This document shows positions 1 through 64,000 of a DNA stretch of 64,000 nucleotides, one piece after another. Within the stretch, counting starts at the first letter, position 1; every line of letters begins with the position of its first letter. The position numbers were made by a program, and so were the translations under genes. The notes beneath the pieces are model-generated. The model saw only the letters and a program-made list of their open reading frames with translations, had not been told where the DNA came from and searched no databases. Origin of the DNA: Candidatus Woesearchaeota archaeon (GTDB lineage: Archaea > Nanobdellota > Nanobdellia > SCGC-AAA011-G17 > CAYFGV01); assembly GCA_964452525.1 (NCBI GenBank), contig CAYVLZ010000001.1:65742-129741 (forward strand), written 5' to 3'.

Positions 1-163
1 ATTCCTTGGCCTTTTTATCTTTTATTTTTAATGATTTTAGGTATTCCTCAGTTTTTTTGCTTCTGAAGTTTAATTCTTTCTCTCGTTTTTTTATTTCTTC
101 AATTTTATCTTTTAACTCTGTTAACGAGAGTGGATTTTCTTGAATTATTTCTATGTCTGACAT
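1..163 (-). CDS. Partial CDS (N-terminal 54 aa; continues past the window edge); possibly RNA polymerase subunit Rpo4/F
   Basis: ATG at complement 161-163. Translation MSDIEIIQENPLSLTELKDKIEEIKKREKELNFRSKKTEEYLKSLKIKDKKAKE lies directly downstream of rpl21e on the same strand, matching the L21e-RpoF order common in archaea. Too short for the ORF track. Confidence 0.3.
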   Translation of the reverse strand, partial: MSDIEIIQENPLSLTELKDKIEEIKKREKELNFRSKKTEEYLKSLKIKDKKAKE

Positions 164-447
164 TTTTTTAAATGAACCGGATGAACTAATACATCCTTTG
201 ATTTTCTTCCGTCTTTTATTTGTATATAGTAGCAGGAACCCTGTTTCTTTTTTACTACTCCATATTTTCCATGATATCTTGGAAAGTACATTCCTTTTTG
301 TACCGAAGGTTCTGCTTTTAGAGTTACTTTATCTCCTTCTTTGAATTCTCTGAAGTATGAAGTAAGGCTTATTTTTCCTTTTATCCTTACATTTTTCCTT
401 AGTTTATTTCTGGTTTTTCTTCGAAAACCACCAATTCTCTTAACCAT
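151..447 (-). CDS. rpl21e: 50S ribosomal protein L21e
   Basis: 98 aa, basic. FRRKTRNKL..KGKISLTSYFREFKEGDKV.LK...VQKGMYFPRYHGKYGVV matches the archaeal L21e family. Confidence 0.85.
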   Translation of the reverse strand: MVKRIGGFRRKTRNKLRKNVRIKGKISLTSYFREFKEGDKVTLKAEPSVQKGMYFPRYHGKYGVVKKKQGSCYYIQIKDGRKSKDVLVHPVHLKKCQT

Positions 448-598
448 ATTTTAATGAAGAGTGGGCGTGTTTATAAAGGTTTTTATTGATACTTTGTCCG
501 AGTGTTTAAATAGCTTAGAAATAATTTTATTAAAACATTTTTAAAGGCAGGATTAATTTTAGAAAGTATTTTATAATATGCTCGATAGATTATAATGG

Positions 599-3500
599 AT
601 GAAAAGAGGTAAAATAAAAATATTGTTTTTAAAGAATCTGGTTTTAATCATATATCTTTTTTCACTCATTCATGTAGTTCATGCAGATTCTTTTAATGGT
701 GTAATTTGGGAGCAGACAGCAGGACCTCCAGGAGGTATTTTCCATATCGTAAAGGTTAGTCCTAAAGATTCTAACTCTATCTTTGCTGGATCGACAAGGT
801 CTTTGTTTGTTTCCAGAAATGCAGGTGAAGACTGGGAAAGAGTAATCTTAACCCATGTTTCAGCAGAGCAATTTATAGGAGCAATAGAGTTTGATATTAA
901 AAATCCAAATATAATTTATGTAGGAGCGTCTGATGGAATTTTCAAATCAACTGACTATGGAAAATCCTGGGAAAAAATGCAAGAAAAAGAAAATCTAAGA
1001 ATGATTACAGCAATTGCAATAGATCCCGAAGAGAGTAATATTCTTTATGCTGGAGCTCTGAATGACGGAGACAGCAGGATTTTCAAATCAACAGATTCAG
1101 GAGAAACCTGGAAAGATATAACTAATAATCTGCATATTAAAGAGATAAATTCTATTATAGTGGATAAAAAAGATAGTATTTGGATGGGGGCAGGCCATGA
1201 AATGGCAAAAGAAGGCTCCCTATATCATTCAACAGATGGTGGTTCCTCATGGAAGGTTATTGATATTGGAGCTCAAAAAGAAACTTTTGTAAGTGAAATC
1301 GCCCTAGACCCTTTTGATTCTAATCATATTATAGTAGGGCTTGCAGATGCTTTTAATAGAGGGGGTGAATTTTCTGAGCATCATTTTGAAACCAGAGATG
1401 GAGGAAAAACATGGAATAAGATGATATATTCATCTGGTCCTTCTTGTCCTGATATTCCTCAACCGAATCCAACCGACATAGAGTTTTCAAGATCAAAAAA
1501 AGGAATATTTTACATGATTAGTCCAGCTCATAAAACAACAGATGGCGGAAAAACGTTTTGTGGATTAGGAGGATGGCAAAAAATAGAAGATTTTGGAACA
1601 GCAGAGCAGACATCAATTGCAACTGATCCTAATAATGAAAATATCTTATATGCTACTTATATTGGCCAGGGCATTGCAAAATCTACTGACGAAGGAAAAA
1701 CATGGTGGCTAGCAAATAAAGGATTAATTAATCCTGCTGTTACTAACATTGCTGTTCATCCAACTGATGAAAAAGTAGTTTATGTTTCTGGAGGAGATGG
1801 TTCAGGGACATGGAAAACCGAAGACAGAGGAGAAACATGGGGAATATTAAACAAAGGAGGCATTACTCATCCGTGGGTTGACGAACTCGCTACAGAGCCT
1901 GCAAATGGAAATATTGTTTATGATATTGCCGACATTGGTAACATTTACAGATCAGAAGATGCAGGAATGGCCTGGGAGCAGATAAATAATGGTTTTAGTT
2001 TTTCTTCAATATACGCTATGGCTGTACACCCAACTGATGAGGAAGTTGTGTATGTTATAAACAATGGACAGGGAATGTTTAAAGGAAATTGTAGGCATAA
2101 TGAATGTGATTGGAGATACCTTCTTGGTTCTCCTGATTATTCTTACTCCATAGCAATTGACCCTGAAAATCCTAATATAATCTATAGTGGTTATAACAAA
2201 AAAGTGTTTGAAAAAGAATCAAAAGTTTACCGCTCAGAAGATGCTGGAGAGTCGTGGGGTGTTTCTTTAGCAATCCCTTCAGCTCAGGCTGTTACTTCAG
2301 TAGCTATTGATAAGCAAAATCCAAATAATGTTTATGCAGGAGCAACAGGAAAAAAAGGGGAGATTTATGTAAGTAATGATAAGGGTGTTTCCTGGGATAA
2401 GTTAAATAATAAATTTACATTCTCAACAATCCACACAATTACAGTTGATCCAAATAACGAAGAAGTAGTTTATTCTGCTCCGTGGGGCGCTGGTTTGTTC
2501 GTTTCAGAAGATGCTGGTGGAAGCTGGACAAAAATAGATACTCCAACAATTTCAATTCCAGCTATAATAGTAGATTCTAAAAACTCTAACCACATTATTA
2601 TTGCTGATAGAACAAAACCAAAAATATACCAATCATATGACAAAGGCAAAACATGGAAAGAATTAGTTTCTTTAGATGAAGAAAAATATTATCGTATCAG
2701 TACTATAGCATTGTATAATGGAGAGATTTATTTCTCTGTCTTTAATAAAATAACAGGGATGATATCTTTGTTTATTAATGGTCCTATGTCTGGAACAAAT
2801 TTCAGGTTAGATTTGAATGATCCTCAAGCTGAGCCTGTTGAATTTTCAAAAGTAATAGATGGAAAAATAATAATAGACTTTTTTTCAAAAGACAAGCTTT
2901 ATGCAGTAAGCCATGTTTATGGTGTATATGAATATGATGGCAGCAAATGGAAAGATATTTCTCCTGATATAGATATGGGCTTTAATAACATAATAGCTGA
3001 TGACAATAAATTATATTTAACAGGTGCATCAGATATTGATCTGGACATGAATTTTAGATTAGAAGGCAATCCTAGCCAAGAAAATATTATCAGCAATATT
3101 TACAGGAGTGAAGATAATGGAAATAGTTGGATACCCTTACTTGAGAACAATCCCTTTAAGAGTAGCACTAAGAAATTATTAAAGCATCCTAGTAAAGACA
3201 TTTTATTTGCTGTTACTGCTACAGGATTATACGTTTCAGATGATAACGGAAAAACATGGAAACAGCATAACAAAGGTTTGAATTTCAAAAACACTGGTTC
3301 AATGGCAATGAGCAACAATTACATCTATGTTGGAACCTTGGGCGGGGGAGTCTATTCAGGGAAAATAAATCCAGACAACTCCATTTCATGGGTAGAAAGT
3401 AATGGACCATTCCCAGAAATCTTTAATATCCAACTAAAAGTAGACCCGACTGATTCAAATGTTATTTATGCAACATCTTACCCTGGAGGAGTTTTTAAGT

Positions 3501-4924
3501 CAACAGATAAAGGCAATACATGGATTGAAATAAATTTTGCAATGCCAAGTTTTGAAGTTACTGATCCTTTAAGACAGGGGTATTATGCTTTGGATATTGA
3601 TCTTCTGAATACAAATAATCTGTATTTAGGAATTGCTAGTAAAGGGGTTTACAAGTCAACAGATGGTGGAGCAACATGGATGCCTATGTATGGAAAGTTC
3701 GGCCAAAATAAAGAGATTATGAGAGAAGAAATATACGCAATAAAGACTGATCCAATAAAAGAAGATACTATTTATCTTGCTACAAATAATGGAGTATACT
3801 TCTCTAATGATGGTGCTGAGAATTGGGAACAGATAAATAACGGACTTGTCACTAAAGACATTAAAACTCTTGAAGTGAATAAAGGAAAAGTTTTTGTAGG
3901 AAGCAGGGGGTATGGATTATATTATCTTGATAAAGGATATGATCATTGGTTTGGGCCTTTTGGAGTTTCTAATTTTGGCGTCTTTTGGCATTGGTGGGAA
4001 AGACCGCTATATCTTTACAACGCTATGCTGATAAATCCTTTTTACCCAAATATCATTTATCTAGGAACATTTCCGGGAGGATTTTACAAATCTGTCGATA
4101 AAGGAGAAACTTGGAAAGAAACAAACCTGGGATTTACAATAGATGGTACATTTGCCATGGAATTTCACCCTTACAATAAAAGCATCATCTATGCAGGAAC
4201 TTATAATGGCGTATCAATATCTGAAGATAAGGGAAAGACATGGAGAAAAATAGAAGAGGGAATGCCTTCAGAACAATGGGTTTTTTCCTTTGCTTTTGAT
4301 CCCAGAAATCCAGATATAATTTATGCTACATCAAAAAACGGGCAAAACAAGGGCTTCTGTGGAAGAAATGATTTTTGTGGAGGGGTTTTTAAATCAGTTG
4401 ATGGTGGGGAAAACTGGATTGAACTTACCAATGGGCTCGGTGAAATGCAGGAATATTACCAGATCATCATGTATCCTTTTAACTATGATGTTTTGTTTGT
4501 AAGCAGCACAAATGGAGTCCATATAACTTTAGATGCTGGAAAGACATGGCAAGATTTTTCATCAGGACTTGAAGGGATATCATCTGCAGCAAAAAATAAT
4601 GTAGCAAACAACATGAAAATAGATAGATTAGGAGAGTTTCTTTATCTTGGAACACAAGGACTTGGAGTTTTCAAAGCAGATCTTAGGGAGCTTGATCTTC
4701 CCAAATCAGACGATGTTTACCCTTTGCATTGTTTTAATTATAAAAAAGACAGCGATGAAAAAGGAATAGATTGCGGAGGAGATTGTGCTGTTAGTTGTGA
4801 GGGTTATGATTATGGATTTGAAGAAAAGATTGATATTGGATATAGAAAAGAAAATCTTGTAGAAGATATAGGTTTTCTTCAAAGTATAATAAATTGGTTT
4901 AAGTCTTTGCTTAATTATATTTGA
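599..4924 (+). CDS. Very large (1441 aa) secreted protein with many BNR/Asp-box (SxDxGxTW) repeats, likely a beta-propeller surface protein; Cys-rich C-terminal module
   Basis: N-terminal signal/TM segment. More than 15 copies of STDxGxxW / SxDGGxTW motifs. C-terminal CGGDCAVSCEG motif. Confidence 0.7.
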   Translation: MKRGKIKILFLKNLVLIIYLFSLIHVVHADSFNGVIWEQTAGPPGGIFHIVKVSPKDSNSIFAGSTRSLFVSRNAGEDWERVILTHVSAEQFIGAIEFDIKNPNIIYVGASDGIFKSTDYGKSWEKMQEKENLRMITAIAIDPEESNILYAGALNDGDSRIFKSTDSGETWKDITNNLHIKEINSIIVDKKDSIWMGAGHEMAKEGSLYHSTDGGSSWKVIDIGAQKETFVSEIALDPFDSNHIIVGLADAFNRGGEFSEHHFETRDGGKTWNKMIYSSGPSCPDIPQPNPTDIEFSRSKKGIFYMISPAHKTTDGGKTFCGLGGWQKIEDFGTAEQTSIATDPNNENILYATYIGQGIAKSTDEGKTWWLANKGLINPAVTNIAVHPTDEKVVYVSGGDGSGTWKTEDRGETWGILNKGGITHPWVDELATEPANGNIVYDIADIGNIYRSEDAGMAWEQINNGFSFSSIYAMAVHPTDEEVVYVINNGQGMFKGNCRHNECDWRYLLGSPDYSYSIAIDPENPNIIYSGYNKKVFEKESKVYRSEDAGESWGVSLAIPSAQAVTSVAIDKQNPNNVYAGATGKKGEIYVSNDKGVSWDKLNNKFTFSTIHTITVDPNNEEVVYSAPWGAGLFVSEDAGGSWTKIDTPTISIPAIIVDSKNSNHIIIADRTKPKIYQSYDKGKTWKELVSLDEEKYYRISTIALYNGEIYFSVFNKITGMISLFINGPMSGTNFRLDLNDPQAEPVEFSKVIDGKIIIDFFSKDKLYAVSHVYGVYEYDGSKWKDISPDIDMGFNNIIADDNKLYLTGASDIDLDMNFRLEGNPSQENIISNIYRSEDNGNSWIPLLENNPFKSSTKKLLKHPSKDILFAVTATGLYVSDDNGKTWKQHNKGLNFKNTGSMAMSNNYIYVGTLGGGVYSGKINPDNSISWVESNGPFPEIFNIQLKVDPTDSNVIYATSYPGGVFKSTDKGNTWIEINFAMPSFEVTDPLRQGYYALDIDLLNTNNLYLGIASKGVYKSTDGGATWMPMYGKFGQNKEIMREEIYAIKTDPIKEDTIYLATNNGVYFSNDGAENWEQINNGLVTKDIKTLEVNKGKVFVGSRGYGLYYLDKGYDHWFGPFGVSNFGVFWHWWERPLYLYNAMLINPFYPNIIYLGTFPGGFYKSVDKGETWKETNLGFTIDGTFAMEFHPYNKSIIYAGTYNGVSISEDKGKTWRKIEEGMPSEQWVFSFAFDPRNPDIIYATSKNGQNKGFCGRNDFCGGVFKSVDGGENWIELTNGLGEMQEYYQIIMYPFNYDVLFVSSTNGVHITLDAGKTWQDFSSGLEGISSAAKNNVANNMKIDRLGEFLYLGTQGLGVFKADLRELDLPKSDDVYPLHCFNYKKDSDEKGIDCGGDCAVSCEGYDYGFEEKIDIGYRKENLVEDIGFLQSIINWFKSLLNYI

Positions 4925-4951
4925 TTAAGATAATTTTATGAGAATTAGGGT

Positions 4952-5227
4952 TTAAGCTTTATCTAATTTGCTTAATAATTTATCTAAGGCAAAAAATAAA
5001 TTCTTATCTGAGACTTCCTCTACTGTTTCCTTTCCAGCGATGGTTAAATTACCTTTGACTTCGTTTTTTTCCTTGTTTTTTAGTTCTATGATTATCTTTT
5101 CAAAGTCTTTTTTAGAATCAGCAATCTTCTTAACGTAATTACCAATCATCTTCTTTGCTACAATCAATCTTTCAGGCTCAAGGTCATCAAAGTTGATGAG
5201 TTCTATGTTGCCGCCTATCTCTACCAT
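4952..5227 (-). CDS. Hypothetical small protein (91 aa)
   Basis: Intact ORF with good coding appearance; no recognisable family. Confidence 0.4.
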   Translation of the reverse strand: MVEIGGNIELINFDDLEPERLIVAKKMIGNYVKKIADSKKDFEKIIIELKNKEKNEVKGNLTIAGKETVEEVSDKNLFFALDKLLSKLDKA

Positions 5228-5376
5228 ACCATAAATTAGTTTATATACTACAATTTAAGCTTTTCTATTTCAAATTTTATATAATTTAGTTACTATCCTA
5301 TAATAGTGTCAAATAGTAAGATTTATAAAGGAATAGAATATCCTGATTTCTGGAGGTATTATCAATTGGTAATAAA

Positions 5377-6504
5377 GTGAAAGTTAAAAATTTTATAAGA
5401 AAAGTTGTTACATTGCCTGTTGTTTTGGCTACGTTGGCAAGTCCTGTTAGGGGCCAGTGTGTTGATCATAAGGCAAAGATATACCCTGGAGAAGGGGATC
5501 CTAATGTTCTTTTGAATTTAATTGGGCCAGCTACTTATCCAGTAGTTAAAGTTGGCAATGATGGTTTGGAGTTTAATTACGGCACTGACGAGGGCAATCA
5601 TATTGTTTATGAAGGCAATGGTGCTGGAGATATTGTAGGTAACCTAGATAAATATCTTGAGAATGATGGTTGTAGATTATACACAGATTGTGGAGAAGAT
5701 TCTAAAAGAAGAAATTTAGCAAATATAATTGAGAAAGAGGGCGAAGATGTTGTTAAGTTTAGAGAAGCTATCAAAGATGGTAAATTGAGCCCTGAAGAAG
5801 TATATGAGTTAAGAGATTCAGAAGGAACTTATGGATTGTGGGTTTTGTCAAAAGATGATAAAACAGGAAATGTTGAGGCTAGTGTTCCCGTTTTATTGGA
5901 TATAGATTATACGGAGCCTGGAAAAGTTGTTGATGTTACTGTAGATTATGGAGATTCTTGTCAAGTTAAGGATGAAGATGTCTCTGGATATAATAACTGG
6001 AAGGTCGCTGGTGGAGCAAGAATTTTTGAGGAAGGTGAAGCTCCCGAATTTAGCATAGTTGGTTATCTTAGCGATAAATTTGGTATTGGTGGATATGCTA
6101 GTTTTGGGCCTAGCCATGAAAATTATGATCTAGAGTTAATAACCGGTGATCCTAGTCCTGAAGGTATTCATGGAGAAGGGAGAATAGAAACTAAATCCGA
6201 TAAAAATTATACTAGTTTTGGACCAGTGTTCTCTTTTAGATCTGGAAACTGGAGTTTTGATGTTGCTCCGGGTATTGGAAAGGTCAGTAAAAAGAAAGAT
6301 GAGAGACATGTTGCAAGATTATTAAGAGGAGATGAAGTATTAGATCAAGATATTGATGTTTGCCATAAGGAAGATTCTTATTGGACTGGAGACGTAAGTG
6401 GTAATGTTAATATTCCACTTGGAGATAATGTTTCGGCATACGTTGGAGCAGGAAGTTTAAACGGAGATGGTTATGGTAAAATCGGAGCGGGGGTTAGATT
6501 TTGA
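5377..6504 (+). CDS. Secreted hypothetical protein (signal peptide)
   Basis: N-terminal hydrophobic signal (VVTLPVVLATLASPVRG), Gly/Asp-rich. 4-nt overlap (ATGA) with the next gene suggests an operon. Confidence 0.5.
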   Translation: MKVKNFIRKVVTLPVVLATLASPVRGQCVDHKAKIYPGEGDPNVLLNLIGPATYPVVKVGNDGLEFNYGTDEGNHIVYEGNGAGDIVGNLDKYLENDGCRLYTDCGEDSKRRNLANIIEKEGEDVVKFREAIKDGKLSPEEVYELRDSEGTYGLWVLSKDDKTGNVEASVPVLLDIDYTEPGKVVDVTVDYGDSCQVKDEDVSGYNNWKVAGGARIFEEGEAPEFSIVGYLSDKFGIGGYASFGPSHENYDLELITGDPSPEGIHGEGRIETKSDKNYTSFGPVFSFRSGNWSFDVAPGIGKVSKKKDERHVARLLRGDEVLDQDIDVCHKEDSYWTGDVSGNVNIPLGDNVSAYVGAGSLNGDGYGKIGAGVRF

Positions 6505-8105
6505 AAATGAATAAGAAATTATTTTCTTTAATATTTGCAATGCTTTTAATAAGCGGAGTTGCTTTTGCAGCTCTTGCTTTAGTTGGTTATTGGACTGGTA
6601 ACCAGGAAAGTACATTGCAGATAGATGAAGGCGAGAGTGCAGAATTTTATGCACATTTCTTTACTACACAGAAGCCTGTGGAGTATAGTGTAAAACTTTA
6701 TGATAATGGTTATTTAATTTATACTTTTGATGATAGGACAATAAACAGTTATGATTATTGGAGTTATTATACTGTTAATGAAGCTAAGTATGGAGAAGCT
6801 GGAACTTATACTGTTGAAATCAGGGGGGAAGATGCTGGTGGAAGCATCAGTACAAAGATTTTGACTTTAATAGTTAATGAAGTTAGTGAACCAGAAGATT
6901 TAGAATTTACTGGTATAGATGTAAGTGCTTATCCTAAAAGTGGAGAAGAACCATTGACAGTTAGCTTTACTTGTAATGCTGAAGGTGGTAATACGCCTAT
7001 TACTTATTCATGGAGTTTTGGAGATTATGCATTGAGTAATGAGCAAAATCCAACACATACTTATTACGATGAAGGAGTTTATTATGCTGTATGTACTGCG
7101 CATGATGCTGATGATGATGTAATAAGTGATGAAGTTAGGATTGATGTTTATGGATCTCAGGAAATTAATGAAGCTCCTGTATTAGCAGGAATTCCAGATG
7201 TTCATGTTGAAAGTGATGAAGAAGCTGTAAACATTGTTGATTTATGGAAATATACTTCTGACGACCATGATAACGATGCAGAATTAAGCTTTAATATTAT
7301 AAGTCAGACTAATCCTGGTTTAATAGGATGTACAATAATGTCTGATAGATATGTTAGTTGTAATAGACCTCATTCAGATTATGGATATAGTGATATAACT
7401 GTAAGGGTAATTGATACTGGTGGTTTGGCTGATACAGATATGTTTAGAATTACTGTTATTAGTGATGGAGATGAAAATAGAGCTCCTGTATTAGAACATA
7501 TCGGAGATCAGACTGCAAGGGTTGGTAAGAGATTCTACTTAGATGTAGATGCTTATGATCCTGATGGAGATAAGTTATACTTTAAAGACAATACTGATCT
7601 GTTTGATATTAATAGAGATACGGGTGAGATTGTATTTACTCCTGATAAACACGAGATTGGGACACATAGTGTTACTGTTTGTGTAAGAGACAGATTTGAT
7701 TACATTGAAGGAACTTTGGAAGATTGCGAAACTTTTGATATTAAGATTAAGAGTAAGCCTTCTGGAGATGATGATGACGATGATGACGATGATGATGAAG
7801 ATGAAGGTAGAACTGAGATTACCTTTAATGATTGTCTAGATGATGGAGATGGAGATAAATATGGAACTTATAAACAGATAACAAGAGAATATGATGAGGA
7901 CGGAGATTTAATTGATGAAGATATTGTAGAGATGACATGTGTATTGCCTAGCGATGGAGATGGATTTATAGTGAATATTGGTGATGGATTTAAACAAGAA
8001 GAGAAGAAACTAGATCCATTCTGGATATTTATAACAGCGTTATTGTTTGTAGCATTAATGTTATTGATTATATTCAGTATCTATAAACTTGTAAAGAGGT
8101 ATTAA
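6501..8105 (+). CDS. Surface protein with PKD-like domain(s), poly-Asp tract and C-terminal TM anchor
   Basis: Signal peptide. PKD-like motif (TYSWSFGDY...NPTHTY). D10EDE acidic tract. C-terminal hydrophobic helix followed by KLVKRY. Confidence 0.6.
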   Translation: MKMNKKLFSLIFAMLLISGVAFAALALVGYWTGNQESTLQIDEGESAEFYAHFFTTQKPVEYSVKLYDNGYLIYTFDDRTINSYDYWSYYTVNEAKYGEAGTYTVEIRGEDAGGSISTKILTLIVNEVSEPEDLEFTGIDVSAYPKSGEEPLTVSFTCNAEGGNTPITYSWSFGDYALSNEQNPTHTYYDEGVYYAVCTAHDADDDVISDEVRIDVYGSQEINEAPVLAGIPDVHVESDEEAVNIVDLWKYTSDDHDNDAELSFNIISQTNPGLIGCTIMSDRYVSCNRPHSDYGYSDITVRVIDTGGLADTDMFRITVISDGDENRAPVLEHIGDQTARVGKRFYLDVDAYDPDGDKLYFKDNTDLFDINRDTGEIVFTPDKHEIGTHSVTVCVRDRFDYIEGTLEDCETFDIKIKSKPSGDDDDDDDDDDEDEGRTEITFNDCLDDGDGDKYGTYKQITREYDEDGDLIDEDIVEMTCVLPSDGDGFIVNIGDGFKQEEKKLDPFWIFITALLFVALMLLIIFSIYKLVKRY

Positions 8106-8167
8106 CTTTATTTCTTTTTCTTAACTTATTTTTAGTTACAAAATTTTAAATAGTTCTTAATCTTAGG

Positions 8168-9088
8168 TTGGTTATGGCTAAGAGAAAAAGTAAGAAACAA
8201 AGCAAATGGATTTATGTTTTAATAGTTTTTATTGGAATAGCTTCCATATTCTTAATGGTTGATTTTTTTATTAATTTAAATGTGGATATTAGTGATAAAA
8301 TAGCTGTAATACCGATACATGGAACCATAACCATGGGAGGATCTAGTTTTCTTGGAGGTGAAGTAGCTTCTAGTGAAGACATTGTTGAGTTGATTAAGAA
8401 AGCTGATGAAGATGTAAGTGTTAAGGCAATTATATTGGATATTAATAGTCCTGGTGGTGCGGTTGTGGCTAGTGAAGAAATAGCTATGGCTGTCAAGGAT
8501 GTTGATAAACCCGTTGTTTCTTTGATTAGAGAGGTTGGTGCTAGTGGTGGTTATTGGGTTGCAAGTGCTGGTAACATAATTGTTGCTAGTCCCATGAGCA
8601 TTACTGGAAGCATAGGAGTTTTAAGCTCTTATTTACAGATATCAGATTTGATGGAAAACTATGGAATAGAATATGAAAGATTAGTGGCAGGACAGTACAA
8701 GGATGCGGGAAGCCCTTTTAAGGAGTTAACTAGTGCTGAGAGGAATATTATACAGAACAAATTGAATAAGATTCATAGATATTTTATTGAGCAGGTTGCA
8801 ATGAATAGAAATATGGAATATGAAGAAGTTGAAGAATTAGCAACAGGAATTTATTATCTTGGAATAGAGGCTGTAGATATTGGATTAGTGGATGAACTTG
8901 GTGGTAAAGATGAGGCTATTGAAATAGCTGAGCAAGCATCTGGAATAGAAGACGCAGATATAATAATCTTGGAGAGGAAGAGAACAGTCTTTGATGTTTT
9001 TAATGGGATAAGTGCAGAGGTCTCTTATTATATTGGTAAAGGGATGGGAAATGCCTTTACTGATTTTAATGCAAATCCTAAAGTTTAA
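8168..9088 (+). CDS. sppA: Signal peptide peptidase SppA (S49 family, 36K type)
   Basis: N-terminal TM. ILDINSPGGAVVASEEI and GASGGYWVASAG motifs typical of the ClpP/crotonase-fold S49 peptidases. Confidence 0.8.
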   Translation: MVMAKRKSKKQSKWIYVLIVFIGIASIFLMVDFFINLNVDISDKIAVIPIHGTITMGGSSFLGGEVASSEDIVELIKKADEDVSVKAIILDINSPGGAVVASEEIAMAVKDVDKPVVSLIREVGASGGYWVASAGNIIVASPMSITGSIGVLSSYLQISDLMENYGIEYERLVAGQYKDAGSPFKELTSAERNIIQNKLNKIHRYFIEQVAMNRNMEYEEVEELATGIYYLGIEAVDIGLVDELGGKDEAIEIAEQASGIEDADIIILERKRTVFDVFNGISAEVSYYIGKGMGNAFTDFNANPKV

Positions 9089-9124
9089 TGGAAAGTTTTT
9101 TAAGACATTAAAGTTTAATTATTT

Positions 9125-9385
9125 TGTAGGCTAGACTGGGCTGGTAGCCGTAGCTTGTAACCGTAAATCGGCTTTATGACGGGGTTGAAGTCTGGTGAGG
9201 TTCAAGATTTAGTTAGTGGTCTTGGTCCGTACGTTGATCCTTTGTCCTGTAGGGTCGGTAGTTTTGAGAATCTAGTCAGGATGGGAACATAGCAGCTATA
9301 ATCATTACTACTGGCGCTTATGGGGTAACAAGGGGGAGGAAAGATCAAGGTTAAGCCATTGGCTAGATCTTGTATCGAATCCAGG
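9125..9385 (+). ncRNA. Putative signal recognition particle RNA (7S/SRP RNA)
   Basis: GC-rich ~260-nt island in an AT-rich intergenic region. Contains GUCAGGAUGGGAACAUAGCAGC, resembling the conserved SRP RNA helix-8 motif GUCAGGCCGGAAGGGAGCAGC. 5' hairpin GGCUAGACUGGGCUGGUAGCC. Boundaries approximate. Confidence 0.5.
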
Positions 9386-9390
9386 CATGC

Positions 9391-9870
9391 CTACTTCATT
9401 ATTTCACTTCTAATTTCTAAGATTATGTCACCAAGATTTTGAGCTATTGTAGAATACATTTTTTGTATTATTACTTGATACATGGTTTCTTTTAATGGAC
9501 CTGAGCAATATTCAATGTTCTCCGAAGTTTTTGATATCATATCGAATGTTATTTCTTCTTTCGGTATTTTACAGTCCATGTCTTTTCCGAGAAATATATC
9601 TGTTTCAGGAGACGAATCTTTGATGTCAACTATTTTTACATTTATAACACATCTATCTCCTTCAGAACCTTTTACAGTATAAAGGAATGTTGTTTCGTTA
9701 TTCTCAATTAAAACTCTGGCTTTATTACATTTGCTTGCAGCTTTATTGAAACAGAGTTTATCGTCGTTACAGTTTTTTTCATAACCGATATAGAAAACTA
9801 CAAAAATAATGAAAAGCATTACCAAGATAGGTATTGCTTTATTTGAAGACCTCTTTTTTGGTTTTTTCAT
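9391..9870 (-). CDS. Membrane-anchored hypothetical protein
   Basis: N-terminal basic stretch plus TM helix (IPILVMLFIIFVVFYIGY); Cys-containing ectodomain. Confidence 0.45.
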   Translation of the reverse strand: MKKPKKRSSNKAIPILVMLFIIFVVFYIGYEKNCNDDKLCFNKAASKCNKARVLIENNETTFLYTVKGSEGDRCVINVKIVDIKDSSPETDIFLGKDMDCKIPKEEITFDMISKTSENIEYCSGPLKETMYQVIIQKMYSTIAQNLGDIILEIRSEIMK

Positions 9871-9911
9871 ATCACTAATTTTTTGATATTGGTGTTTTTA
9901 TGTTTTTTGGT

Positions 9912-11126
9912 TCAAAAATCTCTTTTAGTCACTATATTGATCTTGGATCTTCCATTAGGAACTTTGGATTCCATCCCAACTATGAATTTAACATTAGAGT
10001 TCTCTGCTGTTTTAACTAAGTCATAGTCTATGGTTCCATCTAGGATTATTGCATGAACGCCAGTTCTTAAATTTCTTATTGTTGTTGATAATTCTGATGT
10101 AGGTACTTTTCCAAGAACATTGGTTTTTTCGTCTAGAACATATGCTCCACGAGTTCCTATTAAGTCATCTAACATCTGTTTGAATTGTGGAGAGTATTTC
10201 CTAGAGATGGTTTTTTTATGATATCTTTCTTTTCTTTCTTTTTGTTCTCTATCTCTTTGATATTTTTCATTTCCATTAGTTTTACCGTTTTTTCCTGCAA
10301 ATTCTAGTTTTGCCTGCTCTACTGCAATCTTTCCACGTATAGATTTATGTAATTCTTTTTTAGTAAGTTCTTCAACTTCTTTTCCATCTGGTGCTTTTAT
10401 TACATAATCTACTTCTAGAGAATTTGAAGCTTCTTTAATTATTAAATCTCCTCCCCTGTCACCATCTACAAATAAAGTTATTACTTTTTTCTTACTTAAT
10501 TCTTTTATTGTATCTGGTATGGAAGTTCCATTCATTGCTATTGCATTCTTAAATCCGTGTTTTAATAGATTAAGAACATCTGCTCTTCCTTCTACAAGCA
10601 CTATCTCATCAGATTCGTCTATTGCTGGACCTGCTGGAAGTCTTTCTCTACCATATTCAGTAATTTCCATCATTCTTACTGAATATGAAACTTCATCTGC
10701 TATTTCCTGTGAATCTGGAAGTACTTTTTCAGTTAAATCCTTTAGAAGTGCTTTTGCTCTGTCTATTACGTAGTTTCTTTTACTTATTCTTACGTCTTCT
10801 ATAGACTGGGATTTTACAGTAGCATTACAAGGACCTATCCTTTGTATTGTTTCTAAAGAAGCAGCTATTATTGCTGTCTCTGCTTTATCTAAGCTTGAAG
10901 GAATGATTATTGTTCCAGAGCTTTTTCCGGATCTTGTGTCTAATCTTACTTCTATCCTTCCTATTCTACCGTTTCTTTGTAGTTCTCTGAGTTCAAGTTC
11001 AGAACCTAGAAGACCTTCTGTTTGGCCAAAGATTGCTCCTATGACGTCAGGTCTGTCTACCACCCCTTCTATTTCTATTGATGAATGAACTATATATTTG
11101 GCTGATACAGGACTTATCTTTCCCAT
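9912..11126 (-). CDS. dnaG: Archaeal DnaG-type primase (TOPRIM domain; exosome-associated)
   Basis: N-terminus MGKISPVSAKYIVHSSIEIEGVVDRPDVIGAIFGQTEGLLGSELELRELQ is the hallmark archaeal DnaG N-terminus. TOPRIM region LFVDGDRGGDLI. Confidence 0.85.
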   Translation of the reverse strand: MGKISPVSAKYIVHSSIEIEGVVDRPDVIGAIFGQTEGLLGSELELRELQRNGRIGRIEVRLDTRSGKSSGTIIIPSSLDKAETAIIAASLETIQRIGPCNATVKSQSIEDVRISKRNYVIDRAKALLKDLTEKVLPDSQEIADEVSYSVRMMEITEYGRERLPAGPAIDESDEIVLVEGRADVLNLLKHGFKNAIAMNGTSIPDTIKELSKKKVITLFVDGDRGGDLIIKEASNSLEVDYVIKAPDGKEVEELTKKELHKSIRGKIAVEQAKLEFAGKNGKTNGNEKYQRDREQKERKERYHKKTISRKYSPQFKQMLDDLIGTRGAYVLDEKTNVLGKVPTSELSTTIRNLRTGVHAIILDGTIDYDLVKTAENSNVKFIVGMESKVPNGRSKINIVTKRDF

Positions 11127-11439
11127 TTTTATGCCTCCCTATCATTTTATATTTTCCTATAGAACAAGGTAAGGTCATTTGCCTTTTCTCTTAAATAATG
11201 AATAGTGATATAATGAATATCCTTGTCCTTAAACATTGTAGCCCGTGACACTAACCCCCAAGCTCATAGCTTGACGTTGTCGTGAGCTCCATTGAGTATT
11301 CTCGTGACGGGCCAGATTAAGAAAGTTAAAGGGATATAAAAAGGTTTTGTTTCTTTCAGTAGATCGCAAAGTAACTCTGTAGATTAGTTTGCCCCATTCC
11401 GGCAATATTTATATATGCTATTACTATTAAAAAAATAGG

Positions 11440-12816
11440 ATGAATCATAAAGATAGTAAAATAAATAAGATTATAAGTAGTAGATATACTTTACTTTTCC
11501 TATTTATATTGTCCACAACTTTTTTTCTATTTCAGCACTTTAAATCTGTATCTTGGGATTTTATGGCTTATTCATTAAATGCGAGATATTTCATTGGAAA
11601 TTCTGAGTATTTTGAATGGGTAAGACCCCCTCTAACCCCCTTTTTAATCTCGTTATTTAATATTTTTACTTGGAAAATAGCAGAATATGGTTATATAATC
11701 TTTGTTTCAACTTTACATTTATTTTCTTGTGTTTGTCTAAGTAAAAGATTAAAGTTTAATCCAACATGCTTTTATATACTATCTATAAACCCATTTTTAT
11801 TATTTAATGGTGTATTTGTTGGAACGGAACTATTAGCCATTTCTTTATTCCAATTAATGATTGCTTATTTAGATTATTCTGGGATTTTTTTAGCTTTGTT
11901 ATTTTTAACAAGATATCCCACAATAATTTTTTCTCCAGTGATACTATTTTTAAAAAATCATAAAAAAATAATAAAAAACATAATCTTTTTTTGTTTAATA
12001 GCTGGAATTTGGTTTTTATTCAATTACATTAAAACAGGAAATCCGCTTACAAGTATGTTAGACATATATGCAAAAGACATTAAATCAGGATCTTATCACA
12101 CGATGCCTTTTAATTTTTTAGACATTTTGAAAGTTGGATTATATCTTATTCCATTAGCTCTGTTTGGTTTGCTTAAGAAAATTAAAAAAATAAAAGAGAT
12201 GAATAAATTTGATTACATTATGATATTAATATTATTTTTAGTTATTTTTCAATATTATTCAATACCATTTAAAAGTGCTAGATACTTATTTCTTCTACTA
12301 CTACCGTTGATTTATTTTTCGATGCTATTCATCAAAGATTCAAAATATGTTAAACCAATAATTTTTATAATTTTATTGTTTAACATAATATCTATATTTT
12401 ATCTATTTTCTATTTTGCCAACTCAAGAAAATATCTATGAAGAAGCAATATCACATTTACCAGATAATTGTATAGTTTCTTCTAATGCATGGGTTCCAGT
12501 CAATTATTATGGCAGACCTTCTACATTTGCTCAGAGAAAAGAACTACTGAATTCCACCTTAAATGAGGGTTTCAGAACTATTATATTTTATGATATATCA
12601 GAACCAGATTATTCATCAAATAAAACATTTTTAGGACAATTTCCAATTATTTATGAAGATGATGATTATATAATTTTAGGATATGAAAATAAATGTAAAA
12701 AAGAGATTGAATTAGATAGAACTTACCTAGAAAATTTAAAAGAAACTATCTTATTGATTCATGGGTATGAAATAGATACAAGCACTTTGTCTGTTATTTT
12801 TGGTCCTTCTTACTAA
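11440..12816 (+). CDS. Polytopic membrane protein, possibly GT-C-type glycosyltransferase (PMT/ArnT-like)
   Basis: About 10 predicted TM helices followed by a soluble C-terminal domain. Convergent with a GT2 (DPM1-like) gene. Confidence 0.4.
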   Translation: MNHKDSKINKIISSRYTLLFLFILSTTFFLFQHFKSVSWDFMAYSLNARYFIGNSEYFEWVRPPLTPFLISLFNIFTWKIAEYGYIIFVSTLHLFSCVCLSKRLKFNPTCFYILSINPFLLFNGVFVGTELLAISLFQLMIAYLDYSGIFLALLFLTRYPTIIFSPVILFLKNHKKIIKNIIFFCLIAGIWFLFNYIKTGNPLTSMLDIYAKDIKSGSYHTMPFNFLDILKVGLYLIPLALFGLLKKIKKIKEMNKFDYIMILILFLVIFQYYSIPFKSARYLFLLLLPLIYFSMLFIKDSKYVKPIIFIILLFNIISIFYLFSILPTQENIYEEAISHLPDNCIVSSNAWVPVNYYGRPSTFAQRKELLNSTLNEGFRTIIFYDISEPDYSSNKTFLGQFPIIYEDDDYIILGYENKCKKEIELDRTYLENLKETILLIHGYEIDTSTLSVIFGPSY

Positions 12817-13480
12817 AGGAATTTTTTATCAATATTTTCGAGAGATCTAATCCTTGTTTAAAGACTACTTTATTTGTTCTTTTATTATCTCCAAAATATT
12901 TACAAGTTATTGGAACTTCAACTACCCTATAATTTTTATTTATAACTTGAAATAATATTTCTAAAGAAGCGCCCATTGTTGTATCTTTTAAGTTTAGATT
13001 ATATACAGTATTATAACTAAAGGCACGAAATCCGCTCTGACTATCTGTTATTTTAACTTTTGTTATACAATATACTATTTTAGTTATAATTTTAATAGCA
13101 ATTCTTCTAAAAAGAGGCATATCCATTTTGTTAATAAATCTAGAACCTATGACAAAATCAGCTTGATTTTTTATTATTGGTTTTATTAAATCTTTAATTT
13201 CTTTTGGATCATGCTGTCCATCCCCATCAATTAAAACAATAATATCTGGCTTGACTTCAATAGCTTTTTTAAAACCGGATATTATTGCTTGACCATAACC
13301 TTTATTTCTTTTATGATTTACAATATTAGCTCCTGCTTTTTTAGCATATTCTTTTGTTTTATCGGTGCTTCCATCATTTATCACAAAAGTAGTGGCGTTT
13401 AATTCAGAAGGGATTTTTTTAATTACATTGTAAATTGTTTTTTCTTCGTTGTATGCTGGAATTAAAATAATTAATTTCAT
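12794..13480 (-). CDS. Family 2 glycosyltransferase (dolichyl-phosphate mannose/glucose synthase-like)
   Basis: IPAYNEEKTI...INDGSTDKT...DGDGQHDP motifs of the GT2 DPM1-like family. Confidence 0.8.
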   Translation of the reverse strand: MKLIILIPAYNEEKTIYNVIKKIPSELNATTFVINDGSTDKTKEYAKKAGANIVNHKRNKGYGQAIISGFKKAIEVKPDIIVLIDGDGQHDPKEIKDLIKPIIKNQADFVIGSRFINKMDMPLFRRIAIKIITKIVYCITKVKITDSQSGFRAFSYNTVYNLNLKDTTMGASLEILFQVINKNYRVVEVPITCKYFGDNKRTNKVVFKQGLDLSKILIKNSFSKKDQK

Positions 13481-13482
13481 TA

Positions 13483-13740
13483 TTAATTTATTCCACCCAA
13501 TTCTTTAACTGCTTCACTAGGATCTTTTAATTTATATAATCTTTTTCTGGAATCTTCAGGATCAAGAGTTAAATCCAGCCATCCGAATTTTTTAAGTCTT
13601 GAAAGCACAATGCTTGTATTAGTTATTTTAAGTAAATCTTCTGCTTGTTGATGAGTAAACTGCTTATCTTTGAATTTAGACCACAGCTTAGAATAGTGCT
13701 TCATAATCCATTTTGGAAGAGGAGATATTATATTACCCAT
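13483..13740 (-). CDS. Hypothetical small protein (85 aa)
   Basis: Intact ORF immediately upstream of the GT2 gene on the same strand. Confidence 0.4.
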   Translation of the reverse strand: MGNIISPLPKWIMKHYSKLWSKFKDKQFTHQQAEDLLKITNTSIVLSRLKKFGWLDLTLDPEDSRKRLYKLKDPSEAVKELGGIN

Positions 13741-13847
13741 TTGGTTAATAAATTTATTAAGAGTATATAAGCTTTTCTATACTTCACTATAACAATATTC
13801 ATATATTAGTTAACCTTATAGTATATATATTAACTAAATAAGTTAAA

Positions 13848-15056
13848 CCAGAGAAGACGTAGTTTTCAAGGCAACATCTCCTCTGGCTATGGAGTCCGGA
13901 ATGAACCCCACAATCATAAATAAGACAAAGGAATTTAATAAACCTTCTCCTAATCTGAAGTCCAAAGAGATAAAGAGAATTACAAAACTTCTCAAAAAGA
14001 AAGTCTATCCTTCAATAAATCTGAAGATGCATCATAATTCAAAGTATTCTGAAACAGATTTCCTTGATCTCTTAACTTATATTGCAATAACTCATGACTT
14101 TACAAATAATGGATCAAAAACATTTGAACTGCTTAAAGAAAACACACCAGCATCAAGCACCGTTATCCATCATATCAAAAAGCTTGATTCTGAATATGTT
14201 GAAAAACTATTCATGAAAACATTTGATAAATTCATTAAAGAGGCTACAAAATACAAACCATTCAGAAAAAGAGTTGATTTGGCTATTGATATTACAGAGC
14301 AAATGTATTATGGAGATAAAAATGATTACATGGTTTGCGAGACAAAACCCAAAGACGGGACTTCTCACTGCTTTAGGTATATAACAATAAATGTGGTTGA
14401 AAATGGAAAAAGATTCACTTTATTGGCTTTGCCAATGCACAAATTTACAACAAAGGCAAAAGTTGTAAGAAAATTAATAGAATATGCAAAATCAAAAGTA
14501 AAAATAAGGCATGTTTATCTTGACAGAGGATTCTTCAATTCCGAAATAATTAATCTCCTAAAAGAGTTAAGAGTTAGATTTCTAATGCCTGCTATCAGGA
14601 ATATAAAAATACAAAGATTCATGAGGGAATACAAGGAGATACAATCAAAGATTATCGATTATGATATGGGCTATAGGGAATATAACAGAGCAGAGTTTAA
14701 GCTTGTTTTCGTTGACGATAAACAAGGAACTAAAAGAGTATTTGCAACCAATATTCCGATAGCAGAAGAATTGGCACATCAGTTCTTTTCTTTATATTCA
14801 AAGAGATGGGGTATTGAAACATCTTACAGAGTCAAAGGAGACTTCAAAGCAAGAACAACATCAAAATATTATTCGGTGAGATTATTCTATTTCATGTGGT
14901 CTGTTTGTTTGTATAATATTTGGGTTTTAGTTAGTTTAGTTGTGGCAGTTATTTTTCATATTGATCTAAAGAAACCATTAGTTACTGCTAAATTATTCGG
15001 AGCAGTTCTTTATTCTTCAGAGCCAAGAGGAATAACCTAACTTAGCGTGAGATCTC
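13848..15056. mobile_element. Putative IS element (IS4/ISH3 group) carrying one transposase gene
   Basis: DDE transposase ORF 13889-15040. Weak imperfect terminal inverted repeats (left GAGAAGACGTAGTT..., right reverse-complement GAGATCTCACGCTAAGTT...). Boundaries approximate. Confidence 0.4.
13889..15040 (+). CDS. DDE transposase, IS4/ISH3 family
   Basis: 383 aa. YLDRGFF (second D) and the C-terminal RWGIETSYRVKGDFKAR (E/K of the YREK signature) are typical of IS4-group transposases. Confidence 0.7.
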   Translation: MESGMNPTIINKTKEFNKPSPNLKSKEIKRITKLLKKKVYPSINLKMHHNSKYSETDFLDLLTYIAITHDFTNNGSKTFELLKENTPASSTVIHHIKKLDSEYVEKLFMKTFDKFIKEATKYKPFRKRVDLAIDITEQMYYGDKNDYMVCETKPKDGTSHCFRYITINVVENGKRFTLLALPMHKFTTKAKVVRKLIEYAKSKVKIRHVYLDRGFFNSEIINLLKELRVRFLMPAIRNIKIQRFMREYKEIQSKIIDYDMGYREYNRAEFKLVFVDDKQGTKRVFATNIPIAEELAHQFFSLYSKRWGIETSYRVKGDFKARTTSKYYSVRLFYFMWSVCLYNIWVLVSLVVAVIFHIDLKKPLVTAKLFGAVLYSSEPRGIT

Positions 15057-15281
15057 TTATTTTGATTCTTCATAATTCTTGATTGCTAAATAAATACCAA
15101 CTAATGTGGGAATAGCAAACACTCCAACTTGAATAAGTTTAAGATAGGGAATAGCTACTTCACTGCTATTATCAATTACATTCTGATTATGTTCTTTTAG
15201 TATAATTTCCATTAGAATTACGGCTCCTGCAATGATAAACCATGTCCAAGCCTTAGTTACTGCTTCCTTTAACCAATCCAT
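15057..15281 (-). CDS. Small membrane protein (2 TM)
   Basis: 74 aa with two hydrophobic helices. Confidence 0.35.
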   Translation of the reverse strand: MDWLKEAVTKAWTWFIIAGAVILMEIILKEHNQNVIDNSSEVAIPYLKLIQVGVFAIPTLVGIYLAIKNYEESK

Positions 15282-15360
15282 AAAGAGACAGAATTAAGTA
15301 GATTTATTTACTTTGCGATCTACTGTCTTTATCCGTATTCTTTAATATACTGCTTGGTAA

Positions 15361-15687
15361 TTACTCTAAATGTCTTAATAACATTGTTCCAGGATCATCG
15401 AAGCAGCCATTTGTAAGATATACATAATCACCCGCATGGATTTCTTCCCCTATACAATCCCTATCCACTATAAAAGTAGCAGAATCATCGATTGTTGCGT
15501 AGAGATCCCATCTATCTCCTTCTACGGGTTTTAATGAAGTTAGTTCTCCTTGGTATATTACTCTTTCTCCCCGATATCTTATTCCTGGTTCTTGGTAAAC
15601 CTTTGGAGTATCTTCTGACGAACCAGAACAGCAATTTAGCATTGTTATTAGACTTAGAGTTGCTACGCTTTCTTTTAAGATTCCCAT
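15361..15687 (-). CDS. Small secreted/lipoprotein-like protein
   Basis: Signal-like N-terminus ending in CCSGSS. Confidence 0.4.
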   Translation of the reverse strand: MGILKESVATLSLITMLNCCSGSSEDTPKVYQEPGIRYRGERVIYQGELTSLKPVEGDRWDLYATIDDSATFIVDRDCIGEEIHAGDYVYLTNGCFDDPGTMLLRHLE

Positions 15688-15724
15688 GTGAGGGGGATAG
15701 AATATAGATATAAAAAAGTTTTGT

Positions 15725-16213
15725 TTATTTGAATTTTTCTTGGCCTAAGAAAGACTTCGCTTTATTAAATATATCATAGGTTTGTTCTTTTAATCCTTTT
15801 TCGTATTTTGATGAAGACGAGGTGTGAATAAATTTATCATATATGCCCCTTATGAATTTCGCTACTGGCCTTTCCCATTTTTCTTCATAATCTGTTTCTA
15901 AGTAAGATTCGAATACAATCTTTATTTCTCCAGATTGGATTTTTCCTTTTTTGCTGTCTAGTTTTTCAATATCAGATCCAGTAAGAGTTAAATTGATATT
16001 GAATTTTGTGTAATCATCTACTTCTTTCATAGATTCCCATCTGATACTGAAATCTTTTGTTCCTGGTTTTAGCACATCTTTGTAATCTTTTTCTAGTAAA
16101 CTATAACCATTAACATCGAACCATTTATTTAAGGTTTTATAGAATTCTGATAAGTCAAATTTTCCCTTGTGAGTTAATTTTAATTTTGATACTATATAAT
16201 CTATGTTGCTCAT
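15725..16213 (-). CDS. Uncharacterised ~165-aa protein, paralog 1 of a tandem triplicated family
   Basis: Shares KGxFDxxxLYxxLxxWF...EKxYxxxxKxxxxxxxIxWxxxxxVxDYxKFNIxIxF...W...LH spacing with the ORFs at 16516-17034 and 17073-17567. Confidence 0.5.
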   Translation of the reverse strand: MSNIDYIVSKLKLTHKGKFDLSEFYKTLNKWFDVNGYSLLEKDYKDVLKPGTKDFSIRWESMKEVDDYTKFNINLTLTGSDIEKLDSKKGKIQSGEIKIVFESYLETDYEEKWERPVAKFIRGIYDKFIHTSSSSKYEKGLKEQTYDIFNKAKSFLGQEKFK

Positions 16214-16250
16214 TAAATTAGTAAGATATGAGGTTTAATAAATATTTTGG

Positions 16251-16484
16251 TTATTTATTTTTCTCTATTTTTATGCAGCTTGCTGGGCATACATTAGAAG
16301 CTTCTTTTATTGAATCTATGTCATCTGTTTCTAGGACTTCCTTTCCATTATCATCTTTAGCTCCTTTAAGATGTGCTTTGAATCCAGAATCTTCTTTTAA
16401 TTCAAAGTATTCTGGACAGACAGAAGCGCAAGCTCCACAGCCCATACATTCTTTTGTATCGTGTATAACTTTGAATTTTGTCAT
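16251..16484 (-). CDS. 4Fe-4S ferredoxin (single-cluster, Pyrococcus-type)
   Basis: 77 aa. CMGCGACASVCP ... CPASC cysteine pattern. Confidence 0.85.
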   Translation of the reverse strand: MTKFKVIHDTKECMGCGACASVCPEYFELKEDSGFKAHLKGAKDDNGKEVLETDDIDSIKEASNVCPASCIKIEKNK

Positions 16485-16515
16485 GGCTAGAAAATAATTA
16501 GCTTATATAAATAGT

Positions 16516-17034
16516 TTACTGAAATCTATGGAGATCCAACATTGCTTTTATCTCATCTCGGAAATTATATGTCATTTCGTATAAATCTATCGTGTTTTGT
16601 TCTATTCTGTCTTTGATTATGTAGCTTTCATATATCTTTTTCATTAAACCATCTTTTTTCCATTTTCCTTGTCTATTTGTTACTAGATGTGCTGAAAATC
16701 TCATTTCTATCTCTCCAGTATTCTTACCTATTTGTTTTCCATCTTCTTCCACTTTGATATCTTTTAAACCTAAAGCAAAGAAAGTTATGGTTATTACATA
16801 ACTGAAATAATCGTTAATTATTTTTTCCCCTTTCCATCTTATCTCTATTTGTTTAGAATCTCCTTTTAATCTTTGAACATATTTCTCTTCTTTAAATGAG
16901 GAATTTTCATCTCCGAAACCATAGAAATCTAACCAGAATTTCATCTTTTGGTAGAGATCATCGAAATCAAAAATACCTTTCCATTTTAATTTAAGGCCAG
17001 AACAGACTTTGTTTTTATCTGCGTCTTTGTACAT
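16516..17034 (-). CDS. Uncharacterised ~170-aa protein, paralog 2 of the tandem family
   Basis: WKGIFDFDDLYQKMKFWLDFYGF...EKYVQRLKGDSKQIEIRW...NDYFSYVITITF aligns with paralogs 1 and 3. Confidence 0.5.
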   Translation of the reverse strand: MYKDADKNKVCSGLKLKWKGIFDFDDLYQKMKFWLDFYGFGDENSSFKEEKYVQRLKGDSKQIEIRWKGEKIINDYFSYVITITFFALGLKDIKVEEDGKQIGKNTGEIEMRFSAHLVTNRQGKWKKDGLMKKIYESYIIKDRIEQNTIDLYEMTYNFRDEIKAMLDLHRFQ

Positions 17035-17072
17035 ACAACAGATTTAGAATACAGCATTAATAAGCGTTTTGG

Positions 17073-17567
17073 TTATTTATGTAGGTCTAAGACCCATTTT
17101 GCTATGTTTTGTATTTCTGTTACTTCTTCGTATAACTTATCTTCTAATTCTATGATTTTTCCTTTTATTATGTAGTTGTTATAAATGTGGAAAAATAGAT
17201 TACTTAGAGGTTTTGCTTGCCATTTTTTTTTATAATCAAGAGTCAAATACGCGAAAGTTTTCATTTCAAAATCACCCTTGTAGATTTCTTTTCTCTGAGT
17301 TTTTACTTTATTTAGTTTTTCTAGACGGAATTTTATTTTAATGTTGAATTTAATATAATCTGTTACTTCTCTTTCTGCAATCCATTCTAACTCTATACCT
17401 CTACCCACTGGTTTTATTTTTTCTGTTTGTCCTTTTTCCTGGAAGAAATAATTTTTAGAATTAAAATAGCTCCTGAGTTTCCTCCATAGTTTGTCTGCAT
17501 CGAAAACACCTTTTTGTGTTATCCTTATGCCTGTTGGCGGTGTAACGTAATCTTCTTTATCTATCAT
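17073..17567 (-). CDS. Uncharacterised ~165-aa protein, paralog 3 of the tandem family
   Basis: QKGVFDADKLWRKLRSYF...EKGQTEKIKPVGRGIELEWIAEREVTDYIKFNIKIKF aligns with paralogs 1 and 2. Confidence 0.5.
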   Translation of the reverse strand: MIDKEDYVTPPTGIRITQKGVFDADKLWRKLRSYFNSKNYFFQEKGQTEKIKPVGRGIELEWIAEREVTDYIKFNIKIKFRLEKLNKVKTQRKEIYKGDFEMKTFAYLTLDYKKKWQAKPLSNLFFHIYNNYIIKGKIIELEDKLYEEVTEIQNIAKWVLDLHK

Positions 17568-17605
17568 AGAATTAATTAAGAAGACTAATTAATAAGGATT
17601 TTGGT

Positions 17606-18124
17606 TTAATCTCTACAAACTTCACATAACAACTTTCCTTTAATTTTCTTTACTGGTCCAATAGACCCACAGGACTTACATTTTCCCTGTATTATTTTAT
17701 CTTCTTGTTCTCTTAATATTATCTTCTCAGACACTATTTCGAAAAGACTTGGTTGTAATTTTAATATGTCCGTGTCTGTTAATAATCCTACTAATTTATT
17801 GTTTAGGACTACTGGTAATCTTCTTATTTCTTCTTGATTCATCAGAATTAATGCTTCATAAATATCTTTTTCTGGATCTATTGTTGTTATTCTTGTACTC
17901 ATTACATCTTTAACAGGTGTTTCTTGACTAAGGTTTTGTGCTATGACTCTTTGAACAATATCTTTTTCAGTAATCAAACCGAGCACTTTGTTGTTTTCTC
18001 TTATTATTAATCCTCCTACGTCGTTTTTTTTCATAATTTCTGCACATTTGTCTATTGTTGTTTCTTTAGGGACAGTTATTAATTTCTTTGTCATTGCATC
18101 AGAAACCTTTATGCCCGTTTTCAT
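17606..18124 (-). CDS. CBS-domain pair protein with C-terminal zinc ribbon
   Basis: Two CBS motifs (DVM..ITV / EALILM...RLPVV) and C-terminal CKSCGS...CEVC. Confidence 0.8.
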   Translation of the reverse strand: MKTGIKVSDAMTKKLITVPKETTIDKCAEIMKKNDVGGLIIRENNKVLGLITEKDIVQRVIAQNLSQETPVKDVMSTRITTIDPEKDIYEALILMNQEEIRRLPVVLNNKLVGLLTDTDILKLQPSLFEIVSEKIILREQEDKIIQGKCKSCGSIGPVKKIKGKLLCEVCRD

Positions 18125-18239
18125 ATGCTAATAAAGTATTATGAGTTAATAAATGCTTTGTTTTATAGACAATTCAACCGTAAGTTTTATAAATACTCTA
18201 ATTTTCTCAATTGCTGAATTTATGCTTGGGAGGGGTAAA

Positions 18240-19865
18240 ATGACTCAAAATCAACCTATTTTTATATTGCCAGAAGGTTATCAAAGAACCATGGGCAAGG
18301 ATGCCCAAAGAAATAATATTATGACTGCTAAAATTGTGGCGGAGACTGTAAGGACAACTCTTGGGCCAAAGGGAATGGACAAGATGTTAGTCGATACTAC
18401 GGGAGATGTTATTGTTACTAATGATGGTGTTACAATATTGAACGAAATGCAGATAGAGCATCCGGCTGCTAAGATGATAGTTGAGGTGGCTAAAACACAG
18501 GAAGATGAAGTTGGTGATGGTACAACTACGGCTGTTGTTTTTGCTGGAGAACTATTAAAGAATGCTGAAAATTTGTTAGATAAAGAAGTTCATCCTACTG
18601 TTATTGCTAAGGGTTATAGATTAGCAGCAACAGAGGCTCAGAAGATTCTTAATGAAATATCTGAAAATATAGATATTAAAGATGATCAGCTTTTGAAAAA
18701 TATAGCTATAACGGCTATGACTGGAAAAGGAGCAGAGGCCAATAAAGAAAGGTTGGCTGAGTTAAGTGTTAAGGCCGTTAAACAAGTTGCTGAAGATGAT
18801 GATGTTGATTTGGATAATATAAAGATAGAAAAAAATGTTGGCGGCGGAACCGAAGATAGTGAATTGGTTAATGGTATTGTTTTAGATAAAGAAAGAGTTC
18901 ATAGTGGTATGCCTAGGTCCATTAAGAATGCTAAAATAGCTTTGATAGATTCTGCTTTAGAAATTAAAAACACTGAAATAGATGCGAAGATACAGATAGA
19001 TGATCCTAGTAAGTTACAAAGCTTTATGGATCAAGAAGAGGCTATATTAAAGAAGATGGTTGATGACATCGTCAAATCCGGTGCTAATGTTGTTTTCTGT
19101 CAGAAAGGTATTGACGATGTTGCACAACATTACTTGTCTAAAAATAAAATTTATGCTGCTAGAAGAGTTAAAAAAAGTGACATGGAAAAGTTAGCTAAGG
19201 CTACTAGTGCCTCTATTGTTAGCAAGATTAGTGAATTATCAGAGGAAGAATTAGGAAATGCCGGTGTTGTTGAAGAAAAGAAAATCGGAGATGAAGAGAT
19301 GACATATGTTAAAGATTGTAAAAATCCTAAAGCAGTTACTTTACTTGTCAAGGGTGGAACTGAGCATGTTGTTGATGAGGTTGAGAGAGCTGTTAAAGAT
19401 GCTCTTGGAGACGTGGCAGCAGCTTTGAAATTAAAGAAAGTTGTTGCTGGTGGTGGAGCTCCTGAGGTTGAATTAGCTAGAAGATTAAGAGAATACTCAA
19501 ATAAGTTAAGTGGAAGAGAACAACTAGCTGTTTTATCTTTTGCAGATTCCATTGAAGTGATCCCAACAACTTTAGCAGAGAATGCCGGATTAGACCCTAT
19601 TGATTTGTTAACAGAATTAAAAGTTAGACATGATAAAAATGAAAAGTGGGCAGGCATTGATATCTTTACAGGAAAAATAGTTGACTCGTGGAAAGAAGGC
19701 GTAGTAGAGCCTTTGAAAATTAAAACACAAGCAATAAAATCTGCTAGCGAAGTTGCTGAATTGATATTAAGAATAGATGATGTAATAGCGGCAGGAAGTT
19801 CAACTAGAGAGCCAGCTATGCCTCCTGGTGGCATGGGCGGTATGGGTGGAATGCCACAGATGTAA
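18240..19865 (+). CDS. ths: Thermosome subunit (group II chaperonin)
   Basis: [27 protein letters not shown]...[12 protein letters not shown]...GDGTTT. C-terminal GGMGGMGGM tail. The track ORF begins at 18153, but the canonical start is the ATG at 18240. Confidence 0.9.
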
Positions 19866-19904
19866 TAGAAAGTTTTTTAAGATATTAAATTAATTTTATT
19901 TTTT

Positions 19905-21269
19905 ATGAAAAGAGGGATTTTGTTCTTGATTATTTTTATTTTAATAGCTTCACCTTTAGTTAATGCTTATTCTTTTTGGGATTTTAGAGAGGATAGAGAT
20001 GAATTAAAGGATAGGCTTATTAGACTAATTACTGGTTCTGGAACTTCTTCTACTGGTTCTGGAACTTCTTCGTCTCTTCCTGCTGAGCCTCCTGATGACG
20101 GGTGTCCTCCTGAAGGTTGTGCTGTTCCTGAAGAAGACTCAAATCTATTCCCCGGTGGTGGTGGAGGAGGTCCTGACGACGATGTTTGTGACCCTGATGA
20201 CCCTCATTTTTGTGTACCTGTTCCTTATTTTGATTTAGATAAATATGGGGTTGCTGCATGGGTACCTTGGCTGAATTTAAGTCAATGTGGGGATGGTACT
20301 TTATATGGAGAATGCTCTAAAAATGTTCCTAAGTATTGTGAAGATGGCGATTTGATAGATGATTGCAGTATTTGTGGATGTCCTCCTGGGACTGGAGAAT
20401 GTTTAGAAGATGGTAGTTGTGGAGATGCTGTTAATTGTGATTATGCTGGTGGAATTTGTGATACTACTTGCTCTTCTGGATTTATACATTATTCTAGGTT
20501 GGATGATACTTGTAGTAGTGAAGTTATAAGTCAGGATGCTAGACCTTTAATAGAAATTGCTGGAGAAGCAGTGGCAGAAGGTATAAAGTGTTGTATTCCT
20601 TTTAGATATGGAACTTTCACTAATGTGACTTATAAACAATACGTAGAAAAGGAATGGCTTAATGTTAGTATGAATAGGACTTTGACTTATTTTGGTGCTA
20701 TTGATGAGTGTGTTGATTTAAGTGATTATAATAAATGTTCTAGTGATAAACCTTTGTATTGTTATAGAGGTGATCTTTATAATTTCTGTAGTAAATGTGG
20801 ATGTCCTGAAGGACAGTTTTGTAATCCTCTGACTAATGTTTGTGTTGGTGTCGCTGAGAAAGAACAGGTAGATGTATTTGTTAAATTCTCTCAGTTGTCT
20901 TCTACTGAAAAAACTGTTATGGAAAGTTTCTTAACCGATCTGTATAGTGCAGAACAAATTTCTGGAAAAGTTGTCGCTGATTACGATGGGAGTAAAATTA
21001 CTGTAGATGTGAATAAGAATTTGATGCTGGTTAGATTTGATGAGCTTGGAAGACCTTCCATAGATTTTGATTTCTCCTCCTCTGTTCCTAAAATTATCCC
21101 TGATTCTGGAGGTAGTGTAGATGAAGAACAAGAACTAGAAGAAAGAGAATCTCCTGGTAGAGATATTTTTAATAGCCCAAAGGTACAGATTATCACGTGG
21201 GGTACTGTTATATTGGGCATAGTTCTTATAGTTGGTGGACAGATATTGTCTAGGAAGTATAAAAGATAA
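19905..21269 (+). CDS. Cys-rich secreted protein with C-terminal TM anchor
   Basis: Signal peptide. Internally duplicated module CS(K/S).....YC..GDL...CS.CGCP.G. C-terminal TM helix plus KYKR. Confidence 0.55.
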   Translation: MKRGILFLIIFILIASPLVNAYSFWDFREDRDELKDRLIRLITGSGTSSTGSGTSSSLPAEPPDDGCPPEGCAVPEEDSNLFPGGGGGGPDDDVCDPDDPHFCVPVPYFDLDKYGVAAWVPWLNLSQCGDGTLYGECSKNVPKYCEDGDLIDDCSICGCPPGTGECLEDGSCGDAVNCDYAGGICDTTCSSGFIHYSRLDDTCSSEVISQDARPLIEIAGEAVAEGIKCCIPFRYGTFTNVTYKQYVEKEWLNVSMNRTLTYFGAIDECVDLSDYNKCSSDKPLYCYRGDLYNFCSKCGCPEGQFCNPLTNVCVGVAEKEQVDVFVKFSQLSSTEKTVMESFLTDLYSAEQISGKVVADYDGSKITVDVNKNLMLVRFDELGRPSIDFDFSSSVPKIIPDSGGSVDEEQELEERESPGRDIFNSPKVQIITWGTVILGIVLIVGGQILSRKYKR

Positions 21270-21300
21270 GTTTTAAAAATAATCCTAGTTCTTATTTTCT

Positions 21301-22350
21301 ATGTTTAAAATACTAAAAAAAGGATTCAAGGATGTAGTATCTAAGTTTTCTAAGAAAATAGATGAGGAAGGAAAGGAAGAAGTAGTAGAACAGCCTGTAG
21401 AGAAAGAGGTTGAAAAGGGAAAAGAAGGAAAAGAAACTGAAGAAGTAAAAGAAGAAATTAAGAAGGAGAAAGAAAGTTTTATTAAAAAACTTAAGAAGAA
21501 GGTAACTACGAAGAGAATAAATGATAATCAATTTGAAGATTTATTTTCTGAATTAGAATTGATTCTGCTACAGAATAATGTTGCTTTAGAAGTTATTGAT
21601 AAGATCAAAGAAGGTTTAAAAATGGATTTAGTTGATGTTCCCATTGATAAAAAGAGGATAGATAAGATTATAGAAGATAATCTTAAGAATACACTAGAAG
21701 AATTATTTGATGTAGAAAATATTAATTTAGTTAATAAGATCAAAGATAAGAAGAATGAACCTTATGTAATTGTTTTTGTAGGTATTAATGGGAGCGGTAA
21801 GACTACTAGTATAGCTAAGATAGCTAATTTTTTGAATAAGAATAAATTAAGCGTGGTTTTGGTTGCTGCTGATACTTGGAGACAGGCCGCTATTGAGCAA
21901 TTGGAAGAGCACGGTAAAAGACTAGGATTGAAAGTTATAAAACATTCTTATGGGAGTGATCCTGCTGCTGTTGCTTTTGATGGAATAAAATATGCTAAGT
22001 CAAGATCTATTGATGCAGTCTTGATAGATACTGCTGGAAGACAGCACAGTAATGTTGATTTAATGAACGAACTTAGTAAGATAGTTAGAGTTGCTAAACC
22101 AGACTTAAAATTATTTGTTGGCGAGAGTATAACTGGAAACGATTGCATTTTACAAGCTAAACAGTTTAATGATACTGTTGGTATCGATGGGATTATTTTA
22201 TCAAAAGCAGATATTGATGAGAAAGGTGGCGCTGCTATTTCTGTTTCTTTTGTTACAAAGAAACCAATACTTTATCTTGGAACGGGACAAAATTATGAAG
22301 ATTTACAAAAATTTGATGAAAAAAAATTAATTAAAAATCTAGGTTTTTAA
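21301..22350 (+). CDS. ftsY: Signal recognition particle receptor FtsY
   Basis: Acidic N-domain, then the SRP-GTPase NG domain: GINGSGKTTSIAKIA, AADTWRQAAIEQL, DTAGRQ, KADID. Confidence 0.9.
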   Translation: MFKILKKGFKDVVSKFSKKIDEEGKEEVVEQPVEKEVEKGKEGKETEEVKEEIKKEKESFIKKLKKKVTTKRINDNQFEDLFSELELILLQNNVALEVIDKIKEGLKMDLVDVPIDKKRIDKIIEDNLKNTLEELFDVENINLVNKIKDKKNEPYVIVFVGINGSGKTTSIAKIANFLNKNKLSVVLVAADTWRQAAIEQLEEHGKRLGLKVIKHSYGSDPAAVAFDGIKYAKSRSIDAVLIDTAGRQHSNVDLMNELSKIVRVAKPDLKLFVGESITGNDCILQAKQFNDTVGIDGIILSKADIDEKGGAAISVSFVTKKPILYLGTGQNYEDLQKFDEKKLIKNLGF

Positions 22351-22535
22351 AACTAATTTTGTCGACGGTAAATTTATTAAAAAATAAATTTAAAAATTAA
22401 AAAACGAAACTTTTTTAAACAAATAAGTTATGTAAAATATATAACAAAACATACAAAATATATCATTATTTACTTTCTATTTTGATATCATTGTTAACTT
22501 TAAATTGTTATTTTGTATGTAAGGGGGAAAAACGT

Positions 22536-22646
22536 ATGGTTAAACAAAAAAGAAAAGTAGCTAAGAAATCTGTTAAAAAGACTTCTAAAAGAGCTACTAA
22601 AAAAAGAGCTTCTAAAAAAAGAAGTTCAAAAAAGAGAAAAAGGTAG
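22536..22646 (+). CDS. Unannotated 36-aa extremely basic micro-protein (MVKQKRKVAKKSVKKTSKRATKKRASKKRSSKKRKR)
   Basis: ATG preceded by a GGGGG Shine-Dalgarno-like motif 6 nt upstream; followed immediately by a hairpin plus T-tract. Below the ORF-track length cutoff. Confidence 0.4.
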   Translation: MVKQKRKVAKKSVKKTSKRATKKRASKKRSSKKRKR

Positions 22647-22667
22647 TTTTCTACCTTTTTCTTTTTT
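22635..22667 (+). terminator. Hairpin + oligo-T terminator-like element
   Basis: AGAAAAAGGTAG tttt CTACCTTTTTCT inverted repeat followed by a T-run. Confidence 0.45.
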
Positions 22668-22714
22668 ATTTCTAATCTAAAGTTTTATAAAGTTCTTGGC
22701 TGTTATTTGATTCA

Positions 22715-24079
22715 ATGGTATTAGACAAATTAGGAAATTCATTGAAAGAAAGTTTGAGAAAGATAGCTAAATCTATATTTGTTGATGAGAGGTTAATTAA
22801 TGAGCTTGTTAAAGATATTCAGAGAGCTCTATTGATGGCTGATGTTAAAGTTGATTTAGTTTATGATTTAAGTAAGAAGATTAAAGAAAGAGCTTTAAAA
22901 GAGAAAGTTCCTGAAGGTATTAATCAAAAAGAGTTTCTTGTTAAGATTGTTTATGAAGAACTTGTTAACCTTATGGGGCAAGAAGAGAGCGGAATAGAGA
23001 TAAAAAAGAAAAGACCTTTTAAAATAATGATGGTCGGATTATTGGGAAATGGTAAGACTACAAGTATAGGCAAGTTATCAAAGTATTATTCTAAAAGGGG
23101 CTATAAGGTAGCAACTCTTGGTTTGGATGTTCATAGGCCTGCTGCTATGGATCAATTGGAACAGGTGAGCAAGCAAGCGAATGTTAAATGTTTCTCTGAT
23201 AAGGAGGAGAAAAATGTTATTAAGCTTTATAATAAATTTAAAAGTGAGCTTGATAAATTTGACATCGTATTTATTGATACTGCTGGAAGACATGCTTTGG
23301 ACAAGGAATTGGTTAAAGAGCTGGAAGAGTTAAACGAGAAAATAGAGCCCGATGAAAACCTACTTGTAATGAGCGCTGATGTTGGACAGACTGCTTATGA
23401 TCAAGCTTCTCAGTTCCATAAGAGTTGTGGTGTTACTGGAGTAATGATTACTAAGTTAGATGGTACTGCTAAAGCTGGAGGGGCTTTGGCTGCAACTTCT
23501 GCCACTGATGCCAGAATCAAGTTTATCGGTGTTGGGGAAAAATTAGAGGACTTGGAGTTATTTGATCCTAAAGGCTTTGTTTCCAGATTACTCGGCATGG
23601 GTGATTTAAAAACTTTATTAGAGAAGGCTGAAGATGCTATTTCTAAGGGTAAAGCGGAGGATCTTGGAAAGAAGTTTTTGAAAGGTGATTTTAATTTTAT
23701 TGATCTTTATGAACAGATGCAGGCTATGAAGAAGATGGGGCCGCTAAGTAAAATTGTAGATTTAATACCTGGTGCGGGAAATATGGGTTTGCCTAAGGAA
23801 ATGTTACAGGTTCAAGAAGATAAATTGAAGAAATGGCGTTATATTCTTGATAGTATGACTAAAGAAGAACTAGAGGATCCAGATCTTTTGACTAGATCCA
23901 GAATAGATAGAATTGCTAAAGGTAGTGGAGTTACATCTAAGGAGGTTAGAGAATTATTAAAACAGTATAGACAAGTTAAGAAAGTAAGTAAGTTGATGAA
24001 GGGAACAGGCAAGGATCAAGATATTGGCAAATTAATGAAAAAGTTTAAGGGTAAATTACCCAAGGGTTTTAAAGTTTAG
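22715..24079 (+). CDS. srp54: Signal recognition particle protein SRP54
   Basis: NG domain (GLLGNGKTTSIGKL, DTAGRH, TKLDGTAKAGGAL) plus M-domain (MKKMGPLSKIVDLIPG). Confidence 0.9.
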   Translation: MVLDKLGNSLKESLRKIAKSIFVDERLINELVKDIQRALLMADVKVDLVYDLSKKIKERALKEKVPEGINQKEFLVKIVYEELVNLMGQEESGIEIKKKRPFKIMMVGLLGNGKTTSIGKLSKYYSKRGYKVATLGLDVHRPAAMDQLEQVSKQANVKCFSDKEEKNVIKLYNKFKSELDKFDIVFIDTAGRHALDKELVKELEELNEKIEPDENLLVMSADVGQTAYDQASQFHKSCGVTGVMITKLDGTAKAGGALAATSATDARIKFIGVGEKLEDLELFDPKGFVSRLLGMGDLKTLLEKAEDAISKGKAEDLGKKFLKGDFNFIDLYEQMQAMKKMGPLSKIVDLIPGAGNMGLPKEMLQVQEDKLKKWRYILDSMTKEELEDPDLLTRSRIDRIAKGSGVTSKEVRELLKQYRQVKKVSKLMKGTGKDQDIGKLMKKFKGKLPKGFKV

Positions 24080-24156
24080 TTTGTTTTCTATATTTTAAAT
24101 ACACGAAATTTATTTAAGTTTTTTATTCTTTTAATAAAGAAACAGTTCTTGTTTTT

Positions 24157-24414
24157 TTGAAAATGACCATAACTGAAAGAGATTTTAATATTTTTATTGG
24201 AAATGTAATCAGGCAGAAGAGATTTTGTCCTTATTATAGTCTAGGAGATTCTGACTGTTTACATAACATCTTGCATAAAGGCGAATATTGGTTTTCTTAT
24301 TGTGTTTTTTATGAAGATGATTTGGGACTGAGATGTAGGTATGAGCATTCTAGATTAAGCAAGATAGTTATTGAGGAGAGAGAAGATAATAACTATTTAG
24401 TATCAAAAGATTAA
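24157..24414 (+). CDS. Hypothetical small protein (85 aa)
   Basis: ORF only; Cys/His containing. Confidence 0.3.
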   Translation: MKMTITERDFNIFIGNVIRQKRFCPYYSLGDSDCLHNILHKGEYWFSYCVFYEDDLGLRCRYEHSRLSKIVIEEREDNNYLVSKD

Positions 24415-24439
24415 TAAGGTTTGATTAAAGACTTCTTTT

Positions 24440-25051
24440 ATGAAAGAAATAATAGCTAGGGGTGCTGAAAGTATAATTTACTTAGATGGGTGTAATTTGG
24501 TAAAGGAGAGAATCAAAAAGGGTTATAGGCACAAGGATATTGATGTTAGGTTAAGAAAGTATAGGACCAGGGGTGAAATGAAACTTCTAGAGAAAAGTGG
24601 TAAGTATATACCTGTTCCTAAGGTTAACAGTTATTCTGATATTGATATGAAGATAGTTATGGAACACATTGATGGTAGACTATTGAAAGATTTTGTTGAT
24701 TCTTTAAGTAAGAAAGAAATTAATAGAATTTTTATTCAAATTGGTAAACAGATCGCTAAGCTACATGATGAGAGTATAATTCATGGTGATTTGACTACTA
24801 GTAATATGGTTATGAAAGATAAGATTTATTTCATTGATTTTGGTCTGGGTTTTATTTCTAATAAATTAGAAGATAAGGCAGTAGACTTGCATTTATTAAA
24901 TCAGGCCTTGGATTCGAAACATTATAAAATATCTAAGGATGCATTTAATTCTGTTTTAACAGGATATAAAAGTAGCAAAAGTTTTAGAGATGTCTTTGAA
25001 AGGTTGAAGAAAGTGCAGCAAAGAGGCAAGTATAAGGAAAAATCTATTTGA
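24440..25051 (+). CDS. bud32: Bud32/PRPK-type small protein kinase (KEOPS component)
   Basis: 203 aa atypical kinase with HGDLTTSNMV catalytic loop and DFGLG motif, the size and signature of archaeal Bud32. Confidence 0.7.
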   Translation: MKEIIARGAESIIYLDGCNLVKERIKKGYRHKDIDVRLRKYRTRGEMKLLEKSGKYIPVPKVNSYSDIDMKIVMEHIDGRLLKDFVDSLSKKEINRIFIQIGKQIAKLHDESIIHGDLTTSNMVMKDKIYFIDFGLGFISNKLEDKAVDLHLLNQALDSKHYKISKDAFNSVLTGYKSSKSFRDVFERLKKVQQRGKYKEKSI

Positions 25052-25098
25052 TAGTTATCAAGAAAGCTTTAAAAATGATACTATTTCTTTTAAATTGT

Positions 25099-25171
25099 AG
25101 CCCCGTAGTCTAGTGGTCAAGGATAGCGGACTTTGGATCCGTTGACGGAGGTTCGAATCCTCCCGGGGCTA
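25099..25171 (+). tRNA. tRNA-Gln (anticodon TTG)
   Basis: Cloverleaf with acceptor AGCCCCG/CGGGGCT, D-arm GUCU/GGAU, anticodon arm GCGGA-CUUUGGA-UCCGU, T-arm GGAGG-UUCGAAU-CCUCC. No encoded CCA. Confidence 0.85.
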
Positions 25172-25214
25172 TCAAAATCTTTATAAACTATTAGAATAAA
25201 CATTAAACTGTAAA

Positions 25215-25469
25215 ATGGCTGAGCCAAAAGAAATCGGAAAGGTATTTACTTATTATACGCATGTTGAGGTGGCAGGCGTTGAGTTAAGTGGTACTTTAAA
25301 GGCAGGAGACACTATCCATATAAAAGGCAGTACTACGGATTTTCAACAGAAAATAACTAGCATGCAGGTAGAAAATGAATCTGTTGAAGAAGCTAAGAAG
25401 GGAGACCAAATAGGAATTAAAGTTAAGGATAGAGTTAGACCTGGTGATAGGGTTTATAAAGTAGAATAA
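25215..25469 (+). CDS. Hypothetical small beta-rich protein (84 aa)
   Basis: Intact ORF with RBS-like context upstream of rps15. Confidence 0.35.
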   Translation: MAEPKEIGKVFTYYTHVEVAGVELSGTLKAGDTIHIKGSTTDFQQKITSMQVENESVEEAKKGDQIGIKVKDRVRPGDRVYKVE

Positions 25470-25521
25470 AAACTTCAACATTTAATGAGCTTGTAGAGAA
25501 TCCAAGCTTATTCTGATAAAA

Positions 25522-25977
25522 ATGGCTAGAATGCATAGTAGAGCTAAAGGAAAAAGTAAAAGTACTAAACCAAGTAAAAAAGTTAAAAAGACTTGGATTA
25601 GGTATAATGGTAAGGAAATAGAGAGTTTAATATTGAAATTTGCTAAAGAAGGTAAGAATTCTACTGAAATCGGATTGATCCTTAGGGATAGTTATGGTGT
25701 TCCGGATGTAAGGGATATAACTAAGAAGAAAATATCTAAAGTTTTAGAAGATAACAAAGTTAAAGTTGATTTGCCCGATGATCTTAAAGCTTTGATTAAG
25801 AAAGAACTCAAAATCATGAAACATATGGGGGGTAAGGAGAAAGACAAAACTGCTAAAAGAGGTTTACAATTAACAGAGAGTAAGATAAGAAGACTTTCTA
25901 AGTATTATAAAAGAACCGGAAAGTTACCACAGGATTGGGTTTATGATAGAGATAGGATTAAGCTGCTTATAAGCTAA
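25522..25977 (+). CDS. rps15: 30S ribosomal protein S15 (S13e)
   Basis: MARMHSRAKGKSKSTKP N-terminus and overall S15P/S13e pattern. Confidence 0.85.
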   Translation: MARMHSRAKGKSKSTKPSKKVKKTWIRYNGKEIESLILKFAKEGKNSTEIGLILRDSYGVPDVRDITKKKISKVLEDNKVKVDLPDDLKALIKKELKIMKHMGGKEKDKTAKRGLQLTESKIRRLSKYYKRTGKLPQDWVYDRDRIKLLIS

Positions 25978-25978
25978 A

Positions 25979-27346
25979 ATGAATTTTAAGGATGCGGTAC
26001 TTGACGTAGTTAAAAAGTTTAGAAAAACTTCTGGAGCTGTTAGAGTAGTATCTAACTTTGATACGGATGGTATTACTTCTGCTGCTATTATCGTTAAGGC
26101 TTTACAAAAGGAAAATAGAAATTTTTCATTAAGTATAGTTAAACAATTAACAGAAGATGTTTTAAAGGAGTTAAGTAAAGAGGATTATGAAACCTTTTTA
26201 ATTCTTGATATGGGTTCTGGTTCTTTAGATTTAATAAATAAGTATCTAAAAGGAAAGAATGTTTTTGTTTTAGATCACCACCAGGTTGAAGATGTTAGAA
26301 GTGATGCCAATATTTTGAATCCTTTGCTTTATGGAGTTGAAGATTACAAAGAGATTTCTGCTGCTGGCGTATGTTATTTTTTTGCGAAGGCTTTGGATGA
26401 AAAGAATATAGATAGTGCTTATCTGGCTGTTATCGGAGCTATCGGAGACGTTCAAGAGAATAAAGGTTTTGTTGGGTTGAATCAAGAAATTCTGAAGGAT
26501 GCAGAAGGTAAACTGGAGATTAGAAATGGTTTAAGAATGTTCGGAGCTCAGACTAGGCCATTACATAAATTGTTGATGTTTAGTACCGATCCCTATATTC
26601 CCGGGGTAAGTGGTAGTGAGATTGGTGCTTTAAGATTTTTAGAAAGTATAGGGATTAAATTTAGAGAAGATGGTAAATTCAGAAAATTAATACATTTGGG
26701 TATAGATGAAATTAAGAAGTTAACTTCTGCTATTATTATTAAAAGATTTGATGGAAAGATTAGTGATCCCATGGATGTTATAGGTCCTGTTTACTTATTA
26801 AGGGAAGAAGAGGAAGGAAGTCCAATTAAAGATGCTAGAGAATTTTCTACTTTGTTAAATGCTAGCGGAAGACTTGGAAAGCCTTCTATTGGTTTGGGAG
26901 TTTGTTTGGGAAGTAAAAAAATTAAGGAAAAGGCCGTCGAATTATTGGACGAATACAGAGCAGAAATCGTTAAAAGTTTGAATTGGTTCTATGATAATAG
27001 GAAAGACTTTGGAGCAGGAGAAATAATTATTATTAATGCTAAAGAAAATATTAAAGATACTTTTATAGGGGTTGTTGCTTCAATTATAGCTAATTCTAAG
27101 ATTTATGAAGATGGAACTTTGATATTGGCGATGGCTTATACTGACGAGAATATAAAATTAAGCATTAGGCAAGTTGGAATGAATACTACTGATTTGAAAA
27201 AATTTTTGAGTGGATTCACTGAAAAGGTCGGAGGGATAGCTGGAGGACATGTTAGTGCTGCTGGAGGTTTCATCCCTACTGAGAAAGAAGAAGAGTTTAT
27301 TAGTAATATTAAAAACTCTTTTAAGGAATTGAAATTAAAGCAATAG
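25979..27346 (+). CDS. DHH/DHHA1 family phosphoesterase (archaeal RecJ-like/GAN-like)
   Basis: NFDTDGITSAAII and LDHHQ motifs (DHH) with a C-terminal DHHA1-like GGGH region. Positioned between rps15 and rps3ae, a linkage recalled from other archaea. Confidence 0.7.
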   Translation: MNFKDAVLDVVKKFRKTSGAVRVVSNFDTDGITSAAIIVKALQKENRNFSLSIVKQLTEDVLKELSKEDYETFLILDMGSGSLDLINKYLKGKNVFVLDHHQVEDVRSDANILNPLLYGVEDYKEISAAGVCYFFAKALDEKNIDSAYLAVIGAIGDVQENKGFVGLNQEILKDAEGKLEIRNGLRMFGAQTRPLHKLLMFSTDPYIPGVSGSEIGALRFLESIGIKFREDGKFRKLIHLGIDEIKKLTSAIIIKRFDGKISDPMDVIGPVYLLREEEEGSPIKDAREFSTLLNASGRLGKPSIGLGVCLGSKKIKEKAVELLDEYRAEIVKSLNWFYDNRKDFGAGEIIIINAKENIKDTFIGVVASIIANSKIYEDGTLILAMAYTDENIKLSIRQVGMNTTDLKKFLSGFTEKVGGIAGGHVSAAGGFIPTEKEEEFISNIKNSFKELKLKQ

Positions 27347-27380
27347 AAAGTTTTATTAATTGAACCCATTGGGGTAAAAT

Positions 27381-27950
27381 ATGGCAAGAAAGGGTAGCAA
27401 GGGGGTAAAGAAAAAATGGTATACTATAGTTGCTCCTAAGGATTTTGGTAATGTTGAAATAGGAGAGAGTTTAGTTTCTGATGCTAATACTTTGGTAGGT
27501 AGGACAGTTAAGGCTAATCTTAATTTTGTTACTGGTCAAAGTCAAAGGCACAACACTAAACTTACTTTTTTGATAAAAGAAGCCAAGGAGGGAAAAGCTT
27601 TAACCGAAATTACGAAATATGAGTTAATGTCTTCTTATGTTCGAAGGGCAGTTCATAGAGATAAAACCAAAATAGAAGACTCTATTCTGATTAAAACTAA
27701 AGATAATATTAGTGCTAGAATCAAACCTTTGGTTTTAACTAGAGGCAAAATAAAAAGCTCTCTTAGAAAATTTCTTAAAATAGAATTAAATAAGTATTTA
27801 GTTGATTTCTGTAAAAATAAGAATTATGATGATATTGTTGGTTCGTTAGTTAAAGGTTTTCTTCAGAGAGATCTGAGAAAGAAATTAAGTAAAATTTATC
27901 CTATATCTATCTCCGAAGTTAGGATTTTTCAAAAAACTAGAAAAAAATAA
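27381..27950 (+). CDS. rps3ae: 30S ribosomal protein S3Ae (S1e)
   Basis: MARKGSKGVKKKWYTIVAPKDFGNVEIGESL matches the S3Ae N-terminus. Confidence 0.85.
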   Translation: MARKGSKGVKKKWYTIVAPKDFGNVEIGESLVSDANTLVGRTVKANLNFVTGQSQRHNTKLTFLIKEAKEGKALTEITKYELMSSYVRRAVHRDKTKIEDSILIKTKDNISARIKPLVLTRGKIKSSLRKFLKIELNKYLVDFCKNKNYDDIVGSLVKGFLQRDLRKKLSKIYPISISEVRIFQKTRKK

Positions 27951-28030
27951 TCTTCTATTTTATAACTTTTAATATGTATTGTTCGCAACATTTATATATC
28001 TATAATCTTAATTTTTAATTTAGAGGTGAT

Positions 28031-29173
28031 GTGATGTCTTTATATAAGAGAAGTATTTCTGTTCTTAAGAATCTACAATTTAAGAATGGCGCTATATTAG
28101 CTACTCCTTTAGATGGTGCCTATCCTTATGTTTACCCTAGAGATGCGGTTTTTGTTACTAAGGCTTTTAATAAGTTGGGCTTATTTAAAAAATCCGAAAA
28201 GTTTTATCATTTTATGAATAAATTTGCGAGACTTGAAAAACACAAAGAAGTTTTTCATAGATACACTCAGGAAGGTTGGCCTTGTGTTACTAGAAAGAAA
28301 GAAAGTGATGTAGCTGGTTTAGTTCTACATGGGATATATGATACTTACGAATATAATAAGGATATTTCCTTCTTAGAGGTGATGTGGCCCACTGTTCAGG
28401 CATTATTGAAATTTATTGATAAAAATACAAGAAAAGGATTAGTCCATACTTATAATAGCATACATGAATTTTATAGATTAGAATTTGGTTATGAGATATG
28501 GGCTAATAGTGCATGTTGTCGCGGGTTATATGATGCTTCTGAGATAGCCAAAGCTATTGGGAATAAGAAAGATGGTAGAAGATTGAAGTTAAAAGCAGAT
28601 TTTTTGAAGAAGAATATTATAAAAAAGTTGTTTGATAAGAAAAGAAATACGTTCATAAAAAATATTAAATTTAAAAGGTATGTACATGATATCTCTCAAC
28701 TAGCACCCTTTTATTTTAATTTAGTTAATAATAAAAGAATATTAAATTCCACTATGAAGATATTGAGAAAGAATATCTGGAATAAAGATATTGGTGGTTT
28801 TAGGAGATTTAAGAAATTTGAGGTTTGTAAGGATTGGCATTGGTATACTGGTGGAAGTGGAAGTTGGATTACTCTTACTGCTTGGGGATGTAGGTTTTAT
28901 AGAGAACTAGGTCAGAAGAAATATGCTGAAGAATGTGAACAATGGATAGAAGAAGCAGCTAGATTAAATAAAGGTTTGTTACCCGAACATATTGCTACTT
29001 GTGAAGAATATGAGTTGTGGAAAGAAAATGAAATAGAATTTAACAGAAGAATTTTGTCTGAGATGAATAAAACCGAGAAAGTAGTTAAGTTATGTAAGGA
29101 CGGGGTAGTTGGCTGGGCAGTACCTTTAGCTTGGTCCCATGCTGAATATTTATCGTTAAATCATGAGGGGTGA
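28031..29173 (+). CDS. Glycoside hydrolase family 15-like (glucoamylase/glucodextranase-related)
   Basis: YPYVYPRDAVF and GLLPEHI segments resemble GH15 (alpha/alpha)6-barrel catalytic motifs; first gene of the glycolytic operon. Confidence 0.5.
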   Translation: MMSLYKRSISVLKNLQFKNGAILATPLDGAYPYVYPRDAVFVTKAFNKLGLFKKSEKFYHFMNKFARLEKHKEVFHRYTQEGWPCVTRKKESDVAGLVLHGIYDTYEYNKDISFLEVMWPTVQALLKFIDKNTRKGLVHTYNSIHEFYRLEFGYEIWANSACCRGLYDASEIAKAIGNKKDGRRLKLKADFLKKNIIKKLFDKKRNTFIKNIKFKRYVHDISQLAPFYFNLVNNKRILNSTMKILRKNIWNKDIGGFRRFKKFEVCKDWHWYTGGSGSWITLTAWGCRFYRELGQKKYAEECEQWIEEAARLNKGLLPEHIATCEEYELWKENEIEFNRRILSEMNKTEKVVKLCKDGVVGWAVPLAWSHAEYLSLNHEG

Positions 29174-29177
29174 TAAG

Positions 29178-37729: not shown

Positions 37730-40700
37730 AAGAAGTTTGGTGGCGGTATTTTTAGTATTTTTGGTAGTTGTATCTGGTCTTCCTGCTAGTGCACAGTATT
37801 ATGGAGATAGAGATCAGGATCTTTATGGTACTGGAAGAGGAAATCTTGGAGTTTGGGGCGTGGATGTTGTCGAGCAGTCACCTTTGATTGTACCTGCTGT
37901 AGCATTGGAGCATAGATCTAGAGCGCCCGTTTTACTTAGGTTAAGATTCTACCCTTTAACTTTGCTGACTGCTGATAATTTAGAAATTACCCATGTAACT
38001 GTTTCTTTAGATAAATCCAGTAAGGGTGTTACGAGTGTTGGCAGATATACTGAAATAGAACCTGAAGATGATATTACATCTAGAGATTTTACTCCAGAAA
38101 TAGCTGAAACAAAAAGTGAGGGAGTGGTTAAGGTCTATTTAGATAGGTATGGTGTTGGGAGAGATAGGACTCCGAGGATTAGTGAAGATACAGTAGAGAA
38201 AGCTTGTCAAGAATCTGGAGGAAAGGGTGTAGAAGATGTGGTTCCTGATCAGATTGAATTGTCTTTGAAAGCTGTTGTAAGATTTAAAGCTAAGAAATCT
38301 GATGGTACTTATATAGATAGAAGAGATTTCATATCCGGTAGTGTTGATGCGACTGAATACGAAATTCAAGAGAGAGTGGAAGAAAGATTAAGGCAATTAA
38401 ATAATAGAAGAGAGCAATTAGGTGAACTGCCTATAACTGGTGAAAAAGAAATTGAGAAGATAGAGGAAGATGTCAGAAAGCAAATTGAAGGCGGAACTCA
38501 AGAATATATAACTGATGTCGTTTATTTTGATACTGTCATTCCCATTGATAAAAGTAGAGTTTATGATCCAAGTCCAGAGAGTTTAAGAAAAAGAATTTGT
38601 AATACTATTGATATTAGAGAAAAATTACAGGGTGTTATAGATAAAGTTAGAAAAGTTGAGAATGTTATGACTGTTAGTTGTCTGGCAACTATGGTTGGAA
38701 GCTATGTAAGTGTTTTATTTGGAACCAGCTATTGCGATGCTACTGATGCTATTTCATTGGGTTGTGATTGGGTATTTTGTCCAAGGAGCAGATGTGCTGA
38801 AGAGAAAGTAGATCCTTTTGGAAGTATTTTATCAAGCTCTTTATTATGTTGGGATAGAGATAGACAATTCTTTGGTAAATCATTATTATCTGTAAAAGAA
38901 GGTGTTGATGAAAAAGGAGAAGATGAGACTAAAATTGAATGTGGTTATACTAATTTAGATGAAACAACAGGAAAAAGTCCAAGTGCTGGATTGACTATTC
39001 CTCATTACGGATGTATTTCTGGAGTTAGAGGTAATTTGGAATTGATAGATTTAATTGTTGAAAAATATCAACAGTGTTTAGTTGCAGCTAAGAACGGAGG
39101 AGTAAGTGTCGGTATCTGTGATAGGCTGAGAAATCTGTATATTTGTGACAGAGCTGTTGGAGCATTTTTAGATTATATGAATTCTAAAGGAGGAAGCAGT
39201 ATATTTACAGATTCTTTGATTAACTTACAAAATATGGAAACTGGAGATGCTGTTCCGGATAAGCCAGGAGAAGTTAGAAGTGAATGGGATGAGAAGAAAG
39301 ATACCTGGGCAGCTGTAAGTAAATCCTTGGTTGATGATTATCAGAGAGTTCCTTTCTTTAAGATGTTCGCTAATAAGGAAGAATATTTGAGGAGTCAGGT
39401 ATGTGCCGTATTTATCGAAGGTGGATTCTTTGATCTTGATAGTTTTAAGAATAATATGTTGACAGTTCCAATACCCGATAGTTATTTAGTTTATACTGAG
39501 AAAAGAGACTGGGGGGGCATTGGAGATGAGAAATCTTATTCATATGATGTATTTTACCAAGTTTATAGTGGAGAAGAAGGTTATTATGGAAGAGGTGGAA
39601 ATTATAATGTTTATCTAAGGGGAACTAGGATAGATATGAATGGGAAAAAAAGGCAATGTTCATTGCCTATTGCTAGTGGTTATGTTCCTGCTGGAGAAAT
39701 GGTGCAGGAAAACGTGTATAAAGTAGATACCTGTAATGCTGAGCAACAATGTATTAGGTTTAAAGGAAGAGAGAATTGTAATGACATTAGCTTACTTACT
39801 GCCTTGACTCCTCAGGGAGCGGATCCTTTTGGTTTAAGTTTGCTGTATAATGATGATAGGGATGGAGATGGGTTACCAGATAGTTGGGAAAGTGCTAATA
39901 ATGTTGATAATCCTTATGATGATGCGGATAGAGATGGATATTGTAATGCGATGGAATTTGAGAAAGGTACAGATCCTTTAGATGAAAATAGTTATCCTAA
40001 TGTTAAAGGTTGGAAAGATGATTCTTCAGAATGTATAAGTCTGGTTAAAACTCTTAAGTTAAGAAATGAGAAAGGTTATGAAGAAGATAAAGAAGATTTT
40101 GATTCTTCTCAAGAAACTGAGGACATCATAGAAGATATAGAGGAGGAAGAAGGAGACCTTCTGAGTTTAACTCTTAATTCTATAAAGATTAAAAAGGATG
40201 GAGTTACTTTTGACGATTATCAAGATTCTAATCTGGAAATTGATTCTGGAGGCATTTATGATGTAGAGTTTACTTTTGATAGAAAAATTAAAAATTGTAA
40301 TTTTGTTGGTGATATTTATGGTGATGTGGTTGTTGATGATACTGTTTGTGTACTTGATGACGAATCTTTTGCCAGAAGGGATTCTTGGCTATTCACTATA
40401 AATATTGAGCCTTTAGATGAAGGGTACAATAGTTTTATTAAAAGTTATGTTTTGAATAATGTAGAAACTAAGGTTGTTAATAATAATCTATTATGTGAAG
40501 TAACAAATGGAAATAATGGAGAGGAGTTTGGATATTGTTTATACGCTGATACTGACTCTGAAAAGAGATGTAGTGATTATTCCATAATAGGACAGACTTT
40601 TTATGGCTCTTTTATTGACCAGACATCCTCTAAAACAGCTTGTAATAATAGATGTAATGAAGATTATTCTGGTCTGTGCTTAACTAATGACGGCGATAAG

Positions 40701-40730
40701 CTTAATGATAACGTTATAGAAGAAGTTTAG
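37722..40730 (+). CDS. Large secreted protein (1002 aa) with thrombospondin-type-3-like Ca-binding Asp motifs
   Basis: Signal peptide. DDRDGDGLPDSWE...DDADRDGYCN...GTDPLDENS (DxDxDG-type motifs). Overlaps the upstream gene by 8 nt. Confidence 0.55.
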   Translation: MVKRSLVAVFLVFLVVVSGLPASAQYYGDRDQDLYGTGRGNLGVWGVDVVEQSPLIVPAVALEHRSRAPVLLRLRFYPLTLLTADNLEITHVTVSLDKSSKGVTSVGRYTEIEPEDDITSRDFTPEIAETKSEGVVKVYLDRYGVGRDRTPRISEDTVEKACQESGGKGVEDVVPDQIELSLKAVVRFKAKKSDGTYIDRRDFISGSVDATEYEIQERVEERLRQLNNRREQLGELPITGEKEIEKIEEDVRKQIEGGTQEYITDVVYFDTVIPIDKSRVYDPSPESLRKRICNTIDIREKLQGVIDKVRKVENVMTVSCLATMVGSYVSVLFGTSYCDATDAISLGCDWVFCPRSRCAEEKVDPFGSILSSSLLCWDRDRQFFGKSLLSVKEGVDEKGEDETKIECGYTNLDETTGKSPSAGLTIPHYGCISGVRGNLELIDLIVEKYQQCLVAAKNGGVSVGICDRLRNLYICDRAVGAFLDYMNSKGGSSIFTDSLINLQNMETGDAVPDKPGEVRSEWDEKKDTWAAVSKSLVDDYQRVPFFKMFANKEEYLRSQVCAVFIEGGFFDLDSFKNNMLTVPIPDSYLVYTEKRDWGGIGDEKSYSYDVFYQVYSGEEGYYGRGGNYNVYLRGTRIDMNGKKRQCSLPIASGYVPAGEMVQENVYKVDTCNAEQQCIRFKGRENCNDISLLTALTPQGADPFGLSLLYNDDRDGDGLPDSWESANNVDNPYDDADRDGYCNAMEFEKGTDPLDENSYPNVKGWKDDSSECISLVKTLKLRNEKGYEEDKEDFDSSQETEDIIEDIEEEEGDLLSLTLNSIKIKKDGVTFDDYQDSNLEIDSGGIYDVEFTFDRKIKNCNFVGDIYGDVVVDDTVCVLDDESFARRDSWLFTINIEPLDEGYNSFIKSYVLNNVETKVVNNNLLCEVTNGNNGEEFGYCLYADTDSEKRCSDYSIIGQTFYGSFIDQTSSKTACNNRCNEDYSGLCLTNDGDKLNDNVIEEV

Positions 40731-40737
40731 TTTTAGA

Positions 40738-40834
40738 TGCGGGAGACAGGGTTCGAACCTGCGTAGGCACTAAGCCATTGGGTTTCTTATTATTATCCTA
40801 AGCCCAACCCGTTTGACCACTCCGGCACTCCCGC
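40738..40834 (-). tRNA. tRNA-Leu (anticodon TAG) with a 13-nt canonical-position intron
   Basis: Minus strand. GCGGGAG-UG-CCG..CGG-G-UUGGG-CUUAGG[AUAAUAAUAAGAA]A-CCCAA plus a long variable arm UGGCUUAGUGCCUA and T-arm GCAGG-UUCGAAC-CCUGU. Confidence 0.8.
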
Positions 40835-40923
40835 ATGAAAAAAGTTTATTTAGTATATTTAAAAAAGTTTCGAGTTTAATAACAATTAAATTTATTAATC
40901 TCTACTTTCAAGTAATATGAAAA

Positions 40924-42207
40924 ATGAGGGAGCGTTGGTCTAAGTTTGGATTAGTCTTAGCAGGCATTGGTTCTGCTATTGGCTTAGGAAATATATGGAG
41001 ATTTTCTTATATAGCTGGAGAAAGTGGTGGCGGTGCTTTTTTGATTCCTTATTTTATAGCTATATTCTTCTTTGCTGTTCCAGTTATGTTAATAGAATTA
41101 AGTGTTGGTAGAAAATATAAGGGGTCCGTTCTTACTTCTTTAAAGAATATAAATCCCAAATTAAAGTATATTGGATTAGTTCCTTTGTTTATTACATTGT
41201 TTATACTAAGCTATTATTTAGTTATTAGTGGGTGGACTTTGGCTTATTTCATATTTTCTTTTGGTGGATACGTTGATTTTAGCTTCTTTACCCAATCTTA
41301 TTATCCTTTGTTTTATTTTATTGGAACTTTGCTTGTTGTTACAGTGCTGGTTTCATTGGGCATTAAGAAAGGTATTGAGAGGACTTGTAGGTATTTATTG
41401 CCTTTGTTGTTTGTTTTTCTTTTAATATTATTAGTGAAGGCTATAACATTGCCTGGTGCTATTGATGGAATAAAATTTTACTTAATGCCGAATTTTTCCG
41501 CTTTATCTGATTCTAGGATATGGATATTAGGATTTGGACAAGCCTTTTTTTCTTTGTCTGCAGGTTACGGAATATTGTTAACTTATGGGAGTTATATGGG
41601 TAAGAAAGATAGTGTTCCTGGTTCTGTAGTTAGGATTGCTAGTGCGGATACTTTAGTTGCTTTGTTATCTGGGTTAATTATATTCCCAATTGTTTTCTCA
41701 TTTGGTTATAATCCTGCAGCTGGTCCTGAATTGGCGTTCGTTACCTTGCCTACGATTTTTAGTGATATGTCATTTGGTTTTATTTTCGGGGCCATATTTT
41801 TTGGATTATTGTTTATAGCTGCTATAACTTCTGCAATAGCAATGTTAGAAGTCGGAGTTACTAGTTTTATTGATGAATTTAGATTAAGTAGACTTAAATC
41901 AACGGCTTTGATATCTTTGTTTTTGCTTTTTGTAGGTTTGCCTTCTGCTTTGAGCTATTCTGGTTATGATATAAGTTTAATCGGAAAACCTTTTTTAGAT
42001 GGAATGGATTTCATTTTTGGTTCTTTATTAATTCCAGTTTCTGTAGCTATAATTAGTATAGCTGTATCTTGGTTCTTAAAACCAAAAAAATTATTAGAAG
42101 AAGTAAATAGAAATAGTAAAATTAAATTTTCTAACACTATGGTTTATTTACTCAGATATGTGATACCTTTGATATTGTTTGTTGTGTTTATATTAGAACT
42201 TATCTAG
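40924..42207 (+). CDS. Neurotransmitter:sodium symporter (NSS/SNF, LeuT-like) family transporter
   Basis: N-terminal R..W..K....LAGIGSAIGLGNIWRFSY signature and about 11-12 TM helices. Confidence 0.8.
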   Translation: MRERWSKFGLVLAGIGSAIGLGNIWRFSYIAGESGGGAFLIPYFIAIFFFAVPVMLIELSVGRKYKGSVLTSLKNINPKLKYIGLVPLFITLFILSYYLVISGWTLAYFIFSFGGYVDFSFFTQSYYPLFYFIGTLLVVTVLVSLGIKKGIERTCRYLLPLLFVFLLILLVKAITLPGAIDGIKFYLMPNFSALSDSRIWILGFGQAFFSLSAGYGILLTYGSYMGKKDSVPGSVVRIASADTLVALLSGLIIFPIVFSFGYNPAAGPELAFVTLPTIFSDMSFGFIFGAIFFGLLFIAAITSAIAMLEVGVTSFIDEFRLSRLKSTALISLFLLFVGLPSALSYSGYDISLIGKPFLDGMDFIFGSLLIPVSVAIISIAVSWFLKPKKLLEEVNRNSKIKFSNTMVYLLRYVIPLILFVVFILELI

Positions 42208-42370
42208 ATTTTTTCTGCCAACTGTAATTCCTTTTTCTCTTGCTTTTTCCATACCCACATTTACTGCATACACCTTTCTTTTTATGATACGAGGGTTGAC
42301 CGCATCTTCTACATCGAATATGAAGTTTGGCTCTACCCTTCTTACCCATAGAAGCAGTTCCTTTAGACAT
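42200..42370 (-). CDS. rpl37e: 50S ribosomal protein L37e (unannotated in ORF track)
   Basis: 56 aa MSKGTASMGKKGRAKLHIRCRRCGQPSYHKKKGVCSKCGYGKSKRKRNYSWQKKSR with a C4 zinc ribbon. Directly downstream of the Sm gene, a conserved archaeal pair. Its 3' end overlaps the convergent transporter gene by 8 nt. Confidence 0.8.
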   Translation of the reverse strand: MSKGTASMGKKGRAKLHIRCRRCGQPSYHKKKGVCSKCGYGKSKRKRNYSWQKKSR

Positions 42371-42371
42371 T

Positions 42372-42608
42372 TTACTCTGGGGATATCATAACTATTGTGT
42401 CTCCTCTAATGAAAACTAAGCCAATTTTTCTCTTTAATTCGCCGTTTTCATGTTCTTCTGCATTTTCTAATACTGTGTTTATATGTATGTCGAATGCTTT
42501 TAGTGTTCCTATTATTTGTTTTCCGTTTTTTAGTTCAATTAATACTCTTTTGTCCCTAGATTGGTTTAAAGAATCTAATGGTCTTTGTTCCATATTTAAT
42601 TCCCCCAC
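42372..42608 (-). CDS. Sm-like archaeal protein (SmAP/LSm)
   Basis: Sm1 (VLIELKNGKQIIGTLKAFDIHINTVL) and Sm2 (GLVFIRGDTIVMI) motifs. Confidence 0.85.
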   Translation of the reverse strand: MGELNMEQRPLDSLNQSRDKRVLIELKNGKQIIGTLKAFDIHINTVLENAEEHENGELKRKIGLVFIRGDTIVMISPE

Positions 42609-42727
42609 ATAATTTACATTTTACAAAAGTTTTACATTTAAAAACTTATCGGTTTGTGTTTTTTGTAAAACAAATAAATTTTTATATTAGAAGTATTAGA
42701 GGAATATATAATAAAATTGGTGATAAC

Positions 42728-44788
42728 TTGAAGAAGAAAAGAAGGGATAATATAATTGTATTTGTAACTCTCGTTTCTATATTGCTTGTTATGTATTTTT
42801 CTGATATTAGATATACTGGTTTTGCTGTTTTTGAATTTGGAGATGAAGAAGGTTTTGGAAATGGAACTTATAGTAATACAGAATGGATTACTGATCATAT
42901 TGAACTAGGTTCTGGAAATTTATCTGGTACTTATATTAGTAATGTTTTGGATGCTGGAGTGATTTCAACATGGAATCACATTAATTGGACTGAGACCTTA
43001 AACACTCTGGATTTGTTGATCGTTGTTGATGGGCAAGATGATGTTTGGAAGTCTAATGATTCTGGAGTTACTTGGACATTAGTTAAGGATGATCTTAGTG
43101 AAGGAGAAAGCAATGATGCTAATTATATGATAAAGGATAGCAATAATAATCTGTATGTTATTGATGGAGATGATGATGTGTGGCAGAGTACTGATCTTGG
43201 AGTTAGTTGGAGTAAAGTAAATGATGATTATAATGGTGAAGGACAACATGTAAATGTTGCAGTTGTTGATGGTAATGATAATTTGTTCATTATTGAAGGT
43301 GATCAGGATGTCTGGAAGTCTAATGATTCTGGAAGTAATTGGAATAAGGTAAATGTTACTTATGGTAATAATAATGCTCAGGGTATTGTTGCTTTTGATA
43401 CCGATTTATATGTTGTTAGCGGTGCAGCAGACATTTTTAAAAGTACTGATTCTGGAGTGAGCTGGGATAAAATAAATGACGATTATAATGGTGCTGAGAC
43501 AAATAATCCTTTGTATATGCTGGGAGACAGTAGTAACTATCTGTACATCGTTGATGGAGATGATGATGTATGGCAGAGTACTGATCTTGGAGTTAGTTGG
43601 AGTAAACTGACTGATGATTTCAATAATGGAGAAGGGCAAGATATTAAAGCAGGAACAGTTGATATTGATGATAATCTATATGTTATAGAGGGGGATGAAG
43701 ATGTTTGGCAATCTAATGATTCTGGAAGTAATTGGAATAAACAGATTGTGAATTTTAACGGGGACAATGGAAATGCTAAGGGCATGGTTGCATTGCATTT
43801 TGATACGGATATTACTTTTGAGATAAGATCTTGTTCTTCAGACGATTGTAGCGATTCTAGTTTTTCAGGAAGTTATACTAATCCTGATGGAGAGTATTTT
43901 GGTATTGATGATAATAGATATTTTCAGTATAGAGCTACTTTGACTAGCGATAATACAGATATAAGTTCTGAGTTGTATGGTGTTACGGTTGATTATACAA
44001 CCATAGATAATGACCCTGTTTTAGTGTCTCAAACTCCTGTTGATGGCTATAATTCTACAGATGGAGATGTTAATTTTAATTGTTCTGCTACTGATGATGT
44101 TGATTTAGATACTATTACTTTGTATCATGATTTGAATGGATCTTTAGAGGCTAATCAAACAATGATTGTTGATGGATTAAGCGATTCAGCTACTTTTAAC
44201 TTATCTAATTTGGTGAGTGGTGATTTTACTTGGAATTGTTTAGTTTATGATTCAAGTTTACAATTAGCTTGGGGAGAAAATAGAACTGTTAATGTTATTA
44301 TTGAAAGTTCAGAAGATGAGGATACGGGTAGTAGTGGTGGAAGTAGTGGTGGAAGTAGTGGTGGTGATGACAAAGTTGTGGAAGAAGAAAATAGCGAATG
44401 TGTTGAGAGTTGGACTTGTAGTGAATGGAGTGATTGCATTGAAGGAATTCAAAGTAGAGAATGTATTGATAGAAATGGATGCGGAACTTCTGATGGTAAA
44501 CCTCAAGAGAGACAAGAATGTGTTGAAGAAAATGTAGAAGAAGAAGAAACTAATTTAGAAAATGGTAATTCTGATGTAGGATTTACTGGACAAGTTGTAA
44601 ATGCTGGGAAAAACATAGTTGATTTTGCTAAACAAGAGTATTTGGCTTTTGTATTTATAATAGGCGTTGCTTTAATATATGTTAATTTTAGATTTGGTGG
44701 TTTGTTCAAGAGGAAGTTTTCAAGAGTTAAGAAAAGAAGAATTAAATCCAGTAATAAGAGAATAAGAACTAAGAGAAGAAGACGTTAA
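42728..44788 (+). CDS. Surface protein with repeated BNR/Asp-box-like modules, Gly/Ser linker, Cys-rich module and C-terminal TM plus poly-basic tail
   Basis: Probable TTG start at 42728 (the track ORF begins upstream at 42578 with no ATG). Eight or more D.DVW.S.D.G..W.K repeats. (SSGG)3 linker. CxxxWxCxxWxxC module. TM followed by KRKFSRVKKRRIKSSNKRIRTKRRRR. Confidence 0.5.
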   Translation: MKKKRRDNIIVFVTLVSILLVMYFSDIRYTGFAVFEFGDEEGFGNGTYSNTEWITDHIELGSGNLSGTYISNVLDAGVISTWNHINWTETLNTLDLLIVVDGQDDVWKSNDSGVTWTLVKDDLSEGESNDANYMIKDSNNNLYVIDGDDDVWQSTDLGVSWSKVNDDYNGEGQHVNVAVVDGNDNLFIIEGDQDVWKSNDSGSNWNKVNVTYGNNNAQGIVAFDTDLYVVSGAADIFKSTDSGVSWDKINDDYNGAETNNPLYMLGDSSNYLYIVDGDDDVWQSTDLGVSWSKLTDDFNNGEGQDIKAGTVDIDDNLYVIEGDEDVWQSNDSGSNWNKQIVNFNGDNGNAKGMVALHFDTDITFEIRSCSSDDCSDSSFSGSYTNPDGEYFGIDDNRYFQYRATLTSDNTDISSELYGVTVDYTTIDNDPVLVSQTPVDGYNSTDGDVNFNCSATDDVDLDTITLYHDLNGSLEANQTMIVDGLSDSATFNLSNLVSGDFTWNCLVYDSSLQLAWGENRTVNVIIESSEDEDTGSSGGSSGGSSGGDDKVVEEENSECVESWTCSEWSDCIEGIQSRECIDRNGCGTSDGKPQERQECVEENVEEEETNLENGNSDVGFTGQVVNAGKNIVDFAKQEYLAFVFIIGVALIYVNFRFGGLFKRKFSRVKKRRIKSSNKRIRTKRRRR

Positions 44789-44789
44789 A

Positions 44790-45749
44790 ATGTTGGTTAT
44801 TAATCTAATATTATTATTAGTCTCTTGTTTTGTTTTGGTTTTAAGCGGATCTTTTTTAGTTAAAAGTTTAGTTAAGATTGCTTCTTTCTTAAGGCTAAGC
44901 GAATATGTGGTGGCTTTTATAATAATGGCATTCGCTACTTCTATTCCAGAATTGTTTATTGGTATTAGTTCTGCTTTAGCTCACAATACTGCCTTAGCTT
45001 TAGGCACTGTAATTGGGAGTAATATAGCAGATCTGACTTTGGTTATTGGTGTTGCTATTGTGATGTCTAAGTATATCAAGGTTAAACCAAAAAATAGAAT
45101 AAGGAGAGATACTTTGTATATGTTTGCTCTTGTTATTCTTCCTTTAGTTTTGATGTATATTGGAGATGGTCTTTCTAGGAGTGACGGTATCGTTTTATTA
45201 TTCGTATTTATTTTTTATGTGTATGGTATGGTTAAGAAGAGAACTAAGTTCACAAAAGAAGTTGAGAATAATGTTAAAAGGCGTAATATTGTTTTATACT
45301 CTATGTCATTCTTAATAAGCGTGGCTTTACTTTATTTTAGTGCAAAATATGTCGTTAAATATGCTAATCTTCTTTCTATTGATTTGATGTTTCCCCCTAT
45401 TTTAGTTGGTTTGTTCTTAATAGCTATTGGAACATCTCTACCAGAGTTAGTATTTGAAGTAAAAGCTGTTTTATCTAAGCATTCGGAAATGGCACTGGGG
45501 AATATAATTGGCAGCGTTATAGCGAATTCTACTCTTGTTCTGGGGGTTACTGCTTTGATATACCCTATAACTGCTAGTTATTTGCTTTTTATTATTAGTG
45601 GTATTTTTATGATGATAATAACCTTCTTATTTATGACTTTTGTTCAAACTAGTGATCAGTTGCACTGGAAGATGGGAATCTCTTTAATTTTACTTTATGT
45701 TTTCTTTATAATGGTTGAGTTCTATATAAAAACCTTGGTTGGTGGATAA
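44790..45749 (+). CDS. Na+/Ca2+ exchanger (CaCA family, YrbG-like) membrane protein
   Basis: Two alpha-repeat signatures (ATSIPELF..., GTSLPELVFEV) with about 10 TM helices. Confidence 0.75.
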   Translation: MLVINLILLLVSCFVLVLSGSFLVKSLVKIASFLRLSEYVVAFIIMAFATSIPELFIGISSALAHNTALALGTVIGSNIADLTLVIGVAIVMSKYIKVKPKNRIRRDTLYMFALVILPLVLMYIGDGLSRSDGIVLLFVFIFYVYGMVKKRTKFTKEVENNVKRRNIVLYSMSFLISVALLYFSAKYVVKYANLLSIDLMFPPILVGLFLIAIGTSLPELVFEVKAVLSKHSEMALGNIIGSVIANSTLVLGVTALIYPITASYLLFIISGIFMMIITFLFMTFVQTSDQLHWKMGISLILLYVFFIMVEFYIKTLVGG

Positions 45750-45787
45750 ATCAAAAGTTATTTAAAGAGATTATTTTTTAGAATCTC

Positions 45788-46168
45788 ATGGCAGTTGCTC
45801 AAGATAGAAGCAAGAGAAAAGTATCTGGTGGAATCTATAGGGATTTTAGAAAAAAAAGATTATTTAATATTGGTAGGGATCCAACTATGACTAAACTAGG
45901 TAGAACTAAAGTAAAGGCAATAAGAGTTAGGTCTGCTGGTGTTAAAAGAGTTGTTTTGAGTGGAGAATTTGTAAATGTTGTTGATCCTAAAACCAAAAAA
46001 CATAAGAAAGTTAAGATTAAAGCAGTGTTAGAGAATCCTGCTAACAGACATTTTGTTAGAAGAAATATCTTGACTAAAGGTACTGTTGTTGATACTGAGC
46101 TTGGAAAGGCAAAGATTACTTCTAGACCAGGTCAACATGGTGTCATTAATGCTCTTTTAATTAAATAG
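45788..46168 (+). CDS. rps8e: 30S ribosomal protein S8e
   Basis: MAVAQDRSKRKVSGG... N-terminus and size typical of archaeal S8e. Confidence 0.85.
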   Translation: MAVAQDRSKRKVSGGIYRDFRKKRLFNIGRDPTMTKLGRTKVKAIRVRSAGVKRVVLSGEFVNVVDPKTKKHKKVKIKAVLENPANRHFVRRNILTKGTVVDTELGKAKITSRPGQHGVINALLIK

Positions 46169-46262
46169 AATCAGTACTTCTAAATTAAAAACGAAAGCTT
46201 TATAAATAGAAATATAGTATGCTTTATAAAGCTTTGTATGCTTTTATCGGGGGGTAGTATTT

Positions 46263-47174
46263 ATGGTTAATTATGTTAAGAAATGCCCAGAATGCGGTAG
46301 CATAAATCTAATTTTTAATAAAGAGCGTGGAGAAGTTATTTGTAAGGATTGTGGATTGGTTGTTGAAGAGAAGATGATTGATTTCTCTCATGAATGGAGA
46401 GAGTTTGAGCAAGAAGCTTCTAAAATGAGGAGAGCTGGTGCTCCTATGACTTATACTAAGCACGATATGGGCATGGGAACTAGTATTGGAAAGACTGCTG
46501 ATCTTTATCAGTTAAGAGGGAAAGATAGAGATAAGTATTTTAGATTGAAGAAATGGCAACATAGAATATCTACTGCTATCGAAAGAAATCTAAAATTAGC
46601 TTTGGCTGAGTTGAAAAGAGTTAGTAGTTATTTAAAATTACCAGAATCTGTAGAAGAAGAATCCGCAAGAATTTATACTTTAGCTGTTCAAAGAGGCTTG
46701 GTAAGGGGTAGAAGTATGGAATCTGTAGTTGCCGGAGCTTTATACGCTGCTTGTAGAAGACATGAGGTTCCTAGAACTTTGGATGAATTAAGCGAGGCTT
46801 CTGGGATAGATAAAAAAGAAATAGGCAGAACTTATAGATTCATAACAAGAGAACTAGGGATTAGAATATTACCAAGTAATCCTGTTGATTATATTCCGAG
46901 ATTTGCTTCTGCTTTGAAGTTAAGCGCGGAGTCTCAATCAAAAGCTGTTGAGATTTTGGAGATGGCTCAGAAAGCAGAGTTGACTTCTGGTAGAGGACCA
47001 ACCGGAATAGCTGCAGCTTCTTTGTATGTAGCAGCTTTAATGAATAATGAAAAGAGAACACAACGAGAAGTTGCTGATGTGGCTGGAGTAACCGAAGTCA
47101 CAATTAGGAATAGATATAAGGAATTACTTAAAGAGTTAAATCTTAAGGACGAATTGAAGAAGAAAATCAAGTAG
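46263..47174 (+). CDS. tfb: Transcription initiation factor TFB (TFIIB)
   Basis: N-terminal Zn ribbon CPECGS...CKDCG, B-finger and two cyclin repeats. Confidence 0.9.
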   Translation: MVNYVKKCPECGSINLIFNKERGEVICKDCGLVVEEKMIDFSHEWREFEQEASKMRRAGAPMTYTKHDMGMGTSIGKTADLYQLRGKDRDKYFRLKKWQHRISTAIERNLKLALAELKRVSSYLKLPESVEEESARIYTLAVQRGLVRGRSMESVVAGALYAACRRHEVPRTLDELSEASGIDKKEIGRTYRFITRELGIRILPSNPVDYIPRFASALKLSAESQSKAVEILEMAQKAELTSGRGPTGIAAASLYVAALMNNEKRTQREVADVAGVTEVTIRNRYKELLKELNLKDELKKKIK

Positions 47175-47221
47175 AAACCTTTTTATATTTTAATCTTTTA
47201 TTGTTTTAGAGAGGTGCAAGG

Positions 47222-47593
47222 GTGGCAAAGAAAAAAAAGAGAGCTTCTAAGAAGAGTCCTAAAAGGTCGGTTAAAAGGAAAGATTCTAAACAGGATAAAA
47301 TTCATGAATCTTTAGTGAAATACACTATTTATTTACAGAAGATTACTATTGGTTTAATTAAAAGTAATACTGAATTGGTTGATAGAATAGATAAGTTAGT
47401 TGGTTTGTTTGAAGAAGCATCCAAGCATATTAGCTCTGGTACTGAAGAAGAGGAAATAAAGAATTTATCTATGAAATTAGAGTCTTTAACATTGCAGAAT
47501 AAAGACTTGGCAAAAGCTATAGTTCTTTTGGAAGAATATGTTAGGGATAAGAGTATGAGTGAGGAGTTTAGAGCAAGACCTTTACCTAGATAA
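47222..47593 (+). CDS. Hypothetical protein with Lys-rich N-terminus and coiled-coil
   Basis: MAKKKKRASKKSPKRSVKRK then a helical region; no family recognised. Confidence 0.4.
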   Translation: MAKKKKRASKKSPKRSVKRKDSKQDKIHESLVKYTIYLQKITIGLIKSNTELVDRIDKLVGLFEEASKHISSGTEEEEIKNLSMKLESLTLQNKDLAKAIVLLEEYVRDKSMSEEFRARPLPR

Positions 47594-47594
47594 A

Positions 47595-48095
47595 ATGGAA
47601 GAGCCACATTTCATAGTTGATGAGCAATTGGAGAAAAGGTTAGACTTTTTGAATAGCATTTCAAGGGCTGTTAAGAAACCGATTGCTTATGATTTAAGGA
47701 CTATTTTTCTAAGAAGATTTACTATGGGTTTGATAGAAGCTGCTGCTCATAGACGTAGAAAAATTGAAAAGGGAGAGCTTGTTGATGGTTTATTAAATTT
47801 TAGAGGTATTGATGAAATGATTATGGATCCTGATGTTAATGCTATTTATTGTAATGGTCCTAATAATCCTTTATTGGTGAATTATGGTGACAAAGGAAAG
47901 ATAGCTACGAGAGTCCAATTTAAAACTAAAAAAGAAGTTAACGATGTGATAAAAAAATTTGCTAAGAGGGGAAATCTAAATCCAGATAAGAACCCTATCC
48001 TAGATTTCGGATTTGATGGTTTTAGGGTTGAGGCTACGTTGGGTAATGAGATATTGAATCCAAGGTTTGTTCTTAGGAGGATAAATGACATTTAA
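47595..48095 (+). CDS. Stand-alone/truncated N-terminal domain of a FlaI/GspE-type secretion ATPase (T2SE_Nter-like)
   Basis: DPDVNAIYCNGPNNPLLVNYGDKG...VQF.TKKEVNDVIKKFAKRGNLNPDKNPILDFGFDGFRVEATL resembles the N-domain preceding the Walker A region of FlaI/VirB11 ATPases. The ORF stops before any P-loop. Confidence 0.4.
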   Translation: MEEPHFIVDEQLEKRLDFLNSISRAVKKPIAYDLRTIFLRRFTMGLIEAAAHRRRKIEKGELVDGLLNFRGIDEMIMDPDVNAIYCNGPNNPLLVNYGDKGKIATRVQFKTKKEVNDVIKKFAKRGNLNPDKNPILDFGFDGFRVEATLGNEILNPRFVLRRINDI

Positions 48096-48333
48096 AGAAA
48101 ACCTGATAGCTGCTTTTGTAACATTAGTGTTATTCTTCTCTATTTTGTTTATAGGTCAGGGGATTACTGGATCTTTTATTATTGAATTGCCTTCTAATCA
48201 AAGTTATTCTATCTTTTCAGGGATATTGATATTGATCATATTCTTATTGTTTGTTGTTGTTTTGGGTGGTAAATTTGTGGATAAGAAAAATAAAAAGAAA
48301 ATAAATAAATTTTTTGGGTCCCTTTTTAGATAA
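48085..48333 (+). CDS. Small membrane protein (82 aa)
   Basis: AGGAGG RBS 8 nt upstream; two hydrophobic helices; Lys-rich tail. Confidence 0.35.
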   Translation: MTFKENLIAAFVTLVLFFSILFIGQGITGSFIIELPSNQSYSIFSGILILIIFLLFVVVLGGKFVDKKNKKKINKFFGSLFR

Positions 48334-48384
48334 GTGATTTTGTAAATCAAAAGTTATATAAGTCTTTTAATTTAATTAATCATA

Positions 48385-48585
48385 ATGTCCACAATTCAAG
48401 AAGGTTTGATGAAGATTGATTGGAAAATGAGGTCTGCCTTATTGATTATGGCTGGAGTTTTGATAATACTATTTTCTATAATTTCACTCTCTGTCTATCC
48501 TTATACTTTGTTTGCAGTGATTGTAGGTGTAGTCTTTATGTTAATAGGACTTTGGATGTGGAGAGGGGTTAAATTAAATCGATAG
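48385..48585 (+). CDS. Small membrane protein (66 aa, 2 TM)
   Basis: Hydrophobic hairpin ORF. Confidence 0.3.
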   Translation: MSTIQEGLMKIDWKMRSALLIMAGVLIILFSIISLSVYPYTLFAVIVGVVFMLIGLWMWRGVKLNR

Positions 48586-48630
48586 CATATTTATAGAAAA
48601 CTTTATAAAATTAAAAATAAAATTTTCTTT

Positions 48631-49569
48631 ATGAAAAAGATAATCGCAGTAATGTTTGTACTTATATTGATTCCAAGCGTAAGTGCTTATTCTTTTGGAG
48701 ACTTTATGGAACAACTAGGATCCATCTTTACGGATCATCTTCCTTTTACTGGAGGAGCTATAGCTGCAGTTAAACAATCTATAGATGCTGTTACTGAGCC
48801 TAACATAAGTAGCGCAGCTCCCCCGAGTGTTAAAAAGGTTGTTAAAGACAAAGTCGTGGAAGATGTTGTGGATGATATTGAAGAGGAGGATGTTGTGGAA
48901 GATGTTCCTGATGAAGAAATAGTTAAAACCCCTAGTTGCTCTGATTATTTGGATAATAACGTAAATTACTATGTTAGAGGGGTTTGTAAGGATAATAGAG
49001 GGCCTTATTTGGACGGAGAATATCCTATGGACTATTGCAGTGTTGATAACTCTTTGGTAATGGAGTTTAGTTGTGTTAGTGATAGTTGTGCTGGTAGTTG
49101 GTATGTTTGTGAGAATGGTTGTGAAGATGGCGCTTGTATAATGGAGACAGAAGGTGTAGAACTAGTGGAAAAAGATAATTTCGAAGTTAGCCTTGTAGGA
49201 CTTGTTATTAATCCTGAAATGCCAGTGGTTGATGATATAGTCGATATAGATTTGAGAGTTAAGAATGTCGGTACTACTGGTGGTTATTTTGAGAACTTTT
49301 CTTATATTATTGGTGGTGTCGAGGTTAAGGAATATGTAAATTATTTCTTACAACCTGGCGAAACTGTTGACGTGGATTTGGTTGATAAGTCTTTTGACGT
49401 TGGAACTTACGGTATATTTGTTTCTGTCGATGATGATGAGTTGACGAAGACTTTGGTAGTTAGAGAGATGCCTGTTAGAGAAGAGGTAACTGGAAATGTT
49501 GTTGTTGATAAGAAGGATGAAAAGGGATTTTTCGTAAGAATATTTAGTTTCTTTAGTGAAATATTTTAA
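48631..49569 (+). CDS. Secreted acidic protein (hypothetical)
   Basis: Signal peptide; acidic VEDVVDDIEEEDVVEDVPDEE tract; Cys-rich middle. Confidence 0.5.
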   Translation: MKKIIAVMFVLILIPSVSAYSFGDFMEQLGSIFTDHLPFTGGAIAAVKQSIDAVTEPNISSAAPPSVKKVVKDKVVEDVVDDIEEEDVVEDVPDEEIVKTPSCSDYLDNNVNYYVRGVCKDNRGPYLDGEYPMDYCSVDNSLVMEFSCVSDSCAGSWYVCENGCEDGACIMETEGVELVEKDNFEVSLVGLVINPEMPVVDDIVDIDLRVKNVGTTGGYFENFSYIIGGVEVKEYVNYFLQPGETVDVDLVDKSFDVGTYGIFVSVDDDELTKTLVVREMPVREEVTGNVVVDKKDEKGFFVRIFSFFSEIF

Positions 49570-50201
49570 GCTCCGGTAATTCTTGCTATTCCAGGTTTCT
49601 CTTCTGGTCTTGCTACTACCTTTTCAATTATTATCTGTCCAGTCCCTCCCCACTCATAATTGTATAATGCGTAGAAATCTGATTTCATATTATCTGAGCT
49701 TACATCTATAGTATACCATTTGTAGTTGTTGGGGAGTTTTCCACTCAGAACCATATTGTTGTCTGGAGCCCACAATTCAAAATAAGGATTTCCATTTTCT
49801 CCTTTCATGTAAATAGATATCGAATCTACGTCTGAAGGCCATTCTAAATAAACATATCTATCCAATTCTTCAGGAGGGTTACTAGATTGTTCTAATCTTA
49901 TGAATTGGTTATCTATTTCATAGATTTCAGAGATTTTATTCTCTATTAATTTATGGTCTGTTGCTCTATTAAGTGTAGCGATTGTGGGAGGGTCGAATCT
50001 CTCTGGATACTCTTGTAGTTCTGTTTCTATACTTATTGCTTGGCCTGTTGGTCCGGTATCATAGTTTCTAATCACTTGTGAAAATCCTATCAATACATAT
50101 AAGAGTATAAAAAGAATGACCAATATAAACATAGATTGGCTTTTAGCTTTTGAGACTTTAGGATCCTTTTTTATCCTAGTTCTTCTCTTTTTTCTTTTCA
50201 T
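49566..50201 (-). CDS. Membrane-anchored hypothetical protein
   Basis: Poly-basic N-terminus then a TM helix; extracellular domain. Confidence 0.45.
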   Translation of the reverse strand: MKRKKRRTRIKKDPKVSKAKSQSMFILVILFILLYVLIGFSQVIRNYDTGPTGQAISIETELQEYPERFDPPTIATLNRATDHKLIENKISEIYEIDNQFIRLEQSSNPPEELDRYVYLEWPSDVDSISIYMKGENGNPYFELWAPDNNMVLSGKLPNNYKWYTIDVSSDNMKSDFYALYNYEWGGTGQIIIEKVVARPEEKPGIARITGA

Positions 50202-50279
50202 ACGTCATTTAGAATTTTTCTAATATAAATACTTTTTGTTTTAATGGCTCTGATGAAGTTTTATTCTTAATAATATGTA

Positions 50280-51266
50280 TTACCAATCTACTTTAACTTG
50301 ATCTATACGCCATCTTGGTTTAATATCTAATTTTTCTTTTTTATTTCCTGTTTTATATTCTAGAATTCCTTGCCAAGCTATCTGAGCGCCATTATCGCCA
50401 GAGTATTTTAAGGGTACGAAATAGAATTTTGCATTCCTCTCTTCACACATTATTGATAACATCTCAATAAGTCTTTTATTAGCTGCTACACCGCCGATTA
50501 AAAGAGCTTCGTTTTTGTTCGTATGGGCTAGTGCTCTTTCAGTTACTTCTGTTAACATTGCAAAACAAGTTTCTTGTAATGAAAAACAGAGGTCTTCTTT
50601 TTTTGCACCTTTTTTATATTTATTTATTGCTGCAGTAATTATTCCAGAGAATTCAACATCCATGCCTTTTACTACGTAAGGAAGTTCAACATACTTGCCT
50701 TTTTTTGCTAAGTTTTCTATTATAGGACCGCTTGGGAAACCAAGGTTTATTGATCTGCCGAATTTATCTAGAGCATTTCCTATGCCTATTGAAAGTGCTT
50801 CTCCCATTATCCTATAGTAATCTCCTTCAAGAGATATTATCTGTGTGTTAGCTCCTGTTGCTAGGATGAAAACTGGGTTTTTTGCTTTTGTCAATAATTT
50901 ACCAATTTCTAAATGACCACATAGATGGTTAACACCAATTGTTGTAATATTACTTTCTTTTGAAAGTTTTTTTGCAAATTCTAGTCCTGCTAATAAACAA
51001 GGGGCTAGGCCAGGGCCAATCGCTACACTTATTAAGTTAATATCTTTTAGTTCTAGTTTGGCTTCTTTTAGTGCTTTCCTTAGAGCGTTATCTTGTATTT
51101 TTTTGTGATGCAGTGCTGCTTCCCTTGGTATTATCCCACCTGATTTAGTTTTATACATCTCTCTTATGTCACTTAAAATCTTTCCTTTATCTGTCACTAT
51201 TGATAAGCCAAATGTATGTGCTGTGCTTTCTATACCTAAACAAATTGTTTCTGCCATTTTATACAA
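50280..51266 (-). CDS. kae1: tRNA N6-adenosine threonylcarbamoyltransferase Kae1 (KEOPS)
   Basis: ICLGIESTAHTFGLSIV, HxxxH metal site region (NHLCGHLEIG) and ASKH-fold GIGN motif. Confidence 0.9.
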   Translation of the reverse strand: MYKMAETICLGIESTAHTFGLSIVTDKGKILSDIREMYKTKSGGIIPREAALHHKKIQDNALRKALKEAKLELKDINLISVAIGPGLAPCLLAGLEFAKKLSKESNITTIGVNHLCGHLEIGKLLTKAKNPVFILATGANTQIISLEGDYYRIMGEALSIGIGNALDKFGRSINLGFPSGPIIENLAKKGKYVELPYVVKGMDVEFSGIITAAINKYKKGAKKEDLCFSLQETCFAMLTEVTERALAHTNKNEALLIGGVAANKRLIEMLSIMCEERNAKFYFVPLKYSGDNGAQIAWQGILEYKTGNKKEKLDIKPRWRIDQVKVDW

Positions 51267-51994
51267 CGATTGATCATTTCTTTTAAGTGCTGTGTGTTTG
51301 TAAAATTGTGGTCTGCGTTTTCAATTATCTTTATTTCTTTCGGTTGATTTGCTTCCTCATGTAGCTTTTTAGTTTCTTCTACTGGAATACTTTTATCTTC
51401 TGAACCATGTATAAATAACATTGGAATATTTATTTTTTTAACAGCTTCTAATGGTTTATGATTTTCTAAATCTTTTACATTACTTGGGGTTATAGGATAT
51501 TTTTTTCCTGCTACTTCTTCACCCCAATAGAAATGTTTTCCTTTTAAGATCTTTTCTCTCTGATGAGAATATATTCTCTCTATGAAATTATTAGGGTAGG
51601 CACTTGCTGATATGGATACTATCGACTTTATATCTTTATTTTTAGAACCTACTAATAAGGATTGCATTGCTCCCCTGCTATGTCCCATTAGACTTATACT
51701 ATATCCTTTGTTTTTGAAGTGATTTATTACGGATTCTATATCTTCTATTTCTTTTGTGGTTGTGGTTTCTATGAATTCTCCTTCTGATTCTCCGCGTCCG
51801 GAAAGATCAAATCTGAATGAATTTATGTTAGACTCTTTAAGTTTTTTACATAATTCTTTTATTAAAGTTCTATCTTTATGTCCAGGAAAACCATGACAAA
51901 CCACCACTATTTCTTTCTTGTTGTTTGCTCTATGTAAAATTCCTACTAGTTCTTCTCCATATTCGTTTTTAATTGATATTTTTTCTTCTACCAT
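51236..51994 (-). CDS. Alpha/beta-hydrolase fold esterase/peptidase
   Basis: Nucleophile elbow GHSRGA, HGF oxyanion region and C-terminal D/H. Confidence 0.7.
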   Translation of the reverse strand: MVEEKISIKNEYGEELVGILHRANNKKEIVVVCHGFPGHKDRTLIKELCKKLKESNINSFRFDLSGRGESEGEFIETTTTKEIEDIESVINHFKNKGYSISLMGHSRGAMQSLLVGSKNKDIKSIVSISASAYPNNFIERIYSHQREKILKGKHFYWGEEVAGKKYPITPSNVKDLENHKPLEAVKKINIPMLFIHGSEDKSIPVEETKKLHEEANQPKEIKIIENADHNFTNTQHLKEMINRCIKWQKQFV

Positions 51995-52036
51995 AATATA
52001 CAGGATTTTTCAATATTTATTAAGCTTACTTAAATT

Positions 52037-52624
52037 ATGAGAAATTTTAAATACCCGTCATGTGATAATTTATATATGCCTAAAAAAGGATTGATTAAAA
52101 ATGGGAAATGGACTTTTGCTTGTTATATTACCTTGATTAGGATTATTTTATCTCCATTGGTCATGATTCTATTAATACAACATAGAACTTATCTGGGTTT
52201 GATTTTGTTTTTGATTACAGGATTTACTGATAAGTTAGACGGTATGATATCTAGGAAAAGAAAAGAAATAACTAAGTTTAGCAGTAATTTTGACACTATA
52301 GCCGATATGGTATTTTGGATATTTGTTTTTACTGGCCTTTTATTTGGCGGTTTTATTCCTTTGTGGTCAGTTAATTGGATAGTTGCTTATCTTTTTATTA
52401 TAGCTTTGCTGATGTATATAACAGCATGGAGAAATAACTGGAAGTTAAGGTTTCCCCATAGAACTAGTGCAAGAACCGCTATAGTTTTTGTTTTTATCGG
52501 GGTTATTTTTTTGATTTTAGATGTTTATAGATCTTTTTTTATAGTACTGGGATTTATTATAGGTGTTATTGCTTTGATAGACTATATTATTTTTGCTAAG
52601 AATATAAAAAATGAAAAATCGTGA
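52037..52624 (+). CDS. CDP-alcohol phosphatidyltransferase-like membrane protein
   Basis: DKLDGMISRKRKE...D..AD, a degenerate D(x)2DG(x)2AR...D motif, in a 5-6 TM protein. Confidence 0.45.
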   Translation: MRNFKYPSCDNLYMPKKGLIKNGKWTFACYITLIRIILSPLVMILLIQHRTYLGLILFLITGFTDKLDGMISRKRKEITKFSSNFDTIADMVFWIFVFTGLLFGGFIPLWSVNWIVAYLFIIALLMYITAWRNNWKLRFPHRTSARTAIVFVFIGVIFLILDVYRSFFIVLGFIIGVIALIDYIIFAKNIKNEKS

Positions 52625-54317
52625 AGTCGCTGAAGTACTTTATGAAATTGCAGACCTCCTTGAGATTAAGGGAGTAGAATGGAAACCTAGGGCCTACAGA
52701 GAAGCTGCTCAGAATATAGAGTCTATGGCCGATGATATTGAGGAAATCTACAAGAACGGAGAGTTGAATACTATACCTGGTGTCGGTTCTGGTATTGCAA
52801 AAAAGATTTCTGAATTTATTGATACTGGCAAGCTTAGATATCTGGATAGATTAAAGAAACAAATTCCGCAGATAGTTGCAGATCTTATTGAAGTTCCTGA
52901 CATAGGTCCTAAGACTGCTAAGATTATCTATAAGAAATTAAAAATCAAAAATCTTTCAGATTTAAGAAAAGCTATAAAGGAAAATAAAATTTCAAAAATA
53001 AGGGGGCTAGGTAGTAAGACTGAAGATGCTATAGAGAAAGGGATTAAAAATTTAAAAACTTCCAAAAGATCTTTACTTGGTTATATCTTACCTGAAGCAA
53101 GAGAGATTGAAAATTCTTTAAGAAAATTAAAAGAAGTTAAGAAAGTAAATCTTGCTGGCTCTATTAGGAGAGGTCTAGAAACGGTTCATGATGTTGATAT
53201 TTTGATAGCTTCCAATCATCCTGCGAGGGTTATAGATTATTTTACTAATATGAAAGTTGTTAAAAATGTAATTTCTAAAGGTTCTACTAAATCCAGTGTT
53301 AAGTTAAGAGATAATCTACAGGTAGATTTAAGAGTTGTTAATTTAAGTTCTTATGGTTCTGCTTTACAATATTTTACTGGAAGCAAATCACACAGTATAG
53401 AGTTAAGGAAGATTGCTATGAAAAGTAAGTTAAAGCTTAGTGAATATGGTGTTTTTAGGGGTGAAAAACAGGTTGCAGGTAAAACTGAGAAAGAAGTTTA
53501 TGGTAAGTTGGGATTAAAATATATTGAACCAGAATTGAGAGAGAATAATGGCGAGATAAAAGCTGCGCAGAAGGGTAAACTGCCCCGTTTAGTGAAGCTG
53601 GTAGACATTAAAGGAGATTTACATATTCATAGTAATTGGAGTGAGGGCAATAATAGTATTTTAGAGATGGTTAGGGGAGCTATTAAAAGAGATTATAGTT
53701 ATTTGGCTATTACTGATCATAGCAAGACCAGTGCTATTGCGGGAGGATTAAAAACCGATATTTTGCTCAAACAAATAAAAGAAGTTAAGAGAATTGATAA
53801 GAAATTTAAAAATATTAAAGTTTTTACTGGTAATGAGGTCAATATTCTTGGTGATGGTAGTTTAGATTACGATGATAATGTATTAAAGAAGTTAGATATT
53901 GTAATTGGTGCTGTTCACAGCGGATTCAAGATTAATGAAAGAAAGATGACAGATAGAATCATTAGGGCTTTAGAAAACAAATACGTCAAGATTTTATCAC
54001 ACCCTACAGGCAGGTTAGTAAATAAGAGAGAGCCTTATTCTATTAATTTTGATCAAATCCTTGAAGTTGCTAAAGAAAAGAATAAGATACTAGAAATAAA
54101 TTCTTTTCCTGATAGACTTGATTTGAAAGATGTCTATATTAAAGAGGCCATAGAAAAAGGTGTTAAATTAGTTATAAATACAGACTCTCATGATTTGGGT
54201 CATTTGAGGTATATGGAATTGGGGGTCATGCAAGCTAGGAGAGGATGGGCTGAGAAGAAAGATATTGTTAACACTTTTAATTTGAAAAAAATAAAGAGGA
54301 TTTTCGGTGTTTCTTAG
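52611..54317 (+). CDS. polX: DNA polymerase X family protein with C-terminal PHP domain
   Basis: HhH motifs, nucleotidyltransferase GSIRRG...VHDVDILI, and PHP domain (DLHIHSNWSEG, DH). Confidence 0.85.
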   Translation: MKNREVAEVLYEIADLLEIKGVEWKPRAYREAAQNIESMADDIEEIYKNGELNTIPGVGSGIAKKISEFIDTGKLRYLDRLKKQIPQIVADLIEVPDIGPKTAKIIYKKLKIKNLSDLRKAIKENKISKIRGLGSKTEDAIEKGIKNLKTSKRSLLGYILPEAREIENSLRKLKEVKKVNLAGSIRRGLETVHDVDILIASNHPARVIDYFTNMKVVKNVISKGSTKSSVKLRDNLQVDLRVVNLSSYGSALQYFTGSKSHSIELRKIAMKSKLKLSEYGVFRGEKQVAGKTEKEVYGKLGLKYIEPELRENNGEIKAAQKGKLPRLVKLVDIKGDLHIHSNWSEGNNSILEMVRGAIKRDYSYLAITDHSKTSAIAGGLKTDILLKQIKEVKRIDKKFKNIKVFTGNEVNILGDGSLDYDDNVLKKLDIVIGAVHSGFKINERKMTDRIIRALENKYVKILSHPTGRLVNKREPYSINFDQILEVAKEKNKILEINSFPDRLDLKDVYIKEAIEKGVKLVINTDSHDLGHLRYMELGVMQARRGWAEKKDIVNTFNLKKIKRIFGVS

Positions 54318-54387
54318 TATATTTTTAAAAATATGTTTAATTTTTTAATTAAGTTTATATATTGATCTTAACTATATAATCTTTTTA

Positions 54388-54660
54388 ATGTTAACTGAAA
54401 TACAAAAGAGATTTCTGGAAGATGTGGATAGAGATGTTTTGTCTGCTGGAATTTCGGATATAGGTGACACTTTGCAGCATATTGATATGGAAGCTGGTAG
54501 ATTGGGAATACCAAAAGAAACTTTGAAGGAAAAGATGTCAAGAGTTTTTGATTCTTTATACGATATCGGTTTTGAGACTAGAGCTTGTTTGGTCTCCAGG
54601 CATTATGGCGGTTTACCAAAGGTTAATGGCAGTGGTTTTTATCCTAGAAATGTTTGCTAG
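54388..54660 (+). CDS. Hypothetical small protein (90 aa)
   Basis: ORF only. Confidence 0.3.
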   Translation: MLTEIQKRFLEDVDRDVLSAGISDIGDTLQHIDMEAGRLGIPKETLKEKMSRVFDSLYDIGFETRACLVSRHYGGLPKVNGSGFYPRNVC

Positions 54661-54697
54661 ACAAAAACATTATAAACATCTTTAGTTTATCTCTTGT

Positions 54698-55534
54698 ATG
54701 GCTAAAAAGAAAAAGGGAATCTTTAGTGTATTAGCTAAGATAATTCTATTTTTCTTGAAGGGTGTATACGGAATATTTCTTGGATTGTACTTGCTTTTTA
54801 AATGGATTTTTTCTTTTCTTAAGGAAAGAAGTGTAGAGGTAGTTAAAGAGAAAAAAAGACCTAAAATTAATGCTAAGTTTAATGCTCTAAAAGAATTAGA
54901 AAATAAGAAGGGAAATGTTGAGGAATTTAGTGATAAAGTTTTAAGAAGCTCTAGTAGTGTTGGGTTAATTCTAGGAGCAAGAGGTTCAGGTAAGAGTGCA
55001 ACCGGTTTGAGATTAATAGAGAATATTAAAACTAAGACCGATAAAAAAGTAGATGCTATGGGTTTTAAGAAAGAAAATATTCCTTCTTGGATCAATATTG
55101 TAGATTCTTTAGACGAAGTGGATGATAATTCTATTTTGCTTGTAGATGAGGGAGGTATTCAGTTTGGTGCTAGAGATGCTATGACAAATGTTAATAAATT
55201 AATTTCCAATATTTTACTTGTTGCTAGACATAGGGACCTAAGCGTTGTTTTTATTACTCAAAGTTCAGCTAATCTTGAGATAAATGCTATAAGACAGGCA
55301 GATTATTTGATATTGAAGAAGTCGTCTTTATTACAGAGAGATTTTGAAAGGAAGAAGATAAGGGATATCTATGATTCTGTTAAGGAGGATTTTGAAAAGT
55401 ATAAAGGTGATAAGGGGGTTTCTTATATATATTCTGATGCTTACCTGGGTTTTGTTAACATAGATTTGCCTTCCTTCTGGTCAGAAGAAGTTAGTAAATC
55501 CTTTAAGGGTTTTAAAGGCAAAAAGAAAGAATAA
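54698..55534 (+). CDS. Membrane-anchored P-loop NTPase (Zot/phage pI-like or KaiC/RecA-superfamily ATPase)
   Basis: N-terminal TM helices, Walker A GARGSGKSAT, Walker B ILLVDEGG. Confidence 0.5.
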   Translation: MAKKKKGIFSVLAKIILFFLKGVYGIFLGLYLLFKWIFSFLKERSVEVVKEKKRPKINAKFNALKELENKKGNVEEFSDKVLRSSSSVGLILGARGSGKSATGLRLIENIKTKTDKKVDAMGFKKENIPSWINIVDSLDEVDDNSILLVDEGGIQFGARDAMTNVNKLISNILLVARHRDLSVVFITQSSANLEINAIRQADYLILKKSSLLQRDFERKKIRDIYDSVKEDFEKYKGDKGVSYIYSDAYLGFVNIDLPSFWSEEVSKSFKGFKGKKKE

Positions 55535-55537
55535 AAA

Positions 55538-56734
55538 TTATTTTTTATTTATAATCTCTATTACATCCAGATTTTTTAGAGGATGATCTTTTCCTATTAC
55601 TCTTTTTGTTTTAACATCTATAGCTTTAATGAACTTATTTCCTATGTCGGTGTGTAATTTAAAAGCAAAATCTAGGGCTGTTGATTTTTCTTGCATTAAA
55701 TAACAGTCAGGAAGTATGTTTCCTTTACTATCCTTTAAATTATTTAATCCTCCCGGGAATACTGCTATGTATTTAAGTAAATCAAAAATTACTTTATTTA
55801 GTATGTCTTGTACCCCTGTTGTTGAGTATTTTTCCAATACATTTTTCTTTATGGAATCTAGAGCGTTTAATTGAACATTAGACATCTGTTTTTTACTCAA
55901 AATTGTAAAGTTATTTTCTCCTGGGATATATTCGATTAATTTTGATTTTGCCGCTTCTCTTAGTGCTAATTCAGAATCTGCTGAGCACCCCATGATTATC
56001 TCTTCTTTAAACTGTTTTTTTACTCTTTCTAAATTTTTTTCGCTTCCGGGAATATCCGTTTTATTAGCTGCGATTATCATGGGTTTAGATAACCTTCTTA
56101 ACATTGAAGAAAGTGTTTTAAGATCTTCATCTTTCCATGATAGTGGGTTTGAGGATAAATTTAATTTTCTTACTGAATCTTTTACATGTTGTTCTGTGAC
56201 TCTTAATCCAGATAGTTGTTTAGCCAAAGCTTTTACAACATTCTCTTTTTCTTGTTTTACTTTTCTTGCAAATTTCTCCCACCCCCTTTTTAGTATTTGA
56301 TAATACCACATATTCAATTCATTTTCAATGAATTTTATATCATTTATAGGATCATAGGATAATGGAGGCACTGGTTCTCCGGCAGTGTTTGTAGAACCGG
56401 ATATGTCTACGATATGTATTAGAGCGTCTGCTTCCATAATGTCACTTAGAAATTCATTACCCAATCCTTTTCCTGTATGACTTCCTTCAATCAAACCAGG
56501 GATATCCATTAGTTCTATTGGAACAAATCTATTTCCTTTTATACAGTATCCGAATCTAGGGTTACATTTTACTTTGAAAAAAGAATCCACACACTTTATC
56601 TTTACATAAGCTGTACCACGATTACTTTTTATTGTTGTGAAAGGTCTTGAAGAAATCTCTATGTTTGCTAGAGTTGCAGCTTTGAAAAAAGTACTTTTCC
56701 CTGTTGAGGGTTTTCCGCTTAACGCAATGATCAT
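55538..56734 (-). CDS. Obg-family GTPase YchF/OLA1-like with C-terminal TGS domain
   Basis: G1 GKPSTGKSTF, G3 DIPGLIEG, GLGNEFLSDIMEADALIHIVD. Confidence 0.75.
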   Translation of the reverse strand: MIIALSGKPSTGKSTFFKAATLANIEISSRPFTTIKSNRGTAYVKIKCVDSFFKVKCNPRFGYCIKGNRFVPIELMDIPGLIEGSHTGKGLGNEFLSDIMEADALIHIVDISGSTNTAGEPVPPLSYDPINDIKFIENELNMWYYQILKRGWEKFARKVKQEKENVVKALAKQLSGLRVTEQHVKDSVRKLNLSSNPLSWKDEDLKTLSSMLRRLSKPMIIAANKTDIPGSEKNLERVKKQFKEEIIMGCSADSELALREAAKSKLIEYIPGENNFTILSKKQMSNVQLNALDSIKKNVLEKYSTTGVQDILNKVIFDLLKYIAVFPGGLNNLKDSKGNILPDCYLMQEKSTALDFAFKLHTDIGNKFIKAIDVKTKRVIGKDHPLKNLDVIEIINKK

Positions 56735-56813
56735 ATTTTTTTAAATGATTATAATTTTAAATATGTTTCTATTAGAAAGTTTTAAATATCAACTTTTGAT
56801 TTAATTTTTTACT

Positions 56814-56915
56814 GGGCCCGTGGCTTAGCCTGGTTAAAGCGCTGGTCTTATATGACGGTTAAGCTAACAGCTCTAAGAGAGCCAGAGATCGCCAGTTCAA
56901 ATCTGGCCGGGCCCA
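56814..56915 (+). tRNA. tRNA-Ile (anticodon TAT) with ~27-nt canonical-position intron
   Basis: GGGCCCG-UG-GCUU-AGCCUGGUUA-AAGC-G-CUGGU-CUUAUA[intron]A-GCCAG-AGAUC-GCCAG-UUCAAAU-CUGGC-CGGGCCC-A; mature loop CUUAUAA. Followed by T5. Confidence 0.65.
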
Positions 56916-56925
56916 TTTTTCTAAA

Positions 56926-57714
56926 ATGAGGAAACCTAAGATATTGGTTGGATGTCCTACATCCAGTTTGTATGATTATTGTTTAGAACCTTATATTGAC
57001 TGTGTTAAGAATTTATCTTATGAAAATTTTGATGTTATGTTGGTAGACAATAGTAAGAACAAATGGTATTATGATAAAATTAAGAAACTTGGTTTAAATG
57101 TTATAAAAGACCAATGGCAAAAAAATGCTAGAGATAGAATAATAGGTGGTAGAAATCTTTTGAGAGAATATTGTTTAGAGAATGGATATGATTATTTCTT
57201 TAGTTTGGAGCAAGATGTTATTTGTCCAAAAGACTCGATTGAAAGATTATTAAATTGGAAAAAGAAAATTGTTAGTGGTTTATATTGTGGAACGTTTAGA
57301 TCTGTACTCAATCCAAAAGAGATTAAGATTCTACCTTTAGTTTATCAACATATAGATAAGAAAACCTATGAGAAAATGTTAACTCATAATAATTTTAAAG
57401 ATAGTAAGATTAGGAAGGAAGTGGAGGAAGGTAAAATTAAATCGTATAAAGATGTAATGAGACAATGTGAATTAAAAGAAGTAAAAGATAAAGGCTTGAT
57501 GAAGGTCTGGATTTCTGGTGTTGGTTGTTTAATGATTCATAGGGACGTTTTAGAGAAAATAAAATTTAGATATGATAAAGAAGCTGAAGGTTTTGATGAT
57601 GTGTTCTTTTGTAAGGATGCAGAAAAAAATGGTTTTGAAGTCTTTGTTGATACTTCTATACATTGTAAGCACTATAGTAAGAAATCTTGGGATTGGAGAG
57701 ATATAAGGTTATAG
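56926..57714 (+). CDS. Putative glycosyltransferase (GT-A-like) / hypothetical
   Basis: VLVDNSKN and EQD acidic motifs in a 262-aa soluble protein. Weak assignment. Confidence 0.35.
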   Translation: MRKPKILVGCPTSSLYDYCLEPYIDCVKNLSYENFDVMLVDNSKNKWYYDKIKKLGLNVIKDQWQKNARDRIIGGRNLLREYCLENGYDYFFSLEQDVICPKDSIERLLNWKKKIVSGLYCGTFRSVLNPKEIKILPLVYQHIDKKTYEKMLTHNNFKDSKIRKEVEEGKIKSYKDVMRQCELKEVKDKGLMKVWISGVGCLMIHRDVLEKIKFRYDKEAEGFDDVFFCKDAEKNGFEVFVDTSIHCKHYSKKSWDWRDIRL

Positions 57715-57750
57715 AAAATATTATAAATAAACTAGAAGCAATAATTCTAA

Positions 57751-57881
57751 GCTCCTGTAGTCTAGTCCGGCCAAGGATGCAGTTGCTTTGCAGCAGAACC
57801 CTTTCGAGTAAGCTTTTTAGGAAAAGCTTAACCAAAAATCGAAGAAAGGCTGAGACCCGGGTTCAAATCCCGGCAGGAGCA
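57751..57881 (+). tRNA. tRNA-Glu (anticodon TTC) with two intervening segments (about 16 nt before and about 40 nt after the anticodon loop)
   Basis: Acceptor GCUCCUG/CAGGAGC+A. D-loop AGUCCGGCCAAGGAU and T-arm GACCCGGGUUCAAAUCCCGG are characteristic of archaeal tRNA-Glu. Loop CUUUCGA at 57801-57807. The anticodon stem CAGUU/GGCUG forms only after removing 57785-57800 and 57808-57847. Confidence 0.55.
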
Positions 57882-57914
57882 TATATTTAAATATTAGTAT
57901 AAACTATAGATTGT

Positions 57915-58184
57915 ATGGTAACTAAAAAGAAAAAAACAAGTAAAACGAGTAAAGATCTTGATATTAATATAAAAATAAATAATCTTGATAAGGCAATAAA
58001 GGCAGGCATGAGAAAACATAATAAACAAAAGTTGAAGTGTGATGGTGGTGGTTTCTGGTTGTTCGGTTCTGCTCTTGCAATGATTCTTTCTTATACACAA
58101 AATTCTTCTATTTTATGGGCAATAATTCATGGAATAGTTAGCTGGATATATGTTATTTATAGAATGATAATTCTTTATTTTTAA
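57915..58184 (+). CDS. Small protein with Lys-rich N-terminus and two C-terminal TM helices
   Basis: 89 aa ORF. Confidence 0.4.
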   Translation: MVTKKKKTSKTSKDLDINIKINNLDKAIKAGMRKHNKQKLKCDGGGFWLFGSALAMILSYTQNSSILWAIIHGIVSWIYVIYRMIILYF

Positions 58185-58186
58185 TT

Positions 58187-58951
58187 TTATCTTTTGATTC
58201 CTACAACTATATGATGTTCTCTTTTTTTGTCAGCTTTTTCAATCATTAAACTGAAGTTTTCTTTGATATCCACTCCACAATCTTCCATTGATCCTTTAAC
58301 TTCATCCGGAAAATTATCGTATCCGTTGTGTTCTAATATTAATTTACCGTTCTTTTTAATAACTCTTGAAAGTTCTGATACCTTTTCGTGTATATGATAT
58401 TCGTACCAGCTATTCATATAATTTCCGTAGTGAGTTCCGCTTTCTTGTATAGCATTACAAAATAATACGCAGTCAAATTGATTGTCTTTAAAAGGTAGAA
58501 AGTAAAAGTTTCCTTTTACATACTTCATATTATTTCTCTTTTTGGTGTTTGCTAATCTCACTGTAGATCCATTTATATCAATACCGATTATTTCTCCTTC
58601 TATATTTTCAGCGAAGAATTTTGTTTTAACTCCGATTCCTGATCCGACATCTAGAGTGAGTTTATTTTTTTTGATATGATCTAGGATTATTGGTGCTGTT
58701 TTTTCTGTTTCCTCTCTATCCAATCCCATCAAATAGTTTATTATTGGTATGCCTCTTAGTATCAACTCGCAAGATAGAGTGTATACGTTTTGATTGTTTT
58801 CATAACTCCAAGGAGTTGTTTCATAAGCATTGAAAGCATTATTAAATCTTATTCTCTCTTCTTCACATAATTCTTCATTTATTATTTTTTCAATATCTTC
58901 CCAACTAATCAAAGGAATCTTTTCTTTATCTAGGTAATCCTGAATATTCAT
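58187..58951 (-). CDS. Class I SAM-dependent methyltransferase
   Basis: Motif I LDVGSGIGV and motif II/III spacing. Confidence 0.75.
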   Translation of the reverse strand: MNIQDYLDKEKIPLISWEDIEKIINEELCEEERIRFNNAFNAYETTPWSYENNQNVYTLSCELILRGIPIINYLMGLDREETEKTAPIILDHIKKNKLTLDVGSGIGVKTKFFAENIEGEIIGIDINGSTVRLANTKKRNNMKYVKGNFYFLPFKDNQFDCVLFCNAIQESGTHYGNYMNSWYEYHIHEKVSELSRVIKKNGKLILEHNGYDNFPDEVKGSMEDCGVDIKENFSLMIEKADKKREHHIVVGIKR

Positions 58952-59055
58952 TTTTAGATGGGAAAAATGGATTATTTATAAAAACTTCTTTTTGTATCCT
59001 TCTTAATTGGATTTAAAATAAAAAGTTTTATAAACTTTCTAAGAGCTAAAAAATT

Positions 59056-59157
59056 ATGAAGCGTAGTAGCAGGCGATGGAAAAAGAAAGGACAGATGCGT
59101 TGGAAGTGGCAACGTAAAAAAATGAAGAAAAAGAAACGAAAAGCGAAAGCTAAATAG
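59056..59157 (+). CDS. Unannotated micro-ORF encoding an Arg/Lys/Trp-rich peptide, L41e-like
   Basis: MKRSSRRWKKKGQMRWKWQRKKMKKKKRKAKAK; the MRWKWQRKKMKKKKRK segment resembles ribosomal protein L41e ([21 protein letters not shown]). Lies about 180 nt upstream of the 16S rRNA. Confidence 0.3.
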   Translation: MKRSSRRWKKKGQMRWKWQRKKMKKKKRKAKAK

Positions 59158-59775
59158 TAAGCTTTATATATAAGTCTGCTTCTTAAATCGTTACCTCATG
59201 AGGGAGATAGTGTTTTTATCTTCTAATAAATTTTCTTTGAGGGTAATTTATGAATACTTGATGTTTTATTAAGTATGATGTACAGACCTAGTAAGATAGT
59301 AGAGTTTCCTGCTAACTTTTTTTGCGATCACAATAATTCCCGTTGATCCTGCGGGAGGTTGCTGCTATTCGGATTCGACTTAGCCATGCAAGTCAGGGAG
59401 CTTCGGCTGCCGGCGTAAGGCTCAGTAACACGTAGTTAACTTACCCTTAGATCCAGGATAACCTCTGGGAAACTGAGGATAATACTGGATAAGGAATTGT
59501 TGCTGGAAGGCACTTTTCCTCAAAAGTAATGTCTAAGGATAGGACTGCGGCTGATTAGATTGTTGGTGAGGTAATGGCTCACCAAGTCTGGGATCAGTAG
59601 GGGGGATGAGAGTCCTAGCCCCGAGAAGGGCACTGAGAAACTGGCCCTAGTCCTAAGGGATGCAGCAGGCGCGAAACCTTTACAATGCACGAAAGTGTGA
59701 TAAGGGGATCCGAAGTGCTTTGCCTTTGGTAAAGCTTTTGTCAAGTGTAAATAGCTTGAAGAATAAGGAGTGGGT

Positions 59776-59809
<34 letters not shown>

Positions 59810-60192
59810 CTCCAAGTGGCAACCGTTTTTATTGGGTCTAAAGCGTCCGTAGCCGGTTTAGCAAATCTTTTGTGAAATTGTTCTGCTTAACAGAACAGCG
59901 TGCAAGAGACACTGTTGAACTTGGAACCGGGAGGGGATAGAAGTATTCTTTGGGGAGCGGTAAAATGCTATAATCCTTGGAAGACTACCTATGGCGAAGG
60001 CATCTATCCAGAACGGGTTCGACGGTGAGGGACGAAGGCTGGGGGAGCGAACAGGATTAGATACCCTGGTAGTCCCAGCAGTAAACGCTGCGAGCTGGGT
60101 GACGCGTGTTCTTCGAGGACATGCGGTGCCTAAGTGAAGACGTTAAGCTCGCCACCTGGGAAGTATGATCGCAAGATTGAAACTTAAAGGAA

Positions 60193-60828
60193 AGAGACTA
60201 AGAAGAAAACTATAAAAGGAATAAGATCCACTAATTACTATGGATAACAGTAAACTTTGTTATATATTGGGAGCATTGAGAGATTCAAGCATCGACATCA
60301 GGAAAGGGAAAAATTACGAGTTAAAGTTCAGTCAAAAGGATGAAAGATGGTTGTTTTATATATCTGACTTAATCTATTGTCTTTTTGGTGAGAGATTTAA
60401 TGTAAGAAATAATATGTTGAGGATTACCAACAAAAACATTGTATTAGAGATTCAAAATGTTTCAGAAATGGTTTCTCCACAAAAGTATTGGAAGACACCA
60501 TCTTTTGTTTTTAAGTTAGATGTTCTGGATTTAATTCCTTATATTCAAGGTTTCTGGGATGCTGAAGGTGGTTTACCTAGAAAACCTTTGATTGCTAAAC
60601 AGAAATATTTGTCTTTTGATCAGAAAAACAAACAATGTTTGTTTTTCTTGAGAACAAAATTGCTAAAGTTGGGATATAGACCAACAAACCTGACTTTTAC
60701 TAACCATGTTTGGCAATTTCGATTGACAAGAAAAAATGATATAATAAGTTATATTCAAAATATAGGTTCTTCACATCCCGAGAAATCTTCTCGAATGTTA
60801 AAAATGATTTCTTCTTTGTCTCCCTGAT
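60193..60828 (+). other. 16S rRNA intron 1 (~636 nt) inserted after AAAGGAA (E. coli ~position 908-915)
   Basis: Universal AAACUUAAAGGAAUUGGCGGGGGAGCAC is split at GGAA|UUGG by a 636-nt insert carrying a LAGLIDADG ORF. Confidence 0.75.
60240..60827 (+). CDS. LAGLIDADG homing endonuclease (16S intron-encoded)
   Basis: Two LAGLIDADG-type motifs: LCYILGALRDSS and YIQGFWDAEGG. The stop codon abuts the 3' splice site. Confidence 0.8.
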   Translation: MDNSKLCYILGALRDSSIDIRKGKNYELKFSQKDERWLFYISDLIYCLFGERFNVRNNMLRITNKNIVLEIQNVSEMVSPQKYWKTPSFVFKLDVLDLIPYIQGFWDAEGGLPRKPLIAKQKYLSFDQKNKQCLFFLRTKLLKLGYRPTNLTFTNHVWQFRLTRKNDIISYIQNIGSSHPEKSSRMLKMISSLSP

Positions 60829-61112
60829 TTGGCGGGGGCTCACCACAAGGAGTGGAGCGTGCGGTTTAATTGGATTCTACACCGGAAATCTCACCAGGAG
60901 CGATGGCAGGATGAAGGTCAGATTGAAGGTCTTACCTAACAGGCCAAGAGGAGGTGCATGGCCGCCGTCAGTTCGTGCCGTGAGGTATCATGCTAAGCCA
61001 TGCAACGAACGAGACCCATGCCTGTATTTGCTAACAGGTTTTTATGACTGAGCACAATACAGGGACCGCCTTCGAAAGGAGGAGGAAGGTGTGGGCAACG
61101 GTAGGTCAGTAT

Positions 61113-61173
61113 ACGCTGGAGCTTTCCTATTCATTCCAATGAATTGTGTGCTTATGTTAGCTTAGCGGCTAAA
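61113..61173 (+). other. 16S rRNA intron 2 (~61 nt, no ORF) between GGUAGGUCAGUAU and GCCCCGAAUCUCCUGGGCUACACGCG
   Basis: The conserved ~1210 region is interrupted by ACGCUGGAGCUUUCCUAUUCAUUCCAAUGAAUUGUGUGCUUAUGUUAGCUUAGCGGCUAAA. Boundaries ±3 nt. Confidence 0.5.
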
Positions 61174-61540
61174 GCCCCGAATCTCCTGGGCTACACGCGC
61201 GCAACAATGGTAAGGACAATGGGTCGCAACTCCGAAAGGAGAAGCCAATCCTCGAAACCTTGCCCTAGTTCGGATTGAGGACTGTAACTTGTTCTCATGA
61301 CGCTGGAATTCCTAGTAATCGGGTTTCATTATGGCCCGGTGAACATGTCCCTGAGCCTTGCACACACTGCCCGTCAAATCAACCGAGCAGGGTCTAGGTG
61401 AGGATTAATTTTTTGGTTAATTCGAACCTAGGTTCAGTAAGGTGGGTTAAGTCGTCACAAGGTAACCGTAGGGGAACCTGCTGTTGGATCACCTCCTTTT
61501 ATTTTTGAAGCTTTACTATACTAGAAGGTCTGTACTTTAT

Positions 61541-61711
61541 GGGCCCGTAGCTCAGTGGTAGAGCATCGCCCTTGCAAGAAACTTTTTGAGAAAGTTTCAT
61601 CAAAAATATCAAAAATAAGAACAAGAAAGGCGGGGGCCTCGGGTTCGAAAATAAGGATTGTATCCTTATCAACCTGCTTTTTAGTGAGTGTCGAGAGTCC
61701 CGACGGGTCCA
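61541..61711 (+). tRNA. tRNA-Ala (anticodon TGC) in the 16S-23S spacer, with a ~50-nt canonical intron and a second ~47-nt insertion in the T-loop
   Basis: GGGCCCG-UA-GCUC-AGUGGUA-GAGC-A-UCGCC-CUUGCA[intron]A-GGCGG-GGGCC-UCGGG-UUCGAA[insert]-CCCGA-CGGGUCC-A. Confidence 0.65.
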
Positions 61712-62327
61712 TACAAACTTTTTAAGAAAAAGTTTGATTAAAAAGTGAAAAAGTTTGAAAACTTTAAAACTTTGTTAGATATCATGTTTTTCATTTTTAA
61801 TAATGCAGCTCGATAATGAATATTTCGGGTGAAGAGCTTTAATATTTATTGAAGCTATGCATAGGCTATACTTCCCACGCCATTAGATGGATGACTTGGC
61901 TCAGAATGACGATGAAGAGCGTGGCAAGCTGCGATAAGCTTTGGGAAGGCGCATGCAGCCTTTGAACCAAAGATCCTTGAATGAGACTTCTTGTCTCTTT
62001 GAGACGATCAGTAGTGATCGGTGACGCGGTGAATTGAAGCGTCTTAGTAACCGCAGGAAAAGAAATCAAATGAGATGCCGTTATTATCAGCGAGAGAAAG
62101 CGGTATAAGACAAACCGAATTCTTATTAGAGATAATAAGAACATGTGGTGTTGTAGGACTTACTTTTAATCTTACTGGATGACTTAAAGTTCTCTGGAAA
62201 GAGATGCCTTAGAAGGTGACAGCCCTGTAGAGGAAGTCCAGAAGATGTGTAAGTATCCTGAGTAGGGCTCATTGGTTATTGAGTCTGAATTTGGGAGACA
62301 TTAACTTCCAATCTTAAATACATTCTG

Positions 62328-62360
<33 letters not shown>

Positions 62361-63010
62361 TTGAAAAGAACCCTTAACAGGGAGTTAAAAGATCCTGAAA
62401 TCTAATGGTAATGGTGTGATACTGCTCTTCGGAGTTGTATCGTGCGTTTTGAATAACGCGCCAGGGAGTGTATTTAAGTGGCGAAAGTAAATCTTTTGGA
62501 TGTACTTGAAAGGAAACTGAATGCTCGCAAGTAATGAGGAGCAGGGTATTAATGTGCCTTAAGTCACTTGGATACGACCCGAAACCAGGTGATCTAACCC
62601 TGAGCAAGGTGAAGCAATAGCGATATTGTGGAGGCCTGAAGAGGTGCTGTGGTAAAAGCGTTCTTCTGACTTGGGGTTAGGGGTGAAAAGCCAATCGAAC
62701 CTGGTGATAGCTGGTTCCTGTCGAAGTGGGCCGTAGTCCAGTCTCGAGCGAGATTGTTAGTATTGTAGAGCTACGGATTAGAAATTTAGGGGAAGAAATT
62801 CCTCGGTTTCTCGTCCAACTCCAAATGTGCTAATGTCATAGACCTCGGGAGACGGGGGTAGGCGGTAAGCGTCTATTCCGAGAGGGGAACAACCCTAACT
62901 GTAGTTAAGGTCCCAAAATACTGGTTAAGTGTTAAAGGGTGAAAGGTGTATATCTTCATAGACAGCGGGGAGGTAGGCTTAGAAGCAGCCATCCTTTAAA
63001 GAAAGCGTAA

Positions 63011-63679
63011 GTTGTTTACTAGCGATAACTTTATATAATCAGATGACTTAGAATACTATGCAGCTCACCTGTGATTTAGCTTATTTGCTTGGAGCTTTGA
63101 GAGACGGAACAGTCACAAGATATAAAGAAAAGAATAAAACACATAGTCATGTGACGTTCTATAGTAAAGACATTGAATGGTTAACATATCTACAGAAACT
63201 GTTTAATAAAGTTTTTCAAGAGGAGCTAAAAGTGAATAAGCCCAAAGGTGGTACAGCATATATACGAAAGTATTCTAAGGAACTCGTTAATCTTTTAGAA
63301 AAAAGATTTCAACATCCTGTTGGGAAACAGATAAAGTGGGAAACTCCAGATTCTTTGTTAAAATCTAGTAACAAAAAAATTTGGGCAAGTTATATTTCAG
63401 GTTTCTTCGATGCAGAAGGAGGGACAATTCCAGGAAGACAAATTATTTTTTACTTGTCAGGGGATGGAGAAAGATGCCCAGTTTTAGAAGACATTAAGAA
63501 GAAATTAAAAAGTATGTTTGACATTGATAGCGGAAAGGTAAGAGGATATGAAAATAAAAATGGAGTTTATCCTAGATTCTGTTTAAGGATAGCGAGTAAG
63601 AGAAGTAGAGCTTTATTTTGTGAGCATATAAAGCTTCATAATCCTAGTAAGATAATTAGGCTAGTAAACAGCCGCTAGA
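63011..63679 (+). other. 23S rRNA intron (~669 nt) inserted in the conserved GCGUAA|UAGCUCAC helix region (E. coli ~1090)
   Basis: Conserved sequence is split; flanking duplicated AGCUCACCUGU segments (intron 5' region and exon 2) are consistent with a BHB intron. Confidence 0.7.
63058..63678 (+). CDS. LAGLIDADG homing endonuclease (23S intron-encoded)
   Basis: LAYLLGALRDGTV and YISGFFDAEGG motifs. Clearly paralogous to the 16S intron ORF. The stop codon abuts the 3' splice site. Confidence 0.8.
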   Translation: MQLTCDLAYLLGALRDGTVTRYKEKNKTHSHVTFYSKDIEWLTYLQKLFNKVFQEELKVNKPKGGTAYIRKYSKELVNLLEKRFQHPVGKQIKWETPDSLLKSSNKKIWASYISGFFDAEGGTIPGRQIIFYLSGDGERCPVLEDIKKKLKSMFDIDSGKVRGYENKNGVYPRFCLRIASKRSRALFCEHIKLHNPSKIIRLVNSR

Positions 63680-64000
63680 TAGCTCACCTGTCAAGAGGTT
63701 ATGCCCTGAAGATGGACGGGGCTAAATCAGTTACCGATACTACAGACTAGCTAAGGCTAAGTGGTAGACAGGCGTTCTGCTTGACTAGAAGCTATTTCGT
63801 GAGAGGTAGTGGATCGAGTAGAAATGAGAATCCTGGTAGTAGTAGGAGCTAAACAGAGTGAGAATCTCTGATACCGTAAGGGCAAGGGTTTCTTAGCACT
63901 GCAGTTCAGCTAAGAGTAAGTTGATCCTAACTTGATTCATAAATTGACGTCGAGGAAAGGGAAAAAGGTTAAGATTCCTTTACTAATTGGATACTTATGG

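What the first reader, a model, noticed from the sequence alone, without database searches (positions are those of the whole stretch)
63011..63679. 23S rRNA intron with a second, paralogous LAGLIDADG endonuclease
GCGUAA|UAGCUCAC, normally contiguous, is split by a 669-nt insert encoding a 206-aa double-motif LAGLIDADG protein (LGALRDGTV / FFDAEGG). The protein is clearly related to the 16S intron ORF, and its stop codon again abuts the 3' splice site. Both rRNAs in one operon host related homing endonucleases, suggesting intron spread within the operon.
Basis: partly seen in the sequence, partly recalled or inferred. Interest (0 to 1): 0.55.

Follow-up and report, generated by a model that had tools for sequence, protein, structure and literature searches.

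The report
Archaeal 23S rRNA intron with homing endonuclease
The 23S rRNA gene of this small-genome archaeon is interrupted by a 669-base protein-spliced (bulge-helix-bulge) intron that carries an intact I-DmoI-like homing endonuclease gene: a real but ordinary selfish element, and not a recent copy of the intron in the neighbouring 16S gene.

Summary
The archaeal 23S model aligns across GCGUAA/UAGCUCAC with 671 nt where the consensus has 2. The insert is 63011-63679, or 63010-63678 because the junction slides by 1 nt. It lies between E. coli A1095 and A1096, in the GTPase-associated centre.

The insert encodes a 206-aa, two-motif LAGLIDADG protein. Its model is confident (pLDDT 92) and its nearest solved relatives are I-DmoI, PI-PfuI and I-Tsp061I.

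The junctions fold into a bulge-helix-bulge motif that predicts the correct ligated rRNA. Across nine loci with an intron at this site, 94% of cells pair and 13 of 16 pairs show compensatory changes. No group I or II ribozyme is detectable, and only 48 nt are non-coding.

The same site holds orthologous endonuclease genes (44-74% aa) in other DPANN MAGs and in Zestosphaera. It holds ORF-less mini-introns in two Aenigmatarchaeota MAGs and is empty in the nearest Woesearchaeota relatives.

The 16S-intron ORF is a true homologue (29%, E 7e-14). In a 91-protein tree, however, the endonucleases cluster by insertion site. The 16S ORF's nearest relative (56%) sits at 16S site 919 in another genome. 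Recent spread within the operon is therefore not supported.

Verdict: a new member of a known kind, of low to moderate interest.

The parts
61863..63009 (+). 23S rRNA exon 1 (5' part of the gene, up to E. coli A1095)
   Evidence: Rfam LSU_rRNA_archaea, 1107 bits. E. coli numbering.
63010..63678 (+). The intron, 669 nt, with boundaries as predicted by the BHB cuts (equivalent to 63011-63679 because of the A/A slide)
   Evidence: 671-nt insertion in the cmscan alignment. BHB geometry read from the sequence. GC is 33% against 44% for the flanking exons.
63004..63007 (+). Central 4-bp helix of the BHB, 5' strand (exon AGCG, E. coli 1090-1093); pairs with 63673-63676
   Evidence: MFE fold of a junction mini-construct. 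97% of cells pair across 9 loci, and the first pair occurs as A-U, U-A and C-G.
63008..63010 (+). 5' splice-site bulge UAA; predicted cut between A63009 and A63010
   Evidence: Three unpaired nt lie between the 4-bp helix and the 13-bp helix. UAA is invariant in 9 loci.
63011..63023 (+). Intron-internal helix, 5' strand (GUUGUUUACUAGC); pairs with 63660-63672
   Evidence: A 13-bp helix in the MFE, z = -3.9 against shuffles. All 12 tested pairs show compensatory changes across loci.
63029..63038 (+). TATA-box-like motif CTTTATATAA, about 20-29 nt upstream of the ATG (possible internal promoter; inferred only)
   Evidence: Similar A/T motifs lie at the same distance from the ATG in L002, L004-L006 and in the S919 introns. 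Not tested further.
63058..63678 (+). Homing endonuclease ORF, 206 aa, two LAGLIDADG motifs (D16 and E120 are the predicted catalytic residues)
   Evidence: ORF list. Pfam LAGLIDADG_3, E 1.5e-7. Family profile against PDB: I-DmoI E 2e-11, PI-PfuI E 1.2e-12. AF2 pLDDT 92.4 and Foldseek hits to I-DmoI with TM 0.65-0.77. dN/dS about 0.08 against L002.
63660..63672 (+). Intron-internal helix, 3' strand (GCUAGUAAACAGC), inside the 3' end of the ORF
63673..63676 (+). Central 4-bp helix, 3' strand (intron CGCU)
63677..63679 (+). 3' splice-site bulge AGA; predicted cut between G63678 and A63679. The exon-side helix is reduced to at most one A-U pair (A63003:U63680), so the motif is relaxed on this side.
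   Evidence: Read from the sequence. The MFE does not close this bulge with an exon helix.
63679..64000 (+). 23S rRNA exon 2 (runs past the end of the window)
   Evidence: L001 continues the same sequence for a further 580 nt.

Best explanation
This is an archaeal bulge-helix-bulge (BHB) intron in the 23S rRNA gene. It is inserted between A1095 and A1096 (E. coli numbering), in the hairpin loop of the GTPase-associated centre. It carries a free-standing, monomeric, two-domain LAGLIDADG homing endonuclease gene of the I-DmoI type.

Proposed mechanism. In the pre-rRNA, exon bases AGCG (1090-1093) pair with intron bases CGCU just upstream of the 3' junction. The two ends of the intron also form a 13-bp helix. 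Together these present the two splice sites in 3-nt bulges separated by 4 bp. The host tRNA-splicing endonuclease cuts two nucleotides into each bulge. An RtcB-type ligase then joins the exons to restore GCGUA-AUAGCUC and probably circularises the intron. The endonuclease protein is made from the intron, possibly from its own TATA-like promoter as a leaderless mRNA. It cuts the intron-less 23S rDNA at the same site, and recombinational repair copies the intron in (homing).

Shown here: the insertion, the BHB pairing and its covariation, the absence of a ribozyme, the protein fold with conserved catalytic residues and purifying selection, and the presence/absence pattern of the intron across lineages. 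Inferred: the actual cleavage and ligation, circularisation, endonuclease activity and target, and promoter use.
For: Insertion: cmscan shows 671 nt against 2 at GCGUAA/GCUCAC, and E. coli has the contiguous sequence at 1091-1104.

BHB: the mini-construct MFE gives a 4-bp helix, a UAA bulge and a 13-bp helix, z = -3.9. On 9 loci with an intron at this site, 94.4% of cells pair against 38-50% when partners are slid. 13 of 16 pairs have changes on both sides, and 0 of 500 shuffles reach the observed score. The predicted cuts regenerate the consensus rRNA.

No ribozyme: no group I or II match even at E <= 10, and only 48 nt are non-coding.

Protein: Pfam LAGLIDADG_3; profile hits to I-DmoI over its full length at E 2e-11; AF2 pLDDT 92.4, pTM 0.91, with two alpha-beta-beta-alpha-beta-beta-alpha halves; Foldseek top hits are PI-PfuI, the TliVMA intein endonuclease, I-DmoI and I-Tsp061I. 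D16 and E120 are invariant in 17 relatives. dN/dS is about 0.08 against the 74%-identical orthologue.

Homing-cycle pattern: the same site is occupied with an endonuclease gene in L002-L006, L010 and L021, holds ORF-less mini-introns in L022 and L038, and is empty in L023, L034, L046, L055 and others.

The host splices BHB introns: two tRNA genes in the window carry anticodon-loop inserts.

Precedent: BHB rRNA introns with LAGLIDADG genes are well described in Crenarchaeota (PMC4496867) and were noted alongside group I introns in archaeal metagenomic rRNA genes, many from DPANN lineages (PMC6125680).
Against: The 3' bulge is not closed by an exon-exon helix; at most one A-U pair is available, and the MFE pairs these bases elsewhere. 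The motif is therefore relaxed (bulge-helix-loop-like) and would need an endonuclease of broad specificity. That enzyme was not identified, because it is not in the window. There are no RNA data, so splicing, ligation and circularisation are unproven. Endonuclease activity and target are untested. The covariation alignment was built by anchoring on the proposed motif, which favours it somewhat.
Confidence: 0.88

Rival explanations
1. Recent intra-operon spread: the 23S intron arose in this genome (or a close ancestor) by transposition of the 16S intron and its endonuclease gene to a new site.
For: The two ORFs are homologous (29% identity, E 7e-14). Both lie in one 16S-23S unit on the same strand. 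Both have the stop codon at the 3' junction and a similar 47-nt leader ending in ...TACT ATG.
Against: Each ORF has far closer relatives at its own site in other genomes: 74-44% for L1095/1096 and 56-43% for S919. The tree clusters by site, not by genome. The introns share no DNA similarity except 33 nt over motif 2. Site-switching must have happened at some point in the family, but long before this genome existed.
Confidence: 0.04
2. A group I (self-splicing) intron with a LAGLIDADG gene, like those reported in DPANN 23S genes at L1923, L1931, L2500 and L2593.
For: Group I introns with LAGLIDADG genes do occur in Woese-, Pace- and Micrarchaeota rRNA (PMC6125680). Fungal nuclear rDNA has group I introns at the neighbouring sites L1090 and L1094 (PMC1299323).
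Against: No Intron_gpI or other ribozyme hit, either at the gathering threshold or at E <= 10. The ORF fills 621 of 669 nt, leaving 47 + 1 nt. The junctions instead form a covarying BHB. ORF-less versions at this site are only 74 and 164 nt long, too short for a group I core.
Confidence: 0.02
3. An intervening sequence that is excised but not re-ligated, leaving a fragmented 23S rRNA, or an insert retained as an expansion segment.
For: No RNA data are available. rRNA insertions in CPR bacteria that carry related LAGLIDADG_3 genes are reported as removed from transcripts, and not all are classified as introns (PMC11270868). The 3' side of the motif is relaxed.
Against: The BHB register gives exact restoration of the universally conserved GUAAUA loop. 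The host has intron-bearing tRNAs, which require a ligase. The site is the functionally critical A1095 loop. Retaining a 669-nt coding insert there is implausible.
Confidence: 0.05
4. The endonuclease gene is no longer a mobile-element nuclease and has been kept for another role, for example as an RNA chaperone or maturase, or as a DNA-binding protein.
For: Strong purifying selection (dN/dS about 0.08), which a purely selfish gene fixed in a single-copy target need not show. LAGLIDADG maturases and WhiA appear among the fold hits.
Against: Both catalytic acidic residues and the motif glycines are invariant across the family. The presence/absence/mini-intron pattern fits ongoing homing and loss. 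The ORF is 74% identical between hosts whose 23S exons are only 79% identical, which suggests lateral movement. BHB splicing needs no maturase.
Confidence: 0.06

Closest known systems
I-DmoI and the Desulfurococcus mobilis 23S rRNA intron (archaeal BHB intron with a monomeric two-motif LAGLIDADG endonuclease)
   Same: Host gene (23S rRNA). Protein-dependent BHB-type intron. A single roughly 200-aa ORF filling the intron. Two LAGLIDADG motifs ending in D and E. Full-length profile match, E 2e-11. Fold match with TM 0.65-0.77.
   Different: Only about 18-20% sequence identity. A different insertion site (the L1095/1096 GTPase-associated centre), and so presumably a different DNA target. The host is a mesophile-like, 33% GC DPANN archaeon rather than a hyperthermophilic crenarchaeon.
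16S rRNA introns of Thermoproteales, Desulfurococcales and Aigarchaeota at loci 908 and 919 (Jay & Inskeep 2015, PMC4496867)
   Same: The companion intron in this window sits exactly at locus 919, and relatives sit at about locus 908. BHB cores, LAGLIDADG genes, ORF-less remnants and site-specific lineages are all described there.
   Different: That survey concerns 16S genes of thermophiles. The element examined here is in 23S and in DPANN lineages.
LAGLIDADG genes in rRNA insertion sequences of CPR bacteria, for example I-ShaI (Tsurumaki et al. 2024, PMC11270868)
   Same: The same Pfam family (LAGLIDADG_3) occurs in rRNA insertions of ultra-small, reduced-genome organisms. CPR homologues of this ORF (27-33% identity) were recovered and sit near 16S positions ~1410-1500 where they could be mapped.
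   Different: The CPR elements are bacterial, where no BHB splicing system is expected, and that paper classifies many of the insertions as group I or II introns. The paper reports mainly single-domain, homodimeric enzymes, whereas this one has two motifs.
Group I introns at L1090 and L1094 in fungal nuclear rDNA (PMC1299323) and archaeal group I introns (PMC6125680)
   Same: The same small region of the large-subunit rRNA is used as an intron site. Archaeal group I introns often carry LAGLIDADG genes.
   Different: Those are self-splicing ribozymes. This insert has no ribozyme core.

Membership tests
Archaeal bulge-helix-bulge (BHB) intron | Two 3-nt bulges on opposite strands separated by a 4-bp helix, at the exon-intron junctions | tested here: met
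   AGCG:CGCU helix, UAA bulge (63008-63010) and AGA bulge (63677-63679). The spacing is exact in all 9 loci.
Archaeal bulge-helix-bulge (BHB) intron | Flanking helices on both sides of the motif (strict hBHBh' form) | tested here: inconclusive
   The intron-side helix is strong (13 bp). The exon-side helix next to the 3' bulge is at most one A-U pair. This fits the relaxed, BHL-like class that broad-specificity endonucleases accept (PMC12397907), not the strict form.
Archaeal bulge-helix-bulge (BHB) intron | Cuts two nt into each bulge give the correct mature RNA | tested here: met
   Cuts at A63009|A63010 and G63678|A63679 give GCGUA+AUAGCUCAC, identical to the contiguous E. coli and archaeal sequence.
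Archaeal bulge-helix-bulge (BHB) intron | The structure is conserved through compensatory change in homologous introns | tested here: met
   94.4% paired, 13 of 16 pairs compensatory, slid controls 38-50%.
Archaeal bulge-helix-bulge (BHB) intron | Cleavage by the tRNA-splicing endonuclease, ligation by RtcB, and a circular intron product | not testable with these tools
   No RNA data are available and the enzymes are not in the window. The only indirect support is intron-bearing tRNA genes at 56814-56915 and 57751-57881.
LAGLIDADG homing endonuclease, monomeric two-motif (I-DmoI type) | Two LAGLIDADG motifs, each ending in a catalytic acidic residue | tested here: met
   LGALRD16G and FFDAE120G; D16 and E120 are invariant in 17 relatives. 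Pfam LAGLIDADG_3, 32 bits against a cut-off of 22.5.
LAGLIDADG homing endonuclease, monomeric two-motif (I-DmoI type) | Pseudo-symmetric fold of two alpha-beta-beta-alpha-beta-beta-alpha domains | tested here: met
   AF2 pLDDT 92.4 with a matching secondary-structure order. Foldseek matches to I-DmoI, PI-PfuI and I-Tsp061I at probability 1.00.
LAGLIDADG homing endonuclease, monomeric two-motif (I-DmoI type) | Site-specific double-strand cleavage of the intron-less allele, and homing | not testable with these tools
   Only the comparative pattern is available: occupied, mini-intron and empty sites and purifying selection.
Group I intron | Conserved P3-P9 ribozyme core | tested here: not met
   No Rfam hit at E <= 10, and only 48 non-coding nt.

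The most novel reading that the evidence does not exclude
The window's element may represent a so-far undescribed lineage of I-DmoI-like homing endonucleases. Its target would be the DNA encoding the A1095/A1096 loop of the 23S GTPase-associated centre (the L11/thiostrepton site). The lineage appears to move among DPANN archaea and reaches Crenarchaeota (Zestosphaera). It would be spliced through a relaxed BHB that lacks the exon-side helix and expressed from a promoter inside the intron. The wider protein family is also shared with rRNA insertions of CPR bacteria, which would imply exchange of endonuclease genes between two domains that remove the inserts by different means. I found no description of this 23S site for archaeal introns in the papers I could search, but key older papers, such as Nomura 1998, were not available to me.
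Probability: 0.4. Interest if true: 0.4.

Novelty: new member of a known kind. Interest (0 to 1): 0.27.

Why it matters
The element breaks the 23S gene at a universally conserved functional loop. Annotation pipelines, primers and probes, and rRNA-based phylogenies of DPANN archaea will therefore mis-handle the gene unless the intron is recognised and removed.

The endonuclease would add a new, long and highly conserved recognition site to the I-DmoI-like scaffold family used for engineered meganucleases.

The strict correspondence between endonuclease clade and rRNA site, across DPANN, Crenarchaeota, Asgard archaea and CPR bacteria, is a clean data set for studying how homing endonucleases switch targets and hosts. 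None of this changes current understanding of how such introns work.

Tried and rejected
- **PDB search with the single sequence.** It found no LAGLIDADG structure. Only the family profile reached I-DmoI.
- **Group I or II intron.** Rejected after Rfam searches at the gathering threshold and at E <= 10.
- **Recent duplication of the 16S intron.** Rejected on protein identity, DNA comparison and the site-sorted tree.
- **Recovering the rest of the contig, and with it the 3' half of the 23S gene and the organism name.** Look-ups by the 16S ORF and by a neighbouring ORF failed because neither protein is on record. Only 580 further nt were obtained, through L001. The cluster look-up gave no names. 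The species-representative genome collection does not contain this genome (best hit 53%). The Woesearchaeota-like assignment therefore rests only on 76-81% rRNA identity to named MAGs and is weak.
- **Mapping every related locus to E. coli coordinates with short blastn.** This worked only roughly, so the labels L~8xx, L~1060 and L~259x are approximate.
- **tRNA detection.** ARAGORN found only one tRNA, whereas Rfam found four.
- **Literature on archaeal introns at this 23S site.** Searches found only fungal group I sites L1090 and L1094. Nomura et al. 1998 on Aeropyrum introns is not held. My recollection that one Aeropyrum 23S intron lies near position 1085 is unverified.
- **A canonical exon-side helix next to the 3' bulge.** I looked for one and did not find it.

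Full report
**1. What is in the sequence**

Rfam places an archaeal 16S rRNA at 59336-61497. An archaeal 23S rRNA starts at 61863 and runs off the end of the window.

A focused cmscan of 62850-63900 aligns the 23S consensus on both sides of a single large insertion. It reads GCGUAA, then 671 nt where the model has 2, then GCUCAC. In E. coli 23S rRNA the string GCGUAAUAGCUCAC is contiguous at 1091-1104. It is also contiguous in several archaeal MAG loci fetched later, for example L046 and L055.

Because A63010 and A63679 are the same base, 63010-63678 is an equivalent description.

The only long ORF in the insert is 63058-63678 (206 aa). It leaves 47-48 nt of leader and 0-1 nt of trailer. The insert has 33% GC, like the window as a whole, against 44% for the flanking 23S exons.

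**2. The RNA: a bulge-helix-bulge intron, not a ribozyme**

Read directly from the sequence:
- Exon bases A63004-G63007 (AGCG, E. coli 1090-1093) are complementary to intron bases C63673-U63676 (CGCU).
- Intron bases 63011-63023 are complementary to 63660-63672, giving a 13-bp helix.
- This leaves U63008-A63010 and A63677-A63679 as 3-nt bulges on opposite strands, 4 bp apart. That is the geometry recognised by the archaeal tRNA-splicing endonuclease (established knowledge; see PMC4496867, and PMC12397907).

Cutting two nucleotides into each bulge (A63009|A63010 and G63678|A63679) and joining the exons gives GCGUA+AUAGCUCAC, which is exactly the consensus.

A 95-nt mini-construct folds into this 4-bp helix, UAA bulge and 13-bp helix as its minimum-energy structure. 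Its energy is -29.5 kcal/mol, z = -3.9, and none of 200 shuffles folds as well.

The exon side of the 3' bulge is not closed by a helix. Only A63003:U63680 could pair, and the MFE pairs these bases elsewhere. The motif is therefore of the relaxed, bulge-helix-loop-like kind. Such motifs are cleaved by broad-specificity endonucleases of the crenarchaeal (alpha-beta)2 and ARMAN epsilon2 types.

No group I or II intron, nor any other plausible RNA family, matches the insert even at E <= 10.

**3. Comparative test of the structure**

A protein search found 16 relatives. A scan of one genome per species found 80 more loci. The same 23S site is interrupted in:
- L002/L003, unnamed metagenome contigs whose 23S is the window's nearest relative (670 nt);
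- L004, L005 and L006 (668-669 nt; L006 is labelled Aenigmatarchaeota);
- L021, Zestosphaera tikiterensis, a crenarchaeon (726 nt);
- L010, Aenigmatarchaeota (1019 nt, with a longer ORF);
- L022 and L038, both Aenigmatarchaeota, where the site holds short ORF-less introns of 74 and 164 nt.

I cut out the junction regions of the nine introns in register and counted pairs for the proposed structure:
- 94.4% of 144 cells form standard pairs, against 38-50% when the 3' partners are slid by 1-3 columns.
- 13 of 16 pairs show changes on both sides.
- None of 500 shuffles reaches the observed covariation score.
- The first pair of the central helix joins an exon base that differs between hosts (A, U or C at position 1090) to an intron base that follows it (U, A or G).

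The alignment was anchored on the motif, which favours it somewhat. The size of the effect and the complete turnover of the 12-bp helix sequence leave little doubt.

**4. The protein**

- The ORF passes Pfam LAGLIDADG_3 (32 bits, cut-off 22.5).
- The 17-sequence family alignment has invariant D16 (LGALRDG) and E120 (FFDAEG). These are the positions of the metal-binding acidic residues at the ends of the two LAGLIDADG helices. The equivalence to I-DmoI D21 and E117 is from established knowledge.
- A profile of that alignment matches I-DmoI over its whole length (E 2e-11) and the endonuclease domain of PI-PfuI (E 1.2e-12). The single sequence alone found nothing.
- AlphaFold2 gives a confident model (pLDDT 92.4, pTM 0.91) with two alpha-beta-beta-alpha-beta-beta-alpha halves.
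- Foldseek against the PDB returns PI-PfuI, the Thermococcus litoralis VMA intein endonuclease, many I-DmoI entries (TM 0.65-0.77) and I-Tsp061I.
- Against its 74%-identical orthologue in L002, dN/dS is about 0.08, with synonymous sites near saturation. The gene is therefore maintained by selection.

**5. Relationship to the 16S-intron ORF**

The 16S gene carries a 636-nt insert at 60193-60828, after E. coli A919. This is a known archaeal 16S intron locus. Its 195-aa ORF is homologous to the 23S ORF, but distantly: 29% identity, E 7e-14. At the DNA level the two introns share only a 33-nt, 82% stretch over the second motif.

Each ORF has much closer relatives at its own site in other genomes:
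- The 23S ORF has relatives at 74, 53, 53, 51 and 44% identity, all at L1095/1096.
- The 16S ORF has relatives at 56% (L040, Woesearchaeota), 50% and 49% (L036, Hermodarchaeum). L040 and L036 show the junction ...CUUAAAGGAA|...|UUGGCGGGGG; for the 50% relative (L028) the 919 junction could not be read and its site label is inferred.

A neighbour-joining tree of 91 relatives falls into clades that correspond to insertion sites: S919, S908, L1095/1096, an approximate L~8xx group, an approximate L~259x group, and a CPR-bacterial clade that maps near 16S 1410-1500 where it could be mapped. The two window ORFs lie in different clades. The tree is simple distance-based and unbootstrapped, but the identities alone make the point.

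The two genes are therefore ancient paralogues. 'Spread within the operon' is not what the data show.

**6. Homing-cycle signature and host**

The L1095/1096 site is empty in the window's nearest rRNA relatives among named MAGs (L023 and L034, Woesearchaeota; 76-81% 23S identity) and in several other DPANN loci. It is occupied by an endonuclease-bearing intron in scattered lineages. In two lineages it holds only a mini-intron that keeps the BHB. This is the expected picture of invasion, endonuclease loss and intron loss.

The ORF is 74% identical between two hosts whose 23S exons are only 79% identical. This suggests transfer more recent than the divergence of the hosts, but that is an inference.

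The window is 33% GC. It carries tRNA genes with anticodon-loop inserts, so the host must possess the BHB splicing machinery. Its assignment to a Woesearchaeota-like DPANN lineage rests only on rRNA similarity and is tentative.

**7. Comparison with what is known, and verdict**

Archaeal rRNA introns that are spliced through a BHB and carry LAGLIDADG genes have been known since the D. mobilis/I-DmoI work. They are catalogued for 16S in Thermoproteales, and BHB introns in archaeal metagenomic rRNA genes, many from DPANN lineages, are mentioned by Nawrocki et al.. Related LAGLIDADG_3 genes in CPR rRNA insertions are described by Tsurumaki et al..

Three things may be new here:
- the particular site, the A1095/A1096 loop of the GTPase-associated centre, for which I found only fungal group I precedents at L1090 and L1094;
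- the corresponding endonuclease lineage;
- the relaxed 3' half of the motif.

This is a well-supported new member of a known kind. Its evolutionary inference is not supported.

Noticed in passing
window 60193-60828 (ORF 60240-60827): The companion 16S rRNA intron (636 nt) sits after E. coli A919, a known archaeal intron locus. By hand its BHB has a central helix of 3 bp plus an A.G mismatch and no exon-side helix. Its mini-construct fold is only weakly better than shuffles (z = -1.8).
   Followed up: partly
window 63029-63038 and 60210-60219; L002, L004-L006 and S919 loci: A TATA-box-like A/T motif (CTTTATATAA, CTATAAAAG, CACTTAAATA...) lies about 20-30 nt upstream of the endonuclease ATG in both window introns and in most relatives. 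This suggests an internal archaeal promoter and a leaderless mRNA. The bases just before the ATG (TACT ATG) are also shared.
   Followed up: partly
window 56814-56915, 57751-57881, 40738-40834 (-): Three tRNA genes found by Rfam are 97-131 nt long. The two examined carry inserts of about 27 and 56 nt in the anticodon-loop region. ARAGORN missed all three and reported only tRNA-Gln at 25098-25173.
   Followed up: partly
L004 701-713, L005, L006, L021: In the 51-53% orthologues L004-L006 the endonuclease reading frame runs through the 3' splice site and ends at the exon UAG (23S 1097-1099); L021 has CAG at that exon position and its ORF stops upstream, inside the intron. In the window and L002 an in-frame UAG forms the last three bases of the intron. 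Some S919 relatives likewise read into the exon (...NWRGSTQ).
   Followed up: partly
L022 326-399 and L038 597-760: ORF-less mini-introns (74 and 164 nt) occupy the same 23S site in two Aenigmatarchaeota MAGs. They keep the UAA bulge, the 4-bp helix and the 3' bulge, and are probably remnants left after endonuclease loss.
   Followed up: partly
L030 2971-4239: A Micrarchaeota MAG has two endonuclease-bearing introns in tandem in its 16S gene, one at about site 908 and one at 919. They are separated by only the 11-nt exon piece ACUUAAAGGAA.
   Followed up: no
L010 2599-3617: A second, unrelated-looking endonuclease lineage occupies the same L1095/1096 site. It has a longer ORF with an N-terminal extension and groups with enzymes from a neighbouring 23S site (about 1060). 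Its central BHB helix has one C.A mismatch.
   Followed up: no
L049-L084 (CPR / Patescibacteria MAGs): 27-33% identical homologues of the window ORF form their own clade. Where flanks could be mapped, they lie in bacterial 16S genes between about positions 1410 and 1500. The protein family is thus shared between DPANN archaea and CPR bacteria.
   Followed up: partly
L012 and L054: Two short contigs binned as 'uncultured Gammaproteobacteria' carry members of this endonuclease family next to rRNA-like sequence. They are possibly mis-binned contigs.
   Followed up: no
L002 5445-6335 and 6584-7183: The closest relative's 23S gene has further ORFs downstream, one of them a 28%-identical LAGLIDADG relative. 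It may therefore carry additional introns in its 3' half. The corresponding part of the window's gene lies beyond the window end and could not be read.
   Followed up: no
window ~62400-62405 (23S model positions ~573-634): The 23S rRNA has 3 nt where the archaeal consensus has 61, a truncated helix consistent with a reduced rRNA.
   Followed up: no
window 9124-9396: An archaeal SRP RNA (Rfam, 137.7 bits).
   Followed up: no
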